Positions 1 through 31,222 of a stretch of 31,222 nucleotides of DNA are shown here, one piece after another. A program made the position numbers and the translations under genes. Below the pieces are notes generated by a model that was given only the letters and a program-made list of their open reading frames with translations, was not told the DNA's origin and made no database searches. Source of the stretch: a virus (taxonomy: Duplodnaviria; Caudoviricetes); the IMG/VR virus record IMGVR_UViG_3300030376_002532, positions 1-31,222 of that record. One strand, given 5' to 3'. The stretch's first letter is position 1, and the number at the start of each line of letters is the position of its first letter.

Positions 1-495
1 TTGTTCTGTTTTAGCAGACTTATATTTGAAATTGTGCTGCTCTTTTTTGTAATCCATCCATATTTTAATAGTTTCTTTAAATGTTGGAGTGTTAAAAGGA
101 TAAACTAAATCTTTATTTATTACATTATCATTTACACTTACATTAACATTATCATTTACATTAACATTTACATTAACAGCTTTTTTTGCTTTAGTTTGCT
201 TTTCTAAAAAACCATTTGCTTTTTTTGCTTTCTCTTGCTTTTTAGGTCGTCCACCTAATTTTCCAGCTTCTGACCTTTTGTTTTTAATATCCTCCCATTT
301 AAGTAAATCTCTTTTAAATTGCTGTTTAACAGGTTCAAAAGCTATTTCAAGAAGTAAATCATCAGTAGCTGGGTTTTCATCATTTACATAGGATAAAATG
401 TGTTTGAATAGCTTGCCAGCGTATTCATCAGAAAGCTTATCAACTGTTGCTTTTATGTCAGTGTATAATATGAATGATTTTTTGTCTTTAGCCAT
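1..495 (-). CDS. Replication initiator / replisome organizer, DUF6291-like N-terminus, allele A (3' part runs off the window start)
   Basis: Hand translation from ATG 495: MAKDKKSFILYTDIKATVDKLSDEYAGKLFKHILSYVNDENP...RSEAGKLGGRPKK...VNVNVNVNDNVNVSVNDNVINKDLVYPFNTPTFKETIKIWMDYKKEQHNFKYKSAKTEQ. Open to position 1 and homologous to 30517..31194. Missing from the ORF track because it has no stop in the window. Confidence 0.85.
   Translation of the reverse strand, partial: MAKDKKSFILYTDIKATVDKLSDEYAGKLFKHILSYVNDENPATDDLLLEIAFEPVKQQFKRDLLKWEDIKNKRSEAGKLGGRPKKQEKAKKANGFLEKQTKAKKAVNVNVNVNDNVNVSVNDNVINKDLVYPFNTPTFKETIKIWMDYKKEQHNFKYKSAKTEQ
117..241. repeat. Putative origin in initiator allele A: five TTGCTTT copies plus AT-rich hexamer repeats
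   Basis: TTGCTTT at 186, 196, 216, 225, 235 (about 10-bp phasing), adjacent to ATTTAC/ATTAAC/ATTATC hexamers at about 117-177. Resembles the ori-within-initiator layout of lambda O. Confidence 0.6.
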
Positions 496-751
496 TGTAT
501 CTTTCTTTGTGTACTTTGTTAAATGGTATTAAGACTAAATGCGCTTCTTCAAACCTTTCTCCACACTTAATGCAGTTTTTTATATATGGATTATCCTCAT
601 GACATTTAAACTCATGAATACAACATGGACTCCATGATTTGACTGTTTGCTTTGGGTTTGTTTGCTTGTTTGGAAAAGCCTCTTCTATGTCAATGATCTT
701 AAGCGGTTCATAAAATTTCTTAAGTTCTTCTGTTTTTGTTTTAAGTATCAT
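488..751 (-). CDS. Hypothetical protein with Cys/His (zinc-ribbon-like) motif
   Basis: CCIHEFKC...CIKCGE; its end overlaps the initiator start. Confidence 0.65.
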   Translation of the reverse strand: MILKTKTEELKKFYEPLKIIDIEEAFPNKQTNPKQTVKSWSPCCIHEFKCHEDNPYIKNCIKCGERFEEAHLVLIPFNKVHKERYNG

Positions 752-765
752 ATTAAAAAGTTTAA

Positions 766-796
766 GGGAGCTTTTATTGCTTAGACATCCGCTCCC
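766..796 (-). promoter_or_regulatory. Intergenic RNA hairpin (GGGAGC/GCTCCC stem, 19-nt loop)
   Basis: Perfect 6-bp GC-rich inverted repeat at 766-771/791-796. The loop carries a 12-mer complementary to the ninG leader. Confidence 0.5.
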
Positions 797-802
797 ATTT
801 TG

Positions 803-1366
803 TTAGAGTTTTTTTACTACTATTGAATCTTTTTTGAATTTGTATTTAGGTACATCTACACACTCCCCATCTGCTAAAATCATTTGTCCATCACTTAGCA
901 TGGTAGCTCCTTTTTCAAGGCCCTGTAAAGCGTGTTTTACTTTGTTCTTATACCTATCTAGTTCTTCTATTTTTTCAGCTATTACAGGCACGCTTGAATA
1001 ATCTATTATGCGGCCACCTGTTCTTTTTTGTATCTCAAAACCGTTTCTAATAAATGACTTGTTATCAGGTGCTTCTAGTTCGCACTTATCCATTGCCATT
1101 GGTTCTATTTGTTTTAGTGTTTCATCTAAAACCTTTTTAATCATTCTTAGTGTTGTAAAGACTTCTATTTCGTTGCCTTCTTCTGCTTTGTCTGCTAGTT
1201 CACAAAAAATGTCTTCTTGCTGCTGAATAGTTGCTTGCCATTCGTTTATAGTTTCTTCATGGTGTACTAATTCATCTTGATAGTCATGCCATTGGTTTTC
1301 TCTATATTGATGAAAGTCTGCTTCTGTTAAGTCTTGGTATGTTCTTTTACTTATTCCCATTGTCAT
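803..1366 (-). CDS. Hypothetical early protein (acidic, helical)
   Basis: 187-aa ORF in the tightly packed early operon. Confidence 0.75.
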   Translation of the reverse strand: MTMGISKRTYQDLTEADFHQYRENQWHDYQDELVHHEETINEWQATIQQQEDIFCELADKAEEGNEIEVFTTLRMIKKVLDETLKQIEPMAMDKCELEAPDNKSFIRNGFEIQKRTGGRIIDYSSVPVIAEKIEELDRYKNKVKHALQGLEKGATMLSDGQMILADGECVDVPKYKFKKDSIVVKKL

Positions 1367-1517
1367 TGTTTTTAAAGGTTATGTTGTTAAGGTTTTCTAA
1401 GTCTTGATTCATGTTTTCATGATACCAAGTGTCTAATGGTTCTTTGCCTTCTTCTAATTCTTTTAAAAGAAGCTCGCATTGATTTTTTATGCTTTCTATA
1501 TGTTCAAAAATTGTCAT
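1347..1517 (-). CDS. Hypothetical small protein
   Basis: ORF-track 1347..1565; likelier start is ATG 1517 (MTIFEHIE), which removes the overlap with the upstream gene. Confidence 0.6.
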   Translation of the reverse strand: MTIFEHIESIKNQCELLLKELEEGKEPLDTWYHENMNQDLENLNNITFKNNDNGNK

Positions 1518-1521
1518 GGTT

Positions 1522-1890
1522 TTATTTTTTAAAGTCATCGGCTTCATCTTCTCCATAAACTCCAAGAGAATAGCCCTTTGTTAATTTCAATATTGCTCTA
1601 CTCATTGCACGCTTTTCTGCCATTTCTAAGTAATATTTGTTGTGTGATGTTTCAACTGATGCGCTGCCATAGGTTTCTATAACCTCATCATTAAGAGTTG
1701 CTACTGCTTTTACAGCACAATAGTCTTGAGTAACTGTTATTTCTTTGTATGTGATTTTAATGCCTTTAGCAAACATTATTTTCTCAATACCTGTTCTAGT
1801 TATTATTGTGTAGAACTGATGCTTGTGTACATCTTCTTTAGTAAGGTTACATTCTTGGTATAGTGTTCTGAGTTGTTCTGTTTTATTCAT
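1522..1890 (-). CDS. Putative ssDNA-annealing/recombination protein (short Rad52/Sak-like)
   Basis: ETYGSAS...EMAEKRAMSRAILKL..G..GVYGEDE resembles the conserved C-terminal helix of phage annealases; early-operon context. Confidence 0.5.
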   Translation of the reverse strand: MNKTEQLRTLYQECNLTKEDVHKHQFYTIITRTGIEKIMFAKGIKITYKEITVTQDYCAVKAVATLNDEVIETYGSASVETSHNKYYLEMAEKRAMSRAILKLTKGYSLGVYGEDEADDFKK

Positions 1891-2038
1891 TTACTTTATG
1901 ATTTAAAGCGTTATTAATAAGCGTGTAGTCTTCTTTAGAAATTACCACGTATTCGTTCTTTTTTAAAAGCTCTTTTGCTTTGTCTATTTTCTGCTTCTTA
2001 TCCCTGTAAGCATGAAATATTTGATTATGTATTGCCAT
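1883..2038 (-). CDS. Small hypothetical protein (51 aa, not in ORF track)
   Basis: MAIHNQIFHAYRDKKQKIDKAKELLKKNEYVVISKEDYTLINNALNHKVNE; exactly fills the gap between its neighbours. Confidence 0.7.
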   Translation of the reverse strand: MAIHNQIFHAYRDKKQKIDKAKELLKKNEYVVISKEDYTLINNALNHKVNE

Positions 2039-2039
2039 T

Positions 2040-2252
2040 TTATTTTATATTATTTAAGTCCTTATGTGAAATCCTATAAACCCCTATTGATGGGCTGGAT
2101 GCTTTTATCTTACCTTGATGAATCCAGTTAAGCATGGTTCTGTAAGAAATTCTGTGATGTTTAGCTGCTTCTGAAACTGTATAAAGTTTGTTTAGTTCAT
2201 TATACTTTTGAAGTGCTTGAAATACTGCTTGTTCTATTTCTTGTGTTTTCAT
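2040..2252 (-). CDS. xis: Excisionase-like HTH DNA-binding protein
   Basis: LYTVSEAAKHHRISYRTMLNWIHQGKIKAS...YRIS is an HTH_17/MerR-like Xis pattern. Confidence 0.75.
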   Translation of the reverse strand: MKTQEIEQAVFQALQKYNELNKLYTVSEAAKHHRISYRTMLNWIHQGKIKASSPSIGVYRISHKDLNNIK

Positions 2253-2461
2253 GTTGTTAGGGTTTTAGTTTCCTTATTCACAAAATTTTGCATGATTGAG
2301 ATTAACTTATCTTGATGTTTGTTTGGCACTTGATAAAAGCCACCAAACCAATTATTGCGAACCGATAAAGGATTAAGATTGAAATGTTCAGCAACAAGCA
2401 TTGTAAGCTCTTTTTTATTGCTAGTTTTGTTATATAAGTGTTTAATATTAGAATTGTGCAT
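2249..2461 (-). CDS. Cro-like regulator
   Basis: First gene of the leftward operon, divergent from the repressor; HTH-like VAEHFNLNPLSVRNNWF. Confidence 0.6.
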   Translation of the reverse strand: MHNSNIKHLYNKTSNKKELTMLVAEHFNLNPLSVRNNWFGGFYQVPNKHQDKLISIMQNFVNKETKTLTT

Positions 2462-2490
2462 TTTTATACTTTATTTGCGTAAATACTTCA

Positions 2491-2498
2491 CAAATATA
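2491..2498 (-). promoter_or_regulatory. Bacteroidota -7 promoter element (TATATTTG) for the early lytic operon
   Basis: CAAATATA on + is TAnnTTTG on -, 30 nt upstream of the Cro-like ATG; no clear -33 element. Confidence 0.6.
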
Positions 2499-2658
2499 TA
2501 CAAATAATATTAATAATAATAATTATGTATAAAAAAATGCAGTAAAAATATTATTTATACCTGTTATGAATAACAAAAAAAAATACAATTAGGAAGTAAA
2601 AATGTATATATAAACGTTTAAATTTTGTACTTTAACGTAACCCTTATGAAAAAGCCCT

Positions 2659-3072
2659 ATGTCCACACCAGCAAAACGAATAGATTCACTGATAAATGCT
2701 TTAAATCTTAACATAAACTCATTTTCTAAAGAGTGCGGTTATCCTACATCTGCTACCATTTGGAGACTAATTAATGAAGGTGCAAAGCCATCAAACCCAA
2801 CATTAAATAAAATCTGTAATAGATTTCCACAAGTAAACAGAGAATGGTTAATGACTGGTTACGGTTCAATGTTTACAACTCAAGAAAATGAAGATTTAAC
2901 TGTTACTGCTAAACAGGTAATTGATAATTTGAAAGAAAATACAGAAAGTCTTAAAAGCGAAATTAAAGACTTAAAAAATCAGTTAAAATTTATCCGCGCA
3001 TCTCTTTTAGGAATTGAGATGTTCCATGGCATTGACATAAAAACAAAAACAATAAAAAATAAAAATGTTTAA
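2659..3072 (+). CDS. CI-like repressor (XRE HTH plus coiled coil)
   Basis: LNINSFSKECGYPTSATIWRLINEGAKPS...FPQVNREWLMTGYGSM is typical of Bacteroidota prophage repressors; divergent from the Cro-like gene. Confidence 0.85.
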   Translation: MSTPAKRIDSLINALNLNINSFSKECGYPTSATIWRLINEGAKPSNPTLNKICNRFPQVNREWLMTGYGSMFTTQENEDLTVTAKQVIDNLKENTESLKSEIKDLKNQLKFIRASLLGIEMFHGIDIKTKTIKNKNV

Positions 3073-3142
3073 TTGTTTTTAACATTTATTAATTTTTAAT
3101 TAAAACTTAAAAAATTTACGTTCTATTTTGTATTTTAGAAGC

Positions 3143-3292
3143 ATGCATGAATCACTAGAATTTATTTTAAACTTTAACGAAAATCATCACTTGTACACAG
3201 AAGAAGAAAAAGAAAGACTATTGATAGAATGGAAGAAAATGTACAGTGAATATCTTGTCCAAAAAGTAGATGCACAGTTTGCTAAAATATAG
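3143..3292 (+). CDS. Small hypothetical protein (49 aa, not in ORF track)
   Basis: MHESLEFILNFNENHHLYTEEEKERLLIEWKKMYSEYLVQKVDAQFAKI; downstream of the repressor, convergent with the integrase (11-nt overlap). Confidence 0.5.
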   Translation: MHESLEFILNFNENHHLYTEEEKERLLIEWKKMYSEYLVQKVDAQFAKI

Positions 3293-4487
3293 CATTTACA
3301 TATTTTTCCAATTCATTTTCTTGAAACTTCTTATAAGTCTTTAATGTCTTAGGGTCTCTTATGCCTGTTATGGCCATAATAATGTGATCAGGAACATTAC
3401 TATTTGCTGCAATAGTTATAAATGTTCTCCTTGCAGTATGTGAACTTACTAAGCTGTAAAATGGTTTTATTTCTACTATTCGCTTACTGCCTTTATATTT
3501 AGTAGTGGTAACTTCTTCATTGAATCCAGCTATCTTACAAACTTCTTTGATATTGTCGTTAAACTTTTGATTACTTACTTTAGGCAATCTCCACTCCCAT
3601 CTTTCAAGTAAAGCATTTAATTTCTTAGATATTGGAATATAACTTTTGTATTGTGTTTTTTCTGCTCTCTTAACTATTCTATTGTTTATTACATCTGATT
3701 TTTTAAATACTGAATAATCGCTGAATCTTTGTCCTGAATAAATACCTATTAAAAACAAATCTCTGTATTTATCTAAAACAGAATTTAATTCTAAATTTTC
3801 TAATATTTCAATTTTATCTTTTGTCAATGAAACATGGTCTGCATCATGAGTTTTTACTGTTACTTGATTGTAAGTTTCATCTGTTTCTATTCCTGTGTAT
3901 CTGCACCATTTTAAAAAAGTCTTGAAATAACCTAAGTTTCTATCTATTGTAATATCTGTTAGATTGTGGTCTTTTCTTAGATAATTTACAAAACCAATTA
4001 AAAAACTTTTATTAACCCCTAAAACCCCTATTTGAACCCCTGTTTTGTTTTCGTATGCAATTAACTTGTTTCTAAGTGCTGAATATTTTTCTATTGTTCT
4101 TGATTGATATTTTCCTAGTGATTTTTTTTCTTCTACATATTTATTTATTAAATCTATTACTCTATCATTAGAAACTACTACATGCTTAAATTTAGCATCT
4201 AAACGCTTTTTAAGTTCACTTCTAGTTACTTGTTTCTTTTCTAGTTCTATATTACTAATTGAAACATGTAAGTGTTCTACTATTCTATTAAGTTGGTTTG
4301 TGATTTGTTTTATTTCAAATCCAGCAGCTCCAGCTTTAGCTTTTGGCATCCTACTTTCTTTGTTCCAGTTCTTAGGATTTATTGAAATTCCAGTTGAATA
4401 AACAAAGGTTTGTTTTTCAGATTTTACATAATATCTTAGACGAATTGCTGATTTTTTATTACGTGGATTGTTTAGAAAAAAATACAT
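3282..4487 (-). CDS. int: Tyrosine integrase (arm-binding, SAM-like and catalytic domains)
   Basis: YSTGISINPKNW arm-binding motif; GQRFSD (Arg), SSHTARRTF (HxxR), KTY (Tyr); adjacent to attP. Confidence 0.95.
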   Translation of the reverse strand: MYFFLNNPRNKKSAIRLRYYVKSEKQTFVYSTGISINPKNWNKESRMPKAKAGAAGFEIKQITNQLNRIVEHLHVSISNIELEKKQVTRSELKKRLDAKFKHVVVSNDRVIDLINKYVEEKKSLGKYQSRTIEKYSALRNKLIAYENKTGVQIGVLGVNKSFLIGFVNYLRKDHNLTDITIDRNLGYFKTFLKWCRYTGIETDETYNQVTVKTHDADHVSLTKDKIEILENLELNSVLDKYRDLFLIGIYSGQRFSDYSVFKKSDVINNRIVKRAEKTQYKSYIPISKKLNALLERWEWRLPKVSNQKFNDNIKEVCKIAGFNEEVTTTKYKGSKRIVEIKPFYSLVSSHTARRTFITIAANSNVPDHIIMAITGIRDPKTLKTYKKFQENELEKYVNAIF

Positions 4488-4718
4488 TGTGTATAGTATT
4501 GTGTACAGTTTTTATGTATTTATTTTACACATTCTGTGTTGTTTAGTTACAATGATAACTAAAATAAATCTGTAATTTTATCATATATTACAATTAATGT
4601 GTAAAATAGTGTAAAAAGGTTATAATCCCTTCCTCTCTGCAAACCTAAGCTTTAAACTGTTTTAAATCAATTAGTTAAAGCTTTTTTATTTCAATTGTGT
4701 ACTCTATTATGTACAGTT
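4487..4718. other. attP: core AATCCCTTCCTCTCTGC (4624-4640) flanked by paired 12-bp arm-type repeats
   Basis: The core resembles the T-loop/acceptor 3' end of a tRNA-Ser. Arm-like repeats TTGTGTATAGTA and TTGTGTACAGTT (4487-4510), TTGTGTACTCTA and TTATGTACAGTT (4695-4718). GTGTAAAA twice at 4599 and 4609. Confidence 0.8.
4647..4690. terminator. Hairpin AAGCTTTAA...TTAAAGCTT plus T-tract just 3' of the att core
   Basis: 9-bp inverted repeat 4647-4655/4675-4683 followed by TTTTATT; would lie downstream of the restored tRNA. Confidence 0.5.
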
Positions 4719-4721
4719 TTA

Positions 4722-5780
4722 CTAAAAATAATGTGTTAATCTTGCAACTTGTCCATTAACAGGATGATGAATAAATCCTTCAATTGCTTTATTGTTTGAA
4801 CTTTGATAACCATTCCTGTGATGCCATGAATCTGCTTCTGATGGACTTCTTAAACTTTCTAATGTAATTCCAGCAAAATCCTTACTTGTTTTGTGGTGTA
4901 CGTGATGAGTGTATATGTATCTGTGTTTGCACTCACTCCAGTAATTAGCAGCTTCATCAGCAACTACCATAGGTAAAGTGTTATTAGAACAGCCATCTCC
5001 ATGTGTTGTAGCAATTAAGTTAGAATGATATTTAAAATACTTTCTGTGAGATATTGAACAATCAAAATCAATATTATCACATTTTCTAAACCATGTCTTT
5101 ATGGTGTCGCTTAAAAAGAAACTACTTTGATAATCATGGTTAGAAGGATTAAAAACAAAAGTAATATCAGCAACACCCATTAAATGTTCTAATACATCTA
5201 TGTATAATTGTTTCGCATGTAAAAAGTTTTCATACCACATACCGTCTGTATCTTGTGGTGTTCCGCTTGTTGTAGTTCTTTTAGGAGTGTCAACATGTAG
5301 AATATCATTACCAGCAACGAATAATATTTTATCTATATTAAAGCCGTTAGACTTATCTAAAATACCTTGCACACCTTCATGAACTCTTTTAACTGCTGTT
5401 TCAGTGTCGTATTTATTGCCAGTTTCATATATAGTAGATAGTTTGCCAATATGAACATCTGCTGGATCAATGACTAACAAATGACCATCTTTCTGCTTAC
5501 TTCTTTTTATTTTTTTATAAGCTGGAGAATGTTTTTTTAGCTCCTCAATTATATCATCTTTAAACTGATTATATGCCTTTAGTCTAAAAGATGGATTTTT
5601 AACAAATAAACTGGATTCTTTACTTTTAACCCACAGGTGTTTTATATCATCAACATTAACATTGTTAAAGTCTGCTTCTTGTTTTATCCTTCTGTAATTT
5701 TGAATAACATCAATTTCATCTGCTGTTACTCTCATTTTTGGATTGCCTTTGTCCTTGTATCTTTCGTGGTGTTTTTTCAT
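4722..5780 (-). CDS. Calcineurin-like metallophosphoesterase
   Basis: Metal-binding motifs DVHIG, GND, NHD, THGD, HVHH. Confidence 0.85.
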   Translation of the reverse strand: MKKHHERYKDKGNPKMRVTADEIDVIQNYRRIKQEADFNNVNVDDIKHLWVKSKESSLFVKNPSFRLKAYNQFKDDIIEELKKHSPAYKKIKRSKQKDGHLLVIDPADVHIGKLSTIYETGNKYDTETAVKRVHEGVQGILDKSNGFNIDKILFVAGNDILHVDTPKRTTTSGTPQDTDGMWYENFLHAKQLYIDVLEHLMGVADITFVFNPSNHDYQSSFFLSDTIKTWFRKCDNIDFDCSISHRKYFKYHSNLIATTHGDGCSNNTLPMVVADEAANYWSECKHRYIYTHHVHHKTSKDFAGITLESLRSPSEADSWHHRNGYQSSNNKAIEGFIHHPVNGQVARLTHYF

Positions 5781-6223
5781 GGTTTGCGTTTGGCAATGCT
5801 TCCAAAGTAGTAACCCACTATTGAAAGTACAATGCCTTCTACAATTCCTGTTGTATGTATCATTAGTTCTTTGTTATGTTCAGGAACAGTAATAAAAACA
5901 ATTGCATATACTAGAAATAAAAAACTAAATAAACCAACAATTCCTGTTAAGTTCATCATCCAGTCTTTTGCGCCTGTTTTCATTATTTCTACTTCACGCT
6001 TTCTAGCTGAATCTCTATCCTCTACTTCTAGTTTGTAAAATTCAACTGCTTGCTGATGAAGCATTTTCTTTTCTTCTGATGTTAAATTATCATCGTTTTT
6101 AATTAAATTACCTAATACCCCAAGAACCCCCTTATCAGGAAGCAAATCTCCTACTACATCAAGTATTTTAGGAGCTTTATCTTTTAGTAATTTACCTAGT
6201 TTACTATCTTTTAGCTTTTTCAT
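5777..6223 (-). CDS. Holin-like membrane protein
   Basis: Two C-terminal TM helices ending GYYFGS; next to the endolysin. Confidence 0.65.
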   Translation of the reverse strand: MKKLKDSKLGKLLKDKAPKILDVVGDLLPDKGVLGVLGNLIKNDDNLTSEEKKMLHQQAVEFYKLEVEDRDSARKREVEIMKTGAKDWMMNLTGIVGLFSFLFLVYAIVFITVPEHNKELMIHTTGIVEGIVLSIVGYYFGSIAKRKP

Positions 6224-6728
6224 CTTTTAAATATTCAATCGCTTCTTCACTTCTTGGTTTATATCCTTTAGGTTGTAACCCTAGTTCAAAGCCCCATTTT
6301 TCTGCTGGAAAACAAGGACAAGATTTGAGCCATTCTTTCTTTTCAACTTTTGAATCCCCGTCACTGTCAGGACTCAAATCTCGGTGTCCTACTATTACTG
6401 CTTTTGGATAAATATGCTTGAGCTGTTTAATCATCTTAATTAATAGCTCTTTTTGTCTTTCTGTTCTTGTGTCTTTTGGCTTGCCGTTGTTATCTAAACC
6501 CCCAATGTAACATATTGCAGCAGCTGTTTTATTCGCTCCTCTAACACTAGCAGGAATCCTGCTTAATGGCCTTCCAAATTCTATTTGCTGAAATCCAATG
6601 ATATAATGATAACCTATGTCGGACCATCCTCTTGCTAGATGCCACTTCCTAATTTCATCTGCTGTTATTGCTTGTCCTTCTCTAGTTGCAGAACAGTGAA
6701 TGTGAATTTCTTTTATTTGTCTATTCAT
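6204..6728 (-). CDS. Endolysin, N-acetylmuramoyl-L-alanine amidase (T7 lysozyme/Amidase_2-like)
   Basis: IHCSAT, GWSDIGYHY, GHRD, KSCPCF zinc/catalytic motifs. Confidence 0.92.
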   Translation of the reverse strand: MNRQIKEIHIHCSATREGQAITADEIRKWHLARGWSDIGYHYIIGFQQIEFGRPLSRIPASVRGANKTAAAICYIGGLDNNGKPKDTRTERQKELLIKMIKQLKHIYPKAVIVGHRDLSPDSDGDSKVEKKEWLKSCPCFPAEKWGFELGLQPKGYKPRSEEAIEYLKDEKAKR

Positions 6729-7020
6729 CCTTATATCTTTTAGTTGCCGTTCTTTTTTTCGCGTTGGAGATCAAACGGTTTTCCATTTTCACAATCTTAA
6801 CTTTAAGATGCGTGTTTTCTTTGATTAAGTCATCAATCTTATTTTCTAGTTCTGAAATTTTTGCAGTTAGGTTTTTAATCTGTTCAGTAAATACATTGTC
6901 TACTCTTTCTTCTTTCTTTGCTCCTATATCAATCTTTTGCTTAACGATAGACCAAATTTCTTTAATCCCTAAAGCACCTACTAAAGAGGATATTATTATT
7001 AATAATGATTCATTCTCCAT
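6721..7020 (-). CDS. Holin-like / lysis-associated protein (N-terminal TM plus coiled coil)
   Basis: Likely start ATG 7020 (MENESLLIIISSLVGALGIKEIW), since the longer start overlaps the upstream small gene; heptad-rich C-terminus. Confidence 0.6.
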   Translation of the reverse strand: MENESLLIIISSLVGALGIKEIWSIVKQKIDIGAKKEERVDNVFTEQIKNLTAKISELENKIDDLIKENTHLKVKIVKMENRLISNAKKRTATKRYKDE

Positions 7021-7027
7021 TTTTATA

Positions 7028-7147
7028 TTATTTACCTTGTCCACGATATTTCTTTTTATAACCTACTTGTCCCTTACTAGCATTTTTGCTATGCACTCCT
7101 TTTCTTTTCTTTTTCGGCCTTCCTAATATGCTGATGGAATATCTCAT
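7028..7147 (-). CDS. Small very basic protein (39 aa, not in ORF track)
   Basis: MRYSISILGRPKKKRKGVHSKNASKGQVGYKKKYRGQGK; ATGA overlap with the upstream stop. Confidence 0.7.
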   Translation of the reverse strand: MRYSISILGRPKKKRKGVHSKNASKGQVGYKKKYRGQGK

Positions 7148-7386
7148 TCAGGCATAGGTTCTGACCAAGCATCAGTTTGCATCAATTCAAGTGCCTGTTC
7201 GTGATTCATTACACTACCTACAATAGGTAAACTTGAATTTGTAATAAATGACGGTTCTGTAATCCACGAAATTAAACCCTCTGTGTTTGCTAGGTTTCTT
7301 CTCATTGTTTGAGCTGATGATTGATTAACCTGTGAAAAGATTACTTTATCTGTATTCTCTAAATTAATTACTGCGTATTGTCTCAT
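7144..7386 (-). CDS. Hypothetical protein following the LamG tail proteins
   Basis: 80-aa ORF directly downstream of the LamG gene. Confidence 0.7.
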   Translation of the reverse strand: MRQYAVINLENTDKVIFSQVNQSSAQTMRRNLANTEGLISWITEPSFITNSSLPIVGSVMNHEQALELMQTDAWSEPMPE

Positions 7387-7406
7387 TTTTTTATTTTTTA
7401 ATATTT

Positions 7407-9632
7407 TTAACTAGGTACTGAAGTTGATTTTGCGTCTGCTCCCATACCGTAACTAACTGCATTTGCTGTACTGTAAGGTGCATCTCCTATAATATTATCA
7501 GCTCCTCCCATACCATCACTTAATCCATTTGCTGATGTACCAACTCCATTAACTATCGAATCTTCTGCTGGTGCTAAATTTGCTCCTGTTCCATTATTAG
7601 TTCCTTTCTCATCTAATACAGTCCACACATTAGAATCATAACTCATATTTTCTCCTAACTGCCACCAGCCAACTAAGTTTGAATAAGCACTATGATTATT
7701 TAGATTTGAGGGTTTACCTTGATTATAGATTTCTGTGACTTGTGTAGATGTTAAAGCTGCGTTCCATATAGAAACATTTGAAAGTTCTCCATTTATGGTG
7801 GTTGCACTACTAAACCATCCACCTATAATAACTTTTTTACTTGTTAAATCTAAAGTTTGACCTGATAATGTAAAAGAATGTACGGGAACACCGTCAAAAT
7901 ACACATTACAGTTTCCATTACCATTAAAAACACAAACAACATTAGTCCAACTATCTAGTGGAAATCCTGTTATATTGTTGTTTCCAAATGAGCCCCTAAA
8001 TCTCATTGTGGTGTTAGTATGCATATAAACGGTAAATTCACCAACCGTAGAACTAAAATCTCCAAATGTAAAGAAACCTTTACTCGAGTTACCTGTTGGA
8101 ATTTTAGCCCAAAATGAAACAGATAATTGAGACGTAGTTCCTAATGCATTTCCTAAACCTGTTCCACAATCTATATAATCACTACTTGCAGAATCAAAAT
8201 TTAAAGCGTACCTAGAATAAGGAGTAGTAATATTAAGATTAGATTGAACTAAGTTAGCAGCAGTCATACCGCTAGATGTTCCTGTATTTGAATTAGAACT
8301 ATCATCAGGAATTGACCAAGTGGTTGTTGATGAATCAAAAGTAGCAGAAGCATCTAGTTTCCACCAAGCTTGTAAAGAAGTAAAGCCACTCATATCGCTT
8401 AATGGTGTTCCATTATTGTAAAGCGTTTCTACAGAATTAGAACCTATTGCAGATAAAGCTGTGTTAAATATTTGAACATTTGAAAATAAAACATCAGTCG
8501 CTCCAGATAAATTATTACTACCTAATTTAATATTTTCAAAATTTAAATCTAAACTTGTGTCTGTACTATATCCACTTCCAAACCTATATGTAATAGCTTG
8601 TGATTGACCATCTATATATATAAATTTAGTTGAACCATCATAAACATAAGTCATATTATGCCATTCTCCGTCTTGGTAAGTAGTTACGCCTGTAGTTAAA
8701 GCAATGTGCTGCTTAACTCCTGTATAATTAGCAAACCAAGATAACCCAATATTTGCAACAAAAGAAGTTGCAGCTCCAATAGACATTGCAGAACTTGTAT
8801 TGCTTCCATAAAATAATCCCTGATACCCACTAGCAGTATCTGCTTTAAACCATATTGAAATTGTTTTAGGACCAGCAGGCGTTGAAAAAGAAGTATCAAT
8901 ATATTCATTGTAATCTCCTTTAAACACATAATCCTGTAGAGCTCCGTTAGGCACTAAATACTCTGAGCCGTTAAAAGCTGCATAGTCTCCTATTGGATAG
9001 TAAGCAACAGGTTTTCTACCTCCACTTATTGCCATTGGATTGCCTACACCATTAGTAGAGTTACCATATAATTCAGCTATTTGATTTACAGTTCCTCCTG
9101 TTCCATCTGTAAGAGCATAGTCAAAGATTGCTACGTGGTCTATTTTGCCATCAAAATAATTATTATTATATGCTCCTATATGAGTAGATGATGAAGCTCC
9201 ATAGGTAAGTGAATTTGTTTCAGGCTGACTATAAGGTGAGCTATTATTTATGTATAATTTTAAATTTTGCTTATCATAAGTTGCTACTACGTGAATCCAG
9301 TTATTTGTCGTTATTGTAAAACCAGCAGCTTGAACAAATTGCCAAGTAGAACCATAGCGAATATAAAAATAAAAATTATTGCTAATAACAGTTAATAAAT
9401 AACAACCAGTGTTTCCATTTCCATTTCCTGTAAATAATATTGCTCCATAACTTATTATATTTTTAAAGTTTACCCACGCACTAATACTTACAGCATTTAC
9501 TGGTTGTAAAATAACATCATTTCCACAGTCTATAAGTTCAGTCCCATCAAACTCCATAGAATAGTTTGACACTTTGCTACTGTTTGAGCTTTTAGGCATA
9601 CGCCAATTTCTATTGTAAAATTCTGTACTCAT
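7407..9632 (-). CDS. Multi-LamG (concanavalin A-like) tail / receptor-binding protein
   Basis: About three repeats of the pattern S(I/V)S(A/I/F)W...W(I/H/T)(H/N)..(T/V)(Y/F)...V.I(F/W)..AL; Gly/Ser/Asn-rich. Confidence 0.85.
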   Translation of the reverse strand: MSTEFYNRNWRMPKSSNSSKVSNYSMEFDGTELIDCGNDVILQPVNAVSISAWVNFKNIISYGAILFTGNGNGNTGCYLLTVISNNFYFYIRYGSTWQFVQAAGFTITTNNWIHVVATYDKQNLKLYINNSSPYSQPETNSLTYGASSSTHIGAYNNNYFDGKIDHVAIFDYALTDGTGGTVNQIAELYGNSTNGVGNPMAISGGRKPVAYYPIGDYAAFNGSEYLVPNGALQDYVFKGDYNEYIDTSFSTPAGPKTISIWFKADTASGYQGLFYGSNTSSAMSIGAATSFVANIGLSWFANYTGVKQHIALTTGVTTYQDGEWHNMTYVYDGSTKFIYIDGQSQAITYRFGSGYSTDTSLDLNFENIKLGSNNLSGATDVLFSNVQIFNTALSAIGSNSVETLYNNGTPLSDMSGFTSLQAWWKLDASATFDSSTTTWSIPDDSSNSNTGTSSGMTAANLVQSNLNITTPYSRYALNFDSASSDYIDCGTGLGNALGTTSQLSVSFWAKIPTGNSSKGFFTFGDFSSTVGEFTVYMHTNTTMRFRGSFGNNNITGFPLDSWTNVVCVFNGNGNCNVYFDGVPVHSFTLSGQTLDLTSKKVIIGGWFSSATTINGELSNVSIWNAALTSTQVTEIYNQGKPSNLNNHSAYSNLVGWWQLGENMSYDSNVWTVLDEKGTNNGTGANLAPAEDSIVNGVGTSANGLSDGMGGADNIIGDAPYSTANAVSYGMGADAKSTSVPS

Positions 9633-10625
9633 TTACTCTCCCATTTTATACCAAGCTACTAGGTTACTAGAACTTGCATTAGTTAAACTTGTTAATGAAT
9701 TTGGTTTACCTGAACCACTAGGCTGCTCGTTAAATATCTCTGTAACTGCATCACTGCTTAAAGCCGAATCCCATAGTGATACTTCATCTATGTTTCCTGC
9801 AAAATAATAACCTGTGAAACCATATTGAGCTTTAGCTATATTGAAATTTGTAGAAGCATATGCAGCTGGGCTTGCTGTTCCTGTTGCTACTGATGTATTA
9901 TCTATAAAAATTGCAGTATTAGTACCATCATAAGTAAAACAAAAATGATGCCAGTCACCAGCAACTATTGCTGGAATAGTACTGCCACTTGATAAGTCAT
10001 ATTGTGTAAGAGTATTATTAACGTAAAAATATAATTTTGCATTAAACATAAGAACTCTAAAGCCATTATTTCCAGCTGTATTAGAGTTACCTAAAATTCC
10101 ATCTATACCGTAAAATGGGCCAGGTGTATTATCATAATTTATCCATAAAGAAATACTAAATGCAGAAGTTAACTGTAAGTCAGTAGGATTACCTAAATCA
10201 AAATAGTCGTTTAGTCCATCAAAGCTAAATGACCTAGTAGATTGATAAGGTACTGCTGTTACGCCTACTGTTTGTCCGCTTTGCACTCCATCAACAGTAT
10301 ATGTAATAATATGACTATCAATAGTAGAAGCAGATAAATCTATTTGACCTGTTGAACTATTGAAAGTTCCTGTATCTACAAAGACTAAACCAGCAGAAGC
10401 ATTAAAAGAACCTCCAGCAGTTCCTGTGATAGTTGGAGTAGGGTCTGCTTCTCCTTGATTATAAGAACTAGCTGAATAACTAAAAGCAGCACTTGTTCCT
10501 ACTATTGCTGTTTCTCCAGCGTAGCTTTCAGCATATATAGAAGCAGCACCAATAGTGTTTTGATATTTACCAAAACCGTTATCATTGTTCTGCGTTGCCT
10601 TACCCCATCCTATTGTGTTTGCCAT
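9633..10625 (-). CDS. LamG-domain virion protein
   Basis: SFSFDGLNDY...FSISLW...WHHFCFTYDG...GNIDEVSLWDSALS...LVAWYKMGE. Confidence 0.85.
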   Translation of the reverse strand: MANTIGWGKATQNNDNGFGKYQNTIGAASIYAESYAGETAIVGTSAAFSYSASSYNQGEADPTPTITGTAGGSFNASAGLVFVDTGTFNSSTGQIDLSASTIDSHIITYTVDGVQSGQTVGVTAVPYQSTRSFSFDGLNDYFDLGNPTDLQLTSAFSISLWINYDNTPGPFYGIDGILGNSNTAGNNGFRVLMFNAKLYFYVNNTLTQYDLSSGSTIPAIVAGDWHHFCFTYDGTNTAIFIDNTSVATGTASPAAYASTNFNIAKAQYGFTGYYFAGNIDEVSLWDSALSSDAVTEIFNEQPSGSGKPNSLTSLTNASSSNLVAWYKMGE

Positions 10626-10629
10626 AATC

Positions 10630-11142
10630 TTAAGTTAAAACCCATCCGCCAAAATCATCTGAATAATCAGGGCTAATGTCATCATTACTATTTGTAAAAT
10701 ATTCAGGAAACATGCTACTTGCATTAAAATTTAAGAAGTCAATCATTCTTGTGGAATAATACTGAGCAGCATCCCTTTCTTTTTCTACCATTTTATCAAT
10801 TTCTTCTCCTGTTAGTGCTGTTGCATTTTCAGGATTGTTTCTGTAAACACCACCGTTTCCAATTGTAACACTTAAATAAGGTAAAGCATACATCATTGCA
10901 TAATGAATTAAAGTTGGTTTGATGTATTCTGAAACCAAAGTCAAGTAATTGCCTGTTAGTGTTTGTGGATTTGCAGCTATGTCAGCAGATATTTTATCAT
11001 AAAGTTTAGTCCCTAATAACCTTTCAATGTCTATTTTTTGGGCCATGTCTATGTAAGGCAGCAGTTTATCAGTGTCAATATTTCCATTGGCTGCTGTGAA
11101 CCTTGTAATATCTTTTCTTTGTATGAATAATGCTTTAGCCAT
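10630..11142 (-). CDS. Putative head-tail adaptor
   Basis: AQKIDIERLLGTKLYDKI...YIKPTLIHYAM helical pattern; lies downstream of the portal. Confidence 0.6.
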   Translation of the reverse strand: MAKALFIQRKDITRFTAANGNIDTDKLLPYIDMAQKIDIERLLGTKLYDKISADIAANPQTLTGNYLTLVSEYIKPTLIHYAMMYALPYLSVTIGNGGVYRNNPENATALTGEEIDKMVEKERDAAQYYSTRMIDFLNFNASSMFPEYFTNSNDDISPDYSDDFGGWVLT

Positions 11143-11143
11143 T

Positions 11144-11533
11144 TTATATTTTAAATTTTCTTAATTTACTTTCTGCTGTTTGAAATTTTATTTGATAATC
11201 TTCAATTTCTTGTGCTGCTTTTGTTAAATTTTTACCAGCAGTAGTTTTTCTTATATCAACACCTAATTCTTTACCTATTTTATCAATTCTTGCAAACATC
11301 TTATCAACTTCTCCACTTAATTTGTTTAATTTTTTTAAACCATCATTCATTTTAAATGCTCCACTTAAAATATCATCTGCTGCATCTTTTTTAGAATTAT
11401 TGTAAATTTTTTCAGCTTTTATCATAAAATCTCTAGCTTCTTTTTCAGCATTTAACTCTATTCTTTCTGCACTTAACTCTACACTCTCATTATGTAGGTT
11501 TAACTTTTTATATATTCTTTCTTGTGTTGTCAT
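11144..11533 (-). CDS. Putative internal head (cargo) protein 3, paralog family
   Basis: MTTQERIYKKLN leader, VELS/IELN, KELGVD motif; helical. Confidence 0.7.
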   Translation of the reverse strand: MTTQERIYKKLNLHNESVELSAERIELNAEKEARDFMIKAEKIYNNSKKDAADDILSGAFKMNDGLKKLNKLSGEVDKMFARIDKIGKELGVDIRKTTAGKNLTKAAQEIEDYQIKFQTAESKLRKFKI

Positions 11534-12259
11534 TATTTAAATTGTTTTTATAAATTGTTTTATATTTTTTAAAACAGGTTTATATTCTTTTGCATCTTTT
11601 ACAGCAATTTTTGCATCTTTTAATTCTTCTACTCTATTCTCATCAACACCTAATTCTTTTGTTATTTTCTGTACTTTAGAAATTAGTGCTTCCATTTTAT
11701 TAGCTGCTTTTAATGCTTCTTCTATTTTAGTTTCTGCACTTTTTGCTTCACTTAATAAACCTTTAATTTTAGAATTAGCAGTATCAGTATTCCTATAATA
11801 AAGTGTATTTAATTTTTTTAAATCATCAACAACACTTAACTCTACTCTATGCGCTTCCAATTCTACCTTGTTAATGCTGTTCAGTTTGCTATATATTCTT
11901 TCTTGTGTTGTCATTATAATTTATTTTTAATATATTCCACTTAATATTTTATCAATAGACTTAATGTTTTCATTAACTTGAGATTCAAATTTTTCAATCT
12001 GTTTCAAAGCATTTGAAGCACCTAATTCTTTTGCAATTTTTTTAGATTTTGCAATTTTTTTAAATAAACTTTTATTAAGTTTTAATGAGTTTTCAAGTGG
12101 TTTTTTAGCTGCTTCTATCATGTCAATTCCTCTAATTGCTCCTTTATTGGCTGCTGCCATTTCTTTTTTTATGTCATCAATTGCACCTAATTCAATCTTA
12201 TGAGCTTCCAATTCTACCTTGTTAATGCTGTTCAGTTTGCTATATATTCTTTCTTGTGT
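11509..12259. repeat. Direct repeats at the 5' ends of the three paralogs
   Basis: 56 nt identical at 11853-11908 and 12204-12259; 28 nt identical at 11509-11536 and 11890-11917. Confidence 0.9.
11537..11914 (-). CDS. Putative internal head (cargo) protein 2, paralog family
   Basis: MTTQERIYSKLN leader, VELE/VELS, KELGVD motif. Confidence 0.7.
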   Translation of the reverse strand: MTTQERIYSKLNSINKVELEAHRVELSVVDDLKKLNTLYYRNTDTANSKIKGLLSEAKSAETKIEEALKAANKMEALISKVQKITKELGVDENRVEELKDAKIAVKDAKEYKPVLKNIKQFIKTI

Positions 12260-12265
12260 ATTCAT
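11927..12265 (-). CDS. Putative internal head (cargo) protein 1, paralog family
   Basis: MNTQERIYSKLN leader, VELE/IELG, KELGA motif. Confidence 0.7.
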   Translation of the reverse strand: MNTQERIYSKLNSINKVELEAHKIELGAIDDIKKEMAAANKGAIRGIDMIEAAKKPLENSLKLNKSLFKKIAKSKKIAKELGASNALKQIEKFESQVNENIKSIDKILSGIY

Positions 12266-12269
12266 ATCT

Positions 12270-14087
12270 TTATTTTGTTGGATAAGCTCCTTGTTTTGGC
12301 ATATTAACAGGTGCTTTACTTGCTTTTTTATGTCCTCTTGGCTTTGCTCTATAACTTTTAGGAATATCCTTTACTATATCATAATCGCCTAATTTCTTAC
12401 TACCTTTTTTGCCATCTAAAGCAGCATCAATCTTCATTTTATATAAAACCTCTTTCCATTTGTGTCTACAATAAACACCGCCTTTAAGCTCAAATAAATT
12501 GTATTTTTGACCATTGTGCATAGGTAGTTTAGCTGCTGCAAAATTCATATCACTGCTAGCTTTGTCAATGTCTTCAATTCTATAAACAACCCCTCTCTTA
12601 CTTCTAGCCATCATTGCTTCACAAAACGGCCTTGATTTATTGCCTTTCTTTTTTGGTTTTTTAGAACCTTCTGCATACTTATATCTTACTTTGTAATAAG
12701 ATTTATCTAAATAAGAAAAGCCCTCAGGATTGTTTTTTAGTGGTGTGTCACTTTTAACAGATTCAGCAAAATTTACTTCTAAAACACTACCAGCCCAGCT
12801 TTCAAGACTTTCATTTTCATTGTCTACATCTCTTTCATCTGCAACCTCCCATTCTTCACTCATTACTTCTCCATGTAAACCATCTAAAACAGCATTGAAA
12901 ACATCATCAGGTAAATCAGATTTATTTGCCATCATTTCAATTTCACTATATAAAGCATCTTCTTGCTTAACTCCTGTTTCTTCTTCTATTACTTCTTCAT
13001 TAGTAACCTCAATATCCATAAACTCTAAAGGGTCAAGTGTCTTAAAGTATAGATTTAGTGAAATATCATTTACTGCCAAAACCTCATCTAAACAGTCTAT
13101 TATTAAATCTTGATAAGGTCTTATAGTAGTGTTTGAAAACAGTCTTTGTGCGTTTTCTATTTCTTCTGAATTTGAACCAAGACCACTATTTCCATCTCTT
13201 AATCCTAGTAATAATGGACTTGTAACTCTGTGAGATAGTAAAATCTTTTTAGAACATTCTTCACTTAGGTACTGATAGTGTTGAGGTGCATCATTTAATG
13301 GTATATCTTCAACAGTTGTCTTTTGTTCTGCATTGTGATTAAAAGCAATAATACACTTTTCGCCAAATGAACCTGTTAGCTTGTTCATCACTTGGCTTTT
13401 AATCTGTTGCATTTTTTCTTCTGATGGAATACCTGAGTTAAAATTTATAACCTTAGTCCCCGAAAAAGAGTTTTGAGCATCATTGATTAAGTAGTCTGCA
13501 ATCTCCTTCTCCAAAGTAGCATAAGAAGTAGAATAATCTGCTGGGCTTATGTAATGATAACCAGTAACATATCTTTTAATAATCTTTACTTCATTGCCTG
13601 TTCCTTTACTACCAAAAACAGGTATTTTAGTTAGTTCAGTGTTGTTTCTAACTTTTGACCAATCAGCACTATAATAATAGGCTTCTATATCGCCGTTTTC
13701 GTTGCATTTCTCAGGTCTTAACGTTTCCCTTGGAAAATGTGTAACCTTGTGTACTTTTTTGCCCTTATAACTAATCTGTAGAGCCGCTTCGCCCAACATC
13801 TTTAAATCCAAACTGATTTTCCTTAACACATCAGGTTTAAGAAGCTTTTTCATTTCTGCAAACTGCTCAGGTTTTTGAGCTGCATCTGTTGCTTCTAATC
13901 CTCTACCATAAATCTGTTGAGCAATACCTGTAATCACTGCTTGATTAGTAGTAGAATCCATAAAACAGTCAATAAGACCTTGATAATAAGCGTTATCTTC
14001 TCCTACTCCAACCCAATCGCGATTAGTTTCTTCTGTTACTAATGGCCTTTCATATTGGCTTAATTCTATAAAGTGCAAGTTGTTCAT
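12270..14087 (-). CDS. Portal protein with C-terminal MuF-like extension
   Basis: Portal-like N-terminal about 350 aa (KILLSHRVTSPLLLG, TIRPYQDLI), acidic linker, then SRPFCEAM...KGGVYCRHKW. Confidence 0.8.
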   Translation of the reverse strand: MNNLHFIELSQYERPLVTEETNRDWVGVGEDNAYYQGLIDCFMDSTTNQAVITGIAQQIYGRGLEATDAAQKPEQFAEMKKLLKPDVLRKISLDLKMLGEAALQISYKGKKVHKVTHFPRETLRPEKCNENGDIEAYYYSADWSKVRNNTELTKIPVFGSKGTGNEVKIIKRYVTGYHYISPADYSTSYATLEKEIADYLINDAQNSFSGTKVINFNSGIPSEEKMQQIKSQVMNKLTGSFGEKCIIAFNHNAEQKTTVEDIPLNDAPQHYQYLSEECSKKILLSHRVTSPLLLGLRDGNSGLGSNSEEIENAQRLFSNTTIRPYQDLIIDCLDEVLAVNDISLNLYFKTLDPLEFMDIEVTNEEVIEEETGVKQEDALYSEIEMMANKSDLPDDVFNAVLDGLHGEVMSEEWEVADERDVDNENESLESWAGSVLEVNFAESVKSDTPLKNNPEGFSYLDKSYYKVRYKYAEGSKKPKKKGNKSRPFCEAMMARSKRGVVYRIEDIDKASSDMNFAAAKLPMHNGQKYNLFELKGGVYCRHKWKEVLYKMKIDAALDGKKGSKKLGDYDIVKDIPKSYRAKPRGHKKASKAPVNMPKQGAYPTK

Positions 14088-14443
14088 CCTTCGTAGTATA
14101 TAAATTCGTTAGCTGTTGGAATTTCAGGTGCTTGAGTATAAACTCCGCTTGTCATTTGGTATGCGTTTGCAGTTTGATCTGTACAGAAAATTTTATCTCT
14201 AAATATTAAAACATCATCTGTTGCATTTTTAACTTCTACTCTATAAAAAGAACCTTCATCAAGTGTAATGTCAGCAGCAAAAGTGTTATAAAAGCTAGTA
14301 GTGCCTATTGTTGCTATTGAAGAAGAAAGAACATTCTTATTTTTGTCTTCTGAGTAAATGAAAATAGAATAAGTCTTGCTATCATCTATATTTTCACGTG
14401 GAATAAAATTTATTGTGCCTCCTGTTGTACTTAGTATTTGCAT
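14084..14443 (-). CDS. Hypothetical structural protein
   Basis: Likely start ATG 14443 (MQILSTTGG); the ORF-track extension runs through a terminator. Confidence 0.65.
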   Translation of the reverse strand: MQILSTTGGTINFIPRENIDDSKTYSIFIYSEDKNKNVLSSSIATIGTTSFYNTFAADITLDEGSFYRVEVKNATDDVLIFRDKIFCTDQTANAYQMTSGVYTQAPEIPTANEFIYYEG

Positions 14444-14455
14444 ATTTAATTTTTT

Positions 14456-14492
14456 AAAAAAAAAGGTGGATAAAATTTTACACTCATCCACC
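14456..14492 (-). terminator. Rho-independent terminator after the major tail gene
   Basis: GGTGGAT/ATCCACC stem (14465-14492) followed on the minus strand by 9 T; second hairpin GTACTAT/ATAGTAC at 14507-14532. Confidence 0.75.
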
Positions 14493-14547
14493 CTTTTCAC
14501 ACCCATGTACTATACCCCTTAACACATAGTACTTTTTAACCTAGTTT

Positions 14548-15099
14548 TTAGCTGTTAGTTCCTACTACAACTGTACAAGTAGCTGATGAGCATCCAGCAA
14601 ATGGATTTGCTCTAGTTGCACTTGCAATGAAGTTAGCTGGCAATACTTCTTGACCTGTTAAAGTAAGTCCTGATGTACCGCTCATATCTCCCATTGCTGC
14701 ACCTGTTGTTATAGTACCTCCTGAAACTGATAAACCGTTTTCTTTTCCAGCTAAAAAGAAGTTTCCGTTGTTGTCTTCAATAACTGCGTGAGGTCTACCA
14801 TAAGAAAGAAGTTTTAACTGTACTAAATCTTCTTTAGTTAGCTTTTGTAGGTTTAATGTTAAAGTTTGTTCAAAAAATGTTGTTCCGTTGTCAGGTTCGC
14901 TTGTAATAGCTTGTTCAAGTGAATTTGCTCCTTTTACTAAATATTTGTATGCTGAAAATGTTCCTGAAACATCAGTTACTTCATCTGCTGTTAAAGTAAT
15001 ATCTCCCAAATCTCCATAATCTACAAAGTAAACCGCAAATATACCACCTGTTACATCTTTACAAGGTACGTTCCTTCCTGCTGATAAATCACATGCCAT
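14548..15099 (-). CDS. Putative major tail (tube) protein
   Basis: MACDLSAGRNVPCKDVTGGI...NGTTFFEQTLTL...DNNGNFFLAG; beta-rich, directly after the capsid gene. Confidence 0.65.
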   Translation of the reverse strand: MACDLSAGRNVPCKDVTGGIFAVYFVDYGDLGDITLTADEVTDVSGTFSAYKYLVKGANSLEQAITSEPDNGTTFFEQTLTLNLQKLTKEDLVQLKLLSYGRPHAVIEDNNGNFFLAGKENGLSVSGGTITTGAAMGDMSGTSGLTLTGQEVLPANFIASATRANPFAGCSSATCTVVVGTNS

Positions 15100-15117
15100 A
15101 ATTTTATAGTTTAAATA

Positions 15118-15137
15118 GAGGGGTATTACAACCCCTC
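15118..15137 (-). terminator. Hairpin between capsid and tail-tube genes
   Basis: GAGGGGT/ACCCCTC 7-bp stem, weak U-tract. Confidence 0.55.
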
Positions 15138-15153
15138 ATTATTAGTTAATTTC

Positions 15154-16083
15154 TTAAGCGTGGTAAAGAACGATTTCAGAACCAATTCCATACTGAACAC
15201 CTGCTGTATATCTCATGATCACTCTGAAATTTTGAGAACCATTAAGATTAGCCATGTCTATAATCTTAGCTTCGTTATAGTCGCTTAAAAGACCTGTTCC
15301 AAAGTATAAGTTTGATTTCTGAGCTGCCATTGCAGTGTCATCATTTAATCCATTTGCAATAAATAACTTAACACCATCAAATAGTAAGTTATCTCCTAAA
15401 TCTTGGTTTGTACCTCTACCTTCATAACCATTAGAACCAACACTTGCAAATCCACCTAAAGCTCTAACGTAAGCTCTAGCAATGTTTTGTGAAACATAAA
15501 TGTGTAAATCTTCTTTACCGTAAAGAGCAGAAGGAATTGCATCTACAATAGAACCTAGTTTGTCAATAACGTTTGAAGAAGTTACAGCAGCGTGAGAAGC
15601 TACATCAATAACATCTGAATCTGCTAATGCTAATGGAACTAATCCATCAAATTGTCCAGCAGAAGCATTTGCGCCTTCCCATATGTTTGTTTCAGTGCTT
15701 TCTGCTACTAATCCAGCAACATGTCCTAGTATATAGCTAGAAAAGTCTTTTGGTGGATTGTTATAAGCTGAAAAGCCCATTGAAATCGCTTCCCATGAGT
15801 TTACAAAATCTTTTGTACAAAATTCCATATTCACTTGGAACTCCTCAGGTTGTAAGATTCTTTCAGTCATTGTAACTGTTCCTGTTGCATCAAAACCACA
15901 GGTCGCATCCTTAATTACGTTAGCATCAGTTGCTAATTTTTTGATTACTTCTTTAAATTTTACATTTTGCTTTACAGTAATACCACCTTTTGCTATTGTG
16001 TTACCCTCTAAAAGAGCAGCAGCAATATATCCAGCAGCATCTTGTCCAGCGTATGTACTTGTTAAGCTTGTTGTTGTTGCCAT
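15154..16083 (-). CDS. Major capsid protein
   Basis: 309 aa, follows protease and scaffold; NIWEG...FDGL motif and HK97-fold-like size. Confidence 0.85.
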   Translation of the reverse strand: MATTTSLTSTYAGQDAAGYIAAALLEGNTIAKGGITVKQNVKFKEVIKKLATDANVIKDATCGFDATGTVTMTERILQPEEFQVNMEFCTKDFVNSWEAISMGFSAYNNPPKDFSSYILGHVAGLVAESTETNIWEGANASAGQFDGLVPLALADSDVIDVASHAAVTSSNVIDKLGSIVDAIPSALYGKEDLHIYVSQNIARAYVRALGGFASVGSNGYEGRGTNQDLGDNLLFDGVKLFIANGLNDDTAMAAQKSNLYFGTGLLSDYNEAKIIDMANLNGSQNFRVIMRYTAGVQYGIGSEIVLYHA

Positions 16084-16094
16084 TTTATTTGTTT

Positions 16095-16664
16095 TTAATT
16101 ATTATTTAGTCTGTTGTAAATCCTATCCATTTTAGTTTCTATTTTATTGGATATTTTGAAATTGAATTTTTTATCTTCTTTTTCAGGATTATGTTTAATA
16201 GGTTCAGCGACATCAGCAGATAGTTCTTCTTTTTCTACTTCTTCTTTAACTTCTGTTTCTTCGCTCATCTCTTCTTTATCTCCGATTTTCTCGATCATTG
16301 ACTTAATTTCTTCTACTGCTAAAGCAAATTCTTCTTTAGTAACATACATTTCCTCTTTTTCTTCTTCAAGGTCTGTTTCTACTTTTGCTTCTACTTCTTC
16401 TTCTTTAGCTTCTGCAATAGCATCAATTAAACCTTCTTCTTTTACCATTAGCTTTCTGCCATCTTCTAAGGCATATTCTCCAACAGGAAGTGCAATTTCT
16501 TCTTCTTCTGATTTAATAAATATTGCTTTGCCAGCTTCGAAACTTTCAGCAACTAAAATAGTGCCGTTTTCTAATTTTAATTCTTCGAGTTGTACAGATA
16601 CTTCTTCTGAAAGTTCCACACCAACCACGTTCTTGATTTTATTAAGTATTTCTTGCGCTTTCAT
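16095..16664 (-). CDS. Capsid scaffolding protein
   Basis: Very acidic, LPVGEYALEDG motif, short C-terminal helix TKMDRIYNRLNNN; immediately upstream of the capsid gene. Confidence 0.8.
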   Translation of the reverse strand: MKAQEILNKIKNVVGVELSEEVSVQLEELKLENGTILVAESFEAGKAIFIKSEEEEIALPVGEYALEDGRKLMVKEEGLIDAIAEAKEEEVEAKVETDLEEEKEEMYVTKEEFALAVEEIKSMIEKIGDKEEMSEETEVKEEVEKEELSADVAEPIKHNPEKEDKKFNFKISNKIETKMDRIYNRLNNN

Positions 16665-16669
16665 GTCTA

Positions 16670-16699
16670 TAATCCGCTTAAAGACATAAAATGATATAC
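16670..16699 (-). promoter_or_regulatory. Putative late promoter GTATATCA-N15-CGGATTA
   Basis: Identical bipartite motif and spacing also at 25607-25636; ATG 5 nt downstream. Confidence 0.7.
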
Positions 16700-16715
16700 T
16701 TTTTATAAAACTTTT

Positions 16716-16856
16716 TTATACTGGACCTATGCCTTGTGCTTGATGTGAACCATCACAGCATTTAGAATGATAAGTATTATCAGCACACAAACATCCCCTT
16801 TTACCACCTTTAGGAGATGTCTTACTCATTGTTTTGTTTTCTCTTTTCTTTTTCAT
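16716..16856 (-). CDS. Small Cys-rich protein with CDGSH-like motif (46 aa, not in ORF track)
   Basis: MKKKRENKTMSKTSPKGGKRGCLCADNTYHSKCCDGSHQAQGIGPV; ATGA overlap with the protease stop. Confidence 0.75.
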   Translation of the reverse strand: MKKKRENKTMSKTSPKGGKRGCLCADNTYHSKCCDGSHQAQGIGPV

Positions 16857-18013
16857 TTTTTCTTAACGCATTTATGTTTTTGATAGTCTTTCTTATAACC
16901 TTTTGGACACTTGTATTTTTTAAGTGAATGCTTTTCACATGGCATATACCATTGTTTGTCTTCAAACTCATGTGTGTGTATTCCTTCACATCCTATATTA
17001 ACAGCCATTTCTTCTGCTTTTTCTTTAGTTGAATAAGCAAGCCTATCATCTATAATAGCAAAGTCATCATTTATAAGCATTGACTCCAAATTAATTTCTC
17101 CTAGTTCTTTTAGCTTGCTTTCACTCCATCTTAAACCAGCTTTTCCACCCCACAATAAATAAGAGATAGTTCCACACGCTTGATTGTCGTTTTCATCGTA
17201 ATATTCAGAAGCTCTTGATAAATAGCTGTACATTCTTTTGATGGTTTCTAAACTGATGTTTTTTTTGTCTCTTAGCTGCGTGGCTCTTATTTTACCTACT
17301 TGAGTTGCACACTTATTACTTACTTTTTCGTTAAGTTCAATTCCACGTTTAGCATTGTTACTAACTGAATCAGGATAATCGTTGTAAGTTTCTAAAGTAA
17401 TTTTTTCATCTTTTACAATATCTCTAATTGTGTTTAGCATGTAAACAGCTTCACTTTCTAAAATAGCTTCCATTTCTTGTGCTGTGCTATCTCTTTTCAT
17501 TTTTGCTTTGTCTGCAAAATATCCTTCAATTGAAAAACCTTTTACTTTTCCGCTTTTTACGTAGTCATTCCAAACCTCATCATTTTCAACTTTCATTGAA
17601 ATCATCCAAGTGCCAACAGGAACTTCCAAACCATACTTAGCAGATTTATCCATTTTAGTGTCTTCTACTATCCAGCTTTCAAATACTGTTAAATCATCTA
17701 TTCCCATGCTATGTTCTAAAGTAGCATTGTTTTGATTACCGTTCTTAAAAAATAGTTCTGCTGCCCTTCTTACAGTGTCTTTAGAGAAATAAACATAAAA
17801 CATGTCTTCTCCTTTTTTTCTAAATATTGGCTTATTAGGTATTAAGGCAGCTCCCATTAAGATGCGCTTTTCTTCATCTACCGCTGCTAATTTCACTTCT
17901 TGTTCTGCTAATGCAATAAAATCACTTTCTATTGCGCCGTTCTCTACGATTGACACCGCATCTATTCCAGTCATCTCGTTTTCTTCATCTAATATTAATT
18001 CTACTATTTCCAT
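16853..18013 (-). CDS. Prohead serine protease (XkdF-like) with appended C-terminal domains
   Basis: KRILMGAALIPNKPI, TLEH, VFESWIVE, PVGTW, VKSGKVKGFSIEG. Confidence 0.85.
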   Translation of the reverse strand: MEIVELILDEENEMTGIDAVSIVENGAIESDFIALAEQEVKLAAVDEEKRILMGAALIPNKPIFRKKGEDMFYVYFSKDTVRRAAELFFKNGNQNNATLEHSMGIDDLTVFESWIVEDTKMDKSAKYGLEVPVGTWMISMKVENDEVWNDYVKSGKVKGFSIEGYFADKAKMKRDSTAQEMEAILESEAVYMLNTIRDIVKDEKITLETYNDYPDSVSNNAKRGIELNEKVSNKCATQVGKIRATQLRDKKNISLETIKRMYSYLSRASEYYDENDNQACGTISYLLWGGKAGLRWSESKLKELGEINLESMLINDDFAIIDDRLAYSTKEKAEEMAVNIGCEGIHTHEFEDKQWYMPCEKHSLKKYKCPKGYKKDYQKHKCVKKK

Positions 18014-18024
18014 TTTATTTGTTT

Positions 18025-20010
18025 TTATAACGTTGCTCTACTTACTATTGCATTATTTAATTGTTGCTGTGTTGTAACTGCTCCAGCTACCACAAACGCT
18101 TGTACAGGCCCTTGACTTCCTACTGCGTTTGCTATTTGATTAACTCCTGAATTTCCTACTATGTTAAATTGTGGAGGTTGACTTCCACCACCAACACCAC
18201 CACCACCAGCACCGCCACTGGATGAACCGCCTAATGTAGCAGCTTCAAATCTTTGTTGTCTTATTTTATTTACGTTTGCTAATCCAGCAAAAATCGCAGC
18301 TCCAGCAGCAACAGCACCTCTAATTGGAGAAGAAGGATCAGGAACAGGTAAAAACTGAGATTGATAAGCACTGTTAGCACTGGAATAAGTAGTCATTAAA
18401 GCACCAGCAATCTGTGCCGCCTTTTGCCTATCAAATGCTTTCTTTGCTCTTTTGTTATTAGCAGCAAGCATCTTTCTTTTTTGTGCATCAGTTAGCTGTT
18501 CATTGTCAAGAATGTCATTATTCATTCTATTAAACCTATCTTGTGTTTGTTGTGCTAAATCTGACATAGTGTTTAGAACTTGACTAGCACTATCTAAAGA
18601 AAACTGTTTGTTTCTTTGTTGTAGTTCTTCTCTTTTTCTAGTTTCTTCTGCTAATGCAGTTGTTAAATCTTTTTCTAGTTGGTTTTTTTGAATGTTGCTA
18701 TTAGAAATAAAACCTAATAATTCTTGGTTTGCATCTTCCCATGCTTGAGTTCCAAAAGCATATAAATCTCTTTTCGCTTCTAGTCTTCGTGTTTCAAGTT
18801 TAATTTCTTTGTTAAGTGTAGTTTCCTGTGCTTGTAACCTTTTTACATCATCATCAATTAATTCATCATTTGCCTTTCTTTGTTCAATAGTTCTTTGATT
18901 ATAACCATCAAGAAAAGTTTGATTCATTTCTAGCTGTTCTTTTTCTAATGAAGCTTGATTTGTAAGCTGTTCACTTCTAAATGTTGCAACCTGTGCTTCA
19001 ATAGCTGCTAGTTCATTTAATGCTTCTTGTTTTGCCACTTGTGCATCAACATTATCTTTATCCATTTTAAGCTGTTGATTAGCTAGTTTTAAGGCAAATT
19101 GTGCATTTGACTTCATGGCTTTTTCTTGCTTGTCTAATACTTCTCCTAAATCTTCATTGGCTTGTATTCTTTCTTCAATAGTCAATCTTTCATCATCTCT
19201 AACTTGTCTTAAACTTTCTGCTTGTAAATCAAATGTTTCAATTAAGCCTCTGTTTACTGCTTCTGCTTTTTTTGCTTCATTTGCAAGGTCTGTGTTAGCT
19301 TGAGCTGCTTTAAATGTTTCTTCTGTGTATTCTGTAATGGCATTTCCTACATCATTAAAAAATTCAATAGTTTCATCTGATGTTAATTTTTCTACTGTAT
19401 CATTAACACCTGTTAAGCCATCCACAAACTTTTTACTTGCTAAAGTTGCTGTTTCTAAAGCACCATCAAAATCCCCTTGAAATACTTGTTTGATTGCAGA
19501 CCCTAATAATCCCCACATTTCAATCTGTGCCTTTATTCTATTAGTAAGATTTTCTACTATTAGATTACCTAGTCTTTTAATGTCTTCTACTGGATCTTCA
19601 AACAATGTTTTGAAAAACCCTTTAACAGTTTTTAAATTATCTTCTATAAAATGAAAAAAATCATTGAAGGCAATAGTAACCATGTTTACTGCTGTGCTAA
19701 ATCCATCAACTACCCTTTGATTTGTTGAAAACAGCTCTGTTACCATTGATAAACCTTTTATTAAAAGTCCTATACCAACCGCCTTTAAAGCAAGGCCCAT
19801 TGATTTAAATCCTTTTCTAGCTATTTTTGATGCGTTTCCTGTTTTTTTAACTGTTGCATTTAATTGTTCTGCATCATTATTAACATTTTGAAAATCTCCA
19901 CCAACATGTCTTAAATCATCATCAATTTTGTTTATTTCTGCATCAACTTGCTTAAGGTTTTTTTGACCCCTGCTAACATTTATCTGTAAGTCTAGTACTT
20001 TTGTTATCAT
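18025..20010 (-). CDS. Tail tape measure protein
   Basis: 661 aa, long helical/coiled coil, hydrophobic LKAVGIGLLI segment, Gly-rich C-terminal linker. Confidence 0.8.
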   Translation of the reverse strand: MITKVLDLQINVSRGQKNLKQVDAEINKIDDDLRHVGGDFQNVNNDAEQLNATVKKTGNASKIARKGFKSMGLALKAVGIGLLIKGLSMVTELFSTNQRVVDGFSTAVNMVTIAFNDFFHFIEDNLKTVKGFFKTLFEDPVEDIKRLGNLIVENLTNRIKAQIEMWGLLGSAIKQVFQGDFDGALETATLASKKFVDGLTGVNDTVEKLTSDETIEFFNDVGNAITEYTEETFKAAQANTDLANEAKKAEAVNRGLIETFDLQAESLRQVRDDERLTIEERIQANEDLGEVLDKQEKAMKSNAQFALKLANQQLKMDKDNVDAQVAKQEALNELAAIEAQVATFRSEQLTNQASLEKEQLEMNQTFLDGYNQRTIEQRKANDELIDDDVKRLQAQETTLNKEIKLETRRLEAKRDLYAFGTQAWEDANQELLGFISNSNIQKNQLEKDLTTALAEETRKREELQQRNKQFSLDSASQVLNTMSDLAQQTQDRFNRMNNDILDNEQLTDAQKRKMLAANNKRAKKAFDRQKAAQIAGALMTTYSSANSAYQSQFLPVPDPSSPIRGAVAAGAAIFAGLANVNKIRQQRFEAATLGGSSSGGAGGGGVGGGSQPPQFNIVGNSGVNQIANAVGSQGPVQAFVVAGAVTTQQQLNNAIVSRATL

Positions 20011-20147
20011 TTTTTAAATCTTAATTGTTGTAACCCCTCTTTAATAGTCAAAGGCACTTTGTTTTTGCCTAGTGCTATATTGATGTTCTTATCATATATC
20101 TTATGTTCTTTGCAGAACTCTAAACCTTCTAATAGTATCTTTATCAT
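20007..20147 (-). CDS. Small hypothetical protein (46 aa, not in ORF track)
   Basis: MIKILLEGLEFCKEHKIYDKNINIALGKNKVPLTIKEGLQQLRFKK; ATGA overlaps at both ends. Confidence 0.7.
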   Translation of the reverse strand: MIKILLEGLEFCKEHKIYDKNINIALGKNKVPLTIKEGLQQLRFKK

Positions 20148-22528
20148 GATGGATTGTTTAATAGTTCAAATTCTGTTTCTCCACTTTGTAGCTTAGTAGT
20201 CATTTTATTAATAGTATAAGCATGTGTTCCAATGATTATTTTATCATCTAAAGTCAGTTTGTTTAGTATATGCAACGGCAGCATTGCAGTGAACTTAAAT
20301 AGTCTAGTTCTTACATCAAACACCCTTTCAATGTAGTTCTTGTAATAAAGGTTAAATAAACTATTTGTATCTCCTGAATAATCAGTGTAAGTATAACTGT
20401 TTATTTCACTTCCAAAATGCAGCTCAAATGTTGGTTTAAATCTAATGCTCGAACTATTATATCCATTAGAAGGCAAAAATGCTTTATCTATATTGTATCT
20501 AGTTCCAGCAGTTGGAGTTGTAGAAGCTTCTAATGGTCTAACAGTGTCAACAAAATTTATAAAATCAGGCCCAAAAAATATATCATCGTCAAAGTCTTGG
20601 TTAATAGCATAAAATAAAAGCGGTTTTCCTATTGTTGGATTCATGTCTGCATCTACAAATAAGCCGTATTGAACATCTGTTGGAGTGTTTGGGAAACCTG
20701 ATTGTGTAGGTGCAAACCTTATTCTCTCATACATCATGTGTTCAAAAGGTGCTTTTACTTCATATTTACCTACCCCATCGTTGTTTCCTATATACTTTAG
20801 TGAACCAAAATCTCTATTAAAAAGTTCTTTAAATTCATCTGCTAAAATTGTTTTTGCCTCTGAGTATTTAAAACTGATTTCTTTATATGGCAAAGTGCCT
20901 TCCATTGAATGTTCATCTGTTTTTATAAACTTAGTTAAATCAAGAACATCTCCACCATCATAAAAAGCATCTAATGTTTTAACCTCTATTTCATTGCTTG
21001 TGTTCACAAATGCAGTAAGGTTGTGCATTTTAAAAAGCCCTTTTAAAAAGTCCATAACTTTCATATCAGGTATTTGTTCATGAATCTGCACAAAACCATC
21101 TTGAGGAGTTAAATTTGATGAATTACTTGTAAATTCTGCTGAAACATCATGTGTTCCATAAAAGTAATGCCAAATGTTAGGCAAATTAAAAACTCCTTCA
21201 TTTAACTGTTTATATAATACATCAAAATACTCTGAAACAGTTATTTTAAAACTAAATTGAAAAGCACTTTCACTTGTTACTCTACCATAAAGAGTATCTA
21301 ATGTTGCAGATGTGAAAAAATCGTTAATATTTATTCCATTTCCATAATGTGAACCAATTAAAAATTGAACAGATTGTGTTCCTGTTAGGTTGGTTGCGTT
21401 ACTTACTGCACTACCTAATGAACCTTTAATAATTTCTAAATCATAAAACACAGTTTCAAATCCTGATGCTGGGGTTACTTCCATAACAACTTTTAAAGAT
21501 TGATTTGACAATTCTGTGATACGTTGAAGCAAATTTCCAAAAGAAGTACCTTGGTCAATTATTTCAGGTATTTTTTTAATTGTATAAACACCAGTTGAAG
21601 TGCTAAAACTCCCTTTAGTGATTTGAGCTGTTGAAATTGTTGGAGCATCTATTGTATCAGTAGTTAAGCTTGTACAATGCGATTCAGAAGATTGACAATT
21701 ATAGGCATCTACGTTTCCAACCCATGTTCCACCTAATGCCATTTTCCCCTTTTGTCTATGTAACCATAGATACATATTTGTAATAGCTGCATTTTCAAAA
21801 AATCCACCTGATGCAAAAGTTATTCCATAACGCAGCTCAATAGCTTTTAAAATTAAACTTACTTTGATAGCTGGCTTTATATCCTCAGGAAATATGCCTC
21901 TAGTTGTATTTGTGTTTGCATCATTTATAGTTATGTTTCCAAAATTGTCAAATTCTCCTGTGCTGTTTATTATGTATTTTTGGCTGTGTGCTAATAAAGG
22001 ATATATAACAGCATCAGAATAAGTAATAGAATCTACTGTATAATCAAAACCGTTTTTAAGGCCATCTATAATGTTTACAGTACTAGCAGTAAAATCAAAG
22101 TTTTCAAGCCACTCTAAAGAATCTAAATTATCTTCTCCTATTAAGTCTTTAAATGATACATTGCCACCAAAAAAAGTAACCTTGTATAAACTGGGCCTGT
22201 TGTTTTTCATAACAACACTTTCTAATTTGATTACACCATCTCTAAACCTTAAATGATTAAGCTCTATTCTAGCATTTAACATCTTTTGATTATTAACTCC
22301 TATTACATCTTGATTGTGCCAATGTTTAAAAAGTTTGTTGTTTGTTTTTGATGCTGGCAGATTAAATGTTTTAGAATAGTCAGTAAATATTTTATCTAAA
22401 TCTTTTGCATCCTGAATAACCTGTGTTAATGTGATTAAATCTTCTTCCATCAAATCAACGTTCTGAAAAGTCTGAACGGTGTTTACATCAGTTAAAATAG
22501 GTTGTATATATAAACTTATTTTTTGCAT
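20144..22528 (-). CDS. Tail tip/hub-like structural protein
   Basis: FTDYSKTFNLPASKTNNKLF and DFLKGLFKMHNL motifs; 794 aa, next to the tape measure gene. Confidence 0.7.
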   Translation of the reverse strand: MQKISLYIQPILTDVNTVQTFQNVDLMEEDLITLTQVIQDAKDLDKIFTDYSKTFNLPASKTNNKLFKHWHNQDVIGVNNQKMLNARIELNHLRFRDGVIKLESVVMKNNRPSLYKVTFFGGNVSFKDLIGEDNLDSLEWLENFDFTASTVNIIDGLKNGFDYTVDSITYSDAVIYPLLAHSQKYIINSTGEFDNFGNITINDANTNTTRGIFPEDIKPAIKVSLILKAIELRYGITFASGGFFENAAITNMYLWLHRQKGKMALGGTWVGNVDAYNCQSSESHCTSLTTDTIDAPTISTAQITKGSFSTSTGVYTIKKIPEIIDQGTSFGNLLQRITELSNQSLKVVMEVTPASGFETVFYDLEIIKGSLGSAVSNATNLTGTQSVQFLIGSHYGNGININDFFTSATLDTLYGRVTSESAFQFSFKITVSEYFDVLYKQLNEGVFNLPNIWHYFYGTHDVSAEFTSNSSNLTPQDGFVQIHEQIPDMKVMDFLKGLFKMHNLTAFVNTSNEIEVKTLDAFYDGGDVLDLTKFIKTDEHSMEGTLPYKEISFKYSEAKTILADEFKELFNRDFGSLKYIGNNDGVGKYEVKAPFEHMMYERIRFAPTQSGFPNTPTDVQYGLFVDADMNPTIGKPLLFYAINQDFDDDIFFGPDFINFVDTVRPLEASTTPTAGTRYNIDKAFLPSNGYNSSSIRFKPTFELHFGSEINSYTYTDYSGDTNSLFNLYYKNYIERVFDVRTRLFKFTAMLPLHILNKLTLDDKIIIGTHAYTINKMTTKLQSGETEFELLNNPS

Positions 22529-23664
22529 TATCTTACATTGTTTATGTAGTCAAAACTCATTTCAAAATTCATTGTGTAGTTTATCAATCTATCATTTAAA
22601 CTTGTCTTAGTTTGCAAATTAGATTCTTTAAGTAATACAGGAAACACATTATTTAAACTATCTACAAGCCATATATATTCACTGAGCAAAAGTTCTTCTA
22701 GTGTAATGTTCATGGCTTCTTTTATAAAACCTGTATTAAGAACTAAACTCTGTTTTGCATTACTATTGAAAGTTTGCATGCTGTGTTCAGTAGTGCTGTA
22801 AGTATTATAAGTGCTTGCTGGAGTACAAACACCACCTACTAAGGATGAGGTTATTGTGTTTGCTGCAAAAATGGATTTGTTAAAAGTTTCATTTTTAGAT
22901 TCTAAAGAAGATGTTGATTTTTTAAAGAAATACACATCTTGAAAAGCACCCCACCTATTTAAAAAAACACATTTGTAAGGAGAAAATTTACATTCTTCTA
23001 CTGCTTCAACAGTAATAGTTCTTGTGCCGCTTGAACTTCTACCTGTAAAGTTTACTACTATGCTATCAATGTTTATAGAAGAACTATAACTTCTTACAAC
23101 ATATTGAATTTTTTGTGGAGAGCTTAAATCATCAGTAACATTTGCTGTTGAAATAGTAGTGTTACCTTCTTTAAATTCAACACTTGTTACATTCTGTGCA
23201 TTTACTGGAAGTCTTATTGCATCTCCATCTTTTACTTGAATATAGTTTGAACTGATAAGAGCTTCGTTTTCATCTGTAAAATTAACACCTTCTTTAAATG
23301 TGTTAAATCCTTCTTGTGCTAAATACACACCATCAGTTGAACTTCCTATTAAAGTACCATCTGCTTTTCTAGCTGTTATTCCTGTTGAAACCCACAAAGA
23401 TTGCATGTCAGCAGAATAAGTGCCTGTAAAAGGTTGTTCAAAATATTGGTTTACAATTTCAGATATTTCAAATGTAACAGATGTTTCAGTCGGTAGAATC
23501 TTTTTTTCAAGTGTAATAGTTTCATTTAAATCTCCACAAGCTGGAGTTGAACCTGTTGAACCTTTAAAGATAGTTAGTATCAATCTAAAGAAAGATAAAT
23601 CTGCATCTGATTCATCAGGTGTTCTTATAAAGAAAGGGCTTCTAGTTCTTATTATTGTACTCAT
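22528..23664 (-). CDS. Tail structural protein
   Basis: RSPFFI N-terminus, FLNRWGAFQDVYF, LNTGF motifs; tail module. Confidence 0.65.
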   Translation of the reverse strand: MSTIIRTRSPFFIRTPDESDADLSFFRLILTIFKGSTGSTPACGDLNETITLEKKILPTETSVTFEISEIVNQYFEQPFTGTYSADMQSLWVSTGITARKADGTLIGSSTDGVYLAQEGFNTFKEGVNFTDENEALISSNYIQVKDGDAIRLPVNAQNVTSVEFKEGNTTISTANVTDDLSSPQKIQYVVRSYSSSINIDSIVVNFTGRSSSGTRTITVEAVEECKFSPYKCVFLNRWGAFQDVYFFKKSTSSLESKNETFNKSIFAANTITSSLVGGVCTPASTYNTYSTTEHSMQTFNSNAKQSLVLNTGFIKEAMNITLEELLLSEYIWLVDSLNNVFPVLLKESNLQTKTSLNDRLINYTMNFEMSFDYINNVR

Positions 23665-24140
23665 AATTTTATATTGTCGTTAAATATTGCTTCAATCATC
23701 TCATCACTGTATTTGACTATTCCAGCTTCAAAAGGTTTTGTGAAGAACATAGTAGCTCTGATTCCTTTTTCTTTAATGCTTCTTGCTATTAAAAAAGAAA
23801 GTGATTTATTAGTGATGAATCTTCCTGTTTTTTTATCCCTTCCCTTTAATCCTCTAGTCTTGGCCCATTTAGTAATTGTTTTTGATGGCGGCTGTTTTGA
23901 CTTGTATCTAAAAGGACTTCTTCTACTTTCTCTATATGTGCTTTTAGAACCTCTAACCCCTTTATCAATAAATTGGCCGTAATCTTCTGATTCAAAAGTC
24001 ACTCTACTATCTTGAATGAAATATTCTAAACTATTATATAGTCTTTTAGTAGCATTGCTTCTTCTTTTAGTCAAATTACTTTTTGACTGCTGAATAACAT
24101 ACTTAGCATATTTTTCTAATACTTGATTAAATTGTCCCAT
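23661..24140 (-). CDS. Putative neck / tail-completion protein
   Basis: Basic; YGQFIDKGVRG and FLIARSIKEKGIRATMFF; likely start ATG 24140 (TAATG overlap). Confidence 0.6.
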   Translation of the reverse strand: MGQFNQVLEKYAKYVIQQSKSNLTKRRSNATKRLYNSLEYFIQDSRVTFESEDYGQFIDKGVRGSKSTYRESRRSPFRYKSKQPPSKTITKWAKTRGLKGRDKKTGRFITNKSLSFLIARSIKEKGIRATMFFTKPFEAGIVKYSDEMIEAIFNDNIKL

Positions 24141-24595
24141 TAGCAATAAGTCATTTCTGTTTTAGCTCCTATATCAAATGTAATTGCCCATCCAGCAAGT
24201 GCATTATCAAATCTTTCTTCAAACGGTTCACAGTTAGCTGGATTAACAAGTTCAAACTCATCTCTGTATATATCTGCTTTCTGTAATACTCTGATCACTC
24301 TAGTACCTAAAGCTATTTGTGTGTTCAATACATCTTGTGTATTGTCATTGCCTAAGAATAAACTTGTATCAGCTTCTTTTGAAACTTCTACTAAATCCAT
24401 CACAAATAGAGTAACATTAAAAGTGATGTAATTATCATTGATAGTGGCATTGTTTACCATTATATGAGCAAGTGGAAAAATGCTTTGTTTCTTTAAATCA
24501 ATATCAGATATATCTCCAAATGTTACTGTGCTATTAAATGGTTCTGCATTGACCACTGTTTTAATCTTATCTATTATGTTGTAAAAACTTTTCAT
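24140..24595 (-). CDS. Putative tail terminator
   Basis: IFPLAHI...CEPFEERFDNALAGW; size and context. Confidence 0.55.
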   Translation of the reverse strand: MKSFYNIIDKIKTVVNAEPFNSTVTFGDISDIDLKKQSIFPLAHIMVNNATINDNYITFNVTLFVMDLVEVSKEADTSLFLGNDNTQDVLNTQIALGTRVIRVLQKADIYRDEFELVNPANCEPFEERFDNALAGWAITFDIGAKTEMTYC

Positions 24596-24861
24596 TGTAT
24601 TTGTTTTATATATAGTGGTGCATGCTGCCCTAGTTCTTCTTCTATAAATTCTTCCAGCCAGTCCATAGCTTCGTCAAATTCTGCGTTATCTCTTTTTATT
24701 ATTAAGTCCAAACACTTCCAATAGTCATAAACAACCTTAATAGGTTTAGTTGCAGTAACACCTAGAAAAGCATCTTCAAAGCCATCAGCAAGAATTATGT
24801 ATTCATCCTTTTGGAATAAATCTCTATCCATTATTTCTTCTAATATTTCTTGCCTTGTCAT
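24592..24861 (-). CDS. Hypothetical acidic protein
   Basis: ADGFEDAFLGV...VVYDYWKC; ATGA overlaps on both sides. Confidence 0.7.
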   Translation of the reverse strand: MTRQEILEEIMDRDLFQKDEYIILADGFEDAFLGVTATKPIKVVYDYWKCLDLIIKRDNAEFDEAMDWLEEFIEEELGQHAPLYIKQIQ

Positions 24862-25118
24862 TTCTTACTATTAGATTTTATCATGTGTGCTTCTAGTTCG
24901 TATTTGTCCTTTTCAAATGATAAGTGCTGTAAGCATTGATGTAATCTTAGTTTAACAACCTCATCTAATTTTCTAATATCTCCATTGGCCAGTCCGTAAA
25001 TAGATTGATACCATCCCCACTTTTGAGCAAATCCTTGAGTTTTTGAGAGATGGTTTCCTCCTTCTGATTCACCAAATAGTTCAGTATATGTTTCTGTAAT
25101 TCGTTTCTTAAATTCCAA
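24858..25118 (-). CDS. Frameshift extension of the tail assembly chaperone (gpT-like)
   Basis: No ATG start; begins at the T9 run in the -1 frame of 24965..25600; KWGWYQSIYGLA motif. Confidence 0.7.
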   Translation of the reverse strand: MEFKKRITETYTELFGESEGGNHLSKTQGFAQKWGWYQSIYGLANGDIRKLDEVVKLRLHQCLQHLSFEKDKYELEAHMIKSNSKK

Positions 25119-25600
25119 AAAAAAACAACTGAGCCAAAAACTACATCTAAAGTCATGTTCCTTAAATCGTATTTACCTGAACCTTCATAATCACTTATTA
25201 AATACTTTTCTTTCTTCTTGTATGTAACAGGCCTAAATAAAACAGTCATTGCTTTGTGCATTGTCTCCCATTTAGGTAAATAAGAATCTAAGTCAATATA
25301 TTCTCCAAAGCTCATTTCATCTAGCTTAGGTATAAATCCAAATTCTATTTCATCCAGTTTGAACATTGTTACTAGCTTAGGTTTTTCTTCAAATACTTTT
25401 GCTATGTCGTTAGTGATAGTATCAACATCACTTGCTTTAATCATTAGCACTTGCTTTAAGGTTATGTTGCAAAATATTTCAATCATCTTTTGCTGTAAGA
25501 ATGGAGTTATCTCTTTTCCTTCTGCAACCTTTAACCACTGTTGGTATTGTCCAAGTGTTATTTCATTTAGCTTTTCAGGTATAGTTATTTCGAGCTTCAT
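24965..25600 (-). CDS. Tail assembly chaperone (gpG-like)
   Basis: EITLGQYQ, FGFIPKLDEMSFGEYIDLD; slippery T9 at 25117-25125. Confidence 0.7.
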   Translation of the reverse strand: MKLEITIPEKLNEITLGQYQQWLKVAEGKEITPFLQQKMIEIFCNITLKQVLMIKASDVDTITNDIAKVFEEKPKLVTMFKLDEIEFGFIPKLDEMSFGEYIDLDSYLPKWETMHKAMTVLFRPVTYKKKEKYLISDYEGSGKYDLRNMTLDVVFGSVVFFWNLRNELQKHILNYLVNQKEETISQKLKDLLKSGDGINLFTDWPMEILEN

Positions 25601-25606
25601 TATTAT

Positions 25607-25636
25607 TAATCCGTTTTAATAGTTAAATTGATATAC
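25607..25636 (-). promoter_or_regulatory. Putative late promoter GTATATCA-N15-CGGATTA
   Basis: Second copy of the motif; ATG 6 nt downstream. Confidence 0.7.
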
Positions 25637-25641
25637 ACGTT

Positions 25642-26814
25642 TTAGTATAAATAATATTTTCCTCTGTTTGGGTTTTCTAAAACCATCATCATGACATATC
25701 TAGCTGCATCAATAGCATGGTCTCCTGTTAATGGATTTGGTTTTTGTAAAGTGTTGCCTTGTTTATCTTTCATCCATACATAACCTTCTAATTCTTTTTT
25801 TAAGTTCTTGCTTCTATGTGTTACAAATACTTTATTCTGATTGATGAGGTTAATTCCATATACAATAGAATCGCGACCTTTAGCAACTGGAAATACATCT
25901 ATTCCGCTAAGTCTTATTTCTGCAATTGATTTAGGTTCTGCTGAATCTGCATATATGTTGCAGTTGATGTTATTGTTTTTAATGAAGTTGGAAATATCCC
26001 TGTTTAACATTCCTGTTCTATATAGCACCTCATCAAATATGTAAGTATCATTGTACTTGTAAAGATTTACTATTGAAGTTGAATCTACTGTATAACCAAA
26101 ATCAAGTCCTGCTCCTACTAGCTTTGCTTCATTAGGTACTTCTTTTATTTCTTTCCAGTCAGGAATGCAAGCACCTTCTAATTGTCCTACTTCTCCTAAA
26201 CCGTAAACCCTCCACCAGTTTTTCCAATAGCTAGAAGTCTTTGCTTTGTCTTTTGCTTTTTCAATTTCTTTAACTATTGATTCAGGCAATGATTCATTGT
26301 CTTTGTAAGTAAGTGTAATAAAATCTGTATCAGGTTGTCCTATTAGTTCTTTGTCTACCCAAAACAAGGATGTTGGATTGTAGTCCAGCCAAATGTTACC
26401 TGAGGTTCTTATTGCTAGCTGTTGGTAAGCATCAAATGGAACATTGTTACACTCATTGATATAAAGGTCTGTTCTTCTTGCTCCTCTTAGTTTATCAGGT
26501 TGGTCCGTTGAAAAGAATTCTATATATGAACCATTACTGAATTGATATTTTAAAGTACTTCTATTGAACTTTTTTTCTCTGTATCTGTTTAGTGCTTTTA
26601 ATATTGCAATGAAGTCTTTTAAAGCTCCCCTTCTTAGATGAGGTATTGATTCAGATACTACACTAATTTCTTTGTTGTCATTGTTGCAAGCATACGATAT
26701 AAGAATAAGAAGTATTGCAATTGTTTTGCCAGCAGATGTTCCACCTCTTACAATTCTAGTTCTTGAATCTAGCTTTCTAAGTTTTAGAACTGTTGTAGTG
26801 CTTTTATAGTTCAT
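25642..26814 (-). CDS. terL: Terminase large subunit (PBSX/Terminase_3-like)
   Basis: Walker A GGTSAGKT, Walker B LYINE, DYNP, GLDFG, ADSAEP, DHAIDA. Confidence 0.95.
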   Translation of the reverse strand: MNYKSTTTVLKLRKLDSRTRIVRGGTSAGKTIAILLILISYACNNDNKEISVVSESIPHLRRGALKDFIAILKALNRYREKKFNRSTLKYQFSNGSYIEFFSTDQPDKLRGARRTDLYINECNNVPFDAYQQLAIRTSGNIWLDYNPTSLFWVDKELIGQPDTDFITLTYKDNESLPESIVKEIEKAKDKAKTSSYWKNWWRVYGLGEVGQLEGACIPDWKEIKEVPNEAKLVGAGLDFGYTVDSTSIVNLYKYNDTYIFDEVLYRTGMLNRDISNFIKNNNINCNIYADSAEPKSIAEIRLSGIDVFPVAKGRDSIVYGINLINQNKVFVTHRSKNLKKELEGYVWMKDKQGNTLQKPNPLTGDHAIDAARYVMMMVLENPNRGKYYLY

Positions 26815-27046
26815 CTATAAATAATGGTAAATCCCTATCTACGTTTATATCCTTAGTTTCCACTGGCTTGCCATACCTTCTATCCATGTATATAGAAATA
26901 GCTCTTAAATCTCCTTTTTGGATTAATTCTTTTAGCTTTTCAATAACCTCATCTTGATTGATGATATTATCTAGTCTTTCTATTAATTTAGCTTCATCTG
27001 CTTTCTTTGGCCTTCCAGCTCCAGCTCTTACTCCTCCATGTCCCAT
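26804..27046 (-). CDS. terS: Terminase small subunit
   Basis: GGVRAGAGRPKK...GDLRAI..YMDRRYGKP directly upstream of terL. Confidence 0.75.
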   Translation of the reverse strand: MGHGGVRAGAGRPKKADEAKLIERLDNIINQDEVIEKLKELIQKGDLRAISIYMDRRYGKPVETKDINVDRDLPLFIDEL

Positions 27047-27064
27047 AACTTGATTTTTTGTTGT

Positions 27065-27496
27065 TTATTCAAATATTATTTCTTCATTAGGTAAGGGTGC
27101 TTCTACATTAAACCACTCTCTTAGAAACTGCCTACATTGATTGTGAAAGTCTTCTTGTTCTATTGTTGTGTTTTGTGTAGTTGATTTAGGTATTTTGATT
27201 ATTTCTCCTGTTCTGTAATTAGCTTTTTCTTCACATAGAAACATTGTCTTGTACATGTTATGTGTTTTCTCAACTCCCCAAGTTTCTCCCCATTCGTTTT
27301 TAATAGCTTGTATTGTTAGTGGAACTATTACAGCGAAGTAGTAAGCATTCTGTTGGTTGCTACGATAGTAATTATCTTTTCTAAGTACTAATTCAACTCT
27401 TTTGCCTTCAAACTGGCTTAAAGCTGTTGCAATCCTTTCAGTGTTTAGAATAAGCTTACCGTCTTTAACCTTTGATATAATCTTAATGCTTTTCAA
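27065..27496 (-). CDS. NinB-like protein
   Basis: RSNQQNAYYFAV...KSTT motif pattern; TTG start. Confidence 0.5.
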   Translation of the reverse strand: MKSIKIISKVKDGKLILNTERIATALSQFEGKRVELVLRKDNYYRSNQQNAYYFAVIVPLTIQAIKNEWGETWGVEKTHNMYKTMFLCEEKANYRTGEIIKIPKSTTQNTTIEQEDFHNQCRQFLREWFNVEAPLPNEEIIFE

Positions 27497-27581
27497 GTGT
27501 TCCTATCATTAGTTTGATAAATGTTCTTTTAATGATTCTTTTTCTAATCTTCCTTAGTTTCTTTCTTCTTCCTTTTTCCAT
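27483..27581 (-). CDS. Possible small basic peptide (32 aa)
   Basis: MEKGRRKKLRKIRKRIIKRTFIKLMIGTLEKH; bridges two genes but overlaps both. Confidence 0.3.
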   Translation of the reverse strand: MEKGRRKKLRKIRKRIIKRTFIKLMIGTLEKH

Positions 27582-27678
27582 AATGTGTTCTAATTTTAAA
27601 ACCTAAGTCTGCATCATTTGGATATATTGCACATAGTAGACTTAAGTCATTTGCTATGTTGTAGTTTTGTTTCTTCAT
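27544..27678 (-). CDS. Small hypothetical protein (44 aa, not in ORF track)
   Basis: MKKQNYNIANDLSLLCAIYPNDADLGFKIRTHYGKRKKKETKED; ATGA overlap with the upstream stop. Confidence 0.65.
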   Translation of the reverse strand: MKKQNYNIANDLSLLCAIYPNDADLGFKIRTHYGKRKKKETKED

Positions 27679-28091
27679 TTTTTATTTCCTTTTCTTGTTG
27701 TTTTAGATACTCTCTTAGCTTTACTTCTATTATCTTTCGCACTTTTCGCATATTCTTTGTATAGTTTATTAATTGTATTGTATAAGTCTTTTACGCATGA
27801 ACCGCATGATGAAGGTTCTTTTCTTTCATTGAACACTCTATTGAAAATAGATAGCATCATGGTTTGTTCATCTCTTGATATTACTGAACGGTATGTGTTG
27901 AAGTAATCATCACACCATAAATATTCTTCTTCTGTTAAGCACTCTTTTGTTTTATAAGGGAATAACCTGTTTAGTTTGTGCCTTCTTTCTTCACATCCGC
28001 AGTCATCTCCAAATACTTTTTTAACAGCTTTCTTGATTCCTGTTTTGGTAGTGATTTTATCTACTGTGTCTCCTAGTCCTTTACTTTTCAT
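27675..28091 (-). CDS. Hypothetical Cys-containing protein
   Basis: SKGLGDTV...CGCEERR..LN, CGSC, basic tail. Confidence 0.75.
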   Translation of the reverse strand: MKSKGLGDTVDKITTKTGIKKAVKKVFGDDCGCEERRHKLNRLFPYKTKECLTEEEYLWCDDYFNTYRSVISRDEQTMMLSIFNRVFNERKEPSSCGSCVKDLYNTINKLYKEYAKSAKDNRSKAKRVSKTTRKGNKK

Positions 28092-28581
28092 TTATTTTTT
28101 TTTTTATTTCTTCTTTACATTCTTTAACTGTTTTACAAACTACCTTGTAACTAATCTTAGTTGCTTCTGATAGTTTTCTAATAGATTGAAACTTCTTTGA
28201 ATAGAGCTTAAACATCTTTTTATGAAACCATGTAAGGCCGTCTATTACGTTATCTATGTTTTCAAAAAATTCTGCTTCACTCTGTGTTTTCTTATCTTCT
28301 ACATCTCCAGTAATTGGAAAAGTTGGTTTTTCTGTTCTGTGTATATGTACTACTAAATCATGCAATGTTGTATAGACAATACCGTAATGCGGCTTGCCTT
28401 CTATTATTATATCCGCAGGAACTAGCTTATTGTTCCTCATTTTTTCATAAATTTTTACGTACATGCTTTGCACAACATCTTCTGCACTGTTGATTCTATA
28501 CAATGGAAGCATTTTATCTGCCATCATTAGCCACGTTGCATGCTTTCTATATAATGCGCTTAACACTTCTTCTTTAGTCAT
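28081..28581 (-). CDS. Phage ECF-like RNA polymerase sigma factor
   Basis: AEDVVQSMYVKI (region 2-like) and SIRKLSEATKISYKVV (region 4 HTH-like). Confidence 0.75.
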   Translation of the reverse strand: MTKEEVLSALYRKHATWLMMADKMLPLYRINSAEDVVQSMYVKIYEKMRNNKLVPADIIIEGKPHYGIVYTTLHDLVVHIHRTEKPTFPITGDVEDKKTQSEAEFFENIDNVIDGLTWFHKKMFKLYSKKFQSIRKLSEATKISYKVVCKTVKECKEEIKKKINEK

Positions 28582-28975
28582 TTTTATTTAATGCCTTATA
28601 TTTTTGAATAACTTCTAATAGGTAGAGCTTATCCCATTTGTAGCGTGACTTTCTAGCCATCTGTACATTGAGCGTGATCTTGTCAAATCTTTCTTGACCT
28701 ATTTTGTTAATTAAGTTTTGTTTATAAGGGATGAGGTTTCCTGAAAAGAAGTAGTTGCATCTTTTACATTGACCATGTACGTTGTCAGGATTAAACCTAA
28801 CTGTTGGGTTGTTGCCAGCACTATAAAAATGTCCAGCTTGTAAGGTGGTGTATTTACCACAGGAGATACAGGGGTTGTCCTTATCTCTATTGCGGATGTA
28901 TTTGTGAAAATGAGTAACAGCAATCTTTTTAAGCTGTGCTACTGATTTCTTTTTAAGTGTTTCTAATGTTGCCAT
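28574..28975 (-). CDS. ninG: NinG/Rap-like recombination endonuclease
   Basis: FHKYIRNRD..PCISCG...AGHFYS...RFNPDNVHGQCKRCN...GN. Confidence 0.88.
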   Translation of the reverse strand: MATLETLKKKSVAQLKKIAVTHFHKYIRNRDKDNPCISCGKYTTLQAGHFYSAGNNPTVRFNPDNVHGQCKRCNYFFSGNLIPYKQNLINKIGQERFDKITLNVQMARKSRYKWDKLYLLEVIQKYKALNKND

Positions 28976-28991
28976 CACTATGTGAGTGATG
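28973..28991 (-). promoter_or_regulatory. Hairpin sequestering the ninG start codon
   Basis: CATCACT/AGTGATG 7-bp stem; the 3' arm on the minus strand contains GTG ATG. Confidence 0.5.
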
Positions 28992-29059
28992 TCTAAGCAG
29001 TTACTAAATTATTAATTATAATTATTTCTTTTTTAAGTTTTAATTTAGATTTATTAACA

Positions 29060-29152
29060 TTATTGTTTAATAATTTGAAACACCTTACAAATACATATCC
29101 CAAGTGCTATTGCTGCAACATGGGATATTATTAAATAATTATAGAAGTCCAT
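29060..29152 (-). CDS. Small membrane peptide (30 aa, not in ORF track)
   Basis: MDFYNYLIISHVAAIALGICICKVFQIIKQ; TAATG overlap with the methyltransferase stop. Confidence 0.55.
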   Translation of the reverse strand: MDFYNYLIISHVAAIALGICICKVFQIIKQ

Positions 29153-29781
29153 TAAAATATTCTTAATTGTTGTTTATGTTGTGTTATTCTTTTCATGGCC
29201 GCGTTGTAATAATCTTTGTCTAGTTCACAAGCAGTTAAATCATAACCTAAATTGTGACAAGCAATAGCTATTGAGCCACTTCCAAGATGTGTGTCAAGTA
29301 TTTTATCTCCTTCTTTCGCAAAGTTCATCAAACAATAATCATATAGTTGAGGTGGTTTTTGTGTTGGATGAAATTTCTCGCTTTTGTTTCTATATGCACT
29401 ATATCTAAACATATTATTTGCACCTTTAAAAGAAGTCCAAGCATATTCACAATCACTAAAACTCAAACCTTTTGGTATTTCTTTATCCCATATAATAAAC
29501 TTTCCACAAGGAGGTAAATCAAAATAATTACCCCCCCAAATTATTTGATTTTTACTTACTCTAAACAATTCTTTAAAATACTGCTCACTTGGTATATCAC
29601 TATCCCAATCTTTAGCTTTCCATTTTCTATTTTTAGCTTTACTTGCTTTTGGCGTGTTACCTATTCCCATATTCATATTAGCAATATCTATTCCATAAGG
29701 AGGGTCTACTATAGCAAGGTTAAAGTAGTTATCTTCATACCTTGACATTAAAGCTATATTATCTTCATTGGATATATTCAT
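29152..29781 (-). CDS. Orphan DNA N6/N4 methyltransferase (beta class)
   Basis: DPPY, HPTQKP, ILDTHLGSGS motifs; no cognate restriction enzyme in the window. Confidence 0.92.
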   Translation of the reverse strand: MNISNEDNIALMSRYEDNYFNLAIVDPPYGIDIANMNMGIGNTPKASKAKNRKWKAKDWDSDIPSEQYFKELFRVSKNQIIWGGNYFDLPPCGKFIIWDKEIPKGLSFSDCEYAWTSFKGANNMFRYSAYRNKSEKFHPTQKPPQLYDYCLMNFAKEGDKILDTHLGSGSIAIACHNLGYDLTACELDKDYYNAAMKRITQHKQQLRIF

Positions 29782-30116
29782 TAGAATGGCAAATCAGTTT
29801 CTTCTCCTACTGGATTAAGCTCTTTTTCTGTTTCTTGGTCTAGCTTTTGAATTCTCCAGCAGTCAATACTTGTGTAGTATTTATTATTCCATTCATTAGA
29901 ACTTGCATTGATATGAAATTCATAAACATGCTCTAGTTCAAGTCTTTTAGTTAAATCTATATTGTCTTGGTGAAATTCAATACATAGTGCTGATTTATAG
30001 TTTTTGTTTTGGTCTATAATAACTTCACATTTATTAAATTCCTTTTTTGTTTTTTCGTTTGTAAAGGTTTGTACTTTATTTATTTTCTTTACTGTTCCTA
30101 CTATTATTGTGTTCAT
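29781..30116 (-). CDS. ssDNA-binding protein (DUF3127-like)
   Basis: OB-fold-like pattern EWNNKYYTSIDCWRI; acidic C-terminus ending DLPF. Confidence 0.8.
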   Translation of the reverse strand: MNTIIVGTVKKINKVQTFTNEKTKKEFNKCEVIIDQNKNYKSALCIEFHQDNIDLTKRLELEHVYEFHINASSNEWNNKYYTSIDCWRIQKLDQETEKELNPVGEETDLPF

Positions 30117-30134
30117 TGTTTTGTTTTTATTTGT

Positions 30135-30590
30135 TTAAAATTGTTTATGTTCTTGGTGTTGTCTCATTGTTATTTCTGCTCCTAGATTCATTCGTTCGTT
30201 TAAATGGTCTCTGAATATTGATAACAGTTTTGGAGGATTAAGGGATTGATAAAGGTTTCCGCATTTACCAATTGCAATGTTTTTAAATACTAGCTTTAAA
30301 TCTGATATGTTAAGCATGTAAAATTCTTCTAGTATTACTCCAGCAGTAAAATTTATTTGTGCTTCATTCATTGGTTTGCTTAGGTTTAATAGTTCGTTTA
30401 GTTCTATTAGTTGTAGTTTAATGAAGCTCAAAGTCTTTTCTTCTCCCTCATCTTTTCTAATCTTAGCAAGTGAAGGCAGTCTGCTTAATATGCAGTCTTC
30501 AATCTTAACAATAGGTTTATTGCTTGATATTATTAATGAGTTGTCTTTTGAGTTCTTCATTATATTGTACTTGGTTGTTTTTATTTCCAT
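30135..30590 (-). CDS. Putative helicase loader / initiator partner
   Basis: Directly downstream of the initiator (lambda P position). Start uncertain (30632, 30590 or 30560). Confidence 0.5.
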   Translation of the reverse strand: MEIKTTKYNIMKNSKDNSLIISSNKPIVKIEDCILSRLPSLAKIRKDEGEEKTLSFIKLQLIELNELLNLSKPMNEAQINFTAGVILEEFYMLNISDLKLVFKNIAIGKCGNLYQSLNPPKLLSIFRDHLNERMNLGAEITMRQHQEHKQF

Positions 30591-31194
30591 TTGTTCTAGG
30601 GGTTTGAGGTTTAAATACACCTTTATATCCATTAGCCATTGAATAATGAATTGCTTCTGTTGCTTGGTGTTCTGTTGTAAAATCTTTTGATAGTTGCTTT
30701 AAAAAAGCTTGTTCTGTTTTAGCAGACTTATATTTAAAATTGTGCTGTTCTTTTTTGTAATCCATCCATATCTTAATGGTTTCTTTAAATGTTGGAGTGT
30801 TAAAAGGATAAACTAACTTTTCTTTTTTACTTTTTTCTTTTATTATTATATCACTATCATTAACCCTTCCACTATCACTATCACTATCACTATCGGCATG
30901 TTTGGTATCGTTTGGCATGCGGTCGGATGCGGTCGCATTCTTTTTATACCATCGCTTACGTGCGTTTTCTGAGTTTTTCTCACATAAAGCAACGTATTTT
31001 TTAAGGTCTCTTTTAAATGTTTGCTGTATTGGTGCAAATGCTACTTTAAGAAGTAAATCATCAATTACAGGGTTTTCATCATTTACGTAAGCAAATATTA
31101 ATTTAATGAGTTGTCCAGCTTTATCATCAGGTAACTGATTAAACAGTGCTTGCTGGTCGCAGTATAATATGAATGATTTTTTGTCTTTAGCCAT
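30517..31194 (-). CDS. Replication initiator / replisome organizer, DUF6291-like, allele B
   Basis: MAKDKKSFILYCD...AGQLIKLIFAY N-domain, DSDSDS linker, C-domain WMDYKKEQ...IHYSMANGYKGVF. Confidence 0.85.
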   Translation of the reverse strand: MAKDKKSFILYCDQQALFNQLPDDKAGQLIKLIFAYVNDENPVIDDLLLKVAFAPIQQTFKRDLKKYVALCEKNSENARKRWYKKNATASDRMPNDTKHADSDSDSDSGRVNDSDIIIKEKSKKEKLVYPFNTPTFKETIKIWMDYKKEQHNFKYKSAKTEQAFLKQLSKDFTTEHQATEAIHYSMANGYKGVFKPQTPRTNGNKNNQVQYNEELKRQLINNIKQ

Positions 31195-31222
31195 TGTATC
31201 TTTCTTTGTGTACTTTGTTAAA
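30709..31222. repeat. Imperfect terminal repeat of 1..523
   Basis: 1-27 identical to 30709-30735; 463-523 identical to 31162-31222; middle divergent; copy A is 9 nt longer. Confidence 0.9.
30871..30938. repeat. Putative origin in initiator allele B
   Basis: ACTATC x4 (30871-30894), then GGCAT/GGTAT/GGCAT/CGGAT/CGCAT at about 10-bp period; ATGCGGTCG at 30917 and 30927. Confidence 0.6.

What the first reader, a model, noticed from the sequence alone, without database searches (positions are those of the whole stretch)
1..523. Two different alleles of the replication initiator at the two ends of the genome
Seen: 1..523 and 30709..31222 share identical edges (27 nt and 61 nt) and an identical C-terminal protein segment (LVYPFNTPTFKETIKIWMDY...), with synonymous differences there. 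Between them the N-domain diverges, the basic helix differs (RSEAGKLGGRPKK vs NSENARKRWYKK) and the linker differs (VNVNDN vs DSDSDS). Both frames are intact. Inference: a circular genome of about 30.7 kb whose population carries interchangeable replication-specificity cassettes, unrolled from an assembly bubble. A terminally heterozygous recombinant is a less likely alternative.
Basis: partly seen in the sequence, partly recalled or inferred. Interest (0 to 1): 0.75.

Follow-up and report, generated by a model that had tools for sequence, protein, structure and literature searches.

The report
Swappable initiator-origin alleles in marine phage
The two ends of this marine phage contig are two coexisting versions of the front half of one gene, each found alone in other sequencing data sets; each version likely pairs a DNA-binding helix with its own short DNA repeats that likely form the replication origin, a known kind of swap seen here in an unstudied protein family.

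Summary
The window is a circular ~30.7 kb Bacteroidota-type temperate phage genome unrolled at an assembly bubble. Allele A sits single-copy between both flanks in an independent 97%-identical contig (L150); a contig of run X1 joins both flanks over exactly allele B's length with B's SNPs; run X3 holds both arms at depths 6.8 + 5.3 beside a flank of 11.3. The true cassette is 109-462 / 30817-31161; the 27-nt edge is only a contig end. Each allele carries, just behind its basic helix, its own array of ~10-bp-spaced repeats (AAGCAA x5; CGACCGCAT x2 plus ATRCCRA x3) that exceed synonymous expectation, then an AT-rich linker. Twenty-one proteins with this C-terminal domain carry six such types. 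The DUF6291 gene precedes a DnaB helicase in 16 of 37 relatives. Best reading: an initiator with its origin inside, whose helix-plus-iteron half is swapped, as in lambda O and PLE RepA. Binding and origin activity are untested. A helix-to-repeat code fits 34 of 35 relatives but is not phylogenetically independent. This scan noted in-gene origins before on other DNA.

The parts
1..495 (-). Allele A of the DUF6291 gene, first 165 codons (cut by the contig start; continues in 30517-30708 on the circle)
   Evidence: full 228-aa form in L150
109..462 (-). Allele-A-specific cassette (354 nt): N-domain codons 12-84, repeat array, linker
244..285 (-). End of the long basic helix of A (KRSEAGKLGGRP), candidate recognition element
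   Evidence: helix 47-79 in model; role inferred
172..243 (-). Repeat array A: AAGCAA at 235, 225, 216, 196, 186 (about 10-bp spacing, two reading frames); candidate iterons
109..171 (-). AT-rich microsatellite linker A (83% AT, top 1.5% of 60-nt windows); candidate unwinding element
   Evidence: role inferred
1..108 (-). Shared C-terminal segment, copy at left end (27-nt identical edge, four synonymous SNPs, 38-nt identical block 71-108)
463..523 (-). Shared 61-nt edge (start codon and upstream), left copy
30517..31194 (-). Allele B of the DUF6291 gene, complete, 225 aa
30817..31161 (-). Allele-B-specific cassette (345 nt)
   Evidence: length equals the gap in the X1 contig
30949..30990 (-). 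End of the basic helix of B (KNSENARKRW), candidate recognition element
   Evidence: role inferred
30889..30948 (-). Repeat array B: CGACCGCAT at 30927 and 30917, ATRCCRA at 30912, 30902, 30893; candidate iterons
30817..30888 (-). Linker B, moderately AT-rich (77%, top 10% of 60-nt windows)
30709..30816 (-). Shared C-terminal segment, copy at right end
31162..31222 (-). Shared 61-nt edge, right copy
30135..30632 (-). Downstream partner gene, DUF6633-like (likely start 30560, 141 aa); sits where relatives have a helicase or loader
   Evidence: (atlas 0.96); function not shown
29781..30116 (-). DUF3127 / single-strand DNA binding protein
   Evidence: phrog_4932, 6e-19

Best explanation
The contig is one circular phage genome of about 30.7 kb cut open where the population carries two alleles of the 5' half of a DUF6291 gene, and each allele likely is a self-contained replication-specificity unit: a helix predicted to bind DNA plus its own short repeats that likely form the origin. 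Shown: the two alleles, single-copy linkage to the shared flanks in other data sets, repeats constrained as DNA, repeated exchange of this half on one C-terminal domain. Inferred: the protein is the initiator; the end of its long basic helix reads the ~10-bp-spaced repeats encoded directly behind it; the AT-rich microsatellite melts; the unchanged C-terminal domain recruits the downstream DUF6633 protein and the host helicase. Because helix and sites are adjacent DNA, one recombination event between short shared edges would replace both and leave a working replicon. Genome sizes: 30,708 nt with A, 30,699 nt with B.
For: Linkage: L150 carries A once between both flanks at about 97%; X11 contig covers 1-835 with 18 differences; X1 contig matches 1-108 with 4 differences and 463-1600 with none, 345 nt apart; X2 shows B's letters behind 108; X3 arms 6.78 and 5.26 vs flank 11.3; L154 breaks at 30735. 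Swapping: 21 of 23 proteins with this C-domain (2 N-truncated dropped) carry six types (A 8, F 5, B 4, E 2, C 1, G 1); 10 label changes vs 11.6 shuffled; identical C-domains with F and A. Repeats: AAGCAA x5 reached in 16 of 10,000 synonymous re-encodings, CGACCGCAT x2 in 1, ATRCCRA x3 in 27; 30 of 39 arrays at p<=0.05; unit density 6.7 vs 1.2 per 100 nt, spacing 9-11 nt in 71 of 131 vs 7 of 129 outside; the clusters are unique in the window; the stretch after the array is the most AT-rich part in 34 of 38 genes. Initiator role: next gene is a DnaB-type helicase in 16 of 37 relatives, a DnaC-like protein in Cellulophaga phi19:3 and phi13:2, a primase/helicase in Flavobacterium elemo phage; phrog_678 'replication initiation O-like' 6.8e-7 and phrog_6451 1.5e-9; two folded domains with a disordered middle over the array.
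Against: No binding, origin or replication assay exists. The motifs were picked after looking at the data, so the p-values are optimistic; 9 of 39 arrays did not reach p<=0.05. Independent-pair tests of helix vs repeat gave only 3 and 1 pairs (p 0.25 and 1), and adjacent DNA is co-inherited anyway. In X1 the depth sum does not work: the B contig runs through the flank at 13.5, exact-A pieces are 4.4-6.7 with no link shown, and a second A-type lineage (8-13% different, depth 14-16) has its own flank. L151 carries B with a different upstream sequence. Nothing was laid on the right end, and contigs cannot show single molecules. The window's own partner gene matches no helicase or loader family.
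Confidence: 0.75

Rival explanations
1. The two alleles are real but functionally equivalent: old polymorphism in a disordered linker, the repeats made by slippage, with no difference in origin specificity.
For: No functional data; the region is predicted disordered; helix-repeat association is not independent of descent; microsatellite length varies freely among relatives.
Against: Repeat units keep about 10-bp phase across reading frames and exceed synonymous expectation; the A array is nearly unchanged in phages with unrelated C-domains (L035, L089, L090); each helix type keeps its own unit, also in 36 loci fetched later.
Confidence: 0.12
2. The protein binds its own repeats as an autoregulatory operator or roadblock; the origin lies elsewhere.
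For: Sequence alone cannot tell an operator from an origin; the GC skew shows no turn that would place an origin.
Against: Position directly before a helicase or loader in relatives; array in mid-gene followed by an AT-rich stretch, as in lambda O (PMC7466680 passages).
Confidence: 0.06
3. Chimera: allele A belongs only to a different phage and was joined to this genome by the assembler.
For: X1 holds an A-type lineage with a divergent flank resembling L155, and no listed X1 contig joins exact A to the flank.
Against: L150 has A with both flanks at about 97%; X11 and X3 join A to the upstream flank; a 17-member cluster has A on this C-domain.
Confidence: 0.04
4. Both copies lie in one molecule (heterozygous terminal repeat or tandem duplication).
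For: Short-read contigs cannot exclude it for the source sample.
Against: Every contig that spans the locus has one copy (L150, L001, X1 contig); the contig ends fall 27 and 61 nt outside branch points, and another assembly breaks at the same base (L154).
Confidence: 0.03

Closest known systems
Phage lambda O protein with ori-lambda inside gene O (and Stx phage variants)
   Same: Initiator gene with repeats in its middle, then an AT-rich stretch; N-terminal DNA-binding and C-terminal partner-binding domains joined by a flexible linker; partner gene next (passages of PMC3349717, PMC7466680, PMC6022878). Exchange of N-domain plus ori among lambda, phi80 and 82 is recalled, not read here.
   Different: Lambda iterons are 18-19 bp inverted repeats; here units are 6-9 nt at about 10-bp spacing. 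No Pfam lambda-O family hit; the modelled N-domain is three helices with no strand; partner is DUF6633-like, not P.
Vibrio cholerae PLE RepA / ori modules (Barth et al. 2021, PMC8263062)
   Same: DNA-binding N-domain and origin covary while the C-terminal domain is shared; repeated swaps inferred from cross-clustering; there, replication needs cognate pairs and an origin-cutting phage nuclease is the proposed driver (passages).
   Different: PLE ori is intergenic, iterons about 30 bp, RepA_N family, two types, a satellite. Here the array is inside the gene, at least six types ride one C-domain, and both alleles occur in the same samples.
DUF6291 (PF19808) proteins of cultured Bacteroidota phages (Cellulophaga phi19:3, phi13:2; Olleya Harreka_1; Flavobacterium elemo)
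   Same: Same N-domain (48-56% identity), same place before a loader or primase/helicase; some are annotated 'replication protein'; three carry the type-F helix and repeat peptide.
   Different: Other C-domains and other helix/repeat types; no paper in the library names DUF6291.

Membership tests
DUF6291 (PF19808) | HMM score above the curated cut-off | tested here: met
   80.3 and 89.7 bits vs 27.2, residues 7-85, both alleles
Lambda O-type initiator with internal origin (works like) | Repeated DNA sites in the middle of the initiator gene | tested here: met
Lambda O-type initiator with internal origin (works like) | AT-rich stretch next to the repeats | tested here: met
   A 83% (top 1.5%), B 77% (top 10%, weaker); 34 of 38 relatives
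Lambda O-type initiator with internal origin (works like) | [quoted passage not shown] | tested here: met
   pLDDT under 50 at 89-127 between two folded parts
Lambda O-type initiator with internal origin (works like) | Helicase or helicase-loader gene directly downstream | tested here: inconclusive
   16 of 37 relatives DnaB-type, DnaC-like in two cultured phages; the window's own partner is DUF6633-like, function unknown
Lambda O-type initiator with internal origin (works like) | Protein binds its repeats and the site starts replication | not testable with these tools
   needs binding and mini-replicon assays
Lambda O protein family (member) | Sequence match to the lambda O N-terminal family | tested here: not met
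   no such Pfam family among 24 members at E<=1; only phrog_678 over residues 74-211 at 6.8e-7
Lambda O protein family (member) | 18-19 bp inverted-repeat iterons | tested here: not met
   units of 6-9 nt at 9-10 nt spacing
Lambda O protein family (member) | Fold match to solved initiator domains | tested here: inconclusive
   C-domain barely tested
PLE RepA-type swappable replicon | N-domain and sites covary while the C-domain is shared | tested here: met
PLE RepA-type swappable replicon | RepA_N domain and intergenic origin | tested here: not met
   DUF6291, array inside the gene
PLE RepA-type swappable replicon | Replication only with cognate initiator-origin pairs | not testable with these tools
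   needs cross-complementation

The most novel reading that the evidence does not exclude
DUF6291 is a large unstudied initiator family in which one short basic helix reads its own in-gene 5-base unit by a two-position code (GGRP vs KRW sets AA vs AT; Asn vs Ser/Ala sets C vs G: AAAGC, AAACC, ATRGC, ATRCC), with at least seven types shuffled as ~350-nt or smaller cassettes and held side by side in wild marine phage populations by balancing selection (escape from origin competition with resident prophages or from origin-directed attack).
Probability: 0.3. Interest if true: 0.75.

Novelty: new variant of a known kind. Interest (0 to 1): 0.5.

Why it matters
It gives a function and a testable anatomy to DUF6291, which no paper in the library names, and shows origin-specificity alleles segregating inside one wild phage population across studies of 2014, 2019 and 2025 rather than only between isolates. 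If the helix-repeat pairing is a code, origin specificity could be read from sequence across a large family, and cultured Cellulophaga, Olleya and Flavobacterium phages make it testable. The basic layout and the swapping are textbook, which caps the surprise.

Tried and rejected
Foldseek on PDB for the initiator and the partner model: no match at E<=0.001. VIA-align wide for the initiator: best Z 7.0 to unrelated helical proteins, N-domain only; not run for the partner. BFVD: DUF6291 proteins on top, replisome-organizer and DnaD-domain entries only at E 0.015-0.17. Profile of A2 against PDB sequences: 2 chance hits. Atlas on the C-domain: Phg_2220_C 0.85-0.87, DnaB_2 0.82, leads only. DNA patterns from the shared edges in viral contigs: 4 stretches with no similarity to the window and 0. 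C-domain in viral contigs: 0 of 29 candidates. GC skew: no turn. Independent-pair test of the code: 3 and 1 pairs, not significant. Held-out check on 36 genome loci: 12 helices not parsed, 5 of 5 N-G..GGRP helices had AAACC (majority unit in 4), 2 of 3 B-like had ATGCC, the rest were other types outside the two-position scheme, so the scheme does not cover the family. The idea that the 27-nt edge is a breakpoint was rejected. The 157-aa members of cluster 3 are a different neighbouring gene, not broken initiators. Sequence look-up in earlier scan notes: nothing. PMC12379486 (12 passages) and PMC9836094 (1 passage) showed nothing on initiator alleles.

Full report
Observation. Allele B is a complete 225-aa gene; allele A is cut after 165 codons by the contig start. 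Both score far above the DUF6291 cut-off. The rest of the window is a phage genome with terminase, portal, capsid-like protein, amidase, integrase and repressor-like genes. G000 is this one contig. Relatives lie in Bacteroidota genomes (most of 36 loci) and cultured Flavobacteriia phages; the runs laid are marine metagenomes.

Bubble test. Four of 21 listed runs were laid on 1-1600 (contigs only). In X1 one 1793-nt contig (depth 13.5) matches 463-1600 with no difference and 1-108 with four, 345 nt apart, which is the length of B's core: B is single-copy between both flanks. Exact-A pieces in X1 have depth 4.4-6.7 with no link listed, and a second A-type lineage (depth 14-16, 8-13% different, sharing 258 and 463 changes with L155) has its own flank, so the depth sum fails there. 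In X3 an A contig (79-498, 7 differences, depth 6.78) and a contig with the same joints as B (depth 5.26, anchors of 30 and 36 nt, interior not shown) sum to 12.0 beside a flank of 11.3. X11 joins A to the upstream flank (1-835, 18 differences); X2 shows B's letters behind 108. Nothing was laid on the right end. Six metagenome contigs share the C-domain (6 of 152 candidates). L150 carries A once, with 1-1784 at 96.7% and the downstream genes. L151 carries B with the same downstream flank but other upstream sequence. L154 is 99.96% identical over 5.2 kb and starts at 30735, the base before the first difference. L001, a 73% relative, spans the junction with one B-type gene. The circle is 30,708 nt with A or 30,699 nt with B. 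The four C-terminal SNPs do not follow the allele, so the cassette is 109-462 / 30817-31161.

More alleles. Of 23 proteins found with the C-domain, 21 were full length; they carry six helix/repeat types (A 8, F 5, B 4, E 2, C 1, G 1; labels are mine). On the C-domain tree the labels need 10 changes against 11.6 shuffled (33 of 200 as low), only 2 of 16 branches are starred, but identical or near-identical C-domains carry different types (P0016/17 F vs P0018 A; P0001 B vs P0002 A; P0005 B vs P0007 A). A/F pairs share the N-domain, so breakpoints vary and the smallest unit is helix end plus repeats. Conversely the A segment sits on unrelated C-domains (L035, L089, L090).

What the cassette holds. 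Behind the helix each allele has a repeat array: A has AAGCAA at five places about 10 nt apart in two frames; B has CGACCGCAT twice (the first within the inverted repeat ATGCG..CGCAT) and ATRCCRA three times. Synonymous re-encoding reached these counts in 16, 1 and 27 of 10,000 draws; 30 of 39 arrays (37 representatives and the two alleles) gave p<=0.05, motifs chosen after inspection. In 37 of 40 representatives (3 unparsed or unclassified dropped) the generic unit is 6.7 per 100 nt in the array vs 1.2 outside, and 71 of 131 spacings are 9-11 nt vs 7 of 129. The following microsatellite is the most AT-rich part of the gene in 34 of 38. GGRP vs RW helix ends go with AA vs AT in 34 of 35, Asn vs Ser/Ala with C vs G in 34 of 35, but independent pairs number 3 and 1, and 36 later loci show further types outside this scheme.

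Is it an initiator? The model has a helical N-domain ending in a long helix (47-79), disorder over array and linker (89-127) and a three-helix C-domain; fold searches named no solved relative. The next gene is a DnaB-type helicase in 16 of 37 relatives (37 of 39 had a parsed neighbour), DnaC-like in phi19:3 and phi13:2, a primase/helicase in an elemo phage; 2 of 36 full-length relatives carry Phg_2220_C; PHROG hits are 'replication initiation O-like' and 'primosomal protein'. In the window the partner is DUF6633-like, followed by an SSB. The initiator role is therefore inferred from context, strongly but indirectly.

Mechanism. Most likely the helix end binds the phased repeats encoded right behind it, the AT-rich linker opens, and the constant C-domain recruits the partner and helicase (all inferred). 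Helix and sites being adjacent, one recombination between short shared edges swaps specificity without breaking the replicon. Why both alleles persist is open; competition at origins with resident prophages (iteron-dependent inhibition is described for lambda, PMC3349717 passages) or origin-directed attack (PLE, PMC8263062 passages) are candidates.

Comparison. It works like lambda O with its internal ori (PMC3349717, PMC7466680, PMC6022878; passages only) and like the swapped RepA_N/ori modules of PLE, but is a member of neither family. N-domain-plus-ori exchange among lambdoid phages is recalled. Searches for DUF6291 and DUF6633 found no paper; some searches were seen as listings and showed no report of this family's alleles; supplements were not read, and subscription papers are not covered. 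Earlier scan notes describe in-gene origins and swaps on other DNA; I did not test them.

Verdict. Real alleles, artefactual linear arrangement, known kind of system in an undescribed family, with a bold but unproven recognition code. New variant of a known kind; interest 0.5.

Noticed in passing
window 11144-12265 (-): Three tandem paralogous genes (129, 125, 112 aa) that all begin M[TN]TQERIY, between the portal and the head-connector-like gene; shared 5' DNA (D4, D5, D11); almost no PHROG match.
   Followed up: no
L150 2370-2600 and 2953-3127 vs window 29152-29781: The 97%-identical relative lacks the N6/N4 methylase gene and has an extra 76-aa gene between the DUF6633-like gene and the SSB: further accessory variation next to the cassette.
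   Followed up: partly
L151 1-88: Allele B with the same downstream flank but unrelated upstream sequence: a second breakpoint at the start codon.
   Followed up: partly
L155 / run X1, window 15-571: A sister lineage about 78% identical upstream but 91-93% in the A core co-occurs in X1; it also has both A and B types at protein level (P0007, P0005).
   Followed up: partly
L156, L162, L171, L189; L176-L178, L184, L186, L187; L157, L160, L168, L193-L195: Further helix/repeat types: GG[ILK]-ending helix with ACGAAGCAAA units; GNLKRW plus a helical insert with ATCGCA units; AGKASAE with STN/TNPT peptide repeats.
   Followed up: partly
cluster 3 (P0061, P0063-P0065, P0068, P0072): A 157-aa protein, the upstream neighbour of the initiator in L001, is filed in the same 90% cluster as P0009 although unrelated in sequence; looks like a database clustering error.
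   Followed up: no
window 7407-10625 (-): Two long genes (741 and 330 aa) with internal repeats about 700 nt apart, likely tail/receptor-binding proteins.
   Followed up: no

Follow-up and report, generated by a model that had tools for sequence, protein, structure and literature searches.

Coiled-coil hairpin genes with scaffold-tail-like leaders in the head modules of marine phages

Genes that join a short leader to a coiled-coil hairpin are a real and widespread feature of common ocean phages, and they make up a large unannotated superfamily: a leader-only profile recovers 726 leader-bearing clusters at 50% identity, with the leader at the N-terminus in all of the 150 best-listed. As a class, these leaders appear to mimic the C-terminal helix of the phage's own scaffolding protein, a reading that is well supported by sequence comparison, and head loading of the proteins followed by cleavage is probable on the same kind of evidence. 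We describe the genes from one stretch of DNA of 31,222 nucleotides, analysed whole and called the window here (IMG/VR record IMGVR_UViG_3300030376_002532, Caudoviricetes), and from related loci. Marine metagenomes contain the window DNA. As cultured relatives, only the Nonlabens phages P12024L/S came to light, with a capsid protein 33% identical; these phages and the bin labels of related contigs suggest a flavobacterial host. The relatives L199-L233 from the genome collection sit mostly on contigs no longer than about 30 kb, in metagenome bins whose labels are scattered, and are apparently mis-binned phages. A tyrosine integrase (phrog_1) at 3282-4487 (minus strand) of the window suggests a temperate lifestyle.

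Three leader-bearing genes in a phage head module

The head module of the window lies on the minus strand and consists of terminase, protease, a 189-aa gene, capsid protein, portal, three leader-bearing genes and a DUF6712 gene. It is an HK97-fold head module with an S78-type prohead protease, having a major capsid protein of HK97 fold without a built-in N-terminal scaffold domain (15154..16083, -), a portal protein (12270..14087, -; phrog_33693, E 1.9e-70) and an XkdF-type (Peptidase_S78_2) prohead protease (16853..18013, -) whose C-terminal part is a row of accessory modules with xxL motifs between them. The 189-aa gene (16095..16664, -) lies between the protease and the capsid gene, and we call it the scaffold because of this position and because the protease is fused to its counterpart in P12024L; protease and scaffold are one protein in that phage and in locus L225. 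The putative scaffold is built of an N-terminal helix with xEL sites, a small beta domain, an acidic region rich in xEL/xEM and a basic tail helix. The last of these, TKMDRIYNRLN (residues 177-187; 16104..16136, -), is the helix that the leaders resemble and would be the one binding the capsid protein. The scaffold N-terminus is also a helix with two xEL motifs, a feature unremarked in the initial annotation. The conserved beta domain (16400-16590, -) is free of xEL motifs and may survive maturation. Between protease and scaffold lies a basic, Cys-rich ORF of 46 aa (16716-16856, -), present in most relatives and possibly a small metal-binding head protein.

The three tandem minus-strand genes are flanked upstream by the portal gene and downstream by the DUF6712 gene (10630..11142, -), from its position a likely head-tail adaptor. 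All three start with M(T/N)TQERIY(S/K)KLN, and each leader then carries two [VI]EL[SEGN] motifs seven residues apart. Gene 1 (11927..12265, -) encodes a leader-bearing hairpin of 112 aa, with a predicted mature form of 86 aa and net charge +7. Its scaffold-tail-like leader helix (residues 1-12; 12230..12265, -) is followed by the paired xEL motifs (residues 17-26; 12188..12217, -), which are predicted prohead-protease sites, and by a KELG hairpin turn (12020..12031, -) 54 residues after the second site; the model has helices at 3-81 and 84-111. Gene 2 (11537..11914, -; 125 aa, predicted mature form 99 aa, +5) has its leader at 11837..11914 (-), divided into the helix (11879-11914) and the paired motifs (11837-11866), with 61 residues from there to the KELG turn (11648..11659, -). 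In gene 3 (11144..11533, -; 129 aa, predicted mature form 102 aa, +6) the leader occupies 11453..11533 (-), with the helix at 11498-11533 and the motifs at 11453-11482, and the KELG turn (11261..11272, -) comes 62 residues further. The initial annotation had described the three tandem leaders, their match to the scaffold tail and the paired xEL motifs, and each was found where it had been placed.

The leader DNA of gene 2 is 86% identical to the start of gene 1 over 102 nt. The DNA of the KELG turn is itself a three-copy repeat of 68-76% identity (11260-11297, 11647-11684, 12019-12056), where recombination might occur as well as at the leader repeat. Contigs from other samples cover all three genes, and one contig joins the end of the portal gene straight to gene 3, without genes 1 and 2. 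RNA contigs were discounted as evidence of expression. Given this coverage and the purifying selection on their bodies (below), the three genes are real. A sigma-70 promoter scan gave nothing above chance.

Within the window, the scaffold tail is the best BLOSUM62 match for all three leaders among 11,493 windows taken from all of its ORFs, with scores of 30, 35 and 34 against 28, 22 and 24 for the next-best windows; the resemblance noticed in the initial annotation thus exceeds chance. The gene 2 leader and the scaffold tail use different codons at all six of their common residues, so a recent DNA copy of the tail is ruled out and the likeness sits at the protein level.

Leader, scaffold tail and protease motif in related phages

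Loci of relatives were collected by the capsid protein or by the xEL part, never by the leader helix. For 63 of their 102 leaders, no other head-module window outscores the phage's own scaffold tail, and for 84 of 102 that tail lies within the top 0.5%; the scaffold N-terminus is unbeaten for just 6. When three candidate helices are compared, the tail is the best in 16 of 20 lineages, and in the other four the leader is closer to the helix after the protease domain or to the first helix of the scaffold. The scaffold-mimic leader proposed from the window thus holds for most of its relatives and gives way to a protease-linker or scaffold-N helix in a minority. As a general mimic of the scaffold N-terminus the leader can be rejected (6 of 102, and no co-variation), though this description fits that minority.

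The initial annotation had asked whether leader and tail covary. The own tail outscores those of other lineages (17.6 vs 14.8, p 0.0016 in 31 lineages, a comparison that left out L154 and L053 with their clipped scaffolds; p 0.002 on 27 lineages), and the excess comes mainly from two positions (identity 0.43 vs 0.21 and 0.33 vs 0.19). On the other side, the own tail ranks first in only 2-3 of the 31 lineages, with a median rank of 10, and tree-independent contrasts (75 rows, underpowered with 3-7 pairs per trait) run mostly in the expected direction, none of them significantly. Mimicry at the level of the class is thus well supported by these sequences; co-evolution at the level of residues, with related lineages and contrasts without significance, is no more than suggested. 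That a short amphipathic helix is a low-information motif also counts against the mimicry reading.

Leaders on different bodies in close phages have an identity of 0.75 (295 pairs). Where distant phages carry the same body it is 0.47 (15 pairs, of which two are artefacts caused by clipping of the L154 scaffold), and the background is 0.37. The leader thus tracks the phage lineage, or its head machinery, and not the body.

Another reading takes the leader as no capsid-binding mimic at all: it would be a generic amphipathic helix, or a linker split off from the protease, with scaffold or protease as its binding partner, or it would be kept mainly as a cassette for recombination and translation. 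In L146 and L185 the whole leader lies inside the C-terminal extension of the protease, which speaks for such an origin, as do the four lineages with a better match elsewhere, the direct repeat formed by leader DNA and the contig that runs from the portal end to gene 3. The same reading has to face the 16 of 20 lineages in which the tail is best, the conservation of leader residues across the 726 clusters, and a lineage co-variation that is seen with the tail (p 0.013 and 0.0016) and not with the protease helix (p 0.30) or the scaffold N-terminus (p 0.67). We consider it quite unlikely. The first helix of the scaffold (16608-16664, -) resembles the helix after the protease domain (L049, L073, L217) with a mean score of about 16 and no lineage co-variation; it is possibly a second self-assembly helix, duplicated when the protease and scaffold genes split.

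The second half of the leader points to the protease. The motif was scored as [VIT][EDKN][LFM][SAG], in fold over shuffles, with 119 scaffold proteins. It reaches 10.2x in the first 30 residues of the scaffold and 6.8x in its acidic region, is about 2-fold in the protease and portal extensions, and falls to 1.25x in the capsid protein, 0.95x in hairpin bodies and 0.8x in the scaffold tail; the scaffold beta domain is not enriched. The 27-fold value in leaders is circular, because they were selected on the motif. The initial annotation had pointed to similar motifs in the scaffold, and the enrichment there, absent from the bodies, bears this out. A maturation protease that degrades the scaffold and leaves intact the parts to be retained would be expected to give such a pattern. 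Cleavage is likely to fall after the L/M/F, because position 2 of the motif varies and the L/M/F and the small next residue do not. Herpesvirus assemblin similarly prefers a hydrophobic P3 and a small P1'. If correct, this would provide a proposed cleavage rule for XkdF-type proteases.

Some hairpins are also attached to the protease itself. Among 127 distinct proteases, ten carry a complete hairpin at their end, preceded by an xEL site, and in some lineages these fused hairpins have no tail-like helix. Two further modules, carried on 74 and 36 protease extensions, stand alone as two separate genes in one lineage (L037:752-1281; L029:351-880), there starting with a tail-like helix, and so represent a natural swap of protease fusion for leader. 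The hairpins of this lineage are acidic. In the window, the C-terminal extension of the protease (16853-17500, -), as in L117, L104 and L120, strings together a varying set of modules (phrog_2859-like, DUF3721, small Cys modules) with xxL between them; of these, DUF3721 and one Cys module are also found on portal extensions. The extension has the look of a polyprotein by which small domains would be brought into the head.

In the mechanism that we propose, the leader helix would dock at the scaffold-tail site on the capsid protein of the growing prohead, by analogy with the binding of the 80alpha and P22 tails. The XkdF-type protease would then cut behind the second xEL and release the hairpin, which would remain in the head, as may be judged from bodies that lack the motif and a scaffold that is full of it. 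The hairpins might then oligomerise, given their longer first helix, and be injected at infection to act on the host. Leader DNA would double as a recombination point at which bodies are swapped, added or deleted.

Hairpin bodies and their possible roles

At 50% identity the 149 distinct proteins form 100 groups, yet 111 of the proteins link at E<1e-5. Hydrophobic periodicity of the bodies peaks at 102.5 degrees. Counted from the second site, the turn leucine follows at 47, 54, 61, 68, 75, 82, 89 or 110 residues in 67 of 100 representatives, and the same heptad length series appears in 70 of 100 parsed matches of an independent leader search. The body of gene 1 is modelled as a two-helix hairpin (pLDDT 89); in the monomer model one helix runs through the xEL sites (pLDDT 73-76 there), and it would have to open for cutting. 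A Lys-rich turn tip, K-x-x-K-x-A-K-[ED]-L-G, is conserved, and net charge ranges from -10 to +12 with a median of +3. Helix 1 exceeds helix 2 by 25-60 residues, and because it outruns its partner oligomers are likely. Within body families the median dN/dS is 0.23 (54 pairs), similar to capsid and scaffold and indicative of purifying selection; positive selection inside these families was not seen, none of the 54 pairs having a ratio above 1.

The bodies are therefore a single unannotated superfamily of heptad coiled-coil hairpins and not unrelated cargo. The earlier statement that they share only KELG does not stand, since a heptad register, a quantised helix length and the hairpin fold are common to them as well; the variable proteins of that annotation are one structural superfamily. 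Because the bodies are one superfamily, the portability of the tag, raised as a possibility in the initial annotation, is in nature limited to the two small modules of the L029/L037 lineage.

A search for the leader on unrelated cargo, among the best 150 of the 726 clusters, led to the same picture: of 116 matches of at least 95 aa, 100 parse as hairpins and 13 are similar by eye, and in the remaining three (P0143, P0165, P0201), probable assembly chimeras, the sequence turns abruptly into something unrelated. With the ROP, PspA/ESCRT-III and HR1 hairpin families as points of comparison, Foldseek with the hairpin found no match at E<=0.001, the ESM Atlas gave no usable match, no curated Pfam family is common to the members, and a PHROG scan of 59 members hit only two PHROGs of unknown function with one member each. 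The best VIA match of the hairpin (Z 10.7, rmsd 5.2, 72 aligned) stands among many unrelated coiled coils, and its best PDB sequence match is an engineered ROP (E 5e-4); matches to haemagglutinin HA2, ROP, PspA and ATP-synthase b' were all rejected as heptad bias. A fusion-peptide reading was likewise dropped, as the predicted new N-terminus, [GAS]-hydrophobic-hydrophobic-D-D, is not hydrophobic.

Leader-bearing genes are optional members of the head module. The capsid protein led to 80 loci, in which 30 head modules are fully spanned; 22 of these modules have no leader gene, six have one and two have two; L001 and L003, 97% identical in capsid protein, are without any. A search with the paired xEL motif returned 44 loci, 41 of them head modules and the other three chance matches, and all 74 further new loci are head modules. 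The motif is N-terminal in 82 of the 102 metagenome ORFs that contain it (45 lie beside head genes, 34 on pieces mostly too short to show their context, and 3 are unrelated), and in the other 20, which are unrelated proteins, it is internal. There was no leader-gene match among 50,697 phage records. Insertion occurs at three sites: between protease and scaffold (109), between portal and DUF6712 gene (87) and after a 183-aa gene (9), these 205 placements including repeated contigs.

Such placement bears on the view that the hairpins are late-expressed moron proteins that act in the infected cell, outside the head. Accessory genes often insert between structural genes, as this view would have it, yet all three sites here are in the head module, and the fusion to the prohead protease and the motif held in common with the scaffold fit it badly; we judge it very improbable. 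Slightly better placed, and still improbable, is an auxiliary scaffold: oligomers that bind the capsid by a scaffold-like helix, tune its size and leave or are discarded at maturation. SaPI1 CpmB, a small helical dimer described as placing its C-terminal helix on the capsid site of the 80alpha scaffold (PMC5644958), offers a precedent, and 109 of the 205 placements adjoin the scaffold gene. Against it, the mimic is N-terminal with two motif sites before the body begins, the motif that riddles the true scaffold is missing from the body, some protease-fused forms have no tail-like helix, and the sister phages with 97% identical capsid protein do without hairpins.

The repertoire of bodies turns over fast. 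Co-resident bodies belong to one family in none of 56 pairs (maximum identity 39%), a result that mainly excludes simple duplication, because random pairs also do so in only 1%. Phages with identical scaffold ends share a body family in 7 of 66 pairs, and distant lineages freely swap bodies. Co-resident copies have matching helix lengths in 11 of 56 pairs versus 23% by chance, which lends no support to a heteromeric tube of fixed length.

We tentatively favour, by analogy, an injected and host-directed role for the loaded hairpins, in counter-defence or takeover with one conserved frame and variable surfaces, because their optional presence, several differing copies and fast turnover resemble the T4 ip genes. 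Function after loading is nevertheless the weakest step of the mechanism, with a structural role close behind. Under the latter, the proteins would be loaded and cleaved in the same manner and, as mildly basic coiled coils with no host target, would buffer or organise the packaged DNA or aid its exit. A single fold with a conserved basic, Lys-rich tip and no dN/dS above 1 is as compatible with a shared structural task as with an arms race, and the median charge of +3, the purifying selection similar to that on core head genes and the exchange of bodies between distant lineages agree with it. Yet 22 of the 30 fully spanned modules have no such gene, charges extend from -10 to +12, the lengths of co-resident copies match no more often than chance, contrary to a tube of fixed length, and 100 families in 149 proteins exceed what a filler needs. 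We regard the structural job as rather unlikely. The most far-reaching version of the injected role, that abundant marine flavobacterial phages use a cleavable and portable scaffold-helix tag to inject hundreds of hairpins, each against a different host defence or receptor and swapped at the tag, is doubtful.

The hairpins are a possible source of injected proteins for counter-defence or host takeover, and the 26 residues of the leader are offered for engineering as a packaging-and-release tag. To our knowledge, only genetic evidence bears on how T4-type leaders locate the prohead. In the present genes the address may be legible in the sequence itself, as mimicry of the scaffold tail, so that the binding site and the specificity of the protease can be put to a direct test.

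Comparison with known head-loading systems

We found no account of the hairpin family, or of a scaffold-tail copy serving as an N-terminal tag, in the openly available main texts searched. The cultured Nonlabens (Persicivirga) phages P12024L/S (Inhavirus), which we compare together with the marine "group 1" putative Flavobacteriaceae phages (PMC5332604), have the same head gene order, a capsid protein 33% identical and xxL motifs in a fused protease-scaffold. P12024L differs in that protease and scaffold are one gene, and its head module has no leader-bearing hairpin gene.

A terminal amphipathic helix of the 80alpha scaffold and of CpmB is described as binding the N-arm of the capsid protein (PMC5644958), and in SaPI1 CpmB, as here, a second protein bears a copy of the scaffold's terminal helix. 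The CpmB copy is C-terminal, encoded by a satellite and redirects capsid size according to the same source, whereas the leader helix is N-terminal in the 150 best-listed clusters, is followed by protease-like sites and belongs to the phage's own genes in its own head module. In engineered P22 fusions (SP 141-303, 238-303; PMC9962691) the C-terminal part of the scaffold suffices to bring cargo into an HK97-fold shell. Those fusions, as presented there, are artificial, place the cargo ahead of the scaffold tail and undergo no maturation cleavage; the present tag is apparently natural and stands in front. The N-terminal 30 residues of phage P1 DarB likewise send the protein into the head, with anti-restriction cargo (PMC9024508), though DarB is a single large protein of the Dar pathway, for which that account reports no scaffold mimicry.

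The nearest parallel is phage T4, in which the capsid-targeting sequence (CTS) directs proteins to the scaffold core and is cut at L/I-X-E by gp21 (PMC9026906), and in which each ip protein is described as blocking a different GmrSD (PMC12373910). Like IPI, IPII and IPIII in these accounts, the hairpins have a short N-terminal propeptide, here predicted to be removed by the prohead protease, that is common to several dispensable genes (22 of 30 modules lack them), and they occur as several per genome in a varying repertoire. The L/I-X-E motif is replaced by [VIT]-x-[LFM] followed by S/A/G. The mature T4 proteins are described as mutually divergent, whereas all bodies here belong to one coiled-coil hairpin family, and the PHROG scan of 59 members found no sequence relation to T4 ip proteins. 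Injection and anti-restriction are reported as demonstrated for the T4 proteins; for the hairpins they are possible roles. The passages on the CTS in both sources (PMC9026906, PMC12373910) report no likeness to a scaffold tail. The leader system would thus work like the T4 CTS without being a member of it, and the mimicry of the scaffold tail is its new element.
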